DNA of 19,938 nt, taken from the IMG/VR virus record IMGVR_UViG_2737471861_000023. The stretch is one strand, 5' to 3'. This document shows, piece by piece, positions 1 to 19,938 of this stretch. The stretch comes from a virus. Its lineage: Duplodnaviria; Heunggongvirae; Uroviricota; Caudoviricetes. The position numbers and the translations under genes were made by a program. How positions within the stretch are numbered: the first letter of the stretch is position 1; each line of letters opens with the position of its first letter. The notes under the pieces are model-generated. The model saw only the letters and a list, made by a program, of their open reading frames with translations. It was not told the DNA's origin and searched no databases.

Positions 1-411
1 ATGGCTCAGGTTGCCCTTTTTAAAGAAATATTTGATCAAGTGCGGAAAGATTTAAACTGTGACCGATTTTACTCTGAACTAAAACGTCACAATGTCTCAC
101 ATTACATTTACTATTTAGCCACAGGTAATATTCACGTTGTATTGAAAAATGATAACGCAGTGTTAATAAAAGGACTTGAGGAGGTTGTGAATGTTAAATT
201 TCGCAGAGACACGCGACTTATAGAAACTTACTCTCATAAGTTGAAATCAAGAGAAATCACATTTCATGAATACAGGGAAAATCTGGCTAAGGCTGGAGTT
301 TTCCGATGGGTTACAAATGTCCATGAACACAAAAGGTATTACTATACCTTTGACAACTCATTATTGTTTACCGAAAGCATTCAGAACACGACACAATTTT
401 TTCCACGCTAA
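1..411 (+). CDS. DUF1398-family prophage protein (YdfO/YbcV-like), 136 aa
   Basis: ORF 1..411 with ATG at window position 1; size and sequence recalled as resembling the Qin/DLP12 YdfO/YbcV family; sits next to bor as in those prophages. Confidence 0.55.
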
Positions 412-635
412 ACCATATCGCCCGGTTTAATCCCCCTCACTATCCGGCACTCCCACACAGGAGTTACCAGTCGGTACTGAGGACATAGTTAATCCGGGAA
501 TACAATGAAAATACAGCACATCTGGCATACTTTAATAAACATTAAAAATATGAGATTTCAACTCATTGTTTAGGTTTTGTTTAAATTTCTACAAATACGA
601 TTCAACAACCTTAAAAACACAACGGGAATAACACT

Positions 636-929
636 ATGAAAAAAACGCTACTCACTTTCACGCTGGCCCTGCTTATCTCTGGATGTGCTCAACAGACGTT
701 TACTGTTGAAAACCAACCGACAACAGTAACACCGAAGGAAACCATCACTCATCATTTCTTCGTTTCTGGAATTGGTCAGAAGAAAACTGTCGATGCAGCC
801 AAAATTTGTGGTGGCGCAGAAAAAGTTGTTAAGACTGAAACCCAGCAAACATTCGTAAATGGATTGCTCGGTTTTATCACTTTCGGCATTTATACTCCGC
901 TGGAAGCTCGGGTATATTGCTCACAATAA
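636..929 (+). CDS. bor: Bor outer-membrane lipoprotein (serum resistance), 97 aa
   Basis: Translation MKKTLLTFTLALLISGC...EARVYCSQ is nearly identical to phage lambda Bor as I recall it; lipobox LISGC; same length. Confidence 0.9.
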   Translation: MKKTLLTFTLALLISGCAQQTFTVENQPTTVTPKETITHHFFVSGIGQKKTVDAAKICGGAEKVVKTETQQTFVNGLLGFITFGIYTPLEARVYCSQ

Positions 930-936
930 TATCATA

Positions 937-960
937 AGTTGCCCATCTCGATGGGCAACT
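937..960 (+). terminator. Perfect 10-bp stem hairpin (AGTTGCCCAT-ctcg-ATGGGCAACT) just after the bor stop; no U-tract
   Basis: Inverted repeat read directly from sequence; lack of a T-run makes an intrinsic-terminator role uncertain. Confidence 0.3.
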
Positions 961-1246
961 CTATCTGCACTTGATGCGCAAATAACAACCTCCAAAAGAA
1001 AAATAGCAAAAGCAGACCGTGTCACATAAAGACGTGCAGTTACTTTCTTTTCTATTCCTTTCATAACGGACGGCTTTAAAAGAAGATTTATACGATCTGC
1101 CGAGGATTTTTCTCTGTACTCACTGATTCATATTCTCCTCTTTGTTTGGTATAAAAACCGAACTCTTTCTCCAGTCGTTTTTCTTGTTCGGTAAGTCTAA
1201 TAACAAGCTAACCGCAGGTTGGATTTACTGGCCTCATTAATGCCAA

Positions 1247-1792
1247 CTACACCACCACGCGCTCTTTCATCCAGCCATACACGAACGATTCATTAGCCTC
1301 ACGTTTTTCTGCCAGTTCAAGGTAGCGATCTCCCTGCGTACAGTTTAGCGCTGTCAGAATCACCAACTCACCATCCCTGCCACGTTTTGACAAATAGGCG
1401 CGTAACGCATTAATGGTACGTGGGCCGATACAACCATCTGCATCAATGTCCGGATACAACTCTCCTTTCTGGTTAAATACATTAAGCCAGCGCTGAAGCA
1501 TTCTGGATGCCACTGACGGCCCCATGTTTACGCCGGTATCACACAATTCAGCAGCGATCTCCGGAGACAGGCTCGCAACCTTGTGAAAACGTGGCCCGTA
1601 CCAGTAGTCCGCTTCAAGAATTTCGAGGGCCTGCCCACGCGTCAGGTCACGAATATCCCCCTGATAACCGTGTGCACGGGCAACTTTTCCAGTAATGCCC
1701 CATTTAGTCGGACCACCTTTATCATCAGGGTGGTTGACGTAGCCGCCCTCTTTGCCAAGAACAGCATCAAAAATTTCATCTTTCGACTTCAT
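1247..1792 (-). CDS. Phage endolysin, GH108-type N-terminal domain with peptidoglycan-binding C-terminal domain, 181 aa
   Basis: Start taken at internal ATG (MKSKDEIFDAVLGKEGGYVNHPDDKGGPTKWGIT...), the N-terminus recalled for GH108 lysozymes; the GTG-extended track ORF (to 1840) overlaps the upstream gene and is rejected. Confidence 0.8.
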   Translation of the reverse strand: MKSKDEIFDAVLGKEGGYVNHPDDKGGPTKWGITGKVARAHGYQGDIRDLTRGQALEILEADYWYGPRFHKVASLSPEIAAELCDTGVNMGPSVASRMLQRWLNVFNQKGELYPDIDADGCIGPRTINALRAYLSKRGRDGELVILTALNCTQGDRYLELAEKREANESFVYGWMKERVVV

Positions 1793-1793
1793 C

Positions 1794-2072
1794 TCAGCGC
1801 CTTCGTAATACAAAGATTTTTGAAACGTTCCCACGAGCACGAACCACCAGCACGCAGAACAGCAGGTTAAAAAACACTTCCAGCCAGCCCGTTGCTAACG
1901 GGCGACCACACAGATAGCTGAGGGGCGCAAAGGCATACAGCAGCATCAGCAACCAGGCCAGCCATGACATCAGCGGTTTATGTCTGGAATCACGACGACG
2001 ATAAAAAAAGAGCGTCAGCACGATAACCGTGCATAACGCCACATTCAGCAATCCGGGAAGGTTACTTAACAT
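1794..2072 (-). CDS. Small hydrophobic membrane protein inside the lysis cassette, 92 aa (function unknown; possible lysis accessory)
   Basis: ATG at 2072 preceded by GGAGGAGG Shine-Dalgarno; overlaps the holin stop by 11 nt and ends 1 nt before the endolysin ATG (translational coupling); hydrophobic segments. Confidence 0.5.
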   Translation of the reverse strand: MLSNLPGLLNVALCTVIVLTLFFYRRRDSRHKPLMSWLAWLLMLLYAFAPLSYLCGRPLATGWLEVFFNLLFCVLVVRARGNVSKIFVLRRR

Positions 2073-2454
2073 TGCCGCCTCCTCCACCCCGCAGGCGGGA
2101 GAACAGGCCGGACACCAGCGATGCAATATCCTGCTGGTGGATGAACGAGAGAATCTTCACCGACACCACCGCCACCAGCACCGCACACAGTGCATCCGCC
2201 GATGTACCGTCATAACCTGTTTTTGATGCAATCCAGGCTGACAGCACATGCGCACCCAGCACGCCAACGATAAACGACACCAGAAAATGCGCTGCCACAC
2301 GCCAGGCAGATAGTGCCTGCGGCATTGTGGCCACAAACAGCGCCCCGGCAAATGCGCCAAACACAATCCCGAAATCCGTTCCGGTAAACAGCCCGAATAC
2401 CGTCGCCCCGCCGAGCGCCGCAGCCGTGCCGGAACCGGATAAGGGTTCAGACAT
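2062..2454 (-). CDS. Putative holin, 130 aa, multi-TMD, Gly/Ala-rich
   Basis: ATG at 2454 with AGGAGA SD; three hydrophobic segments; position immediately upstream of endolysin; family not identified. Confidence 0.6.
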   Translation of the reverse strand: MSEPLSGSGTAAALGGATVFGLFTGTDFGIVFGAFAGALFVATMPQALSAWRVAAHFLVSFIVGVLGAHVLSAWIASKTGYDGTSADALCAVLVAVVSVKILSFIHQQDIASLVSGLFSRLRGGGGGNVK

Positions 2455-2470
2455 ACTTTTTCTCCTGTAA

Positions 2471-2500
2471 ATAAAAAAGGGCCACTGTCGGCCCGTAAAA
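2471..2500 (-). terminator. Intrinsic terminator (GGGCC-gacagt-GGCCC then T6 on the minus strand) directly abutting the holin SD; tR'-like position
   Basis: Hairpin 2479..2494 with A-run 2473..2478 on plus (U-tract on minus), read from sequence. Confidence 0.55.
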
Positions 2501-2584
2501 AAACAACACCCCGTCAAAGGCACCCGCAGATACCTTTTGTGTGGTGTTATCTGATGTGATGTACGCCGGACGTGGCGCGGATAT

Positions 2585-2608
2585 AAAAAAGGCCCGCCGC
2601 AGCGAGCC
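2585..2608 (-). terminator. Intrinsic terminator downstream of the AraC-family gene (7-bp GC stem with one G-U pair, then T6 on minus)
   Basis: Minus-strand sequence GGCTCGC-tgc-GCGGGCC followed by TTTTTT, read from sequence. Confidence 0.55.
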
Positions 2609-2633
2609 TGTTTTCAATGAGTGCAAAATTCAA

Positions 2634-3377
2634 TTATTCTTGAGTAACACTTAAACTCATCTCATTGAATGCAGCCATCCTGTAACCTGCCGGTGTAACA
2701 CCAAAATAACTCCTGAATACGCTGATAAAATAAGATGTAAAATTATAGCCACACTGAGCAGCGATTCTGTTGATGGCGCAACGAGATTGATTCAACAGCA
2801 TTGCTGCCATTCTCATTCTCTCTGTAAGCAACAACTCACTGAAACAGGTGCCTTCTTCTTTCAGTCTTTTTTTTAACAAACTTTCACTGATACATAACCG
2901 CGAAGACACATCTCTCAGAGTCCAGTTTGCTGCAATGTCCGTACGAAACAATGCACTAAGCCTGTCACTAATATTGCCAATACACGCGGTCAGAAACGAC
3001 GAAAACATTTTCTCTGATGAGAAAAACGCCAGACACGAAAAGGAAAGCATTTCCGCTAAATTGTCCGTATGAATCTTTTCCTCACAAAGATAATCAATCA
3101 GGATGCCCATCAATTCTGCCTTGGGAAAACTCACGCAAAGATATCGTGGTATTTGCCGGACTAAAACTACATCCTGTTTTTCGTCTCCACACAACAGGTA
3201 ACGGATAATTGTCGATTCACTGAGACTTATTCGCCGAAAACATTCCGAAAAGGGCAATAACGATCCAGCTCCCCCCCTGACAAGAAGTGCACTACCACTT
3301 TCCAGAGAGAGCTCTTTTCCTTCAAAGAGCACAACAAACGGGGAATGAACAAAAACAACAGAACAAGCTTCATTCAT
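2634..3377 (-). CDS. AraC/XylS-family transcriptional regulator, 247 aa (AppY/EnvY/PatE-like prophage regulator)
   Basis: C-terminal double HTH signature (...LLKKRLKEEGTCFSELLLTERMRMAAMLLNQSRCAINRIAAQCGYNFTSYFISVFRSYFGVTPAGY); start set at MNEACSVVF by analogy to AppY (MDYVCSVVF) as recalled. Confidence 0.85.
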   Translation of the reverse strand: MNEACSVVFVHSPFVVLFEGKELSLESGSALLVRGGAGSLLPFSECFRRISLSESTIIRYLLCGDEKQDVVLVRQIPRYLCVSFPKAELMGILIDYLCEEKIHTDNLAEMLSFSCLAFFSSEKMFSSFLTACIGNISDRLSALFRTDIAANWTLRDVSSRLCISESLLKKRLKEEGTCFSELLLTERMRMAAMLLNQSRCAINRIAAQCGYNFTSYFISVFRSYFGVTPAGYRMAAFNEMSLSVTQE

Positions 3378-3497
3378 ATCAATTGCCCTGACATTACTGG
3401 TCACAAGATAAGTATATATCGATTTACAAAAATACAAGCCGAAAGACCAGTATTCGCAACCACCAGCGCGTTTAACGTCCTGTACCGTTTTTCAGGC

Positions 3498-3524
3498 ATA
3501 AAAAACCCGCTCAGTGGCGGGTTT
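3498..3524 (-). terminator. Intrinsic terminator downstream of the ORF6N gene (CCCGC-loop-GCGGG then T6 on minus)
   Basis: Hairpin 3506..3521 with A-run 3500..3505 on plus strand, read from sequence. Confidence 0.5.
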
Positions 3525-3599
3525 AAGCTGTTTGGCGTAGTAACCACTCTTAACAGGATATTCAACTTTTTACGATCGTAAAGCGTTCGGGGAAAATTT

Positions 3600-4088
3600 T
3601 TAAAACCGTTCCAGAGTGCATACCATCGCATCGGCGGGTAGTTTTTCCGTGAAGTCGACCTGACCGTGTTTATCGAAGTGGATCAGTAATGCGCATCCAT
3701 CATTTTGGGTTGGGGTGTTTTGTGCTGCTGGTGGTTGTTTTTGGCTGAAATAACAGTCTTCCAGTTTTTCGAACACTTCCCACGCCTGATCGGTTTCCAG
3801 CATTTTGGCGTGACGGGCTGCTCCGCGTTCTGTCCAGAGGATGAGGTGCTTTGTACGCGGTGCAACTAAGTTACTTTGAGTAACCTTGTTCTTAAATTCC
3901 CGCAACTCAGCCCCTTCCAATTTGAAGTAGTGTTTCCCACAAACAAAACGCTCGGCATTGCGTGTATAGTTCACTTTGATGTTATTAGTTTCGGTGCCAT
4001 AAAGTTGTGCCAAAAGCTCGGTAGTAATGACAGGGATTTGGTTATGGGTGATCGGGGAAAGAGTTTCAACTGAGATTTGAATAGCCAT
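3600..4088 (-). CDS. ORF6N-domain protein, 162 aa (antirepressor-like N-terminal DNA-binding domain; function unknown)
   Basis: ATG at 4088 with AAGGA SD; N-terminal region fits the ORF6N pattern as recalled (FV..KHYF.LEG.EL..F ... LWTERGA.RHAKML..D.AWEVFE.LE..YF). Confidence 0.65.
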   Translation of the reverse strand: MAIQISVETLSPITHNQIPVITTELLAQLYGTETNNIKVNYTRNAERFVCGKHYFKLEGAELREFKNKVTQSNLVAPRTKHLILWTERGAARHAKMLETDQAWEVFEKLEDCYFSQKQPPAAQNTPTQNDGCALLIHFDKHGQVDFTEKLPADAMVCTLERF

Positions 4089-4269
4089 AGGATGATCCTT
4101 TTTCTATGTGAATCATCACCACTGCTGACGCCAATCAGTATGGTGGTGAACTGTGCAGGGTTGGCGTAACCGGGAAAAAGGAACCGGCGCGGATCGCTCC
4201 GCCCCCACACAGCCCACCATTGAGATGTGACAGTGCAAACGACAATAAAAAAGACGCTGGCGCGTGAGG

Positions 4270-4299
4270 AATATAGCCCCGGACAATGTGTCTGGTCAA
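4270..4299 (-). promoter_or_regulatory. Candidate late promoter (pR'-like) just downstream of Q: -35 TTGACC, 18-nt spacer, -10 TATATT on the minus strand
   Basis: Hexamers read from sequence (plus ggtcaa 4294..4299, aatata 4270..4275); followed by a short GC hairpin plus T6 at about 4245..4262. Confidence 0.35.
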
Positions 4300-4303
4300 G
4301 CTC

Positions 4304-4690
4304 CTACATGATTCGTTCTACGTATCTGTCCATCTCCAGTCGGATATCAAGCATCATCAACATGCCATCAATAACCCCTTCCGCTTTCTGCAGGCGCTTG
4401 CCAATACAGGTATCCGAACACCCATGCTTTCGTGCCAACCCCATAAAAGTCATTCCACCTACGTAATAATCCACCAACAAATCGTGCAAATCCTGATTTT
4501 TCTTGTTCAACCGGGCCATACAGCCACAAATTATCATTGCATCATCATCAGAACACTGAGGGCGTGATTTCACTTTCGGCGGGATTAATCCTTTAAAACC
4601 AGCAGCGATTGACGCCCATGACACATCTTCGTGATTGTTCGCAGCCCATGCTCCCCACCGCTCCATAACCTGCTGAATATCACGCACCAT
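4304..4690 (-). CDS. Late-gene antitermination protein Q (phage-82/QuuD-type), 128 aa
   Basis: Translation [34 protein letters not shown]... closely resembles DLP12 QuuD as recalled; start codon overlaps the rusA 3' end. Confidence 0.8.
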
Positions 4691-5051
4691 CGTTATCACC
4701 TGTAATTTCGTAAATCTTCACGCCCAACCGCCCACCAGGAACAGGCAGTCCGCGCACAATATTGATTTCATCAAACTGCTCGTCGTCTATAAGTAGTCCG
4801 GCATGCGTCAGCGCATCCAGTGGTGCCTTCAGGATATTGTCCAGGTCGCGGCGGCGCTTATCCGGTGGCTCTGCAATAATTTTTATTGCCAGCCTTCCGG
4901 ACAGGTTTAATTTCAGTCGCTGCTGGCGAACAATAAGCGCCACATCACGGCGATAACGCTCACCGGCTTTTGATACAAAATATGTGCTGCCACGACGTCG
5001 CCAGTAGGTGTTCACCGTTGGCGGGTAAGGCAAAACAAATTCTATCCCCAT
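4680..5051 (-). CDS. rusA: Holliday-junction resolvase RusA, 123 aa
   Basis: RusA-family signature ([12 protein letters not shown]...[29 protein letters not shown]) recognised by recall; conserved position upstream of Q. Confidence 0.85.
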
Positions 5052-5063
5052 CAGTAACCTCTT

Positions 5064-6113
5064 TTATCCGAGTACGCCTGTTGCAAAGGCGTGATCAAGA
5101 AAACGAAAAATTAAATCAACCTGAGAACCATGCTTTTCTTCGAATGCCTGCGGATCCGCATGAAGCTCGTTGTGATGCTCCCGACACAGCGGCAACGTAA
5201 AAATATCGTGGGCCTTTGTTCCCATCCCTCCCTGACCGTGACCAATCAGGTGATGGGGATCGTCGGCTGGCTTACCACAACACGCACACGGCTGTGTCTT
5301 CACCCAGCGTGTGTATTTCTCGTTAACCCAGCGGCGACGTTTAGGTCGTTTCATGAAAGATTCCGGAGACTCAGGATCAACGGCAATGCTGACCACCGTC
5401 TTTTCCTGTGGTGGGTTCTGTTGCTGGTGGGCGTGAGGCAACAGCGCAAAATTTTTTGTGCGCTGCTTCAGTATGCTGGTGGCTGTCTGTTCTCCCGGTA
5501 TGATGTCGCTCTCGCGGTAAAGCGAGCGGATTTTCTCCGCCGGTAATCCCAGTGAGCGGCGTAATACAGCCTCCGGTAGTGCGTCCGCTACCTGATTGCA
5601 GACCGCCCACCAGGATAATTCAGCCAGAGATAATTCACGCTCCTGCGTACCGCTTATTGCGTGACCGATGACGTCAATCATCCATGCTGACAGGTTTTGA
5701 TGAGCAAGTTGCTCGAGTGATTCGGATGTCTGGTCACGCAGCTGGTTGTCGCAGTGCCAGCACAACACCATTGCGCCGGTACCATAACGGTGAATGACGG
5801 TTTCACTGTGGTGATAATCGCCGTGTGGCCACTGGCAGGATTTAACATGGCGCAGTAACCAGTCAGACAATGCGCCAGCGCCACCAGCAGCACGAATCAC
5901 TCGTTCGTCGCTGAAAAATGGCAGTAATGATTTATCCTCCGCCAGCGGCTGGCGAACGGCAGGAACGACCCCGGACGGCAGATTACGCATGCTTTTCGGT
6001 TCCGGCTCCACCAGTACCCGGGTATTGTGGAATACCGGCATGGATTCACGGCCCGGCTTAACGATCACCAGCCCGAGTTCCGGTACCAGAACAGGTCGAA
6101 GTAATACCCGCAC
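5064..6113 (-). CDS. DUF968-family prophage protein (YdfU-like), 349 aa, GTG start
   Basis: Length and N-terminus (MRVLLRPVLVPELG...) match my recollection of Qin YdfU; Cys/His-rich C-terminal motif (CACCGKPADDPHHL...CREHHNELH); GGAGG SD 5 nt before the GTG. Confidence 0.7.
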   Translation of the reverse strand: MRVLLRPVLVPELGLVIVKPGRESMPVFHNTRVLVEPEPKSMRNLPSGVVPAVRQPLAEDKSLLPFFSDERVIRAAGGAGALSDWLLRHVKSCQWPHGDYHHSETVIHRYGTGAMVLCWHCDNQLRDQTSESLEQLAHQNLSAWMIDVIGHAISGTQERELSLAELSWWAVCNQVADALPEAVLRRSLGLPAEKIRSLYRESDIIPGEQTATSILKQRTKNFALLPHAHQQQNPPQEKTVVSIAVDPESPESFMKRPKRRRWVNEKYTRWVKTQPCACCGKPADDPHHLIGHGQGGMGTKAHDIFTLPLCREHHNELHADPQAFEEKHGSQVDLIFRFLDHAFATGVLG

Positions 6114-6114
6114 G

Positions 6115-6393
6115 TTACCTCCAGATGCGTTGCTGGAATGTGCGGGACGGACGCGGTGGGCGTTCGGAATAAGGGAGTCTGACGTAGATTATCCAGTGAC
6201 GATAATCGAGGCTGAGGGCTTTCTTAATCTCGTATCCGTGTCTGCGGTAGCACTGAATTAGCCACTCGGCCTGTTCTTCAGTGCATGGGTCATGCTGGAA
6301 CCAGTCAGATTTGAAAGTGCGGGAACGCCGCCCGTGCCTGCTGGCAAAGACGGCAGAATCATAAGAATTGTGTAATTTGGTATCGTGCGCCAT
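6115..6393 (-). CDS. Hypothetical nin-region protein, 92 aa (Rem/YbcO-like position)
   Basis: ORF with internal ATG at 6393 and a weak SD; stop lies 1 nt before the ydfU-like GTG; no family recognised. Confidence 0.4.
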   Translation of the reverse strand: MAHDTKLHNSYDSAVFASRHGRRSRTFKSDWFQHDPCTEEQAEWLIQCYRRHGYEIKKALSLDYRHWIIYVRLPYSERPPRPSRTFQQRIWR

Positions 6394-6464
6394 CGGTTGT
6401 CTCTGCTGGCGCAGCAGGTGCCAGTTGTTCAGGCTGGCGTGCGAATTGTAAACCAGAATGCCAG

Positions 6465-6490
6465 GAAAAAACAAAACCCGCCGAAGCGGG
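6465..6490 (-). terminator. Intrinsic terminator (CCCGC-ttcg-GCGGG then TTTTGTTTTTT on minus) between the lipoprotein gene and the nin-region genes
   Basis: Hairpin 6477..6490 plus flanking A-run on plus strand, read from sequence. Confidence 0.55.
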
Positions 6491-6688
6491 TATGCTAAAA
6501 CAAACTGAAAGTAATATACCGGACTTGTAAAGGAACGATAGAATAATTATTGGATTAAACCCTGACTCAATCCAGATTTCATAGGCAACAACTACGGACT
6601 AATCATCACAGTCATGTTTGATAGGCTTAGTCCACATTGGGTGAGGGTTTACGGCGTTTTCACTAATAATTTATCGCCAAGCTATACA

Positions 6689-7081
6689 CTACTGCCCTGT
6701 TTTAACGAAATTTTTAAAGGAAACAACTGCCTGATAGGGGTTTGGTTGACAGCCAAACATATTATCGCAAAAAGGCTTGATGAAAATTCTTGAGGATCCA
6801 TCTTCATTTGGCATTTTACTCACTTGATAAGCGAGGAATGGACTATTTGGAGAGGGATTATAAGTGGAAATTAGCGTGTCTGTCGCCGTTTGAATTTTCC
6901 ATGAGGAATTATTAGCCAACCAGAATTGCGCTCGTTTCCAATAAAAGTCACATTGCTTTTCATCATTACATGTTAGTGGCTTCATTGCTTCTGCTTTCAA
7001 CGCTGGATCGACCTTTGCTGCACACCCTCCCAACATTACTGTTGCAATCATTACACCTGCGACTAAAACAAGTTTCTTCAT
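6689..7081 (-). CDS. Predicted lipoprotein, 130 aa, function unknown (moron)
   Basis: Signal peptide with lipobox MLGGC; AT-rich by eye; own downstream terminator. Confidence 0.7.
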   Translation of the reverse strand: MKKLVLVAGVMIATVMLGGCAAKVDPALKAEAMKPLTCNDEKQCDFYWKRAQFWLANNSSWKIQTATDTLISTYNPSPNSPFLAYQVSKMPNEDGSSRIFIKPFCDNMFGCQPNPYQAVVSFKNFVKTGQ

Positions 7082-7224
7082 CTCCCTGCCCCATCAATAA
7101 AAGTTCGGTTCTCTAATAACTAGAGTTAATCAACGGAAAAAACGCCGAAGCGGGTTAAGTGCGGGTGCGTTGAGGATGCCTGACACATCAGAGGTGGCGA
7201 GGGATTTCTCCCCCGCCAGGTCTC

Positions 7225-7380
7225 TTACTCCTCAGGTTCGTAAGCTGTGAAGACAGCGACCTCCGTCTGGCCGGTTCGGATTCGTACCTCGCAGAGGTCT
7301 TTCCTCGTTACCAGTGCCGTCACAATGACGGTTAAACAGATGACGATCAGGGCGATTAACATCGCCTTTTGCTGCTTCAT
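7225..7380 (-). CDS. hokD: Hok-family type I toxin, 51 aa (HokD/RelF-like)
   Basis: Translation MKQQKAMLIALIVICLTVIVTALVTRKDLCEVRIRTGQTEVAVFTAYEPEE matches HokD/RelF as recalled. Confidence 0.9.
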   Translation of the reverse strand: MKQQKAMLIALIVICLTVIVTALVTRKDLCEVRIRTGQTEVAVFTAYEPEE

Positions 7381-7560
7381 AGCCTGCTTCTCCTTGCCTT
7401 TCGGCACGTAAGAGGCTAACCTAGATTTGCCGTTCATAGATTGAGCCTCAGATTAATGTTAAGCGTCTTGCAGGACGCGTAATGTTAACTGGGGCTTTTC
7501 TCTATCTGCCTTTGGTGTTCATGCCTGAGGCAGATAGCCTCAATCACCCGCAGCAATTCT
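7381..7560 (-). promoter_or_regulatory. hok mRNA leader: in-frame 19-codon upstream extension (mok-like, ATG at 7437 with GAGG SD), 9-bp inverted repeat 7502..7510/7529..7537; Sok antisense not confidently placed
   Basis: ORF track 7225..7437 is in frame with hok; inverted repeat read from sequence. Confidence 0.4.
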
Positions 7561-7591
7561 ACTTAACTCACGTCACCTCGCCAATATAAAA

Positions 7592-7681
7592 TCAATCAGA
7601 AAGGCGATCCGTAAGAACAACAGCAAGACAATAAATTGCCATTACAGCCGCAATAGCTAGCGCATATTTGAGAACCAGCAC
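7592..7681 (-). CDS. Candidate small hydrophobic peptide, 29 aa (MLVLKYALAIAAVMAIYCLAVVLTDRLSD), GTG start
   Basis: Perfect AGGAGG SD with 5-nt spacer before GTG; single predicted TM helix with charged C-terminus; absent from the 60-aa-minimum ORF track; overlaps the track ORF 7596..7820 in another frame. Confidence 0.35.
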   Translation of the reverse strand: MLVLKYALAIAAVMAIYCLAVVLTDRLSD

Positions 7682-7995
7682 GACAACCTCCTGTATTGGA
7701 CGTACACCAGTCCTGATAAATATGAGGCTGTCTCATCATTGATTCAATATAACTATTGGGTATAGTTTCTGTGATTTTGTTCTGTAGAAATGGAACACAA
7801 CAACCAGTCTCCACCAGCACTTCTTTAAATACGCCAAGTCCGACGCAAGCTAACCTTCTAGTCCGCTTTGAGCGAACTGTGGAAGCTCGGAAATGTTGTT
7901 ACATCTGATGAAGGCATTACTCAAAGGAGGGGATAGTAGTCAACGTGGAGCAGGCCATGTTAGTATTTTTATACAATTCGACTAAGGGAAAAACA

Positions 7996-8865
7996 ATGAG
8001 GCTTTACATAATAGGAAATGGATTTGACATGCGTCATGGCTTACCAACAGGATACAAGCACTTTAAGTCGTATGTAGAAAAAAATGACCAAGATCTATAT
8101 GACGCGATAGAAGAATACATTCCTGCTGGGGACGAGTGGAATGAGTTAGAAAATGCTTTAGGTGAAATTGATTATGAGCTTATCCTTCAAAACAGTGAGA
8201 TATTTTTGGCTTCATACAATACCGATGATTGGAGCGATGCTTATCATCACGATTACCAATATGAAGTAAATAAAATCACACAAATGCTGTCAGCTCGTTT
8301 GAAGGAGCAATTCGCTGATTGGGTTAAAGGGATTAACATAGCCGATGCTTACAATCCTAAGCAATACATCCCGCCCATACCAAGAGAAAGCATCTATTTT
8401 TCATTTAATTATACAAATACCTTGCAGCAGATCTATGCCGTTCCAGACGAGCAAATCATACATATTCACGGCAATTGTAGTTACGATGACGATCTCATAC
8501 TTGGTCATAGTTTTAGGGTGGAAAAGTCACTAAATCCATATATAGGACCGGATCAAGATACAAGAATAGCAGAGGCATACGACAGAATAAACGAATACTT
8601 CGGTAATACATTCAAGCCCAGCGAAGACATAATTAAAGAAGAAAACGTTTTTTTCTCATCGCTTAAAAATGTGGACGAGGTCATCGTTTTAGGCCACTCG
8701 CTCGCCGAAGTTGACGGTGAATACTTTACTGAAATAAATAAAAGTATCCAAGAAAATGCTCGATGGATAATTGCTTTATATAGAGGTGAGAAAAAATCAG
8801 GCAGTTTAGAAGATTATGGTGTCAGAGGCTCAAATATTTCTTACGTACAGTATGAAGATATCTGA
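7996..8865 (+). CDS. AbiH-family abortive-infection protein homolog, 289 aa
   Basis: N-terminus MRLYIIGNGFDMRHGL carries the GNGFD motif I recall as diagnostic of the AbiH family; AGGGA SD; gene is AT-rich by eye. The track ORF start at 7945 (GTG) is considered an artefactual extension. Confidence 0.75.
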   Translation: MRLYIIGNGFDMRHGLPTGYKHFKSYVEKNDQDLYDAIEEYIPAGDEWNELENALGEIDYELILQNSEIFLASYNTDDWSDAYHHDYQYEVNKITQMLSARLKEQFADWVKGINIADAYNPKQYIPPIPRESIYFSFNYTNTLQQIYAVPDEQIIHIHGNCSYDDDLILGHSFRVEKSLNPYIGPDQDTRIAEAYDRINEYFGNTFKPSEDIIKEENVFFSSLKNVDEVIVLGHSLAEVDGEYFTEINKSIQENARWIIALYRGEKKSGSLEDYGVRGSNISYVQYEDI

Positions 8866-8954
8866 ATGAGACTTCATATTATAACTATAATTATGTAAAA
8901 AAGGCTGGTATTTTATACCTTGAGGAAAATAGATAAGAGGAATGAGGTTTGGTT

Positions 8955-10346
8955 ATGATGAATTATACTGATGAGTCAACTTTTCTTGAAAAGTACAAAC
9001 CGTTTAGGAAGTTTTGGACAATTTTATCACCTCATTATGTATCTTTAATGCATGCACTTGCCAAAATGATAAGGGGAGGGAATCCAATTCAAGAACTACC
9101 TTCCAATGATGAGGATTTTCTTGCAGAGTATGAAACCTGTCTCAAAAATTGGAAAGACTCACAAAAAATCATATCTTTTGAGATTATTATTCGGCTGAGA
9201 GATATAAAAAGATTGGAAACTGAAAAAAAAGAGCACCATCGAAACAAGGATAAAGAAAATAAAGAAAAGTGTATTGATGAAATAAGTTTAAAAAAAATTG
9301 AAATTCTTATTCTTCGCCGTTGTATTGACTCAATAATTTGGAGCATTCTTGATGAAGAACACTCTAGTTTGCGGCGTTTACCTATTAATGCAAGCAATGA
9401 CAATCTATCAGAAGATAACATAATTGATTCTATGGTCGCAGCCGATCTTATCAACCAGGACAAACACTCCGTAGCGATTGTCTCTGACATGAGCACATTT
9501 GTTCATGTGGGAGATTTAGTCACCTTTAATCTACTGGATGGCTTCCAGCTCGTGGAAGTTAAAACAGGTGAAAAGAATAATGAGCTTTATGAAGCTGCTG
9601 AATTTTCTGTTATCTCAGAATGTCCGCACTTTGAAGAAAACTTCATTAACAATATGCCTGACAATGATGTTAAGCAATTTAATCGCATAAAAAGGCAAAT
9701 CATTCGTGGCATGAATGTTCTGGAGGCGATTAATACTGGCGAGGGCTTTGACAACTTTCATCAGTCTAAAGTTAAAATCAATGAGATAGATCATCCGTCT
9801 GAATTTTATACCCACCGCTTAGTTAAAATGTGGGAGATTATTCGCGGAGGAAAAAATTGGGCAATTGATACTATTGATGAATGTTTGTTCTTAGGTATGT
9901 ACCGTGATTCTGAAATGGGCTTTGTTGCCTTCAATGGATGGATGGATAGTCTCGGTATAAAAAGCCCTGTTGTGAATATAAATGATTCATTCTTTGACCC
10001 TTTGTCTCGACCATTTATGAGTTTGCATCTGCCAACTGAAATGCTCTCCGATCTCATGTCGGGACAAATAATCATCGTCATGTGTTTTGACAATGAACTT
10101 TTTTTTCACCGTGCTAACAAAACGTACCCGGGTTTATATCTCCTTAGCGATGCAGCAAGAACAAAGCAGCCATTAGAAAATATTCTTCGTGTTGGTTCAC
10201 AAGGGATAGCTTCTTACGTAGATGGGAATACCAGCTTTTTAGGTAATGGTATTGAATCCCGTATCCTTTTCGATCAGCAACGACCCGACAACATTATTGA
10301 GTGGAGCTATGCTAGAAGCGATCTCAAAAAGCAACATGAAGCATAA
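8955..10346 (+). CDS. Hypothetical 463-aa protein co-transcribed with the AbiH homolog; candidate PD-(D/E)xK nuclease core (VHVGDLV...LVEVK) and Lys/Glu-rich region
   Basis: ATG at 8955 with GAGG SD, 89 nt after the AbiH stop, same strand; motif D189-x13-E203-V-K205 (track numbering) at nt about 9500..9565; no family recognised. Confidence 0.7.
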   Translation: MMNYTDESTFLEKYKPFRKFWTILSPHYVSLMHALAKMIRGGNPIQELPSNDEDFLAEYETCLKNWKDSQKIISFEIIIRLRDIKRLETEKKEHHRNKDKENKEKCIDEISLKKIEILILRRCIDSIIWSILDEEHSSLRRLPINASNDNLSEDNIIDSMVAADLINQDKHSVAIVSDMSTFVHVGDLVTFNLLDGFQLVEVKTGEKNNELYEAAEFSVISECPHFEENFINNMPDNDVKQFNRIKRQIIRGMNVLEAINTGEGFDNFHQSKVKINEIDHPSEFYTHRLVKMWEIIRGGKNWAIDTIDECLFLGMYRDSEMGFVAFNGWMDSLGIKSPVVNINDSFFDPLSRPFMSLHLPTEMLSDLMSGQIIIVMCFDNELFFHRANKTYPGLYLLSDAARTKQPLENILRVGSQGIASYVDGNTSFLGNGIESRILFDQQRPDNIIEWSYARSDLKKQHEA

Positions 10347-10608
10347 GCCGTTGGATGGGATTTCCCATGAATTGCCATGGATAATCTAGACACTTCGAGC
10401 CGTTGATAATGTTGATTTTCGTATTCTGTCGGTGGAGTATCCCGAAAGGTATAGAGCAAAACCTGGAGAAAACACACAGCATCCCATTTTAATCTTTAAC
10501 TCTGACCTTCCATAATGTCCGCTGTTGGCACAAAGCGGACAACCACGCTAGCTCTACCCTGTGCCACAAAATGTCAATTTGCATCTGAACTAATGCACTT
10601 TAATCTCG

Positions 10609-11031
10609 TCACTTCAATAAATACCGAACATCCCCCTGATAAAACGACAATATGCGCTGCATAACTTCGCTTTTACGACACTCAGTACAAATCATATTAT
10701 GACGCCTGTCGTAACGACGTATTTCTCCATCAGGTAATGACCAGATAAGGTCCGGATCAACCGCAGATGGTTTCTTCAGCTTTGCCCTTGAGAGCTTTTT
10801 ACGGGCATTTTGCCAGTCCTTACGCGCCTGTTCAGACGGGAATAACCCGTAACCAGAGTTGTATACATCGCCACTGGCAACCAGCTCTCTGGCCAGAACG
10901 CTCATCAGATATCTTGTTGCCCCAGTTTTAGCTTCCAGTTGTCGTAACGTCTCGCGCCCACTCTGGCGTACGAGTTCAAGAACCTGCCCTTTAATTTTTT
11001 CCCGCTCTTCTTGTGTAAAAACTTTTGCCAC
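10609..11031 (-). CDS. Hypothetical 140-aa protein downstream of the replication gene, GTG start
   Basis: GGAGG SD 4-5 nt before GTG; basic protein with CTEC motif; no family recognised. Confidence 0.55.
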   Translation of the reverse strand: MAKVFTQEEREKIKGQVLELVRQSGRETLRQLEAKTGATRYLMSVLARELVASGDVYNSGYGLFPSEQARKDWQNARKKLSRAKLKKPSAVDPDLIWSLPDGEIRRYDRRHNMICTECRKSEVMQRILSFYQGDVRYLLK

Positions 11032-11071
11032 AAGCCCTCCTGAAAATTACCTCATGACCAGAAATTAACAC

Positions 11072-12148
11072 TTACCCCCTGAAGCCCGGCGGAATTTCGT
11101 TATCCGGTTCAGAAATATGATTCACACAACGCTGGTTGTTCGTGCCGCTTACCGGGAGCAACCAGGGGTTCTCAAAATTCCGGTCCGGTCCAAAAAACGT
11201 CGTCGCTCGCTGAACAAATTCCGTTCCCGTTTTCCCGGTAGCCACCAAGTATCTTGCGTAACGCCTCACGCCATCCAGCATGGCCTCTGGTGGCACCCCC
11301 TCGCGTAATCTGGCCTTCCAGGCACTGAAAGCGGATTTCTTCGGGTTTGCTCCGGCACGCAACGGGTACTCCCGCCAGACCTGTTCGAACACATCCGGAT
11401 AATCCACTCGTCCCACAGACTGCCCGGTGTTTTCCGGGACTACCCGATCGGCTTCCCGCTGAATGGCGGAATCGGCTTCAGGCTGCTGCAGTTGGTGTGA
11501 TTGCTCCGGCCTTGCGGTCATCACCTGCTGCACAGCGCCCGAATCGGCTTTCAGCGCATACGCTGAATCGGCTTCCGGTGTCGTGCCTGCTGGCTGACCA
11601 AGATTGACGGTCTGAACATCCCCTGCCTGGTTCGTGGCGTTTTTTACGCCATGGACCATAGTGTTTTGATCTTCTTGATCTGTATCTTTATCTGTATCTT
11701 TATCTGTCGTGACTCGTCGTGACATGTGCGTGACATTTCGTGACGCGCCGTGACAATCGCCATTTTGTTCCCGCTTTCTTTCCCTCTCTCGCTGCGCCCT
11801 CTTGCGCTCTGCAGGAGATTTTGCGGTTTGCGAAATATTGCCGTTGTCCTCTTTAAGCACCTGGCGTTTTTCCCATCCAGTGATTAAATCACCATCAAGT
11901 ACCCGCCCCTGCATCGTCTGCAAAATTGAATCAATTACCTCTTCTGTCACGTCGAGCGCACTTGCCAAATCTTCTGTCGTGACATCAATGTGACCTCGCG
12001 TGACATTTCGTGACGCGCTCACCAGGAGGTGGATATACACTGCCATCACTGTTGCAATTGGCTGCCCTGACACCCTGGCAATTGTTCGCCACTTAGGGTC
12101 ATTTGGCATGTCATGCCATAATCTGAGCCAAGCGTTAGCCATACTCAC
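11072..12148 (-). CDS. ydaU: YdaU-like (DUF1376) putative replication initiator, 358 aa, with internal DKDTDKDTD repeat
   Basis: N-terminus MSMANAWLRLWHDMPNDPKW recalled as Rac YdaU-like; position after ydaS/ydaT; contains phased repeat arrays (see repeat features); real start may be the ATG at 12142. Confidence 0.75.
   Translation of the reverse strand: MSMANAWLRLWHDMPNDPKWRTIARVSGQPIATVMAVYIHLLVSASRNVTRGHIDVTTEDLASALDVTEEVIDSILQTMQGRVLDGDLITGWEKRQVLKEDNGNISQTAKSPAERKRAQRERERKREQNGDCHGASRNVTHMSRRVTTDKDTDKDTDQEDQNTMVHGVKNATNQAGDVQTVNLGQPAGTTPEADSAYALKADSGAVQQVMTARPEQSHQLQQPEADSAIQREADRVVPENTGQSVGRVDYPDVFEQVWREYPLRAGANPKKSAFSAWKARLREGVPPEAMLDGVRRYARYLVATGKTGTEFVQRATTFFGPDRNFENPWLLPVSGTNNQRCVNHISEPDNEIPPGFRG
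11708..11754. repeat. Array of five CGTGAC hexamers spaced 10-11 bp apart (candidate iterons), preceded by a tandem 12-bp repeat tatctgtatctt x2
   Basis: Hexamers start at 11708, 11718, 11729, 11739, 11749; positions cross-checked against the reading frame of the ydaU-like ORF. Confidence 0.6.
11946..12014. repeat. Second array: CGTGAC at 11978, 11999, 12009 and TGTGAC at 11989 (10-11 bp phasing) plus an inverted GTCACG at 11946; shares a 21-nt identical block with the first array
   Basis: Read from sequence and cross-checked against the ORF frame (protein repeat ASRNVT[H/R]). Confidence 0.6.
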
Positions 12149-12213
12149 CTCTTCTGATACCGAATCTTTTTACTCACGAGTTGCCGGAAGCGATTCGATA
12201 TGGCTATTGTCAG

Positions 12214-12639
12214 TCAATGTACTGCCACAGCATTTCCTGCCGGGCCACCACGGTTCATCTGATTGAAACCGGCGATTGCCACTGCGACAAAATCATCAGC
12301 GTCTCTCACCAATCGCTCCCGCGTCTCCACCAGCTCCCGAAAATAAGCTGAACTGTGGCTGCGCATTCTGGCCACCAGCAAAGGTGGCATTGCCTTTTCG
12401 ATCGCTGGTAACAACGCCTGAATTTTTTCAACTGCATCAGGGGTGTCTTTCTCTACCCAGCGGAAAATTTTCTGTGTATTGCGAGCCAGGGCTTCCGGAT
12501 GGCTGTCGTCATACAGTTCAGGAAACGTCATACCCAACTCAAAATAAGCCTGGGTTATTCCAGCTGCTGGAACTTTTTCGCCATCAGGACGCGCCCAGGC
12601 ATTCATCGCCATGCGGATGTGTTCATGCTTGATTTTCAT
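12214..12639 (-). CDS. ydaT: YdaT-like protein (CII-like fold; Rac-prophage toxic protein family), 141 aa
   Basis: Translation MKIKHEHIRMAMNAWARPDGEKVPAAGITQAYFELG... matches Rac YdaT as recalled; ATGA overlap with the ydaS stop. Confidence 0.85.
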   Translation of the reverse strand: MKIKHEHIRMAMNAWARPDGEKVPAAGITQAYFELGMTFPELYDDSHPEALARNTQKIFRWVEKDTPDAVEKIQALLPAIEKAMPPLLVARMRSHSSAYFRELVETRERLVRDADDFVAVAIAGFNQMNRGGPAGNAVAVH

Positions 12640-12866
12640 GAATCCCCCCCTTGGTTAGAAGGCGGATTATGATCAGAACCGGGAATGACAACCGTCGGTA
12701 TGTGTAACTCATATTTGAGCGCCCCGGCAGTGACTGCCTGAATTAGCAACGCCCATTTCCACGGAACCTCTTCCCCCCACATGCTGACTGTGGTTTTTGA
12801 CGTTCCTAGAGCTGCGGCTGTTTTAACAACTCCGCCAAAATAGCCTAATACTTCTGATTTTTTCAT
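12636..12866 (-). CDS. ydaS: YdaS-like Cro-type HTH protein, 76 aa
   Basis: Start at MKKSEVLGYFGGVVKTAAALGTSKTTVSMW (HTH) with GGAG SD; divergent from the CI-like repressor. Confidence 0.8.
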   Translation of the reverse strand: MKKSEVLGYFGGVVKTAAALGTSKTTVSMWGEEVPWKWALLIQAVTAGALKYELHIPTVVIPGSDHNPPSNQGGDS

Positions 12867-12940
12867 GAGTCGCTCCATAAAACTGAACGCCAAAAGTTTA
12901 ATAATCAAAACCAAAGAAAGTCAAGAAACAAAACCATCTG

Positions 12941-12958
12941 TGTTTTAAAATCAAAACA
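12941..12958. promoter_or_regulatory. Operator-like palindrome TGTTTT-aaaatc-AAAACA overlapping the repressor start codon
   Basis: Inverted repeat read from sequence; same architecture repeated at 13663..13680; ATCAAAAC also at 12904..12911. Confidence 0.4.
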
Positions 12959-13596
12959 TGAGCAAGCAAACAATATCTGAACGCATAACCCAACGTATGC
13001 ATGCGCTAAACCTGAAAGGCAAAGACCTTGTCAATGCCACTGGCGCATCAAAAGGCTCCGTAAGTCAATGGATGAACGGTGGAGGAGCGCCGTCCTCGCG
13101 TTACATAAGTTCACTGGCAAAGATATTGAAAGTAAACGAAAATTGGCTTCTTAATGGAGGAGAGTTAAATACAGGTGATTCGCTTGATCTATCTTTACCG
13201 CCGATAAAAACGGTTCCGCTACTATCACTTCAGCAGGCAGCAAGCTGGAGTGATTATATGAAAAATTCCTCAATAACCTCTTGTGTGCAGCTTGTCGGAG
13301 AAATCCCGGCCAATACCTTTGCAGTTGTTCTAGAGAGTGACAGTATGTCAACATCTGGTGGGGGAGTTTCCATCCCAAATGGTTCAACAGTTTTTGTTGA
13401 TCCCGATCGAACCGTACAACCAGGAAATATTGTCCTTGCCTTACCCAAAGGGACCACAACACCTGTCATTCGTAAACTGGAGATAGAAGGGCCGGATATT
13501 CTTTTAGTCCCCACGAATCCTCGCTACCCTTCAATTATGCTGGATGATCTATCTTGCATATTGGGCGTATGCTTTAAAATTCAACAAGATATTTAA
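12958..13596 (+). CDS. CI-like prophage repressor: N-terminal XRE-type HTH plus C-terminal S24 (LexA-like) peptidase domain, 212 aa
   Basis: HTH segment (LVNATGASKGSVSQWMNGG) and S24-like C-terminus with Ser (VLESDSM) and Lys (VIRKL); divergent arrangement with the Cro-like gene. Confidence 0.85.
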   Translation: MSKQTISERITQRMHALNLKGKDLVNATGASKGSVSQWMNGGGAPSSRYISSLAKILKVNENWLLNGGELNTGDSLDLSLPPIKTVPLLSLQQAASWSDYMKNSSITSCVQLVGEIPANTFAVVLESDSMSTSGGGVSIPNGSTVFVDPDRTVQPGNIVLALPKGTTTPVIRKLEIEGPDILLVPTNPRYPSIMLDDLSCILGVCFKIQQDI

Positions 13597-13662
13597 CCAA
13601 CCTCATCTATTTGATTAACTGTATGCCATCGTGGTGATGGCTTAACAGCTGCCTGCTTAAAA

Positions 13663-13680
13663 TGTTTTGATAAAAAAACA
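13663..13680. promoter_or_regulatory. Operator-like palindrome TGTTTT-gataaa-AAAACA abutting the -35 of the early-left promoter
   Basis: Inverted repeat read from sequence; identical half-sites to 12941..12958. Confidence 0.4.
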
Positions 13681-13709
13681 TTGACCTGAAAAGTTCATTT
13701 TTCTAAACT
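13681..13709 (+). promoter_or_regulatory. Candidate sigma-70 promoter for the ydfA-dicF-dicB operon (pL-like): -35 TTGACC, 17-nt spacer, -10 TAAACT
   Basis: Hexamers read from sequence at 13681..13686 and 13704..13709. Confidence 0.4.
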
Positions 13710-13888
13710 TCATTCATTCCCTCACCCCACCCCACAGAATGCAGGGCAATACTTCGAGTTACCAGGCAGTGGTCAGGGGTTAAGTAGCCAGCCCGAGGCG
13801 TAAGAACATGACGGCAGGGTTCAACTTTAATAACTATGCAGCAGGTTTTTGTTCCGCTACCCCGGCGTTAAGGGGAAATGAGGTCAAC

Positions 13889-14044
13889 ATGGATACTATC
13901 GATCTTGGCAACAACGAATCTCTGGTGTACGGAGTGTTTCCCAACCAGGACGGCACATTCACCGCGATGACGTATACCAAAAGCAAAACGTTTAAAACCG
14001 AAAATGGTGCCCGTCGCTGGCTGGAAAGAAACTCAGGTGAGTGA
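13889..14044 (+). CDS. ydfA: YdfA/YdaF-like small protein, 51 aa
   Basis: Internal ATG with GAGG SD; MDTIDLGNNESLVYGVFPNQDGTFTAMTYTK... recalled as Qin YdfA-like; the 78-aa track ORF start is rejected. Confidence 0.65.
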   Translation: MDTIDLGNNESLVYGVFPNQDGTFTAMTYTKSKTFKTENGARRWLERNSGE

Positions 14045-14045
14045 T

Positions 14046-14174
14046 ATGGATTTCGACACAATCATGAAAAAGGCTTACGAAGAGTACTTCGAAGGCCTTG
14101 CCGAAGGCGAAGAGGCTCTCAGCTTCAGTGAGTTTAAACAGGCGCTTTCCAGTTCGACAAAATCTATCGACTAA
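14046..14174 (+). CDS. ydfB: YdfB/YdaG-like small protein, 42 aa (MDFDTIMKKAYEEYFEGLAEGEEALSFSEFKQALSSSTKSID)
   Basis: ATG 1 nt after the ydfA stop with AGGTGAG SD; hand-translated; below the ORF-track size cutoff. Confidence 0.6.
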   Translation: MDFDTIMKKAYEEYFEGLAEGEEALSFSEFKQALSSSTKSID

Positions 14175-14185
14175 CGGGGTTAAAG

Positions 14186-14344
14186 ATGGAATTTAAAGAT
14201 TTACCTCCAGACACTCAGAAAATCGCCGCAGAAACACTGAAATCTCTCATTTTGAACGGGGAGACAGAAAAGGTAGATCCAGCTAAAAAACTGGCTCAAG
14301 AAATCAGAGAAGCCTTTATTGCTCTTTATCAGTCTTCTCCATAG
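14186..14344 (+). CDS. Hypothetical small protein, 52 aa (MEFKDLPPDTQKIAAETLKSLILNGETEKVDPAKKLAQEIREAFIALYQSSP)
   Basis: Hand-translated ORF 11 nt after ydfB; weak SD; overlaps a convergent minus-strand ORF by 29 nt. Confidence 0.4.
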   Translation: MEFKDLPPDTQKIAAETLKSLILNGETEKVDPAKKLAQEIREAFIALYQSSP

Positions 14345-14501
14345 CGGCTTGTTTTTCTTCTTTTAATATATTGCGGATTGTAATAACTGAATTAGCCGCC
14401 TCTGAAGGGGATGACATTTTGCCAGCCCGAATTAACTCAACTGTTAAGTTCAAAGCTGCAACAGATGGATAGGTAAATGGGTTAATTAACTTGTCTGACA
14501 T
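14316..14501 (-). CDS. Hypothetical small protein, 61 aa (MSDKLINPFTYPSVAALNLTVELIRAGKMSSPSEAANSVITIRNILKEEKQAAMEKTDKEQ), convergent and antisense within the dic operon
   Basis: ATG at 14501 preceded by GGAGG with 5-nt spacer; no family recognised. Confidence 0.4.
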   Translation of the reverse strand: MSDKLINPFTYPSVAALNLTVELIRAGKMSSPSEAANSVITIRNILKEEKQAAMEKTDKEQ

Positions 14502-14832
14502 TTTATCCTCCATTGAGGTTCTGGGTTAAAAATGGAGACCAACATGCTGCCACATGTGGTCGTGCGCCGGACACGGATAAGAATCCGGCACTGACAGTTT
14601 ACTGAAAGGATATATCCCTGAAAAGTCAGGGCATAACGCGAAAGCGCACGGCGAAGTTCGTCTCACTGTACGGTGTCGTTAAATTTAATTCGACCGTGCG
14701 CTTCCGGTTGTGGCACTCCGCGAAATGGCGCGGCGGTACGTATGGCGGGGTTATTCCTTCCCCCTGTTGAGGACACCGGGTTGTCAGGTTGACCATACGC
14801 CTGAGTGACAACCCCGCTGCAACAACCCATGT

Positions 14833-14885
14833 TGATTACCTTTTGGCGGCATCAGTTTCATTGCTGGCTGATGTCCGTCCTTTTT
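14833..14885 (+). ncRNA. dicF: DicF-like antisense sRNA (ftsZ-targeting family) ending in an intrinsic terminator
   Basis: TTTGGCGGCATCAGTTT... and the downstream CTTTTTAAAGTGAATTTTGTGATG.GGTGAATGCGGCT.AGCGCACGCGGAACAG block resemble K-12 DicF and its 3' flank as recalled; stem GGCGGCATCAG/CTGATG(t)CCGTCC followed by T5; exact 5' end uncertain. Confidence 0.55.
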
Positions 14886-15068
14886 AAAGTGAATTTTGTG
14901 ATGCGGTGAATGCGGCTCAGCGCACGCGGAACAGTTAAAAAGGCCAGTTGACTTCCGTATTGGTTCTTATGGGTGGGTTCTCTGTATCCGGCGTTAATTG
15001 TTAACTAGTTAACGTCACCTGGAGGCACCAGGCACCGCATCACAAAATTCATTGTTGAGGACGCGATA

Positions 15069-15251
15069 ATGGAAACGTTATTACCAAACGTCAATACGTC
15101 TGAAGGTTGTTTTGAAATTGGTGTCAGAATCAGTAACCCTGTATTTACTGAAGATGCCATTAATAAGAGAAAACACGAACGGGAGCTATTAAATCAAATA
15201 TGCATTGTTTCAATGCTGGCCCGTTTACGCCTGATGCAAAAAGGACGCTGA
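15069..15251 (+). CDS. dicB: Cell-division inhibitor DicB, 60 aa
   Basis: Translation METLLPNVNTSEGCFEIGVRISNPVFTEDAINKRKHERELLNQICIVSMLARLRLMQKGR closely matches DicB as recalled. Confidence 0.9.
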   Translation: METLLPNVNTSEGCFEIGVRISNPVFTEDAINKRKHERELLNQICIVSMLARLRLMQKGR

Positions 15252-15253
15252 CA

Positions 15254-15457
15254 ATGAATACAGCATTTGCACTCGTTCTGACAGTTTTTCTTAATACAGG
15301 CGAACCAGTCGATCTTGTTATTGGTATACATGACTCAATGAAAGAATGCATGGCTGCCGCAGCGGAACAGAAAATTCCCGGCAACTGTTATCCGGTTGAT
15401 AAAGTTATTCGCATGGACAATAACGAAATCCCGGCAGGACTTAAAACAGCACCGTAA
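15254..15457 (+). CDS. ydfD: YdfD-like small membrane/lysis protein, 67 aa
   Basis: Internal start MNTAFALVLTVFLNTGEPVD... matches Qin YdfD as recalled; AAGGA SD; the track N-terminal extension overlaps dicB and is rejected. Confidence 0.75.
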   Translation: MNTAFALVLTVFLNTGEPVDLVIGIHDSMKECMAAAAEQKIPGNCYPVDKVIRMDNNEIPAGLKTAP

Positions 15458-15537
15458 TTAATATCCGGTTTCATTTTTATATGCCAGCAATGGCAGGGAT
15501 TTGTTCACCCTTAAATCTGTAATGAGGTTAAAACAAA

Positions 15538-16551
15538 ATGAGTAAAGTCTTTATTTGCGCCGCCATTCCGGACGAACAGGCAATAAAGGAAGAAGGTGCA
15601 GTCGCTGTAGCCACTGCCATTGAAGCCGGCGACGAACGCCGCGCCCGTGCCAAATTTACCTGGCAATTCCTGGAGCAATATCCGGCTGCTCAGGACTGCG
15701 CTTATAAATTTCTTGTTTGCGAGGATAAACCCGGCATGCCCCGCCCTGCCATCGACTCCTGGGATACCGAATATATGCTGGAAAACCGCTGGGATGAAGA
15801 GTCAGCCTCTTTTGTCCCGATCGAACCAGAATCCGATCCGATGAACGTCAATTTTGACAAGCTGTCCCTTGAAGTACAGAACGCGGTCCTGGTTAAGTTC
15901 GGTACATGTGAAAACATCACCGTTGATATGGTGATTAGTGCACAGGAATTGTTGCAGGAGGACATGGCAACATTCGACGGGCATATCGTTGAGGCATTGA
16001 TGAAAATGCCTGAAGTTAACGTCATGTATTCAGAACTAAAGCTGTTCGCCATCGGGTGGGTTAAACATAAATGTAAGCCGGGTGCAAAATGGCCTGAGAT
16101 CCAGACAGAATTACGCACCTGGAAAAAACGTCGCGAAGCCGAACGCAAAGAAACCGGGAAATACACGTCTGTTGTTGATCTTGCCCGCGCCAGAGTCAAC
16201 CGGCAGCACACTGAAAACTCAGCAGGAAAAATCAACCCCGCCACTGCCGCCATTCGTCGCGAATACAAGCAGACATGGAAAACGCTGGATGAAGAACTGG
16301 CCTACGCTCTGTGGCCTGGCGATATTAATGCCGGAAACATTGACGGCAGCATCCATCGCTGGGCAAAAAATGAAGTTATCGACAAAGATCGCGAAGACTG
16401 GAAGCGCATTTCCGCATCAATGCGCAAACAACCCGATGCCGTCCGCTACGACCGTCAGACTATTTTTGGCCTTGTCCGTGAGCGTCCGATCGACATTCAC
16501 AAAGATCCCGTGGCACTGAACAAATACATCACTGAATACCTGGCGACATAG
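15538..16551 (+). CDS. Hypothetical early-operon protein, 337 aa (YdfE-like)
   Basis: Long ORF in the position occupied by ydfE in Qin; sequence identity to YdfE not verified. Confidence 0.65.
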   Translation: MSKVFICAAIPDEQAIKEEGAVAVATAIEAGDERRARAKFTWQFLEQYPAAQDCAYKFLVCEDKPGMPRPAIDSWDTEYMLENRWDEESASFVPIEPESDPMNVNFDKLSLEVQNAVLVKFGTCENITVDMVISAQELLQEDMATFDGHIVEALMKMPEVNVMYSELKLFAIGWVKHKCKPGAKWPEIQTELRTWKKRREAERKETGKYTSVVDLARARVNRQHTENSAGKINPATAAIRREYKQTWKTLDEELAYALWPGDINAGNIDGSIHRWAKNEVIDKDREDWKRISASMRKQPDAVRYDRQTIFGLVRERPIDIHKDPVALNKYITEYLAT

Positions 16552-16554
16552 GGC

Positions 16555-17976
16555 GTGTTTGAGGATGAAGAAACAGACCAGAACACTGCTGATATTCTCC
16601 AGCCGTCAGCAGCACAAACTGATGCAGTGGAAACTGAAGTATCTGATACCCAAAAAAATGAAAGCACGCTGGAAACTGAACCATCTGTAGAGCGTGAGGG
16701 GCCGTTCTACTTCCTTTTCACCGATAAGGATGGCGAAAAATATGGTCGTGCAAACAAACTTTCTGGTCTGAATAAGGCGCTGGCTGCAGGGGCTACTGAA
16801 ATCACGAAAGAAGAATATTTTGCCCGCAAAAACGGCACATACTCAGGTTCACAACAAAATACTGGTGCATCTGACACGATCGCACAACCAGAGCCGGTAA
16901 AAGTTACCGCTGACGAAGTAAACAAAATTATGCAGGCAGCCAATATCAGCCAGCCTGACGCCAATAAGTTGCTTGCTGTATCACGTGGTGAATTTGTTGC
17001 AGGGATTAGCGACCCGAATGATCCGAAATGGGTGAAGGGGATTGAAACCCGCGATTCAGTGAATCAGAACCAGAAAGAAACGGAACAGAACGACCAGAAA
17101 GCGGAACAAAACAGCCCAAATGCGCAACAGGAGCCGGAAAAAGCCTGCACCGCCTGCGGTCAGACCAGCGGCGGCAACTGCCCTGATTGTGGTGCGGTGA
17201 TGGGCGACGCAACGTATCAGGAAACCTTTAATGAAGAAAATCTGGATGAATCTCAGGAAAAAGATCCGGAGGAAATGGAAGGCGCTGAACATCCACACAA
17301 GGAGAATGCTGGCAGCTATCAGGACCACGCCAGCGATAGCGAAACTGGCGAGACGGCAGATCCCTTAATTGCGGTGAACGGTCATCACGTTATCACATCC
17401 ACCAGCAGAGTGTGGTACCACCTGATGATCGACCTTGAAACGATGGGTAAAAAAAGTAATGCCCCCATCGTGGTTATTGGTGCTGTGTTCTTCGATCCGC
17501 AGACCGGGGAAATCGGGCCAACATTTTATATCGTTATCAGCCTGGTTGACGCTATGGACACGGGTGCTGTTCCTGATGGTTCCACCATCGAATGGTGGCT
17601 TGCTCAGTCCAGCGAAGCCAGATCTGCAATTTTAGTTGATCAGGTAAAACTGGTTGACGCTCTTATTCAATTTCGGGAATTCATCAATGAGTACTCGGAT
17701 GAAGAATTCGTTCAGGTATGGGGCAATGGTGCAACTTTCGACAACACTATTTTACGAACCTCGTACGAACGCCTGAACATCCCCTGCCCGTGGCGTTACT
17801 ACAACGATCGCGATGTACGTACAATCGTTGAACTGGGAAAAACTATCGGCTTCGATGCCAGAACAGTTATTCTATTTGAAGGCGTGCGCCACCATGCGCT
17901 GGATGATGCCCGTCACCAGGCGAAATACGTTACAGCCACGATACAAAAACTGATCCCGAATCAGGCTGATTTTTAA
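16555..17976 (+). CDS. DnaQ-like (DEDDh) 3'-5' exonuclease with acidic low-complexity N-terminal half and a CxxC-x7-CxxC zinc-ribbon, 473 aa, GTG start
   Basis: Exo motifs [21 protein letters not shown] and [13 protein letters not shown] in the C-terminal 190 aa; [16 protein letters not shown] zinc-ribbon; start codon uncertain (weak SD, 3 nt after upstream stop). Confidence 0.7.
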
Positions 17977-18037
17977 TGTTCAACCGTCGCCAGTTGTAGT
18001 TGGTATTCTGCAACTGGCGCGTTCCGGAGTGATAACC

Positions 18038-18307
18038 ATGAGCGAACAGTACCTGATAACGCTCGATGAGTGGAAACCCAAACGGTTCAGTCTCCCAATA
18101 ACAAACACTACCCTGGTGAAATACGGAAAACTTGGATACATCGTACCAAGACCACAAAAAATTCGTGGACGTTGGCTGATAGATCGCCGGGCAGTATTTG
18201 TTGGACCTGGTGAAACGGGAATTGCGCCGGAAATTCATACTGGCGATGATGATGCACTGAAGGAGATTTTAACTCATGTCACCGAGGCCACGAAAAAACA
18301 GCACTGA
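18038..18307 (+). CDS. xis: Excisionase (lambda Xis-like), 89 aa
   Basis: N-terminal YLITLDEWKPKRFSLPITNTTLVKYGKLGYIVPRPQKIRGRWLI resembles lambda Xis pattern (YLTLQEW...RR...P..K.G); overlaps the integrase start. Confidence 0.65.
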   Translation: MSEQYLITLDEWKPKRFSLPITNTTLVKYGKLGYIVPRPQKIRGRWLIDRRAVFVGPGETGIAPEIHTGDDDALKEILTHVTEATKKQH

Positions 18308-19394
18308 CGTAGCCGGTCTTTACGAAAAGTTTGATCGCAGAACTGGCAGAGTTTACTACCAGTATAAAAACCCTGTGACTGGAAAATTTCACGGACTCGG
18401 AACAGACAAAGGCAAAGCTGAAAGAATCGCTTCCACAGCCAATCAGCGAATAGCTGCAGCAGAAGCCGAATATTTCATGCGCAAAATTGATGAAAGTCCA
18501 TCAGCAACAAAACGTCGGGGTATCAGATTAAAGGCATGGGTTGATCGATATCTGAAAATACAGGACACGCGACTGAAAAATGGAGATATTGCAGCTACAA
18601 CTCACAAAGAAAAAACTCGAATGGCTGCATACCTGGTTTCCCGTCTGGGAAACCACCCATTGAAAGAACTGGAAGTAAGAGACTTTGCATTAATACTGGA
18701 TGAGTGGCTGGATAAAGACATGGTCAGCACAGCGAGAGTAAATCGTGGATTATGGGTTGATATTTATAAAGAAGCACAGCATGCAGGGGAAGTTCCTCCT
18801 GGATGGAATCCTCCGGAGGCTACCCGTAAACCGATCCCTAAAGTAACCAGAGCCAGACTCACCCTGGAAGACTGGCAAAAAATTTACAACGCAACGCCTG
18901 AAAAACACTTTATCCGTAACGCAATGCTTCTTGCGATTGTTACTGGTCAGCGCCGTGATGACATTTGCCATATGCGTTTTTCAGATGTGTGGAACGAACA
19001 CCTGCATATTACCCAGGGAAAAACTGGAATGCGTCTGGCGTTACCGCTGACGCTACGCTGTGATGCCATTGGGATATCGCTAAAAGAAGTGATTGATGGA
19101 TGCAGGGACAGAATATTGAGTCCATACCTGATTCATAGTCGGCACCAAAAACAACCAAAACCAATGAGTAAAGACAACCTGAGCGATTACTTTGCCAAAG
19201 CGCGGGAGCTGGCTGGAATAATTCCACCAGCAGGAAAAACTCCGCCAACATTTCATGAACAACGTTCTCTATCAGAACGGCTGTACCGTGCACAGGGTAT
19301 CGATACAAAAACATTACTGGGACATAAAGTCCAGGCAACCACCGATCGTTATAACGATACTCGTGGTCAGGAATGGGTTAAATTGGTTGTTTGA
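18276..19394 (+). CDS. int: Tyrosine recombinase / phage integrase (lambda Int family), 372 aa
   Basis: Int-family N-terminal arm-binding region (YYQYKNPVTGKFHGLGTDKGKAERIA) and C-terminal catalytic residues (TGQRRDDICHMRF...LLGH...TDRY); AAGGAG SD. Confidence 0.9.
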   Translation: MSPRPRKNSTDVAGLYEKFDRRTGRVYYQYKNPVTGKFHGLGTDKGKAERIASTANQRIAAAEAEYFMRKIDESPSATKRRGIRLKAWVDRYLKIQDTRLKNGDIAATTHKEKTRMAAYLVSRLGNHPLKELEVRDFALILDEWLDKDMVSTARVNRGLWVDIYKEAQHAGEVPPGWNPPEATRKPIPKVTRARLTLEDWQKIYNATPEKHFIRNAMLLAIVTGQRRDDICHMRFSDVWNEHLHITQGKTGMRLALPLTLRCDAIGISLKEVIDGCRDRILSPYLIHSRHQKQPKPMSKDNLSDYFAKARELAGIIPPAGKTPPTFHEQRSLSERLYRAQGIDTKTLLGHKVQATTDRYNDTRGQEWVKLVV

Positions 19395-19438
19395 CGAAAT
19401 AAATACAGCTGAAAAATGTTGATATTACTTTGCTAGTG

Positions 19439-19462
19439 TAAAAACCCCGGCATCAACCGGGG
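19439..19462 (-). terminator. Intrinsic terminator for the minus-strand gene at the right edge (CCCCGG-loop-CCGGGG then T5-6 on minus)
   Basis: Hairpin 19445..19462 with A-run 19439..19444 on plus, read from sequence. Confidence 0.5.
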
Positions 19463-19470
19463 TTCGGAGA

Positions 19471-19938
19471 CTAATCTTGATCAGGTTCCTGCTTAGAATA
19501 ATGTTTTCCAACAATAAATGCCGTAACCAATGCAACAAGATCTATTGAAACGAGAGTTCCGGCAAGAACTGTCTCCCCCATGACGCCAAAGACAGTGGCA
19601 GCTAAGATGATCAATATTGCCAACCAAAAAGCCTTTGTTTGACCATCTCTGGCAATATCAATGCTATCAGCCACTGTTTTATGGCGATGAGCCTGCTCTT
19701 TTTCGGTCAACTCAACAAGTCGATTTGCAAGCCCTGGCACCAGTTGATCATACTTTTTAAGCATTGAAGGTGGCGGAACAGGCCCCTGAAAATGCTGGCA
19801 AACAATAGCCCGCACCTGCGGACTATCCAAAACCCTGTTTAAGACCTCTGGATTTTCGATTACTCGAGAAACCAGTTCATTATCCTTTTGTTCTTCACAA
19901 GTGAGTTTGGTGTTCTCACTTTCTTTTTGATCTGGCAT
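19471..19938 (-). CDS. Membrane protein, DUF2335-like, 155 aa (two C-terminal TM helices); start coincides with the window edge
   Basis: Motif HFQGPVPPPSMLKKYDQLVPGLANRLVELTEKEQAHRH recalled as DUF2335-like; hydrophobic C-terminus; may lie outside the prophage. Confidence 0.5.
   Translation of the reverse strand: MPDQKESENTKLTCEEQKDNELVSRVIENPEVLNRVLDSPQVRAIVCQHFQGPVPPPSMLKKYDQLVPGLANRLVELTEKEQAHRHKTVADSIDIARDGQTKAFWLAILIILAATVFGVMGETVLAGTLVSIDLVALVTAFIVGKHYSKQEPDQD

Follow-up and report, generated by a model that had tools for sequence, protein, structure and literature searches.

The interval between Q and the lysis genes

The window analysed here is the whole 19,938-nucleotide stretch of IMG/VR virus record IMGVR_UViG_2737471861_000023. 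Its source element is an E. coli lambdoid prophage in which Q, a promoter-like site, an ORF6N-domain gene, an AraC-family gene and three intrinsic terminators (T1, T2 and T3) lie, all on the minus strand, ahead of a lysis cassette (Table 1). Each feature listed in an earlier note on this DNA was found in its place and on that strand, and extra genes do indeed lie between Q and the lysis cassette; the wiring that we read from them (the role of the promoter, the ownership of the terminators and the role of the ORF6N gene) differs from the wiring proposed there. The c4 RNA at 4139-4224, the 58-bp deletion, the truncated C-terminus of the ORF6N protein and the 933W pR' homologue at 3582..3555 do not figure in that note. 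Counts given out of 5426 refer to complete E. coli genomes.

Table 1. Features between Q and the end of the lysis cassette (positions are those of the window)
Feature	Position	Strand	Basis and remarks
Late antiterminator Q	4304-4690	-	PF06530, E 2.3e-52; PDB 6P18 (Q21), E 2.6e-7
Sigma-70 promoter, TTGACC-18-TATATT	4270..4299	-	Consensus scan, 10/12; probably intrinsic to the IsrK/c4-antirepressor module (PisrK / P1 P51-like)
58-bp deletion joint	4256..4265	-	Single leftover copy of the 10-bp direct repeat ACGCGCCAGC; alignment with strain VG35A2
c4-type antisense RNA	4139..4224	-	Rfam RF01695, 74 bits vs gathering score 45, model 1-87 of 87
c4 target sites (predicted), ORF6N 5' UTR	4096..4134	-	RNAduplex pairing and covariation
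ORF6N-domain antirepressor-like gene (Ant/AnrP type), 162 aa	3600..4088	-	PF10543, E 1.2e-21
933W/Sp5 late promoter pR' homologue, TTTACG-16-TATCCT	3555..3582	-	Alignment with Sakai Sp5; predicted start A3548
T1, intrinsic terminator	3524..3500	-	-13.9 kcal/mol, z -2.6; +25..+49 of the pR'-type transcript
AraC/XylS regulator, 247 aa	2634..3377	-	HTH_18 (PF12833), E 1.2e-13; PF00165, E 3.2e-13
T2, strong intrinsic terminator, first element of the lysis-cassette leader	2585..2609	-	-17.8 kcal/mol, z -4.1 for 2609..2590
T3, intrinsic terminator	2473..2494	-	-10.8 kcal/mol, z -1.7 for 2494..2479
Lysis cassette	1247..2454	-	Pfam matches and annotation of a near-identical prophage
Holin PF16931	2062-2454	-	Pfam
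3TM holin	1794-2072	-	Pfam
GH108 endolysin	1247-1792	-	Pfam

The antiterminator belongs to the Q21/Q933 family, as judged from its PF06530 domain and its homology to characterised Q proteins, and it shares 80-83% identity with Stx-phage Q proteins (80% with that of 933W/VT2-Sakai). After one 10-residue stretch its C-terminus diverges from Stx-phage Q, and at the joint with the next module 2 codons stand where 933W Q has its last ~19. Closely related Q proteins (81-83% identical) are followed by unrelated sequences. Neither isrK nor c4 was found after the other PF06530 Q genes considered (quuD and the Q genes of Sp4, ev203 and L014), which rules out IsrK as a regular companion of PF06530 Q genes.

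The antirepressor cassette

The promoter-like element reported at 4299..4270 is present, with 10/12 consensus matches. A scan of positions 1500-5500 returned this one such site against a mean of 4.1 in shuffled sequence, so the count by itself is not above chance; we take the promoter as real because its -35, its spacing and its -10 recur in homologous modules. For instance, an identical -35, 18-bp spacing and -10 precede IsrK-c4-ant in the nin regions of Stx phages, where no Q lies upstream. The IsrK/c4-antirepressor module as a whole occurs in 830 of the 5426 genomes and adjoins this Q in only 41, and promoter, leader and terminator stand ahead of ant in ~790. Given this recurrence without Q, the element is probably not a lambda-type pR' but the built-in promoter of the cassette. 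In Gifsy-1, PisrK drives anrP transcription (PMC4825925). We note that the element directly adjoins Q, as pR' would, and that it could also be Q-responsive.

The IsrK small RNA (RF01394; 77 nt, two 5' hairpins and a terminator) was not found directly 3' of this promoter in the window, because a 58-bp deletion takes out the RNA, its a1/b1 sites and, of its terminator, the 5' half; the terminator hairpin no longer folds in the window. In relatives IsrK scores 55-79 bits with the Rfam model, above Rfam's isrK threshold, and the intact leader in L001 gives 79.4 bits for isrK and 52.2 bits for c4-a1b1. The extra 58 bp are kept in 13/13 complete genomes that cover the deletion stretch, and the joint sequence was found neither in the 5426 complete genomes nor in metagenome contigs. 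The 10-bp flanking repeats are consistent with loss of the 58 bp by slippage; it is also possible that the deletion is an assembly artefact.

The c4 RNA scores over its threshold along the full length of the model, and two of its segments are complementary to sites overlapping the ribosome-binding site of ORF6N. The a' loop (UCCUUUUUC, 4182..4174, minus strand) would pair with a2 (GAAAAAGGA, 4104..4096), which coincides with the Shine-Dalgarno region, 8 nt ahead of the start codon (AUG, 4088); the RNAduplex prediction comprises 9 bp at -11.0 kcal/mol, with 2/500 shuffles as good. Likewise, the b' site (ACGCCAA, 4167..4161, minus strand) would pair with b2 (UUGGCGU, 4134..4128) over 7 bp at -10.3 kcal/mol, with 14/500 shuffles as good. 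Across three lineages b', b1 and b2 covary (CG/CG, UC/GA and AA/UU). Pairing of the c4 RNA with the ORF6N ribosome-binding site is thereby predicted.

Phage homologues of the ORF6N gene are annotated as Ant, one of them in a P1-like phage, and by homology we read it as the gene for the antirepressor in a phage anti-immunity module, the IsrK/c4 cassette, that has decayed here. The gene had been proposed as a regulator-type moron; if the promoter belongs to the IsrK/c4-antirepressor module, as it appears to, the ORF6N gene is not a host-directed moron, and its 3' end is missing in any case. Against an intact 186-aa homologue a ~67-bp deletion is seen that removes 24 residues at the C-terminus, and the identical gene is annotated by NCBI PGAP as a pseudogene lacking its C-terminus. 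The cassette has decayed twice, through the 58-bp loss of IsrK with its terminator and through the loss of the ORF6N 3' end, and in another strain it is interrupted by an IS66 element. No homologue of isrJ was found 3' of ORF6N at E <= 1, and no CTG-N10-CAG motif, as in a LexA box, was found by eye upstream of ORF6N.

The same gene order is known from Salmonella Gifsy-1 as antQ-isrK-orf45(STnc1160)-anrP-isrJ (Hershko-Shalev et al. 2016, PMC4825925), where a Q-like antiterminator is followed in turn by a promoter, IsrK (an sRNA with an intrinsic terminator), a structured RNA and the antirepressor gene. Unlike in Gifsy-1, IsrK is deleted and the antirepressor truncated in this prophage, c4 lies flush against the ribosome-binding site of ORF6N, and neither an upstream ORF like orf45 nor an isrJ homologue was found. 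The second counterpart is the immI operon of P1 and P7, given in PMC8201110, citing Citron & Schuster 1990, as c4 antisense RNA, icd and ant. As there, a full-length c4 has complementary sites upstream (a1/b1, in the relatives) and downstream (a2/b2), the a2/b2 pair overlaps the ribosome-binding site, and the gene that follows is an Ant homologue; the c4 specificity loops covary between lineages, as they do between P1 and P7. Unlike the immI operon, the present cassette has no icd and sits in a lambdoid rather than a plasmid prophage, after Q (or, in Stx phages, in the nin region).

The 933W-type promoter unit and the lysis leader

Positions 3590..3498 of the window, 3' of ORF6N, align with the late promoter, the early transcribed region and the first hairpin of Sakai Sp5, in which the start site was fixed from the published length of StxS_L (258 nt) and its RNase E site GU|AUU at +173 (PMC7547250). 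The promoter homologue has 8/12 consensus matches (its -10 is TATCCT vs TATCAT in Sp5) and was missed by the consensus scan because 8/12 falls under the scan threshold. From this alignment the pR' homologue at 3582..3555 is the likely late promoter on which Q would act. The sequence upstream of its -35 is unlike that of Sp5, so Q may not load there.

A terminator had been reported near 3498..3524 as the ORF6N gene's own. T1 is present there, though it was missed by the terminator scan, and is better described as the promoter-proximal terminator of the 933W-type pR' unit; its homologue in Sp5 falls inside StxS_L. T1 is a mosaic joint common to many prophages, with homologous hairpins after four different Q/promoter types, and a ~96-bp unit that includes it is found in ~236 further genomes without the AraC gene.

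The terminators reported near 2585..2608 and near 2471..2500, by the holin Shine-Dalgarno, are likewise present as T2 and T3, and the T-run of T3 stops ~10 nt before the Shine-Dalgarno sequence. Prophages that have no AraC gene keep both, T2 ahead of the same holin, with changes confined to the loop in each. Their leader is also found in prophages that carry tRNA or methyltransferase cargo instead of AraC, and together with the same holin cassette it occurs in >300 genomes without the AraC gene. The ORF6N and AraC genes were said to have a terminator each; T1 goes with the pR' unit, and T2 and T3 with the lysis leader. The accompanying suggestion that lysis expression relies on terminator read-through stands, in that polymerase from the likely late promoter would meet three intrinsic terminators one after another before it reaches the holin, and the lysis genes should therefore need antiterminated polymerase.

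In 933W/Sp5 the late region runs from Q through pR', StxS and tR' to tRNAs and stx2AB, and then to the lysis genes (Sy et al. 2020, PMC7547250). Beyond the homologies given above, the two regions share the placing of cargo before the lysis genes. They differ in that a ~720-bp antirepressor cassette here parts Q from the pR' homologue, neither the 200-nt StxS body nor its terminator is present, the AraC gene comes directly after the first hairpin, and the lysis cassette is unrelated. In Sp5, moreover, the C-terminal tail of Q overlaps pR', whereas in this prophage that tail is replaced. The replaced tail counts against a model in which Q acts at pR'.

The AraC-family regulator and the competing readings

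In E. coli, prophage regulators resembling YdeO and GadW, such as AppY, PatE and PsrA/B, reprogramme respiration, acid resistance and type III secretion. Homology comparison bears out the suggestion that the AraC protein of this prophage is of the AppY/PatE/Psr kind: in a full-length alignment it falls into the AraC/XylS subfamily of PsrA/PsrB, PatE (EHEC O157:H7), YdeO, GadW, GadX and AppY, being 30-40% identical to every characterised member (YdeO, GadW, AppY, PsrA, PatE). BLASTP gives 36% to YdeO and GadW over 230-242 aa, 30% to AppY and 39% to PatE; for these comparisons Sakai ECs_1087 and ECs_0287 were used in place of EDL933 Z1789 and Z0321, ECs_0287 being taken to be PatE as the only AraC-type gene in Sp1/OI-8. 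A double helix-turn-helix DNA-binding domain occupies residues 158-233 at the C-terminus, the HTH helices are near-identical across the clade alignment (SESLLKK.LK.E, TSYFI..FR..FG), and the N-termini have the motif M..(V/A)CSV(I/V)F in common. The NCBIfam YdeO model aligns from residue 2 to 230 (model 2-228 of 253, E 7.9e-43) at 147 bits, short of the equivalog cut-off of 348, and by this measure we regard the protein as a paralogue-level relative of YdeO and not as YdeO itself. Its cluster spans 75-100% identity, beyond which the closest relatives reach no more than 42%; with <=40% identity to all characterised members it forms a separate lineage, one without any characterised member.

Like its characterised relatives, the AraC gene is prophage-borne and AT-rich (GC 41-43% vs 50-57% in the flanks). 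The 247-aa ORF is whole in every allele examined, with dN/dS of 0.30-0.36 at dS up to 0.22, and the gene is under purifying selection. Orthologues at 88-100% identity follow four different Q types and always directly precede the same PF16931 holin cassette, and more distant homologues (37-40%) adjoin unrelated lambda S-type holins or prophage ends. Thirteen induced ev203-type lambdoid phages carry a 37% AraC homologue directly upstream of the holin. It had been held that AraC regulators of this kind are known from this very position; this is true of PsrA (ECs_1087), which in Sakai Sp4 is likewise found past Q and ahead of the lysis genes, and untrue of AppY and the probable PatE, which lie at the prophage end past the tail-fibre genes.

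Is the AraC gene a moron in the Hendrix/Juhala sense, a self-contained set of promoter, gene and terminator placed among phage genes? Homologous phages lack it at the same junction, where L010, L020, L021 and Sp5 carry other cargo or none. A promoter and terminator of its own are not in evidence, T1 and T2 belonging to neighbouring modules: the scan found no consensus promoter for it in 3378-3497. The hexamer pairs within that stretch were rejected as candidates, as they are poor by eye and not conserved between alleles. By comparison of these junctions, the AraC gene fills the cargo slot that in related phages is used by stx2AB, tRNAs or methyltransferases. Its place in the slot of the Shiga toxin genes makes it a reasonable candidate for a host-fitness factor with expression tied to the late promoter.

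Taken together, we lean towards reading the interval as a mosaic of three modules of known kinds. The first, directly 3' of Q, would be an antirepressor cassette controlled by IsrK/c4 antisense RNA, with 4299..4270 as its own promoter; the second, 3' of ORF6N, would comprise the homologue of the 933W/Sp5 late promoter and its promoter-proximal hairpin terminator T1; and the third would be the AraC-family gene as cargo, followed by T2 and T3 of the lysis-cassette leader. Polymerase that takes up Q at the pR'-type promoter 3582..3555 would run on past T1, T2 and T3 and transcribe the genes for holin and endolysin. By analogy with Sp5, in which polymerase passes the T1 homologue, pR' is presumably active at all times in the lysogen, and transcripts beyond T1 would span the AraC gene and end at T2. 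Every characterised member of the clade regulates host genes, and a role in acid resistance is known from the literature for PsrA/B and PatE. The AraC protein, like these and like YdeO, GadW and AppY, would most likely activate H-NS-silenced host acid-resistance promoters of the GAD/hde type, though at only 30-40% identity to any tested regulator its targets are a guess.

Alternatively, 4299..4270 might be the sole Q-dependent pR', along the lines of the earlier note, with ORF6N and AraC as independent morons in one late operon, each with its own terminator. Such an arrangement would suit a promoter that starts where pR' is usually found, 4 nt past the stop codon of Q, that alone passes the consensus scan in the Q-to-holin stretch, and whose joint with Q is kept in the 41 genomes down to 82% identity; the antQ-isrK adjacency of Gifsy-1 and the short terminated RNA that intact relatives give at this point, like that of pR'-tR', could be read in the same way. 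We nevertheless consider it unlikely, for this promoter with its leader and terminator also stands ahead of ant in the ~790 genomes and in Stx-phage nin regions with no Q upstream, closely related Q proteins have unrelated sequence downstream, the homologue of the mapped Sp5 pR' sits further down at 3582..3555, and T1, T2 and T3 are all common to contexts without ORF6N or AraC.

Two further alternatives concern the AraC gene more than the promoters. The locus might be the inert wreckage of a defective prophage, its AraC gene silent (H-NS-bound and promoterless), its antirepressor cassette dead and its effect on the host nil. The two deletions and the IS66 insertion in the ORF6N cassette fit such decay, as do the IS3 beside the terminase genes and the several pseudogenes of the near-identical VG35A2 prophage, and the AraC gene both lacks a consensus promoter upstream and is AT-rich in the manner of H-NS-silenced genes. 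Selection on an ORF that is whole in all alleles, and the movement of the gene among prophages with four different Q types, argue against it, and AppY (DLP12), PsrA and PatE (cryptic EHEC prophages) are active in prophages equally defective; we therefore regard this as rather improbable. That the AraC protein instead serves the phage, for example by adjusting when lysis occurs or how strongly the neighbouring PF16931 holin cassette is expressed, we hold to be very improbable indeed: the constant position of its close orthologues upstream of that cassette, whatever the Q type, would accord with it, but the same cassette and T2-T3 leader work without AraC in the >300 genomes, the 37-40% homologues stand beside other holins or at prophage ends, and host genes are the targets of the characterised clade members.

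Returning to the three-module reading, we would add one speculation, offered with considerable doubt: the AraC gene may be wired to an always-on pR' in the way that the StxS RNA is, so that leak through a weak T1 in the lysogen, and hence basal late-promoter activity, would set host programmes of acid resistance and H-NS counter-silencing, with Q as a booster. If this were true, production of Q in induction or partial induction would raise AraC and couple the lysis-lysogeny state to a host stress regulon, and the coupling would run through a new lineage of GAD-type regulators.

The locus is real but fairly ordinary, all its parts being of known kinds, and its analysis refines one locus and leaves the current view of phage regulation unchanged. 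For annotation, it suggests that a strong promoter directly 3' of Q need not be pR' and that a true pR' homologue, as appears to be the case here, may be too weak for a consensus scan. The AraC gene is intact in 65/5426 complete E. coli genomes (~1%), and many of the listed carriers come from cattle or pig.

Layout of the late region and its relatives

We note that the window, read on its minus strand, comprises the part of an E. coli lambdoid prophage concerned with late regulation and lysis, and that every feature listed in the earlier, sequence-only note was found at the position reported there. Positions 1-4750 are 99.9-100% identical to prophages in 12-13 complete genomes, mostly from cattle or farm sources; in one example, strain VG35A2, the near-identical prophage is integrated near potCD/cobB and an IS3 lies just outside the window's left end. 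The components are all of described kinds, namely a Q933-type antiterminator, an IsrK/c4-Ant cassette, a 933W-type pR' unit, a GAD-type AraC regulator as late-region cargo and terminator-rich lysis leaders. What is new here is a distinct regulator lineage without a characterised member, together with the particular mosaic, including a private 58-bp deletion.

Features of the late-regulatory and lysis region, with window coordinates
Feature	Position	Strand	Remark
DUF968 gene	5064-6113	minus	
RusA	4680-5051	minus	
Q	4304-4690	minus	PF06530, E 2.3e-52
Promoter-like site TTGACC-18-TATATT	4299..4270	minus	
ORF6N-domain gene	3600-4088	minus	
T1 hairpin terminator	3524..3500	minus	-13.9 kcal/mol
AraC-family gene	2634-3377	minus	
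T2 terminator	2609..2590	minus	-17.8 kcal/mol
T3 terminator	2494..2479	minus	-10.8 kcal/mol
Holin, second holin, GH108 endolysin	2454..1247	minus	

Beyond these features, a hok/sok type I toxin-antitoxin module lies at 7375-7549 on the minus strand (Rfam sok, 101.6 bits), where annotation of related prophages places a hokD-like gene adjoining the sok match. A 39-40% GC island lying between the DUF968 region and hok/sok holds a 130-aa lipoprotein-like ORF (6689-7081, minus strand; signal peptide ending LGGC), possibly another moron. Downstream of the lysis cassette and on the opposite strand, window 1-929 (plus strand) carries DUF1398 (YbcV-like) and Bor lipoprotein genes, which are placed likewise past the lysis cassette in DLP12.

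A decayed antirepressor cassette downstream of Q

Because shuffled sequences average 4.1 promoter sites, the single site found by our scan is in itself no evidence, and the case for a promoter at 4299..4270 is made by its conservation. The same arrangement of -35 (TTGACS), 18-bp spacer, -10 (TATATT), leader, terminator and c4 RNA also precedes ant in the nin regions of Stx phages, with no Q upstream, and of 5426 complete E. coli genomes 830 carry the promoter-c4-ant module, which adjoins this Q in only 41. According to Rfam, the c4 antisense RNA is full length at 4139-4224 (74 bits against a gathering score of 45, in the window and in intact relatives), and the leader of intact relatives matches isrK (79.4 bits; gathering score 50) and c4-a1b1 (52.2 bits). 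The a' loop of c4, UCCUUUUUC at 4182..4174, is predicted to form a 9-bp pairing with GAAAAAGGA at 4104..4096, the Shine-Dalgarno region of ORF6N, and the b' segment ACGCCAA a 7-bp pairing with UUGGCGU at 4134..4128. When b' and b1/b2 were compared across window 4128-4134 and 4161-4167 and three loci from other prophages (L010, L012 and L013), the two variable bases of b' were found to covary with b1/b2 in three lineages (CG/CG, GA/UC, UU/AA), and b' with its targets comes in three or more matched complementary sets (CGCCAA/UUGGCG, GACCAA/UUGGUC, UUCCAA/UUGGAA). E. coli prophages may thus have several heteroimmune specificities of c4; in heteroimmune c4 systems, for instance P1 versus P7, specificity differs by such covarying bases, as Citron & Schuster (1990) are cited in PMC8201110.

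Phage homologues of ORF6N, including ant of a P1-like phage, are annotated as Ant antirepressors. The described counterpart of the cassette is antQ-isrK-orf45(STnc1160)-anrP-isrJ of Gifsy-1, in which anrP is transcribed from PisrK and the short IsrK RNA turns translation on (PMC4825925). From the module, RNA and Ant homologies, the contexts without Q and the Gifsy-1 counterpart, we infer that the promoter at 4299..4270 is intrinsic to an RNA-controlled antirepressor cassette and that ORF6N is a phage anti-immunity gene. The suggestion that ORF6N is a host-directed moron is not borne out, given its Ant homology and its c4/IsrK setting.

In the window this cassette has decayed. Alignment with VG35A2 reveals a 58-bp deletion shortly after the -10, flanked by two copies of the 10-bp direct repeat ACGCGCCAGC (junction at 4256-4265, minus strand); it takes away IsrK together with a1/b1 and the 5' half of the IsrK terminator, and the sequence left has lost the terminator fold. 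The extra 58 bp are present in all 13 complete genomes covering the stretch, and the junction was found in none of the 5426 complete E. coli genomes and in no metagenome contigs. The deletion may be a slippage event private to this strain; an assembly error is less likely. ORF6N has also lost the last 24 codons of the intact 186-aa form through a deletion of ~67 bp (window 3600-3610 against 4176-4244 of L010), a truncation common to all 13 near-identical prophages; the identical gene is a pseudogene in NCBI's PGAP annotation, and in another strain an IS66 element splits ORF6N. Mutations of Gifsy-1 IsrK raise translation in cis and abolish activation in trans (PMC4825925); loss of IsrK in the window may shift ORF6N expression either way.

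The late promoter homologue and the three terminators

The window Q is 80-83% identical to Stx-phage Q proteins, and their tails part near the C-terminus, where Q of 933W/VT2-Sakai continues for 19 codons and the window Q for two (IM), the shorter end lying where the antirepressor cassette joins on (window 4304-4312 against 1880-1938 of the comparison locus L018). The Q proteins of DLP12, Sp4 and ev203 (81-83% identical) have differing end points and unrelated downstream DNA. In Sakai Sp5 the last Q codons overlap the late promoter pR', whose 258-nt transcript StxS_L has an RNase E cleavage site, GU|AUU, at +173 (PMC7547250). Published Sp5 coordinates and those of NC_002695.2 differ by 142 nt. 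With the 3' end of StxS_L put at the second terminator, the Sp5 start becomes the A of AGTGGTTAC, 22 nt past the Q stop, the region's only GTATT then falls exactly at +173, and the promoter so derived is TTTACG-16-TATCAT. Window 3590..3498 aligns with this unit (TTTACG at 3582..3577, a 16-bp spacer, TATCCT at 3560..3555, AGTGGTTAC from 3548, then T1); upstream of the -35 the sequence differs from Sp5. The homologue was missed by the consensus scan because it has only 8 of 12 consensus matches. The alignment thus places the antirepressor cassette between the Q body and the homologue of a mapped late promoter. This homologue, at 3582..3555, is probably the late promoter, with putative loading of the window Q there. 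The site at 4299..4270 had been proposed for that role, which fits less well with a promoter apparently intrinsic to the cassette and a pR' homologue farther downstream.

The Sp5 homologue of T1 (+25..+49; L019, NC_002695.2 1266369-1266393) lies inside StxS_L, so this clean-looking hairpin and T-run is detectably read through. T1-like hairpins before the AraC gene follow four different Q/promoter types (L011, L014, L015 and L016, from other prophages), and the ~96-bp unit in which T1 lies is found in about 236 further genomes where the AraC gene is missing. More than 300 genomes with no AraC gene likewise have T2 and T3 ahead of this PF16931 holin, along with the intervening 85 nt (window 2495-2589, minus strand), a highly conserved stretch that matches no promoter and no known RNA family; there the leader is preceded by a methyltransferase and tRNA-Gly or by tRNA-Ile/Thr/Gly. 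In prophages with and without the AraC gene the T2 and T3 stems are conserved and variation is confined to the loops. All three terminators belong to neighbouring modules, and the idea that each regulator gene has its own terminator fails, as T1-T3 occur in genomes without the AraC gene. Three terminators do separate the late promoter from the holin, as the earlier note counted, and by homology with Stx-phage Q/pR' lysis would, as it also proposed, need antitermination.

The AraC-family gene as late-region cargo

The protein, 247 aa long, carries the AraC double HTH; against the NCBIfam YdeO model it scores 147 bits in a full-length alignment, far under the 348-bit equivalog cut-off. The comparison with AppY, EnvY and PatE proposed in the earlier note gave 30% identity to AppY, 39% to probable PatE (ECs_0287) and, over the DNA-binding domain, 39-40% to EnvY and GadX; identity is 36% to GadW and YdeO, and 40% to PsrA over the C-terminal 158 residues. 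With the YdeO/GadW/GadX/AppY/Psr/PatE clade the protein has in common an N-terminal motif and near-identical recognition helices, and it falls in a cluster of its own (75-100% identity; next relatives at most 42%). DNA-level orthologues, found in 65 of the 5426 genomes, always lie between a Q-type gene and the PF16931 holin cassette; their alleles keep the 247-aa frame intact (dN/dS 0.30-0.36), and GC is 41-43% against 50-57% in the flanks.

As the flanking T1 and T2-T3 modules occur without it, the AraC gene is an inserted piece of cargo with the pR'-T1 unit on one side and the lysis-cassette leader on the other. The same slot holds tRNAs and stx2AB in Sp5, and a 37% AraC homologue sits directly before the holin in thirteen induced lambdoid phages. 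AppY-, PatE- and Psr-like regulators had been said to occupy this position, which is correct for psrA (Q-to-lysis interval of Sp4), whereas AppY lies beyond the tail-fibre remnants of DLP12 and probable PatE at the end of Sp1; phage mEp332 has a close homologue of the latter after its tail genes.

By analogy with the known roles of PsrA/B, PatE, AppY and YdeO, the protein most likely activates H-NS-silenced host acid-resistance promoters. The scan found no consensus promoter directly upstream of the gene; in the lysogen its expression would most simply come from transcripts that leak from the pR' homologue past T1 and end at T2, and upon induction Q would raise expression.

Follow-up and report, generated by a model that had tools for sequence, protein, structure and literature searches.

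The DNA analysed here (the window) is a stretch of 19,938 nucleotides from a Caudoviricetes virus, IMG/VR record IMGVR_UViG_2737471861_000023. Positions 7137..7584 of its minus strand very probably represent a complete hok/mok/sok type I toxin-antitoxin module of the hokD/hokW type, as judged from the sequence elements found there, from their alternative pairings, from covariation, and from homology to described systems (Table 1). The module belongs to an ordinary, already known kind that is commonly carried by E. coli lambdoid prophages. It is carried by a Qin/Sp5-like lambdoid prophage, in whose early-right region it is flanked by replication genes (DUF977) on one side and DUF968-RusA-Q on the other. 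The genes of the minus strand run from a replisome organiser through DUF977, hok, DUF968 and RusA to Q, and the same backbone is found in strain A20, in O157 and in K-12 Qin. A hydrophobic ORF of 29 aa at 7592..7681 was considered as a possible Hok remnant on the basis of a 'KYAL' motif; this candidate was dropped, and the ORF has no match in Pfam (E up to 10) or PHROGs.

A first-pass annotation of the window had described a HokD-type toxin with a mok-like leader, a structured 5' region, a possible Sok RNA and no relBE, all of which were borne out. The Hok protein matches Pfam PF01848 HOK_GEF with 81.6 bits (cutoff 22) and PHROG 251 'MokW-like host killing' at 1e-33, and the resemblance to HokD/RelF proposed in that annotation turned out to be complete identity with K-12 HokD (51/51 residues). 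The HokD peptide is reported to be toxic when overexpressed, and a survey found 44,248 Hok homologues, which are enriched in prophages (bioRxiv 10.1101/2025.08.07.668861). The 19-codon in-frame extension upstream of hok, for which a Shine-Dalgarno (SD) sequence of its own had been claimed, is mok: the hok ATG at 7380 follows the mok ATG at 7437 at 57 nt downstream in the same frame, and the GAGG motif is located 8 nt ahead of the mok ATG.

In regard to the leader, the Rfam family RF01794 ('sok') matches positions 7549..7375 of the minus strand with 101.6 bits (gathering score 59) along the full model (1-157). The model is oriented in the sense of hok, since in K-12 it matches the hokC/mokC strand, with the annotated sokC on the opposite strand, and the match therefore identifies the hok leader and not the Sok strand. 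For this reason, the strand of Sok was not taken from the family name, and Sok was placed through alignments with sokC and sokW instead. In a six-way alignment, the window is colinear, all the way from the promoter into the 3' UTR, with K-12 hokC, K-12 hokB and the R1-type plasmid hok, and the predicted mRNA can also be aligned end to end with that of Sp5 hokW.

Table 1. Features assigned to the hok/mok/sok locus, in window positions, with the basis of each assignment.
Feature	Position	Strand	Basis or remark
hok/mok mRNA promoter (-35 TTGGCG, 17-nt spacer, -10 TAGAAT)	7556..7584	-	consensus scan; sigma-70-like
Predicted full-length hok mRNA, 413 nt	7137..7549	-	+1 at ~7549-7551, to the T-run past a short UUCG hairpin
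tac (translational activator element) GGGUGAUUGAGG	7538..7549	-	pairs with fbi in the full-length MFE structure and with ucb in the 3'-truncated one
5' stem-loop, 10-bp perfect stem, 16-nt loop	7502..7537	-	inverted repeat and Rfam model helix
ucb / anti-SD box AAAAGCCCC	7491..7499	-	pairs with mok SD in the full-length form and with tac in the truncated form
Palindromic insertion of ~17 nt relative to R1 and hokC	7463..7480	-	insertion in the Rfam alignment; lengthens the hok-leader/Sok hairpin
mok Shine-Dalgarno GAGG	7446..7449	-	sequestered by ucb in the full-length fold
mok, 70 aa	7225..7437	-	in frame with hok, common stop
dcb UUAGCCUC	7412..7419	-	AGCC pairs with mok SD in the truncated fold
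hok, 51 aa	7225..7380	-	SD AAGGAG at 7395..7390; Pfam HOK_GEF
3' stem-loop across the hok stop	7179..7236	-	predicted 3' end structure of the processed mRNA
fbi (fold-back inhibition element) CCUCAACGCACCC	7163..7175	-	pairs with tac in the MFE structure
Sok promoter inside mok (-35 TTGCCT 7394-7399, 17-nt spacer, -10 TAACCT 7417-7422)	7394..7422	+	homology
Predicted Sok RNA, ~77 nt	~7429..~7505	+	ends placed by alignment to annotated K-12 sokC

Predicted folding of the hok messenger and the sok gene

The promoter of the hok/mok messenger sits 7 nt upstream of the predicted start of transcription. It was detected in a generic promoter and terminator scan of the window, in which neither terminator nor the Sok promoter was found. 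Both ends of the messenger are predicted ends, placed by homology to related loci. When such loci were fetched from one genome per species (about 60-62 loci), nucleotide homology to the predicted transcript began at mRNA position 1-2 in nearly all of the ~60, which fits a transcript with a functional extreme 5' end. As for the 3' end, the terminator stem that follows fbi is cut to 3 bp (CGGCGGG to CGGCGTT) at a recombination junction common to the window and strain A20, at which a different downstream gene begins. The shortened stem was considered as a decisive sign of inactivation and rejected as such, because the functional Sp5 hokW is unrelated after fbi and devoid of this hairpin as well, and strain A20 shares the junction.

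The full-length RNA has a predicted minimum free energy (MFE) of -162.3 kcal/mol, with a z of -5.9 relative to shuffled sequence. In its MFE structure tac is paired with fbi and ucb with the mok SD, whereas in the RNA cut before fbi the pairs are exchanged for tac-ucb and mok SD-dcb (ViennaRNA). The same switch from a closed to an open form has been described for the R1 hok mRNA (PMC9841398). In the closed form, nucleotides 1-5 and 7-12 of the messenger pair with nucleotides 383-387 and 375-380, with 10.75 expected pairs between tac and fbi, and an 8-nt perfect long-range inverted repeat connects 7160-7167 with 7545-7552.

These structures were compared among 34 aligned loci from Escherichia, Shigella, Kluyvera, Citrobacter, Pseudocitrobacter, Pantoea, Erwinia and Photorhabdus, with the R1-type locus and K-12 hokC included. 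The full-length structure leaves 80.9% of the cells of this alignment paired, compared to at most 46.8% in slid controls, and in 27 of its pairs both partners have changed. The shuffles had a mean covariation score of 0.104, compared to 0.146 for the real alignment, which none of the 500 shuffles attained. Since the window sequence itself served to derive the structure, the percentage of paired cells is somewhat favoured, and the double changes constitute the stronger evidence. Among individual helices, tac-fbi is paired at 92.7%, with two pairs changed on both sides and with changes from U-A to C-G, and tac/ucb is paired at 96.4%, the helices of the truncated form being likewise supported. 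Pairs between dcb and the mok SD are kept as GC in 33/34, GC in 32/34 and CG in 32/34 loci, and the 3' stem-loop has covarying pairs in helices 7, 9 and 10. In the window itself the alternative pairing is present in a weakened form, with one tac-ucb pair broken by the base A at position 7544 (A7544), which is discussed below.

The perfect inverted repeat reported earlier in the leader is real and one pair longer than had been claimed, joining 7502-7511 with 7528-7537 (10 nt, 100% complementary). It is not a chance repeat: it coincides with a helix of the Rfam model that is 91.7% paired in the 34 loci and has three pairs changed on both sides. The first-pass annotation had proposed alignment to characterised hok/sok loci and covariance modelling of the leader as checks; the former located the fbi, tac, ucb and sok elements in the window, and the latter is answered by the RF01794 match together with the helices supported by covariation.

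The antisense RNA would begin 9 nt inside mok. In its predicted form it opens with a free 5' tail of 7 nt, which can pair with the start of mok, continues with a long hairpin and closes with a U-rich tail, with a folding energy of -33 kcal/mol and a z of -5.8 relative to shuffled sequence. Seven pairs of the Sok-target hairpin helix are changed on both sides in the 34 loci, and the Sok promoter, hairpin and U-tail are conserved among them. The predicted RNA is longer than the 59 nt of sokC because the ~17-nt palindromic insertion, present in 16 of the 34 loci including Sp5 hokW, extends the hairpin. The geometry of the promoter is that of R1 (TTGCGC-17-TATCCT), and the TA...T of the -10 hexamer is kept in the loci without base loss there. 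Base for base, the promoter is identical to the sokW promoter of Sakai prophage 5, and the hairpins of the two RNAs differ by one loop base. The sokW RNA was seen on a northern blot, and a '-10-less' ('pro-less') mutant of its promoter lost protection (PMC8621323); the primers of that study confirm which bases of the sokW promoter were mutated.

Whether a Sok-like RNA is encoded on the plus strand around 7390..7480 had been posed as a question, which can be answered because the published homologue sokW aligns with an identical promoter. The region does hold the promoter and the 5' part of the RNA, but the RNA itself would span ~7429 to ~7505. Likewise, the hexamers there had been called weak, and they do fall below the threshold of the generic scan; however, they are the same as in the sokW promoter, whose -10 mutation abolished antitoxin activity. 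The failure of the scan to find the promoter was for this reason not counted against it. The question of Sok is thus settled by homology, in that the promoter and both ends can be placed, and the gene is presumably transcribed in this element.

Relationship to known hok/sok systems and to relBE

The closest characterised system is hokW-sokW of Sakai prophage 5 (Stx2 phage VT2-Sakai; Takada et al. 2021, PMC8621323), which experiments have shown to be a toxin-antitoxin system of type I, with an unstable sokW transcript, a stable hokW messenger processed at its 3' end, and release of the toxin upon sokW decay (PMC8621323). It has 90% identity to the window and aligns colinearly with it from the hok -10 hexamer through fbi. 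The two loci have in common the Sok promoter, the ~17-nt insertion, an in-frame mok of 70 codons, ucb, dcb and fbi, and in both cases the host element is a lambdoid prophage. They differ in the last six residues of Hok (FTAYEPEE in the window, VDYESEK-type in HokW), in mok codons 2-6, in the Sok 5' tail and in the sequence after fbi, as well as in one tac base, which is C in hokW and A in the window. The prophage backbone and the position within it are also different, being those of an Stx phage for hokW and of a Qin-like element (DUF968-RusA-Q) for the window.

The mechanistic paradigm of the family, R1 hok/sok (parB), presents the elements in an identical order: promoter, tac, 5' hairpin, ucb, Sok target hairpin, mok SD/ATG and dcb, followed by the hok SD, hok, the 3' hairpin and fbi. 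The 17-nt spacer of the Sok promoter, its -10 of the form TAxCCT, an in-frame mok and the pairings of the full-length and truncated messenger are likewise common to both. On the other hand, R1 Hok is only distantly similar to the Hok of the window (the literature gives 44% for HokW versus R1 Hok), and the R1 leader, unlike that of the window, has a larger 5' hairpin loop and is devoid of the ~17-nt insertion. R1 hok/sok is plasmid-borne and has demonstrated post-segregational killing. The nearest annotated chromosomal paralogue in which all three genes are annotated is K-12 hokC/mokC/sokC (gef). There, mokC is in frame and encodes 69 aa, and sokC, of 59 nt and without the hairpin insertion, runs on the opposite strand and has 9 nt in common with the start of mokC. 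Its Sok promoter has a -35 of TTGACC and a degenerate -10, and IS186 lies directly downstream of the locus.

The first-pass annotation was right that relBE does not occur upstream of hok: tblastn with K-12 RelB and RelE gave no significant match in the window, and the upstream neighbours are the 29-aa ORF and then an AbiH gene on the other strand. Consequently, the relBEF arrangement, with relB-relE directly upstream of hokD in the same direction, was not found. It was also right about K-12, where the alignment places hokD (relF, in Qin) behind relB-relE without the mok start, the Sok -10 and the Sok RNA. However, describing the window locus as detached from relBE reverses the likely history, as the full-length locus free of relBE is the common form. 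At least 80% of the 601-bp stretch 7100..7700 is present in 1708 of 5426 complete E. coli genomes, and part of it in 4770 genomes, with the gene annotated hokD throughout. A further 74 phage records, among them Stx phages and mEp460, hold at least 80% of the 454-bp stretch 7137..7590, and plasmid records also carry the locus. In phage records it has been annotated as 'MokW', 'HokD toxin' and 'gef homolog'.

Genomes of the K-12 type match only positions 7394..7137 of the window (98.1%), and relE and relB lie upstream of that point. Besides the identical Hok, K-12 hokD has kept the hok SD, the ORF, the 3' stem-loop, fbi and most of the terminator, while the hok promoter, tac, ucb, the Sok target, the mok start, the Sok -10 and the Sok RNA were lost and relB-relE is found in their place. 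Downstream of hok, the backbone of the Qin prophage is the same as in the window (DUF968, Q). Because the full-length form without relBE is widespread and K-12 has kept only 7394..7137, K-12 relBE-hokD is likely a truncated derivative, and the window probably represents the common complete state. The inactivation of K-12 hokD was reportedly attributed to a rearrangement by Pedersen and Gerdes in 1999; a literature search on inactivation of K-12 hokD by rearrangement yielded nothing relevant.

It follows that a hokD without relBE is in its normal state, and the rare tac variant is the sole small curiosity of the locus. The hok/sok family is catalogued in tens of thousands of copies, the near-identical homologue hokW-sokW has already been characterised experimentally, and a standard annotation pipeline names the gene of the window hokD. 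At the same time, mok, Sok and the RNA elements are unannotated in the RefSeq E. coli records inspected and in most phage records, in which only the hok CDS is marked.

Proposed role and the rare tac variant

Following the R1 paradigm, the sigma-70 promoter at 7584..7556 would give rise to a stable mRNA of ~413 nt, in which tac would pair with fbi and ucb would sequester the mok SD. Due to these two pairings, the full-length messenger is proposed to be neither translated nor bound by Sok. Slow trimming at the 3' end would remove fbi, allowing tac to pair with ucb while the region of the mok SD refolds with dcb. Translation of mok from ATG 7437 would then become possible, and hok would be translated from ATG 7380 by coupling. 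As long as Sok is made, this short-lived RNA would pair with the mok initiation region of the processed messenger and lead to its destruction. Once Sok is no longer made, because the prophage is induced, the element is lost or transcription is shut off, the 51-aa Hok would be produced and the inner membrane damaged. For the window locus, we infer expression, the control of toxicity and the biological role from its homologues. The tested chromosomal hok loci are said, by Pedersen and Gerdes in 1999, to have given no post-segregational killing. That chromosomal hok loci are without such killing is repeated in bioRxiv 10.1101/2025.08.07.668861. The best-documented role in a prophage is that of Sp5 hokW-sokW, where, upon induction, lysis comes earlier and about twice as much phage is released (PMC8621323). 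In that system, induction with MMC removed sokW, HokW was produced, and deletion of the locus halved phage release (PMC8621323).

Several points of this scheme could be read differently. In regard to mok, the peptide and its frame are unconserved: among the 34 aligned loci mok is in phase with hok in 19 and out of phase in 13, and its length varies from 19 to 71 aa. The in-frame arrangement of the window is by itself not special, as the annotated K-12 mokC is arranged likewise (in frame with hokC, common stop) and the mok of the R1-type locus, of 71 aa, is also in frame. An annotated mok in the record of phage Rac is out of frame. One could argue from this variability, and from the good SD that hok has of its own (AAGGAG), that the 19 codons are not a true mok, the frame being a by-product of constraints imposed by the RNA structure and the Sok promoter, with the hok SD alone in use. 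Such an explanation is highly improbable, because an ATG with a GAGG SD is kept at the aligned position in 32 of the 34 loci, the conserved alternative pairings centre on the mok SD and not on the hok SD, and in R1 no Hok is produced when the mok SD or the mok start is mutated or when mok is stopped early (PMC9841398, Table 1). Translation that extends into the start region of hok is the conserved feature, and not the Mok peptide, and a conserved start combined with a variable frame is what translational coupling predicts. As for the role of the module, the AbiH gene (Pfam 232.8 bits; PADLOC AbiH) and a gene of 465 aa without known function lie immediately upstream on the other strand, the slot beside hok holds different cargo in different prophages, and R1 hok/sok reportedly reduces plating of T4, as cited in PMC8621323. 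The locus could hence be an R1-like module that serves abortive-infection defence or prophage addiction instead of lysis, in a cluster with the adjacent AbiH. We consider this rather unlikely. The adjacency to AbiH is known from one window and is weak evidence, hok is not enriched near defence systems (bioRxiv 10.1101/2025.08.07.668861), and the sole direct experiment on a prophage homologue revealed a positive effect on phage release (PMC8621323), though defence or addiction and lysis are not mutually exclusive.

A further alternative concerns the activity of this particular copy of an otherwise complete module. The tac element of the window is GGGUGAUUGAGG, compared to GGGUGCUUGAGG in the closest relatives, with A replacing a conserved C at position 7544. 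C is found at this position in 32 of the 33 other aligned loci, and the window is the only one of the 34 rows in which the C-G pair of tac/ucb is broken. The nearest copy in a genome, that of strain A20, is 99.2% identical and carries C. A 21-mer with the A is present in 4 IMG/VR contigs and its counterpart with the C in at least 120, and the exact 51-mer with the tac A was found in none of the 5426 complete E. coli genomes. According to the numbering, which was checked, position 7544 corresponds to C5 of the R1 hok mRNA, and in R1 toxicity was abolished whichever substitution was made at G4, C5 or U6, which the authors ascribed to the processed mRNA losing its tac stem (PMC9841398). As A7544 is located at a position of toxicity loss in R1, the copy in the window may be attenuated. 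In ViennaRNA predictions, A7544 costs ~5 kcal/mol in both forms of the messenger, and residual pairing of ucb with the mok SD amounts to 0.9 with A versus 0.05 with C. It is therefore possible, if doubtful, that the locus has preserved the full architecture in an allele silenced or strongly attenuated by A7544, in which case the copy would be a relic in decay, as is assumed of the K-12 hok loci. Of the A-variant contigs, one (L071, IMG/VR) is identical to the window across the locus, and two of the other three distinct ones are changed elsewhere, one by a mok stop together with changes in ucb and the Sok -35, and one by Hok I12S, while the third is intact. A C-to-U change in fbi in two A-variant contigs was examined as a possible compensatory change and dropped, since the same U occurs with a normal tac C in many loci. 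Against silencing, the switch is still predicted with A7544 through a shifted tac-ucb register (4.7 expected tac-ucb pairs with A versus 6.9 with C), and the hok and mok frames, both promoters, ucb, dcb, fbi and the Sok hairpin are all intact. Moreover, the effect of the R1 substitutions would have to be carried over to hokD by homology, and the sample of A-variant loci is very small.

Beside the complete module with its predicted, although weakened, switch stands a tentative reading of its tac variant, by which A7544 might have produced a hokD allele locked or attenuated by nature and segregating in a small prophage lineage, some members of which have already decayed further. If this is true, it would represent a natural case of a type I toxin being silenced through the RNA switch and not through the coding sequence. 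The tac variant could likewise serve as an inexpensive test, provided by nature, of how tac-ucb activation works outside R1.

Tyr47 codon and alternative tac pairing in hok

The Tyr47 codon of hok lies within a conserved CUUACGAAC context (7236..7244, minus strand), where the UACG motif is present. In hokB, UACG is the motif reported for A-to-I editing by TadA, through which Tyr is changed to Cys, and according to a survey of Hok proteins (bioRxiv 10.1101/2025.08.07.668861), TadA editing at this motif also takes place in hokC, hokD and hokE.

At the 5′ side of the mRNA, the tac element is complementary to the mok Shine-Dalgarno sequence and its spacer (AGGCUCAAUC) at nine of ten positions (7536..7545 with 7439..7448), with the A at 7544 gaining one pair in this alternative interaction in comparison with the common C allele. 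The interaction is unused in the MFE folds.

Records of related hok loci

Near-identical hokD loci were found in records labelled as Veillonella, Collinsella and Haemophilus MAGs and as an Actinobacillus phage, as well as in contigs assigned to Xanthomonas pisi (431 bp) and Acinetobacter idrijaensis (275 bp). These records are the genome contigs L009, L015, L042, L053, L061 and L068, and H53 among the phages; the hokD loci carried under such names most likely represent E. coli contamination or misbinning. Tandem hok pairs, about 520-630 nt apart inside one locus, were observed in Pseudocitrobacter faecalis (L052) and in Photorhabdus (L033 and L051).

Genes surrounding the hok module

Features in the surroundings of hok
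Feature	Coordinates	Strand	Description
C4 antisense RNA	4139..4224	-	Rfam RF01695, 74 bits (threshold 45)
Q antiterminator gene	4304..4699	-	C4 antisense RNA directly downstream
130-aa ORF	6689..7081	-	lipoprotein-like N-terminus; phrog_16082; weak Cor-like signal
29-aa ORF	7592..7681	-	strongly hydrophobic, MLVLKYALAIAAVMAIYCLAVVLTDRLSD
AbiH abortive-infection gene	7945..8865	+	Pfam 232.8 bits; PADLOC AbiH
465-aa ORF	8949..10346	+	3′ of AbiH gene

On the downstream side, the stem of the hok terminator contains the insertion junction of the 130-aa ORF, a junction shared with strain A20. In K-12, rem stands in the place of this ORF.

Upstream of the hok promoter, the 29-aa ORF starts with GTG, preceded by AGGAGG 6 nt to the 5′ side; its 3′ end lies 8 nt upstream of the hok -35 element. 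It is kept in strain A20, and a partial hypothetical protein is annotated by PGAP at the matching site in O157; searches of Pfam and PHROGs gave no match for it.

The AbiH gene and the 465-aa ORF, the latter having no match in Pfam, PADLOC, PHROGs or NCBIfam, are placed between DUF977 and hok, on the strand opposite to hok. The same slot is occupied by relBE, flxA and ydfV in K-12, by an alpha/beta hydrolase in O157 and by a 444-aa unknown protein in phage Tritos, while in strain A20 it is empty. The slot adjoining hok on the DUF977 side looks like a variable cargo site, and the AbiH gene together with the 465-aa ORF may constitute a two-gene defence system.

Follow-up and report, generated by a model that had tools for sequence, protein, structure and literature searches.

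The question raised by this locus is whether a 29-codon reading frame with a perfect Shine-Dalgarno (SD) sequence, located just upstream of a hok gene, is a gene in its own right, and what its product might do. The DNA studied, referred to here as the window, is the whole stretch of 19,938 nt (~19.9 kb) of record IMGVR_UViG_2737471861_000023, a lambdoid, Qin-like E. coli prophage. Its minus strand reads AGGAGG (7692-7687), the spacer TTGTC (7686-7682), the start codon GTG (7681-7679) and, closing the frame, TGA (7594-7592); our ORF lister returns the same frame and the same peptide, MLVLKYALAIAAVMAIYCLAVVLTDRLSD. The first-pass annotation of this DNA had claimed an SD, a short spacer and a GTG opening a 29-codon hydrophobic frame at 7592-7681(-), with a single predicted transmembrane helix and a charged tail, and the sequence bears out both claims. 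On the Kyte-Doolittle scale residues 6-23 average 2.53, as suits one predicted transmembrane helix; Lys5 precedes this helix and an acidic tail, DRLSD, follows it, the peptide ending 5 residues past the helix with a total of 29 aa. The window carries a rare allele, Tyr6/Thr24, the common form being Cys6/Met24.

The ORF is more than a chance pattern. An AGGAGG lying 4-9 nt ahead of a start codon whose ORF has 20-60 codons and contains a hydrophobic stretch of 18 residues is found a single time in the real window, in this ORF, versus 0 of 200 dinucleotide-preserving shuffles. With the SD relaxed to a 5-mer, the sole further real match is Hok, and 2% of the shuffles score. Among 60 full-length haplotypes, four of the competing frames contain stops in 60/60 and the antisense frame is broken in 14/60, window included, whereas the sense frame is open in 60/60. 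A region of about 500 bp had been described as free of any other credible gene; it corresponds to the 558 bp that separate the start of mok/hok (7437) from that of the AbiH-like gene (7996, +), in which no other frame stays open across homologues. The features of this region are compiled below.

Coordinates of the ORF, its putative signals and its neighbours in the window
Feature	Position	Strand	Remarks
ORF, 29 codons + TGA	7592..7681	-	predicted single-pass membrane peptide MLVLKYALAIAAVMAIYCLAVVLTDRLSD
Shine-Dalgarno AGGAGG	7687..7692	-	5 nt ahead of GTG; GGAG core invariant across nine upstream types
TACGTC motif, 5' UTR	7699..7704	-	ACG columns near-invariant across upstream types
Putative -10 CATATT	7719..7724	-	present in 8/9 upstream types
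Putative -35 TTGAAT, sigma-70-type	7742..7747	-	TTG in 7/9 upstream types
Recurrent recombination junction, ORF codons 22-24	7610..7618	-	several prophages
~435-bp block without annotation, carries the ORF	7440..7875	-	cargo upstream, mok/hok downstream
hok promoter TTGGCG-17-TAGAAT	7556..7584	-	promoter scan; outside the ORF unit
Antisense promoter-like site TTAACT-18-TAAAAT	7563-7592	+	promoter scan, window allele
Rfam sok/hok-leader	7375-7549	-	101.6 bits
mok/hok	7437-7225	-	Pfam HOK_GEF 3e-23
AbiH cargo gene	7996-8865	+	PADLOC 1.2e-27
Second cargo gene	8949-10346	+	no match in Pfam or PADLOC

The minus-strand gene order begins with the replisome-organiser and DUF977 genes, followed by the cargo genes; past mok/hok there are a lipoprotein-like ORF, DUF968 and then more ORFs. 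RusA and Q come after DUF968 in the near-identical prophage of strain A20, and the ORF thus has the replication module of the lambdoid prophage on one side and the nin/Q module on the other. The cargo slot beside the ~435-bp block differs in nearly every genome compared, with AbiH, DUF4209, zeta toxin, deaminase, SIR2, AAA-ATPase with HNH, and QueH among the kinds of cargo seen, and the block forms the right-hand border of this defence-gene exchange slot in lambdoid prophages. Junctions reach into the ORF itself: E2348/69, a 216-kb plasmid and O157:H7 possess only its last ~8 codons (...LMDRLSD and the stop) together with hok, fused to unrelated cargo, and one further lineage (L233) breaks at codons 22-24 as well, from the opposite side. 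Many prophages carry such a cut-down ORF, with no obvious consequence.

The changing cargo and the junctions within the ORF are what would be expected if the ORF were neutral sequence in a conserved boundary, the block hitch-hiking with hok/sok and acting as a homology anchor for cargo swapping, with the open frame and the SD as historical accidents awaiting decay. This is a serious rival to a gene, and a possible one, to which a minority of the overall probability is assigned. It has to contend with the shuffles, in which an ORF of such a kind is unexpected, and with the conservation of signals and of the peptide described further below.

The ORF had been placed immediately upstream of the hok leader, and this is correct: the hok -35 hexamer (7584-7579) begins 7 nt past the ORF stop, and the hok mRNA is inferred to start ~42 nt past that stop, at the first position of the Rfam model (7549). 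From the end of the ORF to the hok promoter the scan found no convincing terminator, so that ORF transcripts probably read into hok. Such proximity on the same strand, together with 11-14 nt of complementarity between the ORF promoter region and the hok leader, would suit a regulatory uORF or transcription unit for hok, acting by promoter occlusion or by a 5'-extended hok mRNA with abnormal folding. We regard this as very unlikely. The hok promoter is located between the ORF and hok, and the two show no co-occurrence of the sort a leader peptide of hok would require; the peptide sequence is constrained, which is needless for a pure occlusion device, and the ORF persists where hok is absent.

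The latter applies to one chromosome each of E. coli (L009) and Shigella (L016) and to the Shigella/EIEC virulence plasmid pINV, the last with a decayed hok promoter and ~70 nt of leader as hok remains, so that the region upstream of Shigella icsP is a relic of a prophage hok locus. Conversely, hok occurs without an intact ORF in E2348/69, O157:H7 and K-12 Qin, and the hok leader is found in 4337 genomes versus 1542 for the ORF. Since each occurs without the other, the ORF and hok are, judging from these distributions, physically linked neighbours that would be functionally separate and not one system.

Nor does the peptide resemble Hok beyond its location. The first-pass annotation had described an N-terminus loosely reminiscent of Hok proteins, and a cut-down relic of a duplicated Hok-family toxin gene would be the corresponding origin; its basis is a likeness at eye level, IYCLAVVLT in the peptide and VICLTVIVT in Hok. 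Three comparisons leave the resemblance without support: HOK_GEF (PF01848) gives no match at E<=10 for two alleles of the peptide, versus 3e-23 for the Hok of the window; BLASTP aligns nothing up to E=100; and in hhalign the probability is 0.5%, with 2 columns aligned. The 29-aa peptide also does not show the Hok-like architecture of ~50 aa with a periplasmic C-terminal domain, mok overlap and Sok. A Hok relic is thus extremely improbable and effectively refuted.

More generally, the peptide might belong to a second type I toxin-antitoxin system, i.e. a membrane-depolarising peptide curbed by a cis-antisense or divergent small RNA. With 29 aa (<60), one hydrophobic helix and the hydropathy given above, the size and shape are those of a type I toxin, the neighbouring hok is a true one, and the window allele has a promoter-like site on the plus strand that would fire into the 3' end of the ORF. 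A plus-strand promoter for an antisense RNA had been proposed as something to look for. This site is the sole candidate in the computational scan and hinges on a T that is C in about half of the alleles: the antisense -10 reads TGAAAT in these (TTTCAT after the stop) and in pINV, and no conserved antisense promoter was found. There are no direct repeats giving trans-sRNA complementarity of the IstR/OhsC/OrzO type. Rfam returns nothing over the ORF even at E<=10, the only hit being sok at the hok leader. The idea of a structured RNA was rejected, as the mRNA fold has z = -1.03, with 24/200 shuffles folding as well or better, and further z-scores are -0.73 and -0.54, no better than shuffles. The C-terminal tail is acidic, and none of the NCBIfam models was matched; this library includes type I toxin models. 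On the sequences compared, a toxin role for the peptide is not supported, nothing in the evidence showing one, and a second type I system is very unlikely. Of the three options first offered, the second toxin is unsupported and the chance ORF is countered by the shuffles (0/200); the small membrane protein is favoured.

The distribution of the ORF was determined with the ORF and its 5' UTR (7592-7720) as query. Of the 5426 complete genomes of E. coli searched, 1542 (~28%) contain it, with 1-3 copies each that are nearly always chromosomal. A longer query, 7440-7950 (511 nt), is at least 80% present in 1425 E. coli genomes, at ~89-99% identity. The phages Tritos, Evi, mEp460_ev081 and HannyBb carry the ORF, and the pINV copy, 79% identical at the DNA level, is found in 124 Shigella records, ~275 bp upstream of icsP. 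The match in K-12 Qin is limited to the hok coding region plus 14 nt, and relBE replaces the rest; this substitution would explain why the ORF is missing from K-12 small-protein surveys. Outside Escherichia/Shigella no relatives were detected, either by a GTDB scan that looked for the core as a codon-degenerate pattern and covered 185,579 species by one genome each, or by an exhaustive phmmer search of 1.84 billion representatives. The former yielded 5 matches, all in Escherichia/Shigella-type DNA, 3 of them on short contigs binned in unrelated MAGs and probably mis-binned; the latter yielded the same family only, at 82-97% identity. One metagenomic copy has L19R plus a lost stop, and a protein search with a 40-aa read-through variant (P0011) led to one E. 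coli peptide only. The conservation described here is accordingly one within Escherichia/Shigella, and the narrow taxonomic range and low overall divergence are also compatible with a neutral boundary sequence.

The ORF had been called unannotated. This stands for RefSeq/PGAP, with no RefSeq feature under the ORF among the matches listed in the 1542 genomes, an absence that a neutral boundary sequence would also share. It does not stand for some GenBank and Prokka records, which name the ORF: an exact look-up turns up GenBank entries, those of REL606 and BL21 among them, that label it "conserved hypothetical protein" or "membrane protein", and the Prokka annotation of M90T pWR100 lists its copy as CP037924_00134. 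In REL606 the ORF is ECB_01533; its neighbour there is hokD (ECB_01532), at a spacing of 212 nt that equals the one in the window. Profiles of Pfam, NCBIfam, PHROGs and PADLOC give no meaningful match to the peptide, the only ones returned being an unnamed PHROG (E=0.74) and ATP synthase subunit c (E=0.0098, with a score of 16 where the cut-off is 116). The peptide string is absent from the searchable literature; the Pro-SMP finder paper mentions HokD, as an example only. The peptide belongs to no described family, and its labels so far are "hypothetical" or membrane protein.

Upstream of the ORF, sequence contexts differ strongly between copies. When 218 copies and pINV are clustered by these 85 nt plus the first two codons, they fall into nine upstream types with <85% identity between any two. 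Every type possesses GGAG at a constant distance from a GTG or ATG start, and no other start codon is found across the copies; ATG arose in at least 2 separate lineages (pINV and L240), plus once at an adjacent in-frame GTG. CATATT is kept in 8/9 types and TTG, 17 nt further upstream, in 7/9, the spacer between them being free to vary in sequence and fixed at 17 nt in length. This putative promoter matches the consensus at 8/12 positions only, for which reason the promoter scan did not list it, and no LexA box is visible in it by eye. One upstream type (t4) lacks the promoter; its junction is only ~30 nt from the start, so that this type would rely on read-through transcription. The TACGTC motif of the 5' UTR can pair weakly with the SD (ACGUCC with GGAGGU) in the minimum-free-energy fold.

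The persistence of SD, start and, in most cases, promoter hexamers in nine unrelated contexts argues against a neutral boundary sequence, as does the replacement of the start codon, GTG having been switched to ATG and not lost. There is a single clearly dead lineage (L186/L222), with a 2-nt deletion in the ORF, and it has lost all signals together: the SD has changed from GGAGG to GAAAG, the -35 from TTGAAT to TTTCAT and the -10 from CATATT to TGTATT. Seen in the sequence, such a joint loss would be the look of a unit no longer under selection.

Direct data on expression come from two sources. The genome-wide map of Shigella M90T (PMC7132871) has no transcription start site (TSS) at the predicted promoter of the pINV copy. 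It lists minus-strand TSSs at 90709 and 90726 (icsP) and at 91318 ("novel transcript"), the last being the nearest on the same strand, 321 nt upstream of the pINV ATG. The ORF region on pINV is located within the zone required for H-NS silencing of icsP (PMC5192488). For REL606-derived lysogens, the tables considered from the LTEE Ribo-seq study (PMC9645810) give 3 footprint reads for ECB_01533 (TPM 3.0) in replicate 1 of Ara-1. Its ribosome baseMean from DESeq2 is 4.7, compared with 39.8 for hokD and 0.36-0.54 for the silent ECB_01529-31. In these tables the footprints fit low-level occupancy in a lysogen and fall short of proof of translation; the few reads and the missing Shigella TSS would also suit a neutral boundary. 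The strong SD had been taken as an argument for translation, and this is sustained in so far as the SD is conserved across contexts, whereas direct expression evidence is thin.

Selection on the coding sequence was assessed in a frame-blind sample, anchored by the -10 box upstream and the hok promoter downstream with a variable gap between them. Codon-pattern scans of viral and metagenome contigs, which fix positions 1-2 of the core codons, were left out of the coding statistics. The sample comprises 213 copies in 63 haplotypes, and the sense frame is never interrupted. Between the anchors 209 copies have 169 nt; the remaining 4 have 168 nt, with their indels outside the 29 codons. Because the non-coding hok promoter and leader next door are equally indel-free, frame conservation alone is weak evidence, and the absence of indels was dropped as evidence of coding. 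Tolerance of frameshifts or stops in homologous regions had been named as an observation that would speak against a gene; the frame is open in every full-length haplotype, and disruption is seen in the 2-nt deletion of L186/L222 and in the many truncated copies.

Variants per site at codon positions 1/2/3 amount to 0.55/0.24/0.69 in the ORF frame. There are 16 synonymous versus 27 non-synonymous variants, and some other frames do no worse, which makes counting across the six frames uninformative for coding; the weak synonymous excess (16:27) is compatible with a neutral boundary sequence. The pINV copy is more telling. It differs from the window by 19 nt in codons 2-29, plus GTG to ATG at the start, and retains the SD, the 29-codon length and the TGA stop, the peptide having outlasted the decay of hok and its leader. 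Seven codons have a synonymous change only, and 22/29 residues are identical versus 17.7 expected under random placement (P=0.011); against the consensus the same test gives P=0.033. Pairwise tests other than those with pINV are not significant.

A second test concerns the core, codons 6-23, in the frame-blind set plus pINV, with random mutation at the same transition/transversion mix as the null. The core contains 32 distinct single-base variants, 20 of them non-synonymous, and none of the 20 leads to D/E/K/R/N/Q/H/P or a stop, versus 4.8 expected (P=0.0016; the disallowed residue classes were chosen after the variants had been inspected). Read in two other forward frames, the identical variants are disallowed in 9/17 and 9/29 cases. 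As far as these variants indicate, the substitutions preserve the predicted hydrophobic helix, and such avoidance of charge, proline and stop is not what a neutral boundary sequence predicts. Conservation with a synonymous bias, proposed by the first-pass annotation as a check, is thus seen in part: the pINV and core tests are significant, and the synonymous excess at the population level is weak.

Taken together, the preferred reading is a real, translated small membrane protein gene that is independent of hok, with a probability of about 0.6. Carried by lambdoid (Qin-like) prophages, the gene would encode a peptide of 29 residues that crosses the inner membrane once, its N-terminus and Lys5 predicted inside and its acidic DRLSD tail outside by the positive-inside rule. 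The gene would constitute an accessory, moron-like unit, linked to hok/mok/sok yet functionally separate; the ORF is dispensable for the prophage. Transcription may start from its own weak promoter, TTGAAT-17 nt-CATATT, with read-through added from the early-right operon, in whose direction the ORF points. These two putative sources would lead to a low level in lysogens and more in lytic growth. Our best guess on function is that the peptide may bind or perturb a component of the inner membrane for the benefit of the phage, as other small membrane peptides of phages or bacteria do, and would not be an RNA-controlled toxin.

A bolder version of this small membrane protein is a phage-timed membrane effector without an RNA antitoxin, made in bulk after induction via the early-right operon and depolarising or remodelling the inner membrane. 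We consider it doubtful. If it were true, the peptide might help to time lysis, prevent superinfection or act together with Hok, and the pINV copy would be a retained active gene with an influence on the control of icsP or on envelope physiology.

Should the peptide be made, a gene in ~28% of E. coli genomes is absent from the RefSeq annotations examined and from the family libraries searched, occurs also in several cultured lambdoid phages and in the Shigella plasmids sampled (124 records), and adds to the growing set of tiny membrane proteins. If it is not made, the locus is a case for caution, in which a perfect SD and an open hydrophobic frame persist at a recombination boundary.

Among known systems, R1 hok/mok/sok and the chromosomal hokA-E are the closest in position, since the full hok unit of the window is the immediate neighbour of the ORF; the ORF differs in that it precedes the hok -35, does not belong to the hok mRNA and is separable from hok. 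The type I toxins Hok/Gef, Ldr, TisB, ShoB, ZorO and Ibs are alike in size and hydrophobic helix, with a real hok/mok/sok adjacent, whereas the ORF possesses no antitoxin RNA signal, structured leader or homology to them, and its tail is acidic.

A moron is an accessory gene added to a phage operon together with a promoter of its own. The ORF resembles prophage morons in being variable among close relatives (intact in 1542 genomes, otherwise truncated or absent) and may do so in its putative promoter signals, with TTG-17-CATATT in 7-8/9 contexts, 8/12 consensus matches and no M90T TSS. The low ribosome occupancy in a lysogen (3 reads in the Ribo-seq tables considered) may be a further likeness; the ORF differs in having no terminator of its own.

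By description, small enterobacterial proteins with a single pass through the inner membrane, such as AcrZ, MgrB, MgtS, KdpF and CydX, are alike in having <50 residues, one helix and short charged ends. The ORF differs from them in being prophage-borne, in its presence in ~28% of E. coli genomes and absence from the K-12 Qin hokD locus, and in being unrelated in sequence to any Pfam, NCBIfam or PHROGs family. Like these proteins, it has been missed by automatic annotation, and its sequence is loosely constrained beyond hydrophobicity.

The cargo slot is flanked by the replication module (DUF977) and by the conserved block that carries the small ORF, and its contents, mostly of defence type, change in nearly every genome among those compared (window and loci L003-L009 and L272-L274). 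The slot of the window contains AbiH and a 465-aa protein without a Pfam or PADLOC match. Cargo at the other loci comprises DUF4209, a zeta toxin, a deaminase, SIR2 with an NTP pyrophosphatase, an AAA-ATPase with HNH, and QueH. The slot looks like a lambdoid-prophage defence hotspot, with the ORF-carrying block as its right border. Several genomes possess a 9-bp inverted repeat, GTCCGCTTT-N6-AAAGCGGAC, at the cargo/block border, of which only the right arm (TCGCTCAAAGCGGAC) is left in the window. No T-run follows the repeat, whose role may be that of a border element or a processing element.

The upstream half of the block is as conserved as the small ORF. It lacks a credible ORF, and neither strand folds significantly (z = -0.73 and -0.54). 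The TATAGT of a promoter-like site on the plus strand is also present in pINV, the Shigella virulence plasmid. Near the Q/late-gene end of the prophage lies a match to the C4 antisense RNA (Rfam RF01695), the immunity RNA family of the P1/P7 type; its score, 74 bits, exceeds the gathering score of 45.

Positions of the features in the window, unless another record is named
Feature	Position	Strand	Remarks
Cargo slot	7876-10600
C4 antisense RNA match	4139-4224	-
Upstream half of conserved block	7745-7875	-	~130 nt
Promoter-like site TTGATT-16-TATAGT	7739-7766	+	directed at cargo, away from small ORF
Border inverted repeat	7856-7878		equivalent position in L002, L005, L008, L009
Recombination junction	7610-7618		small-ORF codons 22-24
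Complementary stretches	7716-7733 vs 7532-7542 and 7444-7457		both leader segments contain GAGGCT
hok-locus relic	L010 2501-2760 (pWR501 220082-220340); CP037924 about 90730-91080

Inside the small ORF, a recurrent recombination junction lies near GTTCTTATGGA. The cargo fusions of E2348/69, a 216-kb plasmid and O157:H7, which are independent of one another, coincide there with the break of locus L233 from the opposite side. This suggests that codons 22-24 are a preferred exchange point. The small-ORF allele of the window is rare, with Tyr6 (7664-7666) and Thr24 (7610-7612) in place of the common Cys6/Met24; Tyr6 occurs in 4 of the 232 harvested copies, chance matches included, and the exact 29-aa peptide is absent from a collection of 15 billion proteins. 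Many anchored haplotypes read GTGGTG, i.e. they possess a second in-frame GTG directly upstream of the start (window position 7682-7684). In one haplotype this upstream codon is ATG, resulting in a 30-aa product, a form also represented by P0014. Because of this additional in-frame codon, the exact start may differ between alleles.

Two segments of the hok leader show complementarity to the -10 region of the small ORF, AGACAGCCTCATATTTAT (86-91% over 11-14 nt). These matches could let read-through transcripts base-pair, but may be due to chance.

The DNA upstream of icsP in Shigella is a relic of a prophage hok locus. The hok gene itself is missing; still present are the small ORF, a hok promoter that can be recognised (TTGGCG...TAGAAT) and, of the hok leader, about 70 nt in decayed form. 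The mapped icsP transcription start sites 90709 and 90726 (CP037924; PMC7132871) are situated just downstream of this relic, and H-NS silencing of icsP reportedly depends on a zone in which the relic is located (PMC5192488). Of hokD in the Qin prophage of K-12 MG1655 (L275 4120-4289), the coding region and 14 nt are all that remains, with relBE occupying the place of the hok promoter, leader, mok/sok and the small ORF.

Follow-up and report, generated by a model that had tools for sequence, protein, structure and literature searches.

AbiH (PF14253), which has abiH of L. lactis as its prototype (Prevots et al. 1996), is a family now classed in the literature as SIR2-like; in Vibrio, it has been validated as a system of one gene, and there are small phage-encoded inhibitors of AbiH. 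Two-gene SIR2 systems, such as Thoeris ThsA/ThsB, SIR2-HerA/Nezha, PD-T7-2, and short pAgo-SIR2, consist of a SIR2-like protein and a second, co-oriented defense protein, and this partner is required and co-conserved. Shedu (SduA) and NERD are single-protein defenses in which a PD-(D/E)xK core lies among variable helical domains. DS-37 (SC24/DS-37, protein WP_000982358.1) comes from DefensePredictor (DeWeirdt et al., bioRxiv 10.1101/2025.01.08.631726, January 2025; Science 2026, PMC13092281), where Tables S6 to S9 record it as a one-CDS system, defensive TRUE and replicated TRUE, with −log EOP values of 4.32 on Bas69 and 1.94 on SECphi27. The clone lacked AbiH, its vector (pCV1) has no promoter, and the insert extended upstream at most to the next gene, yet it was protective; alone DS-37 is active and tolerated in MG1655 (PMC13092281). 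The same source annotates DS-37 as PD-(D/E)xK (HHpred NERD 0.47). Within its searchable text, mention of DS-37 is confined to the supplementary tables, with no discussion of the adjacent AbiH or of the gene neighborhoods and mechanism of the family.

An AbiH gene and a DS-37 gene stand side by side in a Qin-like lambdoid E. coli prophage (Caudoviricetes; IMG/VR record IMGVR_UViG_2737471861_000023), of which a 19,938-nt stretch, called the window here, was analyzed. The pair is on the plus strand between hok/sok and the replication genes, while the left neighbors, hokD (7225 to 7380) and the sok RNA (7375 to 7549), and the right neighbors, DUF977 and the replisome organizer (from 10614), are all on the minus strand, as the preliminary description had stated. 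A blastn block of 2415 bp that is common to SSU5-like phage-plasmids at 93% nucleotide identity delimits the two-gene cassette at 7959 to 10368. Consistently with the reported AT-richness, this region has a GC content of 36.8% versus 47.2% in the remaining window and is the lowest-GC 2.4-kb stretch of the window. The interpretation of the cassette as an acquired, AT-rich moron was upheld.

Both open reading frames had been listed with longer starts, at 7945 to 8865 (GTG) and at 8949 to 10346 (TTG); internal ATGs at 7996 and 8955 are better starts. The former yields a 289-aa AbiH form, whose Pfam match begins at residue 3 and whose length fits most homologs, and the latter is the RefSeq start of the 463-aa protein. 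The RefSeq ATG of gene 1 at 7957 is excluded because the DNA block shared with the phage-plasmids begins only at 7959. The resulting co-oriented genes, 7996 to 8865 and 8955 to 10346, are separated by 89 nt (8866 to 8954) and each is preceded by a ribosome-binding sequence (AAGGGA ahead of 7996 and GAGG ahead of 8955), which confirms the coordinates, the gap, and both Shine-Dalgarno sites described before.

Gene 1 (7996 to 8865, plus strand) is a member of the AbiH family, as proposed from its IIGNGFD motif. The match to PF14253 is full length (model positions 1 to 258 of 260 on residues 3 to 259; E value of 7.8e-69) and, at 233.1 bits, exceeds the cut-off of 30.9, and PHROG 19951 was matched with an E value of 1e-180. 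The glycine-rich GNGFD motif of AbiH is found at the N terminus (MRLYIIGNGFDMRHG) and is kept in a 90%-identical homolog. Like other AbiH proteins, the gene 1 product is a single-domain protein of ~290 aa that is found on mobile elements and can occur solitary. It is only a distant relative of the lactococcal prototype, and the PADLOC AbiH model covers only residues 100 to 267 (1.2e-27); at this locus, it is encoded directly upstream of DS-37. By analogy with its family, the gene 1 product is predicted to be a SIR2-like enzyme. The mechanism of AbiH, previously regarded as a blank, is thus no longer one, given the SIR2-like classification and the one-gene system validated in Vibrio.

Gene 2 (8955 to 10346, plus strand) is DS-37: 462 of its 463 residues are identical to WP_000982358.1, the sole difference being I115F, the lengths are the same, and nothing substantive sets the two apart. 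At least one complete genome carries exactly WP_000982358.1 at the same E. coli prophage locus. Since gene 2 is the published, replicated single-gene defense DS-37 save one residue, it can no longer be called undescribed. The view of the locus as an anti-phage cassette holds; both genes look like defense genes. The spacer at 8866 to 8954 (plus strand) contains TATAAT (8886 to 8891), a module junction (8892/8893; see below), and the gene 2 ribosome-binding site. It probably also contains a gene 2 promoter, because the promoterless DS-37 construct, with DNA at most up to the preceding gene, still defended; in a promoter and terminator consensus scan around the cassette, the number of sites was within the shuffled-sequence range and not significant.

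The motif hVGD-x13-EVK, on which a PD-(D/E)xK nuclease core had been proposed, is found at 9513 to 9563 of gene 2. Its residues D187 (9513 to 9515), E201 (9555 to 9557), and K203 (9561 to 9563) are invariant in an alignment of 104 diverse homologs with a mean column identity of 27%, as are D178, G205, R244, and Q248; judged from this alignment, the conservation of the triad is far above chance. (The triad was earlier numbered D189/E203/K205, higher by 2, because the count was made from the TTG at 8949 and not from the ATG at 8955.) A putative PD-(D/E)xK core spans residues 153 to 262 (9411 to 9740, plus strand). In the AF2 model it comprises a helix (153 to 167), three strands (172 to 176, 188 to 192, and 196 to 200), and further helices, including 206 to 221, a predicted order that fits alpha-beta-beta-beta-alpha. 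Upstream of this core, the Lys/Glu-rich region described as a probable coiled coil is predicted to form a long antiparallel helical hairpin (residues 52 to 132; 9108 to 9350, plus strand), with helices 52 to 96 and 100 to 132 modeled at a pLDDT of 90 to 97. A C-terminal alpha/beta domain, delimited from the model and the alignment (residues 263 to 463; 9741 to 10343, plus strand), has no recognized relatives; its conserved residues include G264, D266, G314, Y316, P353, G432, and P444.

Fold searches with gene 2 matched no PD-(D/E)xK enzyme of solved structure significantly, its profile search of Pfam, NCBIfam, PADLOC, and PDB sequences gave no match, and a family profile (A2) found nothing among PDB sequences. 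Of the nuclease proposal, the motif and its invariant triad stand, and the nuclease fold was not confirmed by fold and profile searches. Homologs of ~680 aa are extended at the N terminus, but the extensions have no Pfam match and so reveal no partner by fusion. With Shedu and NERD, which gene 2 resembles as a single-protein defense with a putative core of this type, there is weak profile similarity only (SduA_C in 4 of 104 members, with a best E value of 0.013; PADLOC SduA in 2; NERD 0.47) and no significant sequence or structure match. In addition, the putative core of gene 2 lies centrally and not at the C terminus, and neither its helical hairpin nor its C-terminal domain of 200 aa has an equivalent in those proteins. 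A relationship to Shedu was not reproduced with clade consensus sequences or core-only fragments and is a lead only.

The cassette is composed of two modules with separate boundaries. Blastn breakpoints at 7860/7869 and 8892 (against L052 to L054 and L060) define an AbiH module at 7860 to 8892 (plus strand), which spans 136 nt 5′ of the ATG and 27 nt past the stop codon, and the DS-37 module follows at 8893 to 10368, with the recombination junction 8892/8893 lying between the genes. Providencia, Morganella, and Dickeya have the AbiH-only block at 89 to 93% nucleotide identity but no gene 2 beside it, and AbiH proteins with 91 to 92% identity occur without gene 2 in Morganellaceae and Dickeya. 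Natural knockouts exist in both directions: several genomes have an IS1 in AbiH next to an intact gene 2 (WP_000982358.1 in at least one of them), and an IS1B disrupts gene 2 beside an intact AbiH. Partial E. coli matches (first 623 or 287 nt), considered as AbiH with alternative partners, are IS3/IS1 truncations in decaying prophage. The partners do not co-occur across the phylogeny of either family: most gene 2 lineages sampled have other partners or none, and close relatives of AbiH are found without gene 2. Gene 2 is therefore not co-conserved with AbiH homologs, contrary to what the preliminary description expected of a two-component system; nor does it belong to a characterized non-defense family, because its characterized family is itself one of defense.

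In one enterobacterial lineage only, the pair travels as a unit among prophages and phage-plasmids at 88 to 93% nucleotide identity. A block at 7861 to 10541 is common to a Klebsiella lambdoid prophage (88.5% nucleotide identity), and the pair is conserved in 65 of 5426 E. coli genomes. Between pair copies, AbiH and DS-37 are equally diverged, with 90% and 91% amino acid identity, respectively. The persistence of the pair despite ~10% divergence and on mobile elements unrelated to one another speaks against independence of the two genes, and their equal divergence also fits coupling.

The DS-37 family comprises about 680 clusters at 50% identity, and most of the gene 2 homolog lineages sampled are solitary or beside other defense genes. 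Solitary homologs occupy three sites in P2-like prophages, and others are carried by small or IncP-like plasmids or lie in chromosomal islands; P0006 and P0042, the nearest outgroups of gene 2, are solitary plasmid genes. Some homologs come after PD-T4-5-like Abi_2 or PDC-S19 genes, and others adjoin GajA or HEC-08. Placement 18 to 89 nt downstream of single-gene Abi-type genes (AbiH, PD-T4-5-like Abi_2, and PDC-S19) is recurrent, and a pair of Abi_2 and a DS-37-like gene is kept between two lineages at 57%/43% identity. Between the DUF3644 and Abi_2 partners, no relationship to each other was detectable. No DNA or protein match to either gene was found in 50,697 isolated phage genomes; thus, the cassette is a trait of prophages and plasmids. 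A search of a word-indexed database with profile A2 recovered the close clade only and did not extend the family, and a search of genome contigs with a further profile (A3) gave only 6 loci. The repeated docking of DS-37 homologs 18 to 89 nt after Abi genes, like the persistence of the Abi_2 pair, is a further observation that runs against independence.

Taken together, the locus very probably holds two independent single-gene defenses side by side in a Qin-like prophage and no new two-part system. The moron would be a small defense island that arose when two autonomous anti-phage modules of one gene each were joined. By analogy with its family, AbiH from the first module (7860 to 8892) would be a SIR2-like enzyme and abort infection by depleting NAD+. 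DS-37 from the second module (8893 to 10368), with its predicted hairpin, its central PD-(D/E)xK-type core (D187/E201/K203), and its C-terminal domain, would most likely cleave nucleic acid after a phage-specific trigger. Both genes are presumably expressed in the lysogen, without cross-talk between the two proteins. The pair would have been maintained and passed on jointly within a single enterobacterial lineage although neither gene needs its neighbor, probably because the prophage gains from two layered, complementary defenses. Two-gene SIR2 systems resemble this arrangement in the co-orientation of a SIR2-like protein and a second defense protein; unlike in those systems, the two genes occur separately here and DS-37 is active alone, and gene 2 matched none of the PADLOC models of those systems.

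The strongest challenge to independence is a functionally coupled pair, in which synergy or a guard arrangement lets the two genes do more than either alone while each stays self-sufficient; DS-37 would fire if phage inhibitors block AbiH, or the NAD+ loss caused by AbiH would license the nuclease. The co-transfer of the pair as a tightly bounded block into a lambdoid prophage and phage-plasmids is consistent with such coupling, as are the equal divergence of both proteins (91% for gene 2), the recurrence of DS-37 homologs 18 to 89 nt after AbiH, PD-T4-5-like Abi_2, and PDC-S19, the conservation of the Abi_2 and DS-37-like pair across 57%/43% divergence, and the existence of small phage inhibitors of AbiH. 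However, DS-37 defends by itself, most of its sampled lineages, including the nearest outgroups (P0006 and P0042), are without a partner, and Morganellaceae carry a 91%-identical AbiH on its own. As the upstream partners also have unrelated folds and independent defense genes normally cluster in such islands, coupling is unlikely. An obligate two-component or toxin-antitoxin pair, with AbiH sensing infection or neutralizing gene 2 and the nuclease as its dependent effector, would account for adjacent, co-oriented genes of equally low GC content that are kept together in the 65 E. coli genomes. However, MG1655 tolerates gene 2 by itself, with the gene active there, each gene is widespread without the other, and the recombination junction lies between them, which makes this arrangement very improbable. 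The toxin-antitoxin variant is rejected because insertion sequences have disrupted each of the genes next to an intact copy of its neighbor, and the earlier picture of an AbiH homolog wired to a nuclease effector is not supported.

A similarly faint chance is left for gene 2 being first and foremost a selfish homing-type endonuclease, free-standing and restricting phages as a side effect. Such an element would fit a lone, tightly bounded gene that recurs at several intergenic positions unrelated to one another, both on plasmids and in P2-like prophages, and that has a PD-(D/E)xK-type motif. By contrast, a gene of this kind is hard to reconcile with zero matches in the isolated phage genomes, with homologs that sit at known moron and defense hotspots by Gabija, PD-T4-5, PDC-S19, and HEC-08, with a length of 463 aa and extra domains that are unlike known homing endonucleases, and with the restriction of unrelated lytic phages by DS-37.

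With two independent defenses as the preferred reading, the cassette is a known, ordinary mini defense island, and it carries little weight as a discovery because the AbiH family is named and gene 2 lies within one residue of the validated DS-37. It is a rather speculative thought that DS-37-type nucleases are a portable "second layer" that docks after single-gene Abi effectors and cooperates with the upstream gene. The docking partners may be AbiH/SIR2, PD-T4-5-like Abi_2/HEPN, and PDC-S19/DUF3644, and DS-37 might, for example, fire on phage inhibitors of the upstream Abi protein or on its NAD+/RNA damage signal. If this were true, AbiH and DS-37 would form a coupled, broader-range system though each part can act alone. 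Concrete mutants and constructs for work on the trigger and mechanism of DS-37, and a cheap test of synergy between adjacent prophage defenses, are provided by the module boundaries (AbiH at 7860 to 8892 and DS-37 at 8893 to 10368), by the residues that are invariant in the DS-37 family, and by its sites at three P2-like hotspots, on plasmids, and on phage-plasmids, together with its recurrent placement after one-gene Abi systems.

A Qin-like lambdoid prophage of E. coli, integrated beside rspB, contains the window; strain MDR_56 carries an annotated copy with 99.8% identity. In MDR_56, lysis genes, an antiterminator, RusA, DUF968, and hokD lie on the left side, followed on the opposite strand by genes for an AbiH family protein and for a protein annotated as hypothetical, beyond which are DUF977, a replisome organiser, YdaT, repressors, dicB, an exonuclease, xis, and int. 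The ORF listing of the window contains both genes of the preliminary description, gene 1 (7996-8865, +) and gene 2 (8955-10346, +; 463 aa), separated by 89 nt and lying on the opposite strand to the neighbors on either side. The AT-richness of this cassette was also borne out, as its GC content is 36.8%, against 47.2% elsewhere in the window, and no other 2.4-kb stretch of the window has a GC content as low.

The ATG starts chosen originally have the best support: RefSeq begins the 463-aa protein at 8955, and 7996 gives a 289-aa AbiH form, as in most homologs, with the Pfam match beginning at residue 3. The RefSeq AbiH protein WP_001297700.1 (302 aa) starts at the ATG at 7957. This start is probably 13 codons too long, because the DNA that phage-plasmids and other elements share with the window starts at 7959, past the position of that ATG, most homologs are 289 aa long, and an AAGGGA ribosome-binding site lies upstream of 7996.

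Gene 1 is an unambiguous AbiH family member (Pfam PF14253, E 7.8e-69 across the whole model; PADLOC AbiH, 1.2e-27; PHROG 19951). The preliminary description treated the AbiH mechanism as a blank, but the literature now groups AbiH with SIR2-like immune proteins and proposes NAD+ depletion (2026 review, 2024 preprint); going by those papers, gene 1 would have a SIR2-like fold. In Vibrio, a single-gene AbiH system has been validated; it gives 5.7 logs of protection and is countered by two small phage inhibitors.

In E. coli copies, gene 2 has the RefSeq accession WP_000982358.1, from which the window protein differs only by I115F. The DefensePredictor study (bioRxiv, January 2025; Science 2026; PMC13092281) lists this accession in its supplementary tables. 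Table S6 lists it under the working id SC24 and the name DS-37, as a single 1392-nt CDS from an E. coli assembly with the status “defensive TRUE” and “Predicted novel defense gene”; Table S7 gives -log EOP values of 4.32 for Bas69 and 1.94 for SECphi27. Table S8 records SC24 as replicated and labels it PDDEXK through an HHpred NERD match at residues 154-204 (probability 0.47). In the main text, proteins of this kind are grouped with PD-(D/E)XK nucleases that have a predicted core alignable to EcoRI, and the text searched contains no discussion of DS-37 itself. In the HHpred sheet of Table S8, two trailing columns, apparently ExK and D positions, look row-shifted: some positions exceed the length of that row's protein (e.g., 412-414 for a 332-aa protein), and 201-203/187, an exact fit to DS-37, is printed in the RED7 row, with 210-212/199 in the SC24 row.

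DefensePredictor transcription units join genes ≤30 bp apart, and the cloned inserts carried 200 bp upstream, or only as far as the next gene, in pCV1 without a promoter upstream of the insert (PMC13092281). AbiH was therefore absent from the DS-37 construct, and by the published assay gene 2 defends alone. Given a promoterless vector and an insert ending at the next gene, we infer that the 89-nt spacer must hold the gene 2 promoter. The system is thus not undescribed, since both cassette genes belong to described systems, AbiH and DS-37.

Searches of Pfam, NCBIfam, PHROGs, PADLOC 2.0, and PDB sequences gave no match to gene 2. The word-indexed search yielded just 48 clusters (Enterobacterales and Aeromonas), and an exhaustive profile search gave 682 family representatives at E≤1e-3 (502 at E≤1e-10), nearly all 430-500 aa long. 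Aligning 104 diverse members gave a mean column identity of 27% and only eight invariant columns: D178, D187, E201, K203, G205, R244, Q248, and P444 (numbered from the ATG at 8955). The AlphaFold model (pLDDT 84, pTM 0.86) predicts a long helical hairpin (residues 52-132), a helix (153-167), strands at 172-176, 188-192, and 196-200, more helices, and a C-terminal alpha/beta domain; D187 begins strand 2, and E201/K203 lie at the end of strand 3. Four of the 104 members matched the Shedu nuclease domain weakly, a signal that consensus queries did not reproduce.

The pair occurs as one block at 93% nucleotide identity over 7959-10368 in SSU5-like phage-plasmids (Enterobacter, Klebsiella, Raoultella), and at 88.5% over 7861-10541 in a Klebsiella lambdoid prophage, in the same position beside replication genes; the two proteins have diverged equally (90% and 91% identity). 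Two lineages (L002, 4918-7395; L013, 4911-7473) keep a PD-T4-5-like Abi_2 gene with a DS-37 homolog after it, at 57% identity for Abi_2 and 43% for the DS-37 homologs, which points to either long-term linkage or repeated capture. Both patterns would fit functional coupling (synergy) of AbiH and DS-37, and the joint travel of the cassette also agrees with selection to keep the two layers on one element. Coupling is nevertheless unlikely, given that DS-37 homologs occur alone or beside other defenses and close AbiH relatives lack gene 2. Lone homologs occupy three P2-like prophage sites: the S-like/V gap (L016, L039-L040, L046-L051), after gpU/gpD (L005-L007, L033-L038), and directly after cI-int (L041-L044, L048). 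The E. coli clade has its closest outgroups in two solitary plasmid-borne homologs, one on a small Mob plasmid and the other on an IncP-like one, and further lone homologs are found in Yersinia, Pseudomonas, and Rahnella elements. Where a homolog has an adjoining gene, this is another known or candidate single-gene defense: PD-T4-5-like Abi_2 in Pantoea and one other lineage, PDC-S19/DUF3644 in Dickeya, HEC-08 (downstream) in Rahnella, and an adjoining Gabija in Aeromonas. Conversely, several islands of Providencia and Morganella, as well as Dickeya, hold a gene 1 relative of 91-92% identity but no gene 2; the DNA shared with these AbiH-only loci runs from 7860/7869 to 8892, 27 nt past the AbiH stop, placing a recombination junction inside the spacer.

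An obligate two-component system of AbiH and gene 2 is highly improbable, as DS-37 defends without AbiH from the promoterless construct and each gene is found intact where the other is disrupted. At one E. coli locus IS1 splits AbiH and gene 2 is intact as WP_000982358.1, and in a different strain IS1B splits gene 2 and AbiH is intact; neither gene is therefore the antidote of the other. The cassette is under frequent erosion in E. coli: the full pair is kept in only 65 of 119 genomes with a match, and the 54 partial matches are remnants truncated by IS1 or IS3; several loci of intact length are interrupted by IS1 within AbiH or gene 2. Comparative evidence thus stands against the wiring of gene 2 to AbiH in the preliminary description, whose functional guess was otherwise largely right.

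In the preferred reading, the prophage would express two independent defenses from one moron. AbiH may be a SIR2-like NADase that aborts infection, as its family suggests; DS-37, sufficient for defense (PMC13092281), would cut nucleic acid at the D187/E201/K203 site after a phage cue, its hairpin and C-terminal domain possibly serving regulation or oligomerisation. What remains of use is the delimitation of the two modules, the set of residues invariant across the family, the map of hotspots, and the repeated placement of DS-37 after an Abi gene.

The block directly adjoins hokD, between it and the replication genes, and the complete hok/sok locus (hokD CDS, 7225-7380, −; sok antitoxin RNA, 7375-7549, −; Rfam, 101.6 bits) is divergent from it. 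A C4 antisense RNA (RF01695, a P1/P7-type immunity RNA; Rfam, 74 bits) lies inside the lambdoid prophage at 4139-4224 (−), near the annotated tRNA-Met of the reference copy. In the Klebsiella lambdoid prophage (L056, 1503-2864), the pair has additional neighbors: an HD/HD_assoc (dGTPase-like) gene lies on the opposite strand at a distance of two genes upstream, with DinI-like and LexA-like genes next, making the locus there a larger defense cluster. The homologs at the three P2-like moron sites (33-50% identity) are always a lone gene; the one at the cI-int site starts 3 nt past the integrase stop and is thus probably expressed from the lysogenic operon. A few distant members carry an N-terminal extra ~250 aa (P0164, P0165, P0167, and P0184, ~680 aa; P0135, 569 aa) that has no Pfam match and may represent a sensor or partner domain joined by fusion. 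On a B. cereus plasmid (L024, 4983-6046), a distant DS-37-like gene (26% identity), frameshifted into two ORFs, adjoins an ABC-three-component system and a reverse transcriptase, extending the family to Bacillota defense islands.

Follow-up and report, generated by a model that had tools for sequence, protein, structure and literature searches.

Phased hexamer arrays within a gene for a putative replication initiator very probably form the vegetative replication origin of the prophage that carries the gene, as judged by comparison with homologous loci. The DNA analysed, hereafter the window, is a stretch of 19,938 nucleotides. Within it were found the features of a lambda-type intragenic origin, namely a location in the linker of the initiator gene, repeats conserved as DNA and an adjoining AT-rich region. 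An earlier note, made from the letters of this DNA, had placed a candidate origin in the initiator gene, and the proposal is now supported by frozen synonymous sites, by cores that vary in concert in the two arrays and by an AT-rich tract in the expected place in 59 of 68 homologs. Origins of intragenic design are already known; the one described here is a variant in an unstudied, very widespread family. No description of an origin of this type, or of the DNA-binding domain of its initiator, was found in the searchable literature, and Pfam holds no model for the DNA-binding domain of the initiator.

The prophage and its putative initiator

The window is a lambdoid prophage, the relevant features of which are collected in Table 1. 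No gene for a helicase or a helicase loader was found downstream of the initiator gene in the window, no DnaA box (TTATCCACA) with at most one mismatch was detected between positions 124 and 16375, and no Rfam family matched the origin region. A variant of the initiator present in O157 carries a DnaT-like domain and is followed by a gene annotated as 'replication protein P'.

Table 1. Features of the window relevant to the candidate origin (nucleotide positions in the window; residues of the initiator as aa).
Feature	Position	Strand	Basis or remarks
Replication initiator gene, 356 aa	11072..12142	-	ORF, translation; PHROG 3729 match
Initiator, N-terminal domain, possibly winged-helix-like	aa 1-~95		
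Initiator, predicted basic helix	aa 110-126		
Initiator, predicted disordered linker	aa ~131-230		
Initiator, C-terminal domain with DnaT/YdaU-like tail	after linker		
Downstream array of putative iterons ('array 1')	11708..11754	-	five exact GTCACG cores (coding strand), 10-11 bp apart
Upstream array of putative iterons ('array 2')	11978..12014	-	three GTCACG and one GTCACA, 10-11 bp apart
Single inverted core	11946..11951	+	GTCACG read on the + strand
AT-rich tract, candidate DNA unwinding element	11660..11707	.	A/G-rich on coding strand; encodes predicted-disordered residues
Interrupted 31-nt palindrome	11628..11658	.	coding strand TGGTCCATGGCGTAAAAAACGCCACGAACCA, directly past the AT tract
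Integrase	18276-19394		
CI-like repressor	12958-13596	+	
P22-type Cro	12636-12914	-	
YdaT/CII-like gene	12214-12639	-	
DUF977/Ren-like gene	10609-11031	-	
RusA, DUF968 and lysozyme genes	beyond the DUF977/Ren-like gene		

The open reading frame of the initiator runs from a GTG codon over positions 11072-12148 (358 aa), but the gene most likely starts at the ATG at 12142, because MANAWLRLW also begins the homologous proteins; a Shine-Dalgarno-like AAGAGGTGA lies upstream of this ATG. The protein matched PHROG 3729, a family for which 'replication initiation protein' is an annotation, with E 2.5e-257 and with residues 3-358 of the ORF on profile positions 1-356 of 356. Its C-terminal half matched phrog_1701 ('DnaD-like helicase loader') and NCBI names the protein 'phage replisome organizer'.

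Searches in Pfam, NCBIfam and the PDB sequences returned nothing significant for the initiator except for its DnaT/YdaU-like C-terminal tail, and no Pfam match was above threshold. The profile of PF09681 (Phage_rep_org_N) scored 12.7 bits where the cut-off is 23.3 (E 0.13) and that of TIGR01714 15.4 bits where it is 49.8; given that the former alignment covers the profile almost end to end (positions 1-118 of 121), a distant kinship to Phage_rep_org_N is possible. The Pfam family Phage_rep_O gave no match even at E <= 10, and hhalign detected no similarity to gp38 of SPP1 with either the N- or the C-terminal profile (probability below 1% each). A Pfam scan of the C-terminal homologs also yielded nothing. 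A second homolog search returned sequences of little diversity.

The gene had previously been described as ydaU-like, a label that holds for its position and role, but not for the DNA-binding part of the product. Membership of the YdaU/DUF1376 family was ruled out, as DUF1376 of Pfam gave no match to the initiator and the BLASTP alignment with K-12 YdaU was confined to the tail (the last 19 residues, 68% identity) and to the low-complexity linker (the DKDTDKD tract). The last residues, ...IPPGFRG, are also the C-terminus of DnaT. In 12 members of the initiator's family the C-terminal body shares 25-55% identity with that of YdaU, although the heads are unrelated.

An AlphaFold2 model of residues 1-155 (mean pLDDT 71) has helices at 3-11, 16-25 and 29-45, a loop at 46-55, helices at 56-63 and 67-77 and a beta hairpin at 78-87, after which come a disordered stretch, a basic helix (110-126) and disorder from residue 131, with pLDDT values below 50 for residues 131-155. 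The modelled fold is suggestive of a winged helix, and when the N-terminal model was compared with PDB structures by Foldseek, weak matches to winged-helix regulators alone were returned, all with E >0.1. When the repeats are placed on this model, the upstream array encodes residues 43-55, that is, the end of helix 29-45 and the following loop, whereas the downstream array encodes the start of the predicted disordered linker (residues ~130-145) and, together with the AT tract, residues ~130-160, past the folded N-terminal domain. Repeats dictated by the DNA would be tolerated by the protein because the parts of the gene that bear them encode a loop and a disordered linker. The array-encoded loop was also considered as the determinant of specificity for the repeats. 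Such self-referential recognition, in which the loop written by the upstream array would read the iteron, is unlikely, because in loci that lack an upstream array the loops are alike (xxExRGxL/I) across core classes.

Repeat arrays and their conservation in homologous loci

Two sets of phased CGTGAC hexamers and an inverted copy had been reported for this gene, and every position was confirmed. On the + strand, exact copies start at 11708, 11718, 11729, 11739 and 11749 in the downstream array (spacings of 10, 11, 10 and 10 bp) and at 11978, 11999 and 12009 in the upstream one, in which TGTGAC occupies position 11989 (spacings of 11, 10 and 10 bp). All cores within each array are in direct orientation, and the conserved core is 6-7 bp long, with 0.1-0.7 bit at the flanking positions. 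The arrays share a 21-nt block, GCGTGACATTTCGTGACGCGC, identical at 11728-11748 and 11998-12018, and the translation contains the corresponding duplicated segment, ASRNVTR at residues 43-49 and ASRNVTH at 133-139, both as described earlier.

This clustering exceeds chance. The 19.9-kb window holds 14 copies of CGTGAC, ~7.5 being expected, and nine of them are packed into 307 bp. Five copies at 9-12 bp spacing did not arise in any of 300 first-order Markov simulations of the window, in which the maximum was 3 and the longest phased run was of 2 copies in 294 cases. No second hexamer with five phased copies exists in the window, and Tandem Repeats Finder detected no other comparable phased array across it.

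A tandem 12-bp repeat encoding DKDTDKDTD (residues 147-155) had also been noticed beside the downstream array, and Tandem Repeats Finder located it at 11673-11707 as 2.9 copies of TCTTTATCTGTA. It was then described as adjoining the array; its presence stands, but it lies inside the AT-rich tract and is probably part of the core origin as an unwinding element. The tract contains two GATC sites (11668-11671 and 11677-11680) and the lowest GC content of the gene (0.30 at 11660-11699, in 40-nt windows).

To compare these features among relatives, tblastn was run with the N-terminal 175 residues as query. Scanning one genome per species gave 80 loci of 34-99% identity, mostly from prophages of gamma-, beta- and alpha-proteobacteria, whose phylogenetic relatedness means that the counts and p-values derived from them overstate the number of independent events. 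The 80 loci from a scan of IMG/VR were ~100% identical and uninformative for tests of divergence. The N-terminal domain is ~70% identical in the Aeromonas phage pAEv1818 and in D3-like Pseudomonas phages, and more distant relatives are found in Ralstonia phages and in uncultured phages. The module was found in prophages across the Proteobacteria, and in 2,210 of 5,426 complete E. coli genomes, O157:H7 prophages included.

A common layout emerged from the ~80 loci. An optional upstream array of 3-6 hexamers lies at about nt 130-165 of the gene and a near-universal downstream array at about nt 350-440, followed by a tract rich in AT, and in A/G, and then often by a GC-rich hairpin. The upstream array is missing in ~24 of the 80 homologs, so the two arrays are both present in the window but not equivalent in the family. 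Distances between arrays cluster in steps of ~10 bp (189, 211, 219, 229, 238 and 247), which suggests that the two are held in helical register, although related loci inflate this signal.

The core itself varies by subfamily (GTCACG, CGAACG, GTAACG, GCAACG, GTGACG and ACTACG, of the general form NNNACG, often followed by C), and it varies in concert. The same NNNACG core was present in both arrays at 51 of the 56 two-array loci, in five core classes, whereas under permuted pairings 17 loci matched on average and 28 at most. Phages of E. coli, Aeromonas, Pseudomonas, Bordetella and Acidovorax share GTCACG, and enterobacterial prophages carry GTCACG, GTAACG or ACTACG. Phages with the GCAACG core and those with the GTGACG core are close relatives. 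The core class tracks the phage protein and not the host, which argues against a host factor as its reader. As for the protein concerned, clustering at the 26 GTCACG loci gave 20 unrelated clusters of upstream ORFs, 17 of downstream ORFs (19 loci) and eight of C-terminal initiator parts, so that across these loci the predicted winged-helix-like N-terminal domain is the sole constant partner of the arrays.

Whether the hexamers are preserved as DNA or as protein can be told from the reading frame and from the synonymous sites. With a period of 10-11 bp, hexamers occur in each of the three frames (V-T, x-H-x and x-S-R), and the peptide over the array cycles accordingly through VT, (C,G,R,S)H and SR. 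The frame in which the array starts differs among loci (16/7/4), and the peptides encoded by the downstream arrays of different loci are frame permutations of one another, with identical DNA cores. In a test on homologs picked on protein identity alone (at least 55%, n = 38), in which hexamer codons were compared with 71 other codons, the codon of the window was kept, where the amino acid was the same, in 81% of cases at the hexamers and in 39% elsewhere (Mann-Whitney p = 7e-6). Free synonymous change of the hexamers had been named as the outcome that would speak against the proposal, and the opposite was found. In the GTCACG-class subset, the codons GTC of V47, ACG of T48, GGT of G50, CAC of H51 and GTC of V54 were each kept in 96% and ACG of T55 in 92%, and the GTG codon of V65, within the inverted core, was kept in 92-95% of homologs.

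The variants from E. coli, O157:H7 and E. albertii, which are 84-87% identical in nucleotides, have five invariant downstream cores and differing spacers, and in the O157 and E. albertii variants a 21-bp insertion in the upstream array adds two cores and seven residues and thereby lengthens the encoded loop. The phasing, which it had been proposed to compare in homologous prophages, is kept at ~70% N-terminal identity, as the Aeromonas and Pseudomonas phage genes have GTCACG in both arrays at the same spacing and the inverted copy at the same site. By these comparisons the repeats are selected as DNA.

An AT-rich tract also accompanies the downstream array in most homologs. Over the first 800 nt, GC content was lowest between -10 and +40 nt of the end of the downstream array in the 59 of 68 homologs mentioned above, and the mean GC of the 36 nt past the array was 0.35, compared to 0.56 for the gene, also in hosts with more than 60% GC. 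On the coding strand the tract of the homologs is always A/G-rich, being made of (GATAAA)n, (GATACA)n or (AGAGAAG)n. Similarity of the Aeromonas and Pseudomonas proteins to that of the window stops directly past the downstream array, and homology to the O157 variant stops at ~11672-11680, inside the AT tract. The tract thus appears to be the place at which the N-terminal module meets C-terminal modules that can be exchanged, and the ending of the variant's homology within it implies that the putative origin also serves as a joint for swapping recognition heads and recruitment bodies.

Past the tract, the palindrome of the window has a predicted DNA fold of -8.7 kcal/mol (z -2.75). Perfect stems of at least 7 bp occur at the same relative position in 30% of loci and in 9% of control windows (p = 2.6e-9); the enrichment is measured against these windows, covariation over the best hairpin per locus being circular. 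The stem sequences differ among loci, and the loops TGAC, TAAC and TATC recur. The hairpin overlaps a P-x-G peptide motif, with stems that reach well into non-conserved residues. The palindrome is a candidate fourth element of the origin, or else part of a terminator, as the AT tract and the hairpin could act as an intrinsic terminator on the antisense strand.

Proposed working of the origin and alternative readings

From the association of arrays and N-terminal domain we infer that the repeats are putative iterons bound by this domain. After induction, rightward early transcription (cro, the cII-like gene and rep) would lead to synthesis of the initiator, whose N-terminal domains would bind the direct repeats side by side, one per turn and along a single face of the helix. 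The core site would be the downstream array with its five copies, and the upstream array, ~230 bp off and in approximate helical register, would serve in an auxiliary or control capacity, as would the inverted copy. The resulting nucleoprotein complex may destabilise the adjoining AT tract (11660-11707), upon which the C-terminal domain would recruit the host DnaB helicase, possibly through its DnaT-like tail. This last route is conjectural, and we infer it purely from the lack of an adjoining loader gene in the prophage and from the DnaT/YdaU-like tail.

The arrays could instead be sites at which the initiator exerts control, as an autoregulatory roadblock, by titration or by handcuffing, with the true origin elsewhere in the prophage. 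Iteron plasmids have extra iterons with control roles. Such iterons are also known in Stx phages (PMC7466680), and the upstream array, being dispensable in ~24 of 80 homologs, is not a universal core element. The AT-rich tract at the downstream array in 59 of 68 homologs, however, would be needless for a control site; the window contains no other phased repeat array, and the position of the downstream array in an interdomain linker matches that of lambda ori, which together make an origin elsewhere quite improbable. Very improbable is a reading in which another factor, such as the CII-like YdaT, Cro, DUF977 or a host protein, would bind the arrays and regulate transcription, for instance from an internal or antisense promoter like pRE or paQ of lambda. 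The CII protein of lambda does bind TTGC-N6-TTGC inside coding sequence, its sites at pRE and paQ being direct repeats 10 bp apart, and a weak sigma-70-like match (9 of 12 positions) lies over the downstream array on the + strand at 11730-11757. Promoter-like matches, though, numbered 3 against 1.8 +/- 1.2 in shuffled sequence, so that these matches lend an internal promoter no support. The neighbours of the GTCACG loci are unrelated (20 clusters upstream and 17 downstream), the core class is independent of the host, and four to six copies in two arrays exceed what a promoter activator needs.

The last alternative denies the repeats any function as DNA and takes them for a consequence of peptide duplication (ASRNVT...) or of low-complexity coding; its appeal comes from the ASRNVTR, ASRNVTH and DKDT repeats of the protein. 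It is scarcely credible in view of a period of 10-11 nt, which is no multiple of 3 and has the cores read in three frames, of the frozen synonymous sites and of downstream-array peptides that vary among loci when the DNA cores are identical; moreover, what the arrays encode is a loop and part of a disordered linker. An origin inside the initiator gene is the reading preferred here. On a wider and rather doubtful view, which we put forward tentatively, the family might represent a natural 'programmable' origin, in which origin specificity would depend on the three variable bases that precede an invariant ACG(C), a cassette of iterons, (GATAAA)n-type tract and hairpin would sit at a recombination joint, and unrelated heads (the domain of the window, or DUF1376/YdaU) would be swapped onto shared C-terminal bodies, which a DnaT-like tail would connect to the DnaB-loading machinery of the host.

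An origin of this anatomy would give studies of prophage induction and escape replication, or attempts to block them, a well-defined point of attack, and synonymous changes in the hexamers should tell the role of the origin apart from that of the protein. Nature offers five or more core classes, each with its matching initiator domain, from which a recognition code and orthogonal origin/initiator pairs could be derived. The odd peptides of the family (VT/CH/SR cycles and DKDT repeats) would find their explanation in being dictated by the DNA, and a site of recombination between replication modules would be revealed.

Comparison with known origins

Iteron plasmids of the Rep_3 type (pSC101, F, R6K and pPS10) also use a winged-helix initiator that acts on direct repeats beside an AT-rich unwinding element, with extra clusters for control. 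Their iterons, however, are 17-22 bp long, are spaced by ~22 bp and lie outside the rep gene, usually with DnaA boxes, whereas the cores of the window are intragenic and one helical turn apart, with no DnaA box nearby.

The YdaU module of the Rac prophage shares with the window its operon position (cro-like gene, ydaT-like gene, initiator) and the C-terminal tail ...IPPGFRG. The same AT tract (AAAGATACAGATAAAGATC, encoding NKDTDKDLK) lies in the middle of ydaU, preceded by repeats of its own. On the other hand, the N-terminal DNA-binding domain of YdaU is unrelated to that of the window protein, ydaU lacks repeats of the GTCACG type, and it is followed by the DnaC-like ydaV.

An intragenic origin has been established experimentally for gp38/oriL of SPP1 (PMC6316719). 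There, as is proposed for the window, an origin-binding protein binds direct repeats in its own gene, by an AT-rich unwinding element and with two binding regions (PMC6316719). The NCBI name of the window protein, 'phage replisome organizer', is also the term used for gp38, but no sequence homology was detected between them (hhalign below 1%, and PF09681 and TIGR01714 far below threshold), and oriR of SPP1 is 13 kb away, compared to 230 bp between the arrays of the window.

The closest parallels are with lambda and the Stx phages. Like the downstream array of the window, lambda ori (in gene O) and the Stx origins are located inside the initiator gene, in the linker between the origin-binding and the recruitment domains. 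In lambda, a palindrome lies beyond the AT tract. The design of intragenic repeats with an AT tract is experimentally established for these phages, in which the repeats bound by the initiator are succeeded, along the course of transcription, by ~40 bp of AT-rich DNA (PMC7466680, PMC3349717); repeats and tract come in the same order in the window. Extra repeats lengthen the protein, by 13 aa in Stx phages and by 7 aa in the O157 variant of the family studied here, and the origin region is, in both cases, the joint at which N- and C-terminal modules are exchanged. The differences are in the parts. The initiator of lambda belongs to the O family, whereas that of the window has no Phage_rep_O match; lambda iterons are 18-19 bp long with internal dyad symmetry, whereas the cores of the window are 6-7 bp long, direct and one per turn; and the window has two arrays separated by ~230 bp, of which one lies within the part encoding the folded DNA-binding domain, and no P-type loader gene downstream. 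On the best reading of these comparisons, the arrays would work in the manner of lambda ori, with a different anatomy and an initiator of a different family.

The AT tract, the adjoining hairpin and Rac ydaU

Two GATC (Dam) sites lie within the AT tract of the initiator gene, and the tract ends with AAAGATCTAAAA in several enterobacterial homologues as well as in ydaU of the Rac prophage. Directly after the tract comes a GC-rich hairpin, which recurs at the corresponding place in L002, L007, L020, L036, L044, L056, L062, L064, L076, L081 and other compared loci. The sequence of its stems varies from locus to locus, with TGAC, TAAC, TATC and TCACTACGTTC as recurring loops. As the T-rich complement of the AT tract follows the hairpin on the antisense strand, this structure could equally be an antisense terminator.

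The same AT tract was found in the middle of Rac ydaU (AAAGATACAGATAAAGATC, nt ~482-507). Ahead of it stand that gene's own TGTTCAAACA-like repeats, in both orientations (nt ~390-470, direct and inverted copies), and an inverted repeat, CCCCC...GGGGG, comes after it. This region of repeats, tract and inverted repeat may be the site of oriJ, the known origin of Rac.

Features of the prophage and of the compared loci
Feature	Position	Strand	Remarks
C4 antisense RNA	4139-4224	-	Rfam, 74 bits
ORF6N-domain gene	3600-4088	-	
sok antitoxin RNA	7375-7549	-	Rfam, 101.6 bits
AbiH abortive-infection gene	7945-8865	+	
ORF, 465 aa	8949-10346	+	no Pfam or PADLOC match
Initiator, last 19 residues	11072-11131		RCVNHISEPDNEIPPGFRG
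GC-rich hairpin	11628-11658		directly after AT tract
GATC (Dam) sites	11668-11671, 11677-11680		within AT tract
Rac ydaU	L165:4120-4977		E. coli K-12
Variant upstream array	L166:1440-1998		O157:H7 Xuzhou21; region containing the array
Variant upstream array	L006		E. albertii

The C-terminal region of the initiator

In 12 members of the initiator family the C-terminal body shares 25-55% identity with that of YdaU, and the final 19 residues of the initiator were similar to the YdaU C-terminus (68% identity) and also to that of the primosomal protein DnaT (PDB 6aep, 2ru8, 9zbt). The three proteins may thus share a peptide that docks onto the helicase-loading machinery of the host. In the window, the initiator is not followed by a phage gene for a helicase or a loader.

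A Collinsella MAG contig (L083) and a Staphylococcus saprophyticus record (P0031) contain fragments that match the E. coli initiator at 99-100% identity. These assemblies belong to unrelated Gram-positive organisms and are most likely contaminated.

Other loci of the prophage

The AbiH gene and the 465-aa ORF (7945-10346) sit between the DUF977 and DUF968 genes in opposite orientation, and this insert has the appearance of a moron or a defence islet. The sok match indicates that the prophage carries a toxin-antitoxin locus of the hok/sok type. The C4 RNA match lies just upstream of the ORF6N-domain gene, and together they resemble a P1/P7-type c4/antirepressor immunity module within a lambdoid prophage.

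Insertion in the upstream array

In L166 and L006, the upstream array carries a 21-bp insertion that provides two extra cores and lengthens the loop of the N-terminal domain by seven residues. This parallels the O proteins of Stx phages, in which extra iterons are accompanied by 13 extra residues.

Follow-up and report, generated by a model that had tools for sequence, protein, structure and literature searches.

Two control regions, one on either side of a cI-like repressor gene in this viral DNA, carry matching sites that are non-random, lie on promoter elements, are conserved amid variable flanks and are specific to one immunity cassette. Very probably the sites serve as operators in the immunity switch of a lambdoid E. 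coli prophage. This reading follows from their position on promoters, their sequence conservation, their cassette specificity and the presence of the same core in a distant homologue. The operator is better described as an 18-bp site with the half-site nGTTTTGAT and the core GTTT-N8-AAAC than by its two perfect copies. The sites were located in a window of 19,938 bp, which is the whole stretch of DNA that was analyzed (Table 1).

Table 1. Features of the immunity cassette and of the operon that follows it (window coordinates)
Feature	Position	Strand	Basis or description
cro-like gene	12636..12866	-	76 aa, Pfam P22_Cro; PDB 1rzs E 2.3e-8
Exchangeable immunity cassette (cro, OR, cI, OL/PL)	about 12645..13722		match boundaries, query positions 45 and 1120-1124
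Operator C (OR1-like)	12895..12912		AGTTTAATAATCAAAACC; exact GTTT-N8-AAAC core
PR-like promoter	12895..12924	-	TTGACT (12924..12919), 18-nt spacer, TAAACT (12900..12895); promoter scan
Middle position M	12918..12935		good half-site on right only (AACAAAACC, 12927-12935)
Operator A (OR3-like)	12941..12958		perfect palindrome TGTTTTAAAATCAAAACA; overlaps cI ATG and possible PRM -10
Putative PRM	12946..12958	+	-10 TAAAAT (12946-12951), weak -35; read from sequence
cI-like repressor gene	12958..13596	+	212 aa; 434/P22-C2-type helix-turn-helix and S24 peptidase domain
Operator B (OL, distal)	13663..13680		perfect palindrome TGTTTTGATAAAAAAACA, directly 5' of PL -35
PL-like promoter (dicBp equivalent)	13681..13709	+	TTGACC (13681-13686), 17-nt spacer, TAAACT (13704-13709); promoter scan
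Candidate operator D (OL, proximal)	13692..13709		AGTTCATTTTTCTAAACT; right half is the -10 hexamer
ydfA	13886-14044	+	Pfam DUF1391/YdfA
ydfB	14046-14174	+	named in 99.8%-identical RefSeq record
ydfC-like	14186-14344	+	ydfC named in 99.8%-identical RefSeq record
DicF-like RNA	14830-14880	+	weak: 28.6 bits (gathering score, 48)
dicB	15069-15251	+	DicB match
ydfD-like	15254-15457	+	DUF1482

Palindromes and control regions

The palindrome TGTTTT-N6-AAAACA is present as two exact copies in the window, sites A and B. As the initial annotation had reported, the first copy overlaps the cI-like ATG, the second copy is directly followed by the predicted PL promoter, and the half-site ATCAAAAC is found again at 12904-12911. 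The final A of the first copy is the A of that ATG (12958). A scan for further copies, also proposed there, found no exact palindrome in the window beyond the two, but the core GTTT-N8-AAAC occurs five times against 0.7 expected. Three of the five lie inside the two control regions and the others at 698 and 15715. The suggestion that the palindromes belong to an operator set is supported, with the correction that the perfect pair is a part of that set and not the whole.

No copy of the exact palindrome arose in 200 dinucleotide-preserving shuffles of the window. Because both control regions are A/T-rich (68% and 65% A+T), each was also simulated with its own composition under a first-order Markov model (200,000 runs). 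A perfect 6-N6-6 inverted repeat of any sequence arose in 2.2% of runs for the first region and in 5.4% for the second; identical arms in both regions arose in none. Nearly all of the 88 related loci that were retrieved have the pair at the same distances from cI. Chance does not account for the palindrome pair.

The cro-cI control region (OR) is 91 bp long. Its predicted promoter PR, with a start expected near 12888 on the minus strand, leads into cro, ydaT and the replication genes. The left half of site C is the PR -10 hexamer on the opposite strand, and C is a direct repeat with site A at a spacing of 46. Position M, a direct repeat with a spacing of 23, has its centre 23 bp from the centre of A and from that of C. 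The left half of M holds the PR -35 (AGTCAA), and as a full palindrome M ranks 126 of 19,921. This 23-bp and 46-bp register was recovered by the repeat finder unaided.

The cI ATG has no preceding Shine-Dalgarno sequence and TAAAAT ends 6 nt upstream of it, an arrangement compatible with a leaderless mRNA, for which lambda cI is a precedent (PMC8630535). The promoter scan gave no PRM call; the PRM transcript probably begins at the A of the ATG. The cro ATG (12866) has a GGAG Shine-Dalgarno 6 nt upstream. The cI start at 12958 is backed by the alignment of helix 1 with homologues. Public annotations that start the gene at an internal ATG are corrected here; such starts hide the overlap of operator and start codon.

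The second control region (OL) lies 722 bp from OR. If transcription starts near 13716, as predicted, site B spans about -53 to -36. B, the strongest OL site, is upstream of the -35 and not in the core promoter, unlike in the three other cassettes examined; on its own this is an odd location for simple occlusion. Site D is placed at -24 to -7 of PL, the same as site C on PR, and the -10 hexamer TAAACT that PR and PL have in common is the outer half of C and D. D is a direct repeat with C, has one mismatch to GTTT-N8-AAAC and ranks 6 of 19,921 positions by PWM score, half of which comes from the -10 hexamer itself. The left half of D varies in relatives. One of these (L010) has TGTTTGTTTTTCTAAACT at site D, with an exact core, and about 20 loci carry A13692T, a change toward the consensus. 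Since one-mismatch core matches are not enriched in the whole window (20 against 14 expected), the case for D is made by position and variants rather than by counts, and D stands as a candidate, the weakest of the proposed sites.

The PL -35 of relatives L009 and L010 is TTGACT, the same as that of PR, and the promoters of other cassettes stand in an unchanged register when measured from the shared leader. The fold predicted for the conserved ydfA leader (13716-13890) was no better than that of shuffles (z = 0.33), and the leader matched no Rfam family.

The repressor assignment of the initial annotation was borne out. The CI-like protein has Pfam HTH_3 and Peptidase_S24 domains, is of the full-length lambda-CI type and aligns with lambda CI across residues 13-204 (3bdn, E 3.8e-10). 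RecA-stimulated self-cleavage of such repressors involves an Ala-Gly bond and a Ser/Lys dyad. The Ser motif DSMS (128-131) and the Lys motif IRKL (171-174) are present, and Ala94-Ala95, kept in relatives, aligns with lambda Ala111-Gly112. The divergent gene product had been called YdaS-like; Pfam and PDB 1rzs instead place it in the P22_Cro family. BLASTP gave no alignment between Cro and the N-terminal domain of CI, so no common recognition helix is claimed. By eye, GASKGSVSQW and GTSKTTVSMW show a short resemblance between CI and Cro, which is a hint only. Downstream of PL, the genes of the proposed ydfA-dicF-dicB operon are present (13886..15457, + strand), dicF as a weak match. No ORF was found between the CI-like gene and PL, and the paaA2-parE2 pair is absent there.

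Conservation and exchange of the cassette

Conservation was followed in the 88 related loci, which comprise 61 unique sequences, and in a subset of 56 unique close relatives. Among the 88 loci, hardly any change is seen in sites A, B and C, while their flanks vary. Only 2 of 41 positions are variable across 12895-12935, next to 4 of 5 in the gap at 12936-12940; variable positions make up 36% of the cro leader, 26% of the cI coding sequence, 41% of 13597-13662 and 77% of 13710-13722. Site A is invariant in the 56 close relatives and has one variable position of 18 once cassettes diverged by about 16% are included. Site C varies at 2 of 18 positions across relatives and M at none. Site B has one variable column in the 56 close relatives; over all relatives 3 of its 18 positions are variable, against 41-77% in the flanks. 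A 1-bp deletion within B is found in five related loci. In cassettes whose CI is 84-85% identical, the changes fall in the gaps or bring sites closer to the consensus, as C12912A does for site C in L009.

The cassette lies between ydaT and the ydfA leader, and both flanks are common to cassettes of other specificity. L003, L004 and L005 have three different immunity cassettes in this ydaT/ydfA slot, and in each of them OR and OL alike bear a palindrome peculiar to that cassette. TGTTTT-N6-AAAACA is absent from the loci with other immunity cassettes. Of 5,426 complete E. coli genomes, 1,039, or about one in five, contain at least 80% of the 1.5-kb query.

More distant relatives were sought with the CI DNA-binding domain. 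In a tblastn search of 50,697 phage records, identity of at least 60% was reached by three E. coli prophage-derived records only, so no operator is transferable from a characterized relative. A CI protein scan of genome contigs confirmed no relatives. The CI DNA-binding domain of Acinetobacter phage BUCTT20 is 45-49% identical to that of the CI-like protein. In BUCTT20 the exact core GTTT-N8-AAAC is found four times, where 0.1 would be expected. Every one of these sites falls within its two control regions, OR and OL, and one of them lies between TTGACA and TAAACT.

A model of the switch and its alternatives

From these features we infer that CI and Cro bind the sites, both recognizing 18-bp two-fold symmetric sequences built on the nGTTTTGAT half-site. 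OR would offer three positions 23 bp apart, with C on the PR -10, the half-site beside the PR -35 and A on the cI start; at OL, B would adjoin the PL -35 and the weaker D would cover the -10. In the lysogen, repressor at C and at B and D would hold PR and PL off, and with PL off the ydfABC-dicF-dicB-ydfD operon would be silent. Once A was filled, whether with Cro or with CI in excess, cI would be turned off. The order in which the sites fill, the transcription starts and any cooperativity or looping are likewise inferred. The initial annotation suggested operators that control both the lytic switch and the dicB/dicF/ydfD cargo. The sites do lie on the promoter elements of both; the control itself is what the model would add.

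The assignment of sites to proteins could be otherwise. It is possible, if rather less probable, that A and B are mainly high-affinity Cro sites, with C and D as the main sites of repressor action. Cro would then first shut cI at A and damp PL through B, and in the lysogen CI would fill the sites in the promoter cores. Repressor at A would silence cI, and B is outside the core of PL, so these two best palindromes may be preferred by Cro rather than by CI. A covers the cI start and a likely -10, an OR3-like position, and lambda Cro binds the OR3-like position first. Perfect palindromes are favoured by small symmetric Cro dimers. C on PR and D on PL both span -24 to -7, although D is a weak match. 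In CP-933P a low concentration of the Cro equivalent suffices for binding to PRM, and binding to PR follows at a higher one (PMC8630535), an order that agrees with such a preference. Since lambdoid CI and Cro share operators, what separates this arrangement from the preferred model is a difference of preference and not of identity.

Site B may also act other than by occlusion, as a distal anchor paired with A in a repressor loop of about 720 bp between OR and OL, or by blocking UP-element/alpha-CTD contacts upstream of the -35. We regard this as unlikely. The position of B, outside the core promoter, fits both versions. A and B are the sole perfect copies and stand at the OR3-like and OL3-like ends; in lambda the OR3 and OL3 positions cooperate through a loop. 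The C-terminal domain of CI aligns with the lambda CI oligomerization domain, and the DNA around B is A/T-rich like an UP element. However, the proposal is pure analogy, other cassettes manage with core-promoter operators, and the five loci with a deletion in B suggest that prophages, or at any rate those in decay, may do without it. A doubtful extension would make A and B not redundant repression sites but the ends of a very short loop that couples autoregulation of a leaderless cI to dicBF silencing, with the hypervariable PL spacer (13687-13698), beside invariant operators, marking recurrent host selection on leakiness of the toxic operon.

The palindromes might instead be sites of YdaT, the CII-equivalent tetramer encoded just 3' of cro. 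The YdaT encoded here is close to that of CP-933P (8bt1), which binds TTGATT-N6-AATCAA (PMC9986795), and almost identical to PDB 3c4r. The palindrome sites contain AATCAA or TTGAT substrings. However, they need at least three mismatches to fit the YdaT motif. The best match in the window is elsewhere, TTGATTTTCATGAATCCC at 12629-12646; it lies on the cro/ydaT junction, the experimentally reported location, has two mismatches on the cassette side of that junction and is exact in L004-L006. In addition, ydaT is common to cassettes of different immunity, whereas TGTTTT-N6-AAAACA is found only in this one. YdaT is rejected on these three counts as the protein that binds the palindromes, an assignment that is very improbable.

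Least credible is that the palindromes reflect chance in A/T-rich intergenic DNA, or generic promoter architecture with no specific binder: base composition, the unenriched one-mismatch matches and the two exact cores outside the control regions would allow it, but the simulations, the cassette-specific sites invariant amid variable flanks and the same core in the control regions of BUCTT20 speak against it.

With CI and Cro operators as the preferred reading, the practical value lies in the sequence itself. The cassette is common and sits directly 5' of dicB, a DicF-like RNA and a ydfD-like gene, and products of the dicB, DicF and ydfD types cause a block in cell division, changes in phage receptors or lysis (PMC10448788). 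A known operator sequence gives a handle on the timing of gene expression and on which prophages are homoimmune, and it allows reporter and operator-mutant constructs to be built. A search of the available literature for the exact operator strings found no paper printing them, nor any publication on this cassette. The operator sequence of this cassette thus appears to have no earlier description in that literature; its design is of the ordinary lambda type, and as a concept it adds nothing beyond the lambda paradigm.

Comparison with Qin, CP-933P and lambda

The Qin prophage of K-12 has the same cargo (ydfA, ydfB, ydfC, dicF, dicB and ydfD) under a PL-equivalent promoter just 3' of the repressor gene. 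DicA/DicC operators are reported at dicCp and dicBp, and dicBp is repressed 22-fold by DicA (PMC10448788, which cites Bejar et al. 1988). DicA, however, is a short 135-aa repressor without a cleavage domain, controlled by the antirepressor Rem, whereas the repressor here is full length. In the K-12-derived laboratory strain T7Express (H23), as in many other genomes, near-identity to the window starts no earlier than 13851, a position within the ydfA leader. The Qin promoter and operators are therefore unrelated in sequence to those described here.

CP-933P of E. coli O157:H7 (Jurenas et al. 2021, PMC8630535; Prolic-Kalinsek et al. 2023, PMC9986795) is similar in architecture. A near-identical YdaT is encoded 3' of cro (8bt1, E 4e-79), a YdaT site of the TTGATT-N6-AATC type lies at the cro/ydaT junction, and the control region is about 90-97 bp long. 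CP-933P has a leaderless paaR2 and equally spaced 18-bp palindromes with the half-site GTTTAGTAA, and its PL, with the same hexamers as PR, is repressed by both proteins (PMC8630535). Both systems have equally spaced 18-bp palindromes that start with GTTT, some with one conserved half; in both, well-conserved palindromes lie on PRM and PR, and PL and PR have matching hexamers. CP-933P has four repeats, and by analogy a fourth OR position might be sought at 12872-12889, where there is one GTTCA-type half only; this is speculation. The leaderless repressor gene, shown in CP-933P, is probable here. The components differ. The repressor there is PaaR2, as against a 212-aa CI with an S24 peptidase domain; YdaS there corresponds to a Cro of the P22_Cro family here; and CP-933P has a paaA2-parE2 toxin-antitoxin pair, which this cassette lacks. 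The half-site here is GTTTTGAT and not GTTTAGTAA, and PL here precedes the dicB operon.

The switches of lambda, P22 and 434 are also among the nearest counterparts. As in them, divergent cI and cro genes are separated by a short control region, several two-fold symmetric operators of 17-18 bp, about 23 bp apart, overlap PR and PRM, and an operator set recurs at PL 3' of cI. The repressor combines a helix-turn-helix with an S24 domain, Cro is of the P22 type and cI is probably leaderless, as in lambda. The half-site nGTTTTGAT we take to differ from the operator consensus sequences of lambda, 434 and P22. Unlike in lambda, OR and OL are separated by cI alone, at a distance of 722 bp where lambda has about 2.3 kb; the best OL site is 5' of the -35, and the middle OR position is a half-site only. 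YdaT replaces CII, PL drives ydfABC-dicF-dicB and not N, and Ala-Ala stands in place of the Ala-Gly cleavage site of lambda. Four features characteristic of lambdoid switches are found here: the gene layout, related operators, the same motif at PL and an exchangeable module.

Palindromes, half-sites and promoters

The initial annotation described two matched TGTTTT-N6-AAAACA palindromes as operator-like sites at the repressor start and at the early-left promoter. Both are read directly in the window sequence (sites A and B of the table), the half-site ATCAAAAC recurs at 12904-12911 as described, and a motif scan of the window found no copies beyond A and B. The well-formed promoter said to abut B was also found by a promoter scan. 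The palindromes are confirmed and chance is ruled out. The motif gave no match across 200 shuffles of the window. The A/T-rich A and B regions were also simulated, each from a first-order model of its composition: perfect 6-N6-6 inverted repeats, whatever their sequence, arose in 2.2% and 5.4% of the simulations, respectively, and identical arms in both regions in 0 of 200,000 trials.

Features of the immunity region. Variable positions were counted over 61 unique sequences from related loci; half-sites are written from outward to centre.
Feature	Coordinates	Strand	Sequence	Variable positions	Remarks
YdaT gene	12214-12639	minus			about 96% identical to PDB 3c4r
Best match to YdaT motif	12629-12646		TTGATTTTCATGAATCCC		cro/ydaT junction; spans cro stop and ydaT start
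358-aa ORF		minus			beyond cro; position annotated replication protein O in related phage record
DUF977 gene		minus			beyond cro
cro-like gene	ATG at 12866	minus		leader 36%	P22_Cro family; divergent; GGAG before ATG
Site C	12895-12912		AGTTTAATA + GGTTTTGAT
PR (predicted)	12924..12919, 12900..12895	minus	TTGACT, 18 nt, TAAACT		promoter scan
Site C to half-site	12895-12935			2/41
Gap	12936-12940			4/5
Site A	12941-12958		TGTTTTAAAATCAAAACA; TGTTTTAAA + TGTTTTGAT	1/18	last base is A of ATG opening 212-codon ORF
Putative PRM -10	12946-12951		TAAAAT		ends 6 nt before cI ATG
cI-like repressor gene	12958-13596	+		26%	Peptidase_S24 and helix-turn-helix domains
Region 3' of cI	13597-13662			41%
Hairpin	13626-13642		GCCATC-GTGGT-GATGGC		30 nt 3' of cI stop
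Site B	13663-13680		TGTTTTGATAAAAAAACA; TGTTTTGAT + TGTTTTTTT	3/18	TTGACC directly 3'
PL (predicted)	13681-13709		TTGACC, 17 nt, TAAACT
Candidate site D	13692-13709		AGTTCATTTTTCTAAACT		at PL; one mismatch to core
Region past D	13710-13722			77%
ydfA		+			3' of repressor gene; DUF1391
ydfB, ydfC		+			3' of repressor; names from 99.8%-identical RefSeq record
DicF-like RNA	14830-14880				plus strand, 3' of repressor; 28.6 bits, under Rfam gathering score 48
STnc100-like match	14892-15046				33 bits, gathering score 47; next to DicF-like RNA
dicB, DUF1482/ydfD-like gene		+			3' of repressor

The operator set appears to be wider than these two sites. A repeat finder, unprompted, paired 12896-12927 with 12942-12973 (spacing 46), 12900-12913 with 12923-12936 (spacing 23) and 12892-12911 with 13689-13708. 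Alignment of A, B and C gives an 18-bp site with the core GTTT-N8-AAAC. This core has five occurrences in the window (0.7 expected), and A, B and C account for three of them. The left half of C is the -10 hexamer of PR, the predicted cro promoter. Midway from C to A, 12918-12935 has one good half (reverse complement GGTTTTGTT), the other half being the PR -35, and is poor as a palindrome (rank 126 in a matrix scan). Scored with a matrix derived solely from A, B and C, site D ranks 6th of 19,921 positions. It lies at -24 to -7 of PL, the same placement as C on PR, since TAAACT is the -10 of both promoters. Since this hexamer itself gives part of the score, D is the least secure site.

An exchangeable immunity cassette

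With its repressor, Cro, YdaT and dicB-operon genes, this is a lambdoid prophage immunity region. Residues 13-204 of the repressor align with full-length lambda CI, and its N-terminal domain with the 434 and P22 C2 repressors. YdaT matches CP-933P YdaT in 8bt1 (E 4e-79). The DicF-like and STnc100-like matches, 5' of dicB, are diverged forms of prophage small RNAs already known. A seven-C run at the cro 3' end (12644-12650) differs in length among relatives, and cro is annotated as frameshifted in NZ_CP007592, a 99.8%-identical record.

Of 5,426 complete E. coli genomes, 1,039 carry at least 80% of a 1.5-kb query (12600-14100), as do three induced-prophage records. In many genomes the match is limited to query positions 1-45 and from ~1120-1124 onward; thus ~12645-13722 is an exchangeable module ending a few bases past the PL -10. 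Three other modules occupy the same slot, each with its own palindrome at both positions: GGTAAC-N4-GTTACC (L003), a TACCCATGGGTA-type (L004) and a GTACT-N4-AGTAC-type (L005, phage Tritos). Their PLs keep the same register to the shared leader (CCCACCCC.CCCCACAGAA...). Because TGTTTT-N6-AAAACA was not found in these three modules, A and B appear to belong with the module-encoded proteins, CI and Cro.

A and B were also considered as YdaT sites and rejected. In CP-933P the ydaS/ydaT junction carries the YdaT binding site, TTGATT-N6-AATCAA (PMC9986795). The best match to this motif in the window lies at the corresponding junction, and exact copies occur in L004-L006 (330-347), loci with other immunity cassettes. 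The ydaT gene is shared across immunities but the palindromes are cassette-bound, which argues against YdaT as their ligand. The mosaic junction of the cassette falls within the 12629-12646 palindrome, just after GAATC.

The cI start is 12958, and the internal ATG 12997 of a public phage record is wrong, because homologues, two Acinetobacter phage repressors among them, can be aligned from the first residues on; the 434 repressor alignment begins at residue 6 and that of P22 C2 at residue 1. In ON470612.1 and NZ_CP007592.1 cI is annotated from 12997 or as a fragment only; the misannotated start deprives the DNA-binding domain of helix 1 and masks the operator/start-codon overlap. No Shine-Dalgarno sequence is present 5' of 12958. 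cI is plausibly transcribed without a leader, from a putative PRM whose -35 is weak; leaderless transcripts were demonstrated experimentally for lambda cI and CP-933P paaR2 (PMC8630535). If cI is leaderless, A covers -17 to +1 of PRM and would turn it off.

At CI residues 94-95 (13237-13242), the position of the Ala111-Gly112 self-cleavage bond of lambda CI, the repressor has Ala-Ala. This pair is kept in 84-90% identical relatives. The repressor does have the catalytic Ser and Lys motifs. Because the hairpin 3' of cI has no T-run, cI read-through into the PL operon is possible. Its stem is retained and its loop altered in cassettes ~16% diverged; clean intrinsic terminators lie at the same place in L003 and in Acinetobacter phage BUCTT20 (L093).

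Conservation and distant homologues

The comparison covered 88 loci encoding this repressor: 80 from IMG/VR, two annotated records and six assembly contigs, the last with more divergent repressors (four 84-85% identical, two shortened to 178 aa at 73%). In diverged cassettes the differences sit in the gaps or better the motif match: ATCAAAACC becomes ATCAAAACA in L009, and site D becomes TGTTTGTTTTTCTAAACT, an exact core, in L010. A13692T in ~20 close relatives gives TGTTC.

Among 56 sequences otherwise at least 98% identical, A and C are invariant and B has at most one variable column. In the same set no other 12-bp stretch of the cassette has as many haplotypes as the PL spacer (13687-13698): 13, where the median is 2, with ~5x the average per-base diversity. 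This may reflect selection on dicB-operon leakiness, or plain lack of constraint. Five related loci (including L007, L008, L031 and L072) lack 1 bp of the A8 run of B (13672-13679), which alters half-site spacing; two of them encode the 178-aa repressor. The cause may be decay of the operator in cryptic copies, or a sequencing error in the homopolymer.

No close characterised relative of the CI DNA-binding domain was found. Its best phage matches beyond E. coli records are in Acinetobacter phages (46-49% identity). BUCTT20, whose repressor is 45-49% identical in this domain, has four GTTT-N8-AAAC copies, all exact, against 0.1 expected: two in the cro-cI control region (1390-1426) and two after cI (2316-2365), one of the latter between TTGACA and TAAACT. 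Abau_Attikon1 carries TGTTCATAATTTTGAACA 5' of its repressor gene. These sites support the core motif and a -10 hexamer doubling as operator half-site. The BUCTT20 repressor start is annotated too far 3', at 1555 rather than 1492.

Proposed switch and known systems

Most likely, PR would be blocked by repressor dimers on C, aided by the adjoining half-site; those on D and B, flanking the PL -35, would block PL and silence the dicB operon, and occupation of A would turn cI off. From its position at -53 to -36, B may cooperate with D, obstruct polymerase contacts upstream, or anchor a loop to A at a distance of 722 bp. Cro may prefer the two perfect copies, A and B. Lambda OR3 is preferred by Cro. 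In CP-933P a Cro-equivalent preference was found for the PRM site (PMC8630535).

The cassette has the same architecture as lambda OR/OL, the lambda rightward operon corresponding to the minus-strand direction here and lambda PL, like dicBp of Qin, to the promoter at 13681-13709. The closest studied relatives are Qin DicA/DicC-dicBp and CP-933P. Qin matches in its cargo, but its repressor and operators are unrelated (PMC10448788). CP-933P shares YdaT, a leaderless repressor gene (predicted here), a PL copying PR and equally spaced 18-bp GTTT... palindromes, but has a different repressor and no dicB operon. The operator sequence of this cassette was not found in the literature searched; the lambda-type switch design is already known.

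Follow-up and report, generated by a model that had tools for sequence, protein, structure and literature searches.

DicF is one of the earliest small RNAs described in bacteria. A DicF-like RNA is encoded in the early operon of a prophage carried on a 19,938-nt stretch of Caudoviricetes DNA (IMG/VR record IMGVR_UViG_2737471861_000023), hereafter called the window. The preliminary description regarded the roughly 300 nt in front of this RNA as noncoding and took them to be a processed precursor or else some structured RNA that had escaped recognition. All coordinates given earlier for the region proved exact on recheck, and those of the features discussed here are collected in Table 1.

Table 1. 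Positions of the features of the region in the window
Feature	Position	Strand	Remarks
52-aa ORF	14186..14344	+	PGAP hypothetical protein in EC11; phrog_9419, E = 5.8e-21; last early-left gene before the leader
61-aa ORF	14316..14501	-	PGAP hypothetical protein in EC11; phrog_17494, E = 1.1e-7; antisense to the operon
Leader 5' hairpin 1	GCCGGA 14566-71 / UCCGGC 14584-89	+	predicted; leader start 14562..14631
Leader 5' hairpin 2	CCCUGA 14616-21 / UCAGGG 14626-31	+	predicted
Helix B	5' arm 14632-14655 CAUAACGCGAAAGCGCACGGCGAA; 3' arm 14689-14712 UUCGACCGUGCGCUUCCGGUUGUG	+	~22 bp, long-range
Module C	14707..14823	+	117-nt conserved RNA domain
Module C, P1 (outer stem)	14707-14714/14816-14823	+	
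Module C, H1	14718-14722/14729-14733	+	
Module C, P2	14735-14737/14775-14777	+	
Module C, H2	14747-14750/14761-14764	+	
Module C, H3	14778-14786/14806-14814	+	plus GG 14787-88 with CC 14800-01
Module C, probable pseudoknot	GUAUGG 14740-14745 with CCAUAC 14793-14798	+	
DicF-like small RNA	14830..14886	+	stem 14846-14856/14869-14881, U-run 14882-14886; terminator scan

The dicBF-type operon, its gene cassette and its leader

The gene order at the locus is that of the dicBF operon type (repressor, ydfA (DUF1391), ydfB, ..., DicF, dicB (PF05358), DUF1482), ydfD included, save that ydfC is exchanged for another cassette. A relative of the prophage with 99.6% identity was found in E. coli EC11. Homology to the Qin prophage of K-12 ends past ydfB (~14174) and restarts at ~14560. 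From there to dicB, the alignment with the untranslated region of K-12 Qin ydfC–dicF–dicB gave ~90% column identity, with long invariant runs at 14560-14830 and 14886-15075, and the identity of the leader to K-12 is higher than that over DicF proper. The GC content reaches 0.55-0.57 at 14650-14875 and is 0.37-0.49 in the flanks. Judged by this alignment, the leader is the orthologue of the K-12 ydfC-dicF region, and ~14560-14886 is likely to be the untranslated, processed, and noncoding leader of an early-left operon of the dicBF type in a Qin-like lambdoid prophage. The suggestion of a processed precursor RNA agrees with the homology (~90%) to a K-12 region with published RNase III and RNase E products (PMC10448788; PMC5069750). 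The GC-rich structured stretch, drawn originally from 14515 to 14830, had to be shortened: the conserved leader begins at ~14560, whereas the ~45 nt from 14515 to ~14560 belong to the small-ORF cassette. The start of the leader, with its two predicted hairpins, is near-identical or identical in phage Tritos and K-12 Qin. The first of these hairpins was also found amid unrelated early-left genes in Stx phages.

The two small ORFs that replace ydfC were reproduced as described before, including the GGAGG Shine-Dalgarno sequence, and both are called by PGAP in EC11. They converge tail-to-tail and share 29 nt (14316..14344). The ATG of the 61-aa ORF lies 5 nt past the GGAGG motif, and a 65-aa version begins at 14513. 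Their conservation was apparent from the PHROG matches (E of about 6e-21 and 1e-7) and from the comparison with a distant relative, in which both cassette genes and the 29-nt overlap are kept at an amino-acid identity of 38-46%. The 57-aa homologue of the 52-aa ORF in L240 (38% identity, E = 5e-10) shows the same convergent arrangement. A phmmer search of 1.84 billion representatives returned ~60-aa homologues of the 61-aa ORF with 46-67% identity and the core AALxLTxELIRAGKI; one of them (P0014) is likewise antisense, inside a cI-to-RdgC operon, and another (P0017) retains the 29-nt overlap. The antisense orientation noticed earlier is real and conserved in homologues. Neither small protein matched Pfam or defence-system families, and the 61-aa protein gave no tblastn matches among deposited phages. 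The 52-aa ORF was considered as a YdfC homologue and ruled out, having no similarity to K-12 YdfC. The small ORFs are a genuine convergent gene cassette, and ydfC was displaced by mosaic exchange.

A conserved RNA domain upstream of DicF

Within the leader, the covariance model R1 matched 14704..14839 with 145.8 bits (E = 3e-45), and a 117-nt domain, designated module C, was delimited there. The model found one copy per locus; neither the rightward operon nor the rest of the window contains a second one. The cells of the module C pairs were paired in 96% of cases vs. 34-56% in slid controls, both-side changes were seen at 18 pairs vs. 3-6 in the controls, and the observed pairing value was reached by none of 500 shuffles, all these pair counts being taken from a model-fitted alignment that is biased towards the structure. 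The cells hold 84 G·U and only 12 A·C combinations; therefore, the plus strand is the RNA. H2 forms in nearly all of the 57 distinct versions, and H3 coincides with the exact inverted repeat GGGTTGTCA (14778-14786) / TGACAACCC (14806-14814), so the hairpin recognised at first sight turned out to be a covarying helix of the domain. In one relative (L081), a GCUGU insertion in the 5' strand of stem P1 is matched by ACAGC in the downstream strand only, which shows that stem P1 is real and separate from helix B, the long stem upstream. A pseudoknot is probable, in which the H3 loop pairs with a strand lying within P2; support for it is thin, as only a single pair of the six is variable (U-A, C-G, U-G; no mismatches). 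On this comparative evidence, which is decisive, the domain is evolutionarily constrained, with three helices meeting at a junction that the outer stem closes.

Folding energy alone settles nothing here because the minus strand scored z = -5.8 and the plus strand -2.9. The single-sequence fold of 14500-14890 on the plus strand was only weakly above chance, since 2 of 100 shuffled sequences proved equally stable. One helix of the minimum-energy fold, GGCGGGGUU/AACCCCGCU, was rejected in favour of H2 plus H3, as its 78% pairing equals the shuffle mean and covariation is nil. Rfam 15 returned no match over 14560-14830, either at the gathering thresholds or at E<=10, including the families named in the comparison (C4/IsrK, EAR, riboswitches, self-cleaving ribozymes, 5S, and tRNA-like), and none at E<=1 for the copies of module C in phage P1 and F1055. 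A tRNA-like element, considered for the motif GGTTCGATTCC in F1055 and Erwinia, was discarded, as ARAGORN detected neither tRNA nor tmRNA. With Rfam blank and yet compensatory changes present in dozens of distinct relatives, the covariation in the 117-nt domain bears out the idea of an unrecognised structured RNA.

About 69% of complete E. coli genomes (3747 of 5426) contain module C, with up to eight copies in a genome, and none of the 3747 annotates it. Other hosts are Salmonella, Citrobacter, Trabulsiella, Erwinia, and Izhakiella, and every characterised context lies within a phage transcription unit. Module C comes first after cI in cdtI-like, Stx2c, Salmonella F1055, and Erwinia prophages; in cdtI, Stx2c, and F1055, it follows the repressor gene by ~350-950 nt with no N-like gene in between, and the window, too, has no N-like ORF from the repressor to module C. 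It also occurs in the leader of the ban operon of phages P1 and P7, where it starts ~30 nt past the -10 hexamer of P1ban and is followed by GCCCAUCUUCGGGUGGGCGUUUUUU. A terminator-like hairpin with a U-run was found within ~120 nt of module C in 132 of the 136 distinct downstream contexts. No terminator was detected 3' of the domain in L060 and L081, and the L081 copy lies not beside a repressor but ahead of a holin gene, in 1.86 kb of sequence free of ORFs. Together with the terminator hairpin, module C makes an RNA of ~180-190 nt in Qin-type loci and at Pban of phage P1 alike. The loop of H3, CAGGUUGACCAUACGCCUGAG, is almost invariant across all relatives, an invariance that is owed in part to the patterns with which relatives were searched. 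Module C is a mobile module, independent of DicF. In the DicF and ban literature searched, which did not include the 1994 dicF survey of Faubladier and Bouché, neither the conserved fold nor its occurrence in phage P1, Salmonella, or Erwinia is described.

These data bear on the proposition that the stretch encodes a protein (ORF 14626..14811 or 14663..14830, minus strand), which we consider highly improbable. The records of cdtI (gp40) and F1055 (0036) annotate minus-strand 'hypothetical proteins' across module C, and the 55-aa ORF of the stretch has a weak partial PHROG match (E = 1.7e-5, 22 residues). On the other hand, a 2-nt indel relative to K-12 breaks the frame of 14626..14811, and the H2 segment measures 26-32 nt in ordinary relatives and carries a 52-nt insertion in one; because of the indel and the variable H2 length, every frame is broken. 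The substitutions in module C track base-pairing and not codon structure, the excess of G·U over A·C cells indicates the plus strand, and the domain carries no annotation in the E. coli genomes counted above. The ORF 14626..14811 (61 aa) had no family matches, and its earlier dismissal as probably spurious stands.

Helix B and the probable processing of the DicF-like RNA

The RNA that follows module C is, by its sequence, a divergent DicF-like variant. At 14830-14880, RF00039 reached 28.6 bits (E = 0.001), short of its 48-bit gathering score, and in comparison with K-12 dicF the variant lacks the first ~10 nt (a 10-nt 5' deletion) and has a different loop. The K-12 Qin dicBF locus (Faubladier et al. 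1990; Ragunathan et al. 2023) shares with the window the position, the RNase III stem, and the 117-nt domain, and differs in having ydfC in place of the two-ORF cassette. In K-12, a 190-nt RNA made by RNase III and a 53-nt DicF made by RNase E were demonstrated by Northern blotting and primer extension (PMC10448788; PMC5069750), and Northern blots revealed a terminated transcript of 1,146 nt and a read-through transcript of 1,608 nt (PMC10448788). The 190-nt species accumulates in the stationary phase and rises upon RNase E inactivation (PMC10448788); its 5' end is located a few nt ahead of stem P1. Processing of dicBF/DicF was also documented in PMC5069750 and PMC9438474, and all three papers treat the 137 nt upstream of the short DicF merely as precursor (PMC10448788; PMC5069750; PMC9438474).

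The core of helix B is the exact inverted repeat GCGCACGG (14645-14652) / CCGTGCGC (14694-14701), and the GCGCACGG/CCGUGCGC repeat sits within the same helix. The repeat singled out in the preliminary description is thus exact and lies in a helix that dozens of distinct relatives keep paired by compensatory changes. Its duplex energy ranged from -22 to -42 kcal/mol across 44 distinct arm pairs, and the arms fall into covarying sequence types that enclose inserts of 18-119 nt. The support for helix B comes from this duplex table; in the alignment of 30 joined arm pairs, the stem occurs in two registers, and pairs counted on one fixed structure would come out wrong. Counting 190 nt back from the 3' end of K-12 DicF leads to the 3' arm of helix B, near CUUCCG. 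The RNase III dependence of the 5' end of the 190-nt RNA is published for K-12 (PMC10448788), and the cut site in the window was placed through this count in K-12, i.e., by size. We infer that helix B is the RNase III substrate in the window. A second long stem of ~20 bp lies 3' of DicF (14890-14909/15033-15052). Both stems match published RNase III-dependent ends (PMC10448788; PMC5069750).

The 3' end of helix B and the 5' strand of stem P1 of module C are the same sequence, GUUGUG, and since both pairings use it, they are mutually exclusive. Other RNase III stems (lambda N-leader, sib, T7 R1-R5, and the 16S/23S flanks) are likewise long-range duplexes of ~20 bp that bracket structured RNAs, but helix B differs from them in that its 3' arm shares sequence with the stem that closes the structured domain behind it. 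Cleavage of helix B may switch the downstream fold.

Possible functions of module C

The role that we tentatively favour, by analogy with HK022 put or the EAR of Bacillus, is control in cis of the terminator or of read-through. Going by published work on the ~90%-identical K-12 locus, transcription starts at the repressor-controlled promoter, crosses ydfA, ydfB, and the 52-aa gene, and enters the leader. RNase III would cut helix B, so that the 190-nt DicF precursor acquires its 5' end, as published for K-12, and RNase E would then free the short DicF, ending at the intrinsic terminator 14846-14886. The folded domain 14707-14823 makes up the first ~117 nt of the 190-nt RNA. RNase III cleavage would presumably liberate GUUGUG and let module C close, and the folded module might act in cis on the nascent RNA or the transcription complex, controlling the downstream terminator. 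In phages without the N gene, transcription past the terminator, reaching dicB, the recombination genes, and int, would be promoted, and the DicF-type small RNA would be the terminated or processed product. We infer the antitermination step from position alone. Against antitermination stand the single copy per phage region, the rightward operon of the window having none, and the L060 and L081 copies with no terminator behind them, and no covarying antiterminator/terminator alternative pairing was found in the nine lineages inspected. More doubtful is the wider proposal that module C represents a new class of processive antiterminators or terminator-control elements, dependent on RNA only or on host factors only and triggered by RNase III, in the many N-less lambdoid prophages of Enterobacterales and in P1 ban, with DicF-type RNAs as by-products.

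The relation to known antiterminators was considered in this context. The put RNA, a processive antiterminator, is ~70 nt long, consists of two adjacent stem-loops with the conserved put sequence, and acts in cis without protein factors; its action is blocked by mutations in the zinc-binding domain of rpoC. Module C resembles put of HK022 and HK639 in lying upstream of terminators within an early operon that a repressor controls, in lambdoid phages without N, and in its proximity to the promoter in phage P1. Short motifs are common to both (GAACGGCGCG; GCGCGGCGG...GGGUU..CAGG(A/U)UGA; ACCAUGCG(U/C)C), a resemblance read by eye that amounts to a lead and not to demonstrated homology. Module C differs in having 117 nt and four helices around a junction, and model R1 gave no matches at E<=1 in putL and putR of HK022 (L009) or in putL of HK639 (L238). 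Because the architectures differ and the model misses put, the relation is by analogy; module C was rejected as a put homologue, the short motifs being all that remains. The EAR element (eps-associated RNA), described by Irnov and Winkler in 2010, is reportedly a pseudoknotted, operon-internal RNA of ~120 nt located upstream of terminators that need read-through. For EAR of Bacillales the likeness is also analogy alone, with no sequence or Rfam match, another host clade, and another fold. A NusB/NusE-type boxA antitermination was rejected since the core is neither enriched nor conserved: one exact YGCUCUUUA core was present in the window (14320-14328), 11 matches occurred at one mismatch vs. 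8.3 expected, and the strict core was found in 10 of 208 related contexts.

Terminator control in cis is our best guess, closely followed in likelihood by a scaffold for stabilisation or processing. In the scaffold reading, a possible one, the closed 5' structure would shield the 190-nt RNA from 5'-end-dependent RNase E or exonucleases and so determine the amount and timing of the maturation of DicF-type small RNA, with transcription unaffected. It fits with the 190-nt species starting just before stem P1, accumulating in the stationary phase, and rising when RNase E is inactive (PMC10448788); the mutual exclusivity of helix B and stem P1 suits folding coupled to maturation, and the RNA size of ~180-190 nt is common to Qin-type loci and Pban of phage P1. 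Protection, however, needs no near-invariant loops and junctions such as those kept amid drifting stems in Erwinia, Salmonella, E. coli, and phage P1, and the domain is retained where the hairpin is not DicF-like (phage P1) or is missing (L060 and L081).

The same conserved features could suggest a sensor attenuator, in which the junction and the pseudoknot would bind either a small molecule or a protein of host or phage origin, and this binding would decide between termination at the DicF terminator and read-through. The size is aptamer-like, there is a multi-helix junction with loop-to-internal-strand pairing and conserved unpaired nucleotides, and the locus has the riboswitch/attenuator layout of a conserved multi-helix domain followed by an intrinsic terminator, as in 132 of the 136 contexts. 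This reading appears unlikely, as no conserved alternative pairing between stem P1 and the terminator was seen in the nine lineages inspected (merely trivial GGCGG/CCGCC complementarity), the spacer between domain and terminator varies from ~8 to >60 nt with a lineage-dependent sequence, and the phage P1, Qin-type, and cdtI-type loci have no common ligand-related genes. Rather improbable, finally, is an action in trans, by the 5' 137 nt or by the 190-nt RNA as a whole, as a protein sponge or as a base-pairing regulator using the H3 loop. The near-invariance of CAGGUUGACCAUACGCCUGAG in relatives and the stability of the long form as a cellular species (PMC10448788) would be in line with it, but six nucleotides of this loop complement GUAUGG in the same domain, where the single variable pair covaries, and the invariance is in part a product of the search patterns.

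The 137 nt before DicF, hitherto treated as inert precursor, contain a domain under strong structural selection. Module C merits an RNA family model, and several phage records annotate spurious proteins across it. If module C only served as a scaffold, it would still be a module that phages can reuse to produce small RNAs. If the control of the terminator proved true, it would explain how the long early-left operons are expressed without N in Qin/Rac-like and cdtI/Stx2c-like phages, and also how the release of the toxic products of dicB and DicF is controlled.

Operon setting, small-ORF cassette and DicF leader

A Qin-like lambdoid prophage carries the feature in its early-left operon, where a promoter-like site precedes ydfA (DUF1391, PF07151), ydfB, the 52-aa ORF and then, after a long stretch free of ORFs, a DicF-like RNA. 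The E. coli EC11 copy was 99.6% identical with matching annotation, both small ORFs being hypothetical proteins there; K-12 Qin has the same gene order, except that ydfC stands where the window has the two small ORFs. The prophage's rightward part gave Rfam matches above the gathering thresholds for a C4 antisense RNA (74 bits) and a sok antitoxin RNA (101.6 bits).

Features in the window and in compared loci (L numbers); positions without a locus are those of the window
Feature	Position	Strand	Remark
LexA/cI-type repressor gene	12958..13596	+	
Promoter-like site	13681-13709		after repressor gene
52-aa ORF	14186..14344	+	
61-aa ORF	14316..14501	-	
boxA core	14320-14328	+	TGCTCTTTA
First leader hairpin	14546-14602; L008 2501-2557		GCCGGA...UCCGGC region
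Helix B	14632-14655 with 14689-14712		~22-bp duplex
Module C	14707..14823	+	117 nt
DicF copy	14830-14886	+	
Second structured element	14888-15053	+	between DicF terminator and dicB
Stem closing it	14890-14909 with 15033-15052		
dicB	15069..15251		PF05358; after DicF-like RNA, then DUF1482 gene
C4 antisense RNA match	4139-4224	-	
sok antitoxin RNA match	7375-7549	-	
T-loop-like motif	L007 2400-2440; L236 4440-4470		
Recurring long-range stem	L007 ~2690-2800; L081 5127-5255		
Decayed module C copies	L227 1432-1590; L179 5199-5357	-	rearrangement upstream of ACGCGAAAUG
Overlying hypothetical proteins	L006 2545-3000; L007 2284-2856	-	

The homology with K-12 stops just past ydfB (~14174) and restarts at ~14560, which makes 14175-14560 a mosaic cassette replacing ydfC; the 52-aa protein is unrelated to K-12 YdfC, and the cassette is rare, being matched in 10 of the 5426 complete E. 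coli genomes. The preliminary description had placed the two small ORFs and the inverted repeats at positions that proved exact, and each ORF looks genuine, together forming a real, uncharacterised convergent cassette. The PHROG matches were phrog_9419 for the 52-aa protein (E = 5.8e-21) and phrog_17494 for the 61-aa protein (E = 1.1e-7); Pfam and PADLOC gave no matches for either. An exhaustive phmmer search recovered ~60-aa relatives of the latter at 46-67% identity with the invariant core AALxLTxELIRAGKI. One of them, P0014, is also antisense, with a Peptidase_S24 repressor on one side and rdgC on the other, at a locus without the RNA domain described below (L239), so the cassette is not linked to that domain. 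Another, P0017 (46% identical), lies on a metagenome contig (L240 96-426) opposite a 57-aa protein homologous to the 52-aa one (38%, E = 5e-10), and this pair overlaps tail-to-tail by exactly 29 nt as in the window. Hence, the overlap itself seems constrained. An exact boxA core was noticed within the overlap in the window, just ahead of the long untranslated stretch; a boxA/Nus explanation was rejected, the core being not enriched in the window and missing from most related loci.

The stretch upstream of DicF had been read as precursor RNA without a credible ORF. Both parts of this reading held, since the protein-coding interpretation was tested and rejected and the stretch is a non-coding leader, in K-12 already described as precursor of DicF. 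The K-12 transcripts comprise 1,146 nt when ending at the DicF terminator or 1,608 nt after read-through; RNase III is required for the 5' end of the 190-nt DicF and RNase E for the 53-nt DicF (PMC10448788). A 72-nt 3' variant is made by RNase III (PMC5069750; PMC9438474). The region has been termed a long untranslated region or 3' UTR, and the 137 nt upstream of DicF were given no role (PMC10448788; PMC5069750; PMC9438474). From ~14560 to dicB, the alignment with K-12 and phage Tritos showed ~90% identity, the upstream region being better conserved than DicF itself. The GC content was raised (0.55-0.57 across 14650-14875), and the folding energies (z = -2.9 for the plus and -5.8 for the minus strand) are weak evidence taken alone.

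The DicF copy is divergent (28.6 bits, under the gathering score of 48): the initial ~10 nt of the K-12 version are missing and the loop is different. As this variant was also found in several viral contigs, it may have other targets. Beyond it lies another structured and conserved element, with a partial STnc100 (RF02076) match (33 bits, gathering score 47); the 5' arm of its long closing stem would hold the published 3' end of the 72-nt DicF. The first leader hairpin recurs between unrelated early-left genes of the Stx phages P13374, TL-2011c and phi191 and looks like a small mobile module of intergenic DNA.

Structure and covariation of module C

A distant search in deposited phages matched window positions 14718-14816 to the ban-operon leader of phages P1/P7, annotated as 'dicF-like region' in NC_005856, and to cdtI, Ayreon, 2H10, Stx2c phages and Salmonella F1055. 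Subsequent pattern scans yielded over 200 viral contigs together with 16 species-representative genomes (Escherichia coli, E. albertii, E. ruysiae, Shigella, Citrobacter, Trabulsiella, Erwinia tracheiphila and Izhakiella), and the collected set comprised 105 distinct sequences, which fell into 32 clusters when grouped at 96% identity.

The structure of this conserved domain, module C, was derived by alignment reading and RNAalifold. It consists of helices P1 (GUUGUGGC/GCUGCAAC; not to be confused with phage P1), H1 (CCGCG-AAAUGG-CGCGG), P2 (GGU/ACC), H2 (GGGG/CCCC) and H3 (GGGUUGUCA/UGACAACCC), with a probable pseudoknot of six pairs between GUAUGG and CCAUAC of the H3 loop. The covariance model detected exactly one copy per locus, in the window at 14704..14839 (145.8 bits, E = 3e-45).

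The comparative check for compensatory changes, suggested in the preliminary description, gave a clear answer: among 40 distinct rows, 96.0% of the cells could pair versus 34-56% with the partners slid, and both sides had changed in 18 pairs versus 3-6, values reached by none of 500 shuffles. Compensatory versions were found for H3 (GGGUAACCA/UGGUUACCC, GAGCUACCA/UGGUAGCUC, GGAUCACCA/UGGUGAUCC), H2 (CAGGUG/CACCUG, CUGGGGC/GCUCCAG, CGAGG/CCUCG), H1 (CCGCA/UGCGG) and, in P7, P2 (GGC/GCC). The pseudoknot varies in a single pair (GCAUGG/CCAUGC in phage P1), so its support is modest. The excess of G·U over A·C cells (84 vs 12) indicates that the transcribed plus strand is the folded one. The supported nested fold amounts to -38.2 kcal/mol, to which the pseudoknot adds about -9.8, a total comparable to the MFE of -46.7; the MFE-preferred helix GGCGGGGUU/AACCCCGCU showed zero covariation and was rejected. 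Loops and junction strands (GAAAUGG, CGGUAAGUAUGGC, CACC, CAGGUUGACCAUACGCCUGAG) are near-invariant, which was partly imposed by the search patterns. Decayed copies, in which the 5' strand of P1 and some of H1 are missing, were seen in Shigella flexneri (L227) and, as a related copy, on the viral contig L179.

Helix B and its overlap with helix P1

The repeat GCGCACGG/CCGUGCGC, listed in the preliminary description, turned out to be the core of a longer duplex, helix B. It was retained in 44 distinct arm pairs (-22 to -42 kcal/mol) of such sequence types as AAGCGCACGGCGA/UCGACCGUGCGCUU, CACAGCG/CGUCUGUG, GAGAGCAUUG/CAGUGCUCUC and UAAGAGCAUUCC/GGAAUGCUCUUU, enclosing inserts of 18 to 119 nt. 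A distance of 190 nt, measured upstream from the 3' end of K-12 DicF, reaches into the 3' arm of helix B.

GUUGUG (14707-14712) constitutes both the final six bases of helix B and the 5' strand of helix P1, so the two pairings are mutually exclusive. At locus L081, this shared strand carries an insertion (GUUGCGUGCUGU) that has its match in the downstream partner (ACAGCGCAAC) and none in the upstream one, so both helices are real and distinct. The overlap may act as a switch: helix B would form first during transcription, RNase III cleavage would then strip its 5' arm and helix P1 would close the junction, giving a 190-nt RNA with a base-paired 5' end. Phage P1 has no helix B, and its module C begins ~30 nt past the P1ban -10 hexamer.

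In F1055- and Erwinia-type leaders the insert enclosed by helix B carries a T-loop-like motif (GGTTCGATTCC / GGTTCAATTCC); ARAGORN called no tRNA there and a tRNA-like element was rejected. A similar long-range stem (ACACAAC..AAGAGCA with UGCUCUU..GUUGUGG) reappears past the domain or terminator, where it brackets other inserts; this suggests that these phage leaders contain RNase III-type processing cassettes in series.

Distribution and possible function of module C

Of the 5426 complete E. coli genomes, 3747 carried module C, with a maximum of 8 copies in one genome and no feature annotated for it. Deposited records place minus-strand hypothetical proteins over it (cdtI gp40, F1055_0036), which are probably miscalls. 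In cdtI, Stx2c and F1055, it lies ~350-950 nt past the repressor gene with no N-like gene ahead of it. The context at L081 is not of this repressor-proximal kind: helix B, module C and another long stem occupy a 1.86-kb stretch without ORFs (3964-5825), ~1.7 kb upstream of a Phage_holin_8 gene.

No Rfam 15 family matched the stretch in the window or the phage P1 and F1055 copies, which upholds its earlier designation as unrecognised. The put elements (HK022 putL/putR, HK639 putL) resemble module C in position and a few short motifs, but differ in size and fold and escape detection by the module C model. Within Rfam 15 and the searchable literature, the 117-nt domain supported by covariation appears undescribed, as does its wide occurrence independent of DicF.

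A hairpin with a U-run follows module C in 132 of 136 distinct downstream contexts. It is mostly of the DicF type; phages P1/P7 have an unrelated GCCCA/UGGGC terminator, and in F1055 and Erwinia it is a long stem with covariation (GUCGGCGUC/GACGCCGAC or GGCGGUACC/GGUACCGCC). L060 and L081 are exceptions, having another long-range stem directly after the domain. Among the functions considered, a trans-acting domain seems the most doubtful and a sensor-type attenuator hardly less improbable, while a stabilising or processing scaffold is conceivable, if on balance unlikely, and only slightly less probable than the reading that we favour, tentatively, in which module C would control the adjacent terminator in cis.

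Follow-up and report, generated by a model that had tools for sequence, protein, structure and literature searches.

A predicted long-range RNA helix and a divergent DicF-slot sRNA allele at the dicF-dicB junction of a lambdoid prophage

The dicF-dicB junction and its described relatives

The dicBF operon is a textbook example of how a prophage controls host division with an sRNA and a small protein. Intercistronic RNase III sites are also familiar from other phage early operons, namely the T7 early mRNA sites, the lambda N leader, and sib. The T7 and lambda sites work in the way considered here, in that a long imperfect helix is cut within a polycistronic early transcript, which separates the RNAs and changes the stability or translation of the neighbors. 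They have no sequence relationship to the helix of this study, which encloses a conserved multi-hairpin RNA, in contrast to a simple stem-loop.

In K-12, RNase III processing of the full-length mRNA is credited with producing the 72-nt DicF (Faubladier et al. 1990, as cited in PMC5069750 and PMC9438474), and a review places the dicF-dicB spacer among the classical RNase III substrates (PMC2777011, citing Faubladier, Cam and Bouche 1990). For the K-12 homolog, the RNase III step is therefore taken from secondary citations, and we infer it for the allele described here by analogy. An RNA-seq survey marks site 1649470, between dicF and dicB, as known, with 0 reads in both wild-type replicates compared to 26 in the rnc mutant (PMC5371410, Table S1); this site rests on those 26 reads, and its coordinate lies 8 nt 3' of the left arm of the helix. 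In a more recent study, the one role given to RNase III is the formation of the upstream 5' end of a 190-nt DicF species (Ragunathan et al. 2023; PMC10448788). The processing site is, thus, a rediscovery, described in K-12 since 1990, and our observation is mostly already explained. What we add is modest: an unannotated and probably re-targeted allele in the DicF slot, the recognition that DicF and KilS appear to share one slot and one processing helix, and a tie between the spacer RNA and the STnc100/PasD class, in which long stems are formed by three arm sequences that are unrelated to each other. The basic, long-known picture of dicBF is unchanged by these points.

The DNA analyzed here, called the window, is a stretch of 19,938 nt from a virus of the Caudoviricetes (IMG/VR record IMGVR_UViG_2737471861_000023). 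Positions 14600-15260 match a lambdoid prophage in E. coli strain EC11 at 99.8% identity; this prophage further contains Q, RusA, hokD, excisionase, and integrase genes. Sequence related to this interval is present in 4,719 of 5,426 complete E. coli genomes. The alignment to K-12 Qin across the dicF-dicB junction showed 91% identity, and the differences cluster within the sRNA body and a single variable inner arm. Pfam placed a DUF1482 (YdfD-like) gene downstream of dicB and a DUF1391 (YdfA-like) gene and a CI-type repressor upstream. Since DicB and these three genes are present, together with the identity to Qin and the EC11 context, the locus is by homology the dicF-dicB junction of the early-left (dicBF) operon of a Qin/Rac-type lambdoid prophage. 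The features of the junction are listed in Table 1.

Table 1. Features at the dicF-dicB junction, in window coordinates
Feature	Position	Strand	Basis
DicF-slot sRNA, variant allele	14830-14885	+	Rfam DicF, 28.6 bits at 14830-14880; K-12-like flanks
Intrinsic terminator	14845-14885	+	Terminator scan and folds; 11-bp stem 14845-14855/14868-14879 with one bulged U
CGUCCUU, predicted partner of the dicB SD region in read-through RNA	14876-14882	+	MFE fold
Long-range helix, 5' arm	14888-14908	+	Perfect Watson-Crick core 14890-14908; repeat search, folds, alignment
Inner hairpin 1 (GCGGC...GC.CGC)	14912-14927	+	Nearly invariant in the subfamily; helix 2 of the alignment
Variable inner arm	14928-14989	+	Length and sequence vary among homologs, only the 3-bp base is kept; alignment A2, consensus fold
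11-bp hairpin GGCGUUAAUUG-UUAAC-UAGUUAACGUC	14990-15016	+	Conserved; helix 4, compensatory changes in 5 of 11 pairs
3' hairpin CCUGG-AGGCA-CCAGG, signature of the STnc100-like family	15018-15032	+	Pattern TCACCNGGAGGCACCNGGCAC, found once in the window
Long-range helix, 3' arm	15033-15053	+	Repeat search, folds, alignment
dicB SD region GAGGACG (SD GAGGA, 15057-15061)	15057-15063	+	1 nt past the last helix pair; sequence, fold
dicB, cell-division inhibitor, 60 aa	15069-15251	+	Pfam PF05358 (DicB), 127.5 bits; RefSeq annotation in the near-identical strain EC11

Other features of the window were recorded along with the junction. The prophage repressor (12958-13596) has HTH and S24 peptidase domains and is, therefore, probably SOS-cleavable; K-12 DicA is reportedly without the cleavage site. 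At the place of ydfC, a plus-strand gene in K-12, the window has a 65-aa ORF on the minus strand (14316-14513), which is a hypothetical protein in EC11. A sigma-70-like promoter match on the minus strand (15066-15094; TTGACG, 17-nt spacer, CATTAT), which is a consensus match only, lies within the start of dicB and would drive antisense transcription over the dicF-dicB spacer. Further downstream, two ORFs of 337 and 473 aa (15538-17976) make up one frame split by a single TAG (16549-16551), with an Rv2179c-like 3'-5' exoribonuclease domain in the C-terminal part of the frame. RefSeq annotates the EC11 homolog as a frameshifted pseudogene. The TAG could be a nonsense mutation, part of a true two-gene arrangement, or a site of read-through. 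At gathering thresholds, the only Rfam matches in the whole window were the sok antitoxin RNA (7375-7549, minus strand, 101.6 bits), which lies beside a hokD-type toxin gene in the EC11 homolog, and the C4 antisense RNA (4139-4224, minus strand, 74 bits).

The long-range helix and the RNA it encloses

A sequence-only reading of the window had placed an inverted repeat 3' of the DicF terminator and just upstream of the dicB SD. The repeat search recovered it as two 19-nt arms with 100% complementarity (14890-14908 and 15033-15051) and 124 nt between them. In RNA, the pairs G14889-U15052 and A14888-U15053 would lengthen the helix to 21 contiguous pairs, which are followed by one A.G mismatch and then A14886-U15055. 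When up to three mismatches were allowed, the arm search returned just two copies in the 19.9-kb window, compared to 0.01 expected from shuffles. The segment 14886-15055 folds into the long stem with three or four inner hairpins at an MFE of -71.6 kcal/mol (z = -6.96). The 21 contiguous pairs are in the range of RNase III processing sites, which have at least 20 bp (about two turns) of mostly uninterrupted dsRNA. No plus-strand ORF of at least 30 aa was found in 14886-15055, and a promoter scan found no separate plus-strand promoter for dicB in the spacer.

K-12 Qin has matching arms (L001 2445-2463 and 2574-2592). They differ from those of the window at 2 of the 19 positions with the pairing kept: two G-U pairs of K-12 are G-C and C-G in the window, where the core of the helix is wholly Watson-Crick. 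The K-12 spacer also has the same operon position, inner hairpins, and dicB SD and start. It differs from the window in the allele of the upstream sRNA and in the variable inner arm, which is 14 nt longer in the window.

Homologs were collected from viral contigs by the conserved 3' hairpin motif and from species-representative genomes by the 5' junction and first hairpin, and 18 distinct long-stem homologs were aligned (alignment A2). RNAalifold returned the same structure for the 18 homologs as the fold of the window. Over 45 pairs, 98.4% of the cells form a standard pair, whereas this fell to 32-43% when the partners were slid by 1-3 columns. Compensatory changes are found in 16 of the 45 pairs, compared to 8.8 ± 1.8 in shuffles, and none of 500 shuffles reached 16. 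In the long helix, 9 of the 21 pairs have changed on both sides. Many of the compensatory cells are supplied by one lineage (L029/L034/L082), in which both arms have been swapped for an unrelated complementary pair. Independent single events are seen in L070 (U-A to C-G and A-U to G-C) and in L061 (U-A to G-C, in a shifted register), and the Rac-type elements have one bulged A in the long helix. The long duplex proposed from sequence is, thus, conserved in homologous prophages, with paired and covarying arms. Since the long helix (helix 1) has about 27 G-U cells and only 3 A.C cells among the 18 homologs, the alignment indicates that it is an RNA structure of the plus-strand transcript and not a structure of the DNA or of an antisense RNA.

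Helices of 21-23 bp are built from three unrelated arm sequences, which are the dicF type, the type of L029/L034/L082, and a Citrobacter element (L125, 21 bp). The same arrangement on three unrelated arm sequences suggests that a long duplex was selected repeatedly.

The RNA between the arms was compared with known families. In sensitive mode, the spacer aligned with Rfam STnc100 (RF02076) at 33.0 bits (E = 2e-5; model positions 21-154 of 206), which is below the gathering score of 47 bits, as is the K-12 spacer at 34.4 bits. The consensus of the model includes a matching closing stem, and the architecture of STnc100 is present in the window, with its GGUG/CACC closing stem, three or four inner hairpins, and the 3' hairpin UCACCNGGAGGCACCNGGCACC. 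On this similarity, the spacer RNA is a sub-threshold relative of STnc100. In each of the 71 distinct elements of the family, the stem closes with ..GGUG/CACC.., and its positions 4-8 show covariation. The length of the closing stem is bimodal: it is mostly 4-12 bp, and it is 21-23 bp in the dicF/kilS and L029 types, with 21 bp in the Citrobacter element. In STEC, STnc100 RNA was detected (PMC12370729), and a preprint presents PasD as an sRNA that has a seed region and targets of its own (10.64898/2026.05.13.724894). The window element shares with STnc100 and PasD the ..GGUG/CACC.. closing stem, the GGUGAAU junction, the UCACCNGGAGGCACCNGGCACC hairpin, and the prophage location. In contrast, its first hairpin reads GCGGC..GCGC instead of CCCCC..GGGG, its closing stem has 21 bp instead of 4-12 bp, and, unlike them, it sits between an sRNA terminator and a gene start. 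The link to the spacer gives these widespread and functionally unexplained RNAs a testable handle, which is excision by RNase III.

The inner hairpins also carry signs of conservation. The 3' hairpin shows a compensatory U-A to G-C change, and at least 120 viral contigs contain its pattern TCACCNGGAGGCACCNGGCAC (motif UCACCNGGAGGCACCNGGCAC); this pattern overlooks the K-12 Rac element, which reads CCAGACACC. In the 11-bp hairpin, the loop region UUGUUAACUGG is almost invariant in alignment A2. A perfect 14-bp palindrome, GTTAACTAGTTAAC, had been pointed out between the arms, and it is present at 15000-15013. It is not an independent feature, however, as it is the loop and upper stem of the conserved 11-bp hairpin. 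The consensus at this place is GTTAACTGGTTAAC, and the palindrome becomes perfect here only by one G-to-A change.

The sRNA allele upstream of the helix

The strong terminator hairpin that had been proposed for the end of the DicF-like element was confirmed at exactly 14845-14885 by sequence, terminator scan, and fold. Its stem is formed by GGCGGCAUCAG and CUGAUG(U)CCGUC around the 12-nt loop UUUCAUUGCUGG, followed by C and UUUUU (14881-14885). Whether the element is DicF is borderline by the Rfam model (RF00039). In sensitive mode, the alignment is full-length with all but one pair standard (28.6 bits, E = 4e-4), but the score fails the curated gathering score of 48 bits, while the K-12 DicF control scored 76.7 bits. 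The sRNA has the operon position of the dicBF type, flanked by ydfABC-like genes and dicB, and it ends at a rho-independent terminator. The name DicF, thus, rests on position and hairpin similarity. By analogy with K-12, its 5' end would be made by RNase E.

K-12 DicF and the window allele have in common the slot, the start of the terminator hairpin (GGCGG.AUCAG), the U-tail, and identical flanks from CCUUUUUAAAGUGAA on. In contrast, the window allele has a 10-nt deletion in the 5' single-stranded region and the loop UUUCAUUGCUGG instead of UUUUACUCCGUGA, and CUCCG, which pairs with the ftsZ SD in K-12 DicF, is absent. This bears out the remark that the body differs from K-12 while its pairing is kept, since the hairpin pairs are retained and the loop and 5' region are not. 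Duplexes with ftsZ (-45 to +21) were scored in 22-nt sliding windows because full-length RNAduplex gave unrealistically long duplexes that did not discriminate. With this crude energy model, the best local duplex was -15.6 kcal/mol for the window allele and -22.9 kcal/mol for K-12 DicF, compared to a mean of -17.8 kcal/mol for shuffles. A change of target specificity, which the sequence-only reading had raised, is, therefore, reasonable on this crude model: the ftsZ duplex is no better than shuffles. Since the loop and 5' region differ and the anti-ftsZ motif is missing, the targets of the window allele probably differ from those of K-12 DicF, and ftsZ is probably not among them.

The window allele is found in 90 of 5,426 complete E. 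coli genomes (~1.7%), and an RNA feature is annotated at none of the matches listed. At least eight alleles occupy the slot, with a common stem base, U-tail, and downstream AAAGUGAAUUUUG, and with a loop and 5' region that vary. The window allele has a Qin-type upstream region and a hairpin closest to the alleles of the L042/L095 type, and from this comparison it looks mosaic. KilS, the annotated sRNA of Rac (b4833; K-12 Rac, L124 3906-4003, minus strand), is also one of the slot alleles. Its terminator stem, GGCGGCAUCAG and CUGAUGUCCGCC, is that of the window save one C-to-U change, which turns a G-C pair into G-U. As in the window, the same left arm comes next, then a long-stem element and a gene for a division inhibitor, here kilR. 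In the KilS-linked element, one A is bulged and the 3' hairpin shows a G-to-A change. KilS differs from the window allele in an unrelated loop and 5' (seed) region, a Rac-type upstream region, and kilR downstream instead of dicB. By sequence comparison, DicF in Qin and KilS in Rac seem to be alleles of a single slot upstream of the same processing helix, and DicF is not mentioned in the KilS paper (PMC8175672). Alleles of the DicF slot escape standard annotation, and counts of "DicF", thus, understate the diversity of prophage sRNAs that act on the host.

RNase III processing and competing explanations

The explanation that we consider probable joins a mostly terminated sRNA, a read-through helix cut by RNase III, and a divergent, re-targeted sRNA allele at a dicF-dicB junction. 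Most transcripts from the repressor-controlled promoter would probably end at the intrinsic terminator and give a short, U-tailed sRNA. Read-through transcripts would hold a structured RNA of 166 nt (14888-15053), closed by the 21-bp duplex of the inverted repeat. RNase III would cut this duplex near its middle, which would create a longer, alternative DicF-like 3' end. The same cut would split the DicF-like RNA from the dicB message and leave the latter with a short leader. The sRNA body would be a divergent allele of the DicF/KilS slot that has kept the stem and U-tail and changed the loop and 5' region.

The position of the known K-12 end is consistent with such a cut. Counting 72 nt from the annotated 5' end of K-12 DicF leads to L001 2454, which is base 10 of the 19 nt in the left arm, with an uncertainty of a few nucleotides, and a count of 19 nt from the end of the U-tract is also still within the K-12 left arm. 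Together with the conserved, covarying duplex, this gives good support to the claim that the helix is an RNase III substrate. By analogy, the window helix would be cut at about 14899 in the left arm and at about 15043-15045 in the other, so that dicB would be left with a leader of ~25 nt. A second long-range helix was predicted 5' of the DicF-like RNA (about 14631-14660 and 14690-14716, core AAGCGCACGG and CCGUGCGCUU). On the window, the 5' end of the 190-nt DicF species of K-12 would lie near 14705, within the 3' arm of this second helix, and in the predicted folds the sRNA appears to be bracketed by two helices of the RNase III type.

Three other uses of the helix were weighed against this explanation. 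One is that it acts as a translational switch, in which uncut RNA hides the dicB SD and an RNase III cut or refolding of the terminator frees it. With its end at 15053 or 15055 and the SD beginning at 15057, the helix falls inside the region that a 30S subunit usually covers, and the MFE structure pairs CGUCCUU with GAGGACG over 7 bp, in competition with the lower terminator stem. The long-stem elements, including those before dicB, kilR, and small hydrophobic peptide genes, share a distance of 13-35 nt from the helix to the start of the next gene. However, the conserved helix stops before the SD, the counterpart in K-12 is just 4 bp and absent from the centroid structure, and the 7-bp extension in the window hinges on a single C-to-U change. 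Since the same helix precedes unrelated genes with different SDs (kilR, an Ant/Rha-like regulator gene, a 94-aa gene, and small hydrophobic peptide genes), the SD pairing is not conserved and occlusion would at best be specific to the window allele. We, therefore, regard the switch as rather unlikely, and the occlusion or release of the dicB ribosome-binding site suggested in the sequence-only reading as weakly indicated. A role as DNA, such as a protein-binding palindrome, a recombination boundary of phage modules, or a cruciform, is highly improbable. The homology of several phages does stop at window position 15053, the end of the right arm, so that the arms coincide with a mosaic boundary, and the spacer has two HpaI-type GTTAAC sites. 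Against this, pairing that is kept through G-U would be C.A mismatches on the other strand and in DNA, unrelated complementary sequences can stand in for the arms, covariation in the inner hairpins follows RNA pairing, and homologs do not conserve the palindrome. On account of the G-U pairs and the interchangeable arms, we rejected a palindrome or operator that acts as DNA. We also rejected an antitermination RNA of the put or nut type, as no evidence for one was found in the window and the element lies after the terminator and not before it.

The remaining possibility is that the inverted repeat is mainly the P1 closing stem of an autonomous RNA of the STnc100/PasD class, which RNase III excises, with the effects on DicF and dicB as by-products. 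This is compatible with the explanation that we prefer, and we hold it to be a plausible but less probable account of what the repeat is for. It is favored by the STnc100 matches in the window and in K-12, by the closing stem that the model and all 71 distinct elements share, and by the detection of STnc100 RNA and the description of PasD given above. A cut in the middle of the helix would also leave ~9 bp, which is usual for the short-stem members. On the other hand, both matches are under the threshold, STnc100 is without an established function, and a stable RNA from the dicF-dicB spacer was not found reported in the literature examined. A broader and more speculative proposal, which we would call possible but somewhat doubtful, is that the long-stem RNAs of this class are cassettes excised by RNase III, in which one cut in the middle of a helix of 21-23 bp has three effects. 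The upstream hypervariable sRNA (DicF, KilS, or the window allele) would gain an alternative 3' end. A structured RNA of ~145 nt would be freed, with a remaining closing stem of 9-10 bp that resembles that of the free-standing members. A toxic or regulatory early gene (dicB, kilR, small membrane peptides, or the Ant/Rha-like regulator) would receive a short unstructured leader. As part of this proposal, the adjoining sRNA slot would itself be an exchangeable cassette, whose alleles re-target the host.

Other arrangements of these elements were seen among the contigs. Two to four STnc100-like copies per contig are present in L010, L020, L022, L038, L046, L077, L088, and L105; the copies are spaced by ~253 nt or 484 nt in several cases, and the downstream sequence differs for each copy. 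In L126, L144, L145, and L146, the order is reversed, with a short-stem STnc100-like element (closing stem GUUGUGGUG/CACCACAAC) and, immediately after it, a DicF/KilS-like terminator hairpin (GGCGGUACCAG...CUGGUACCGCC UUUU).
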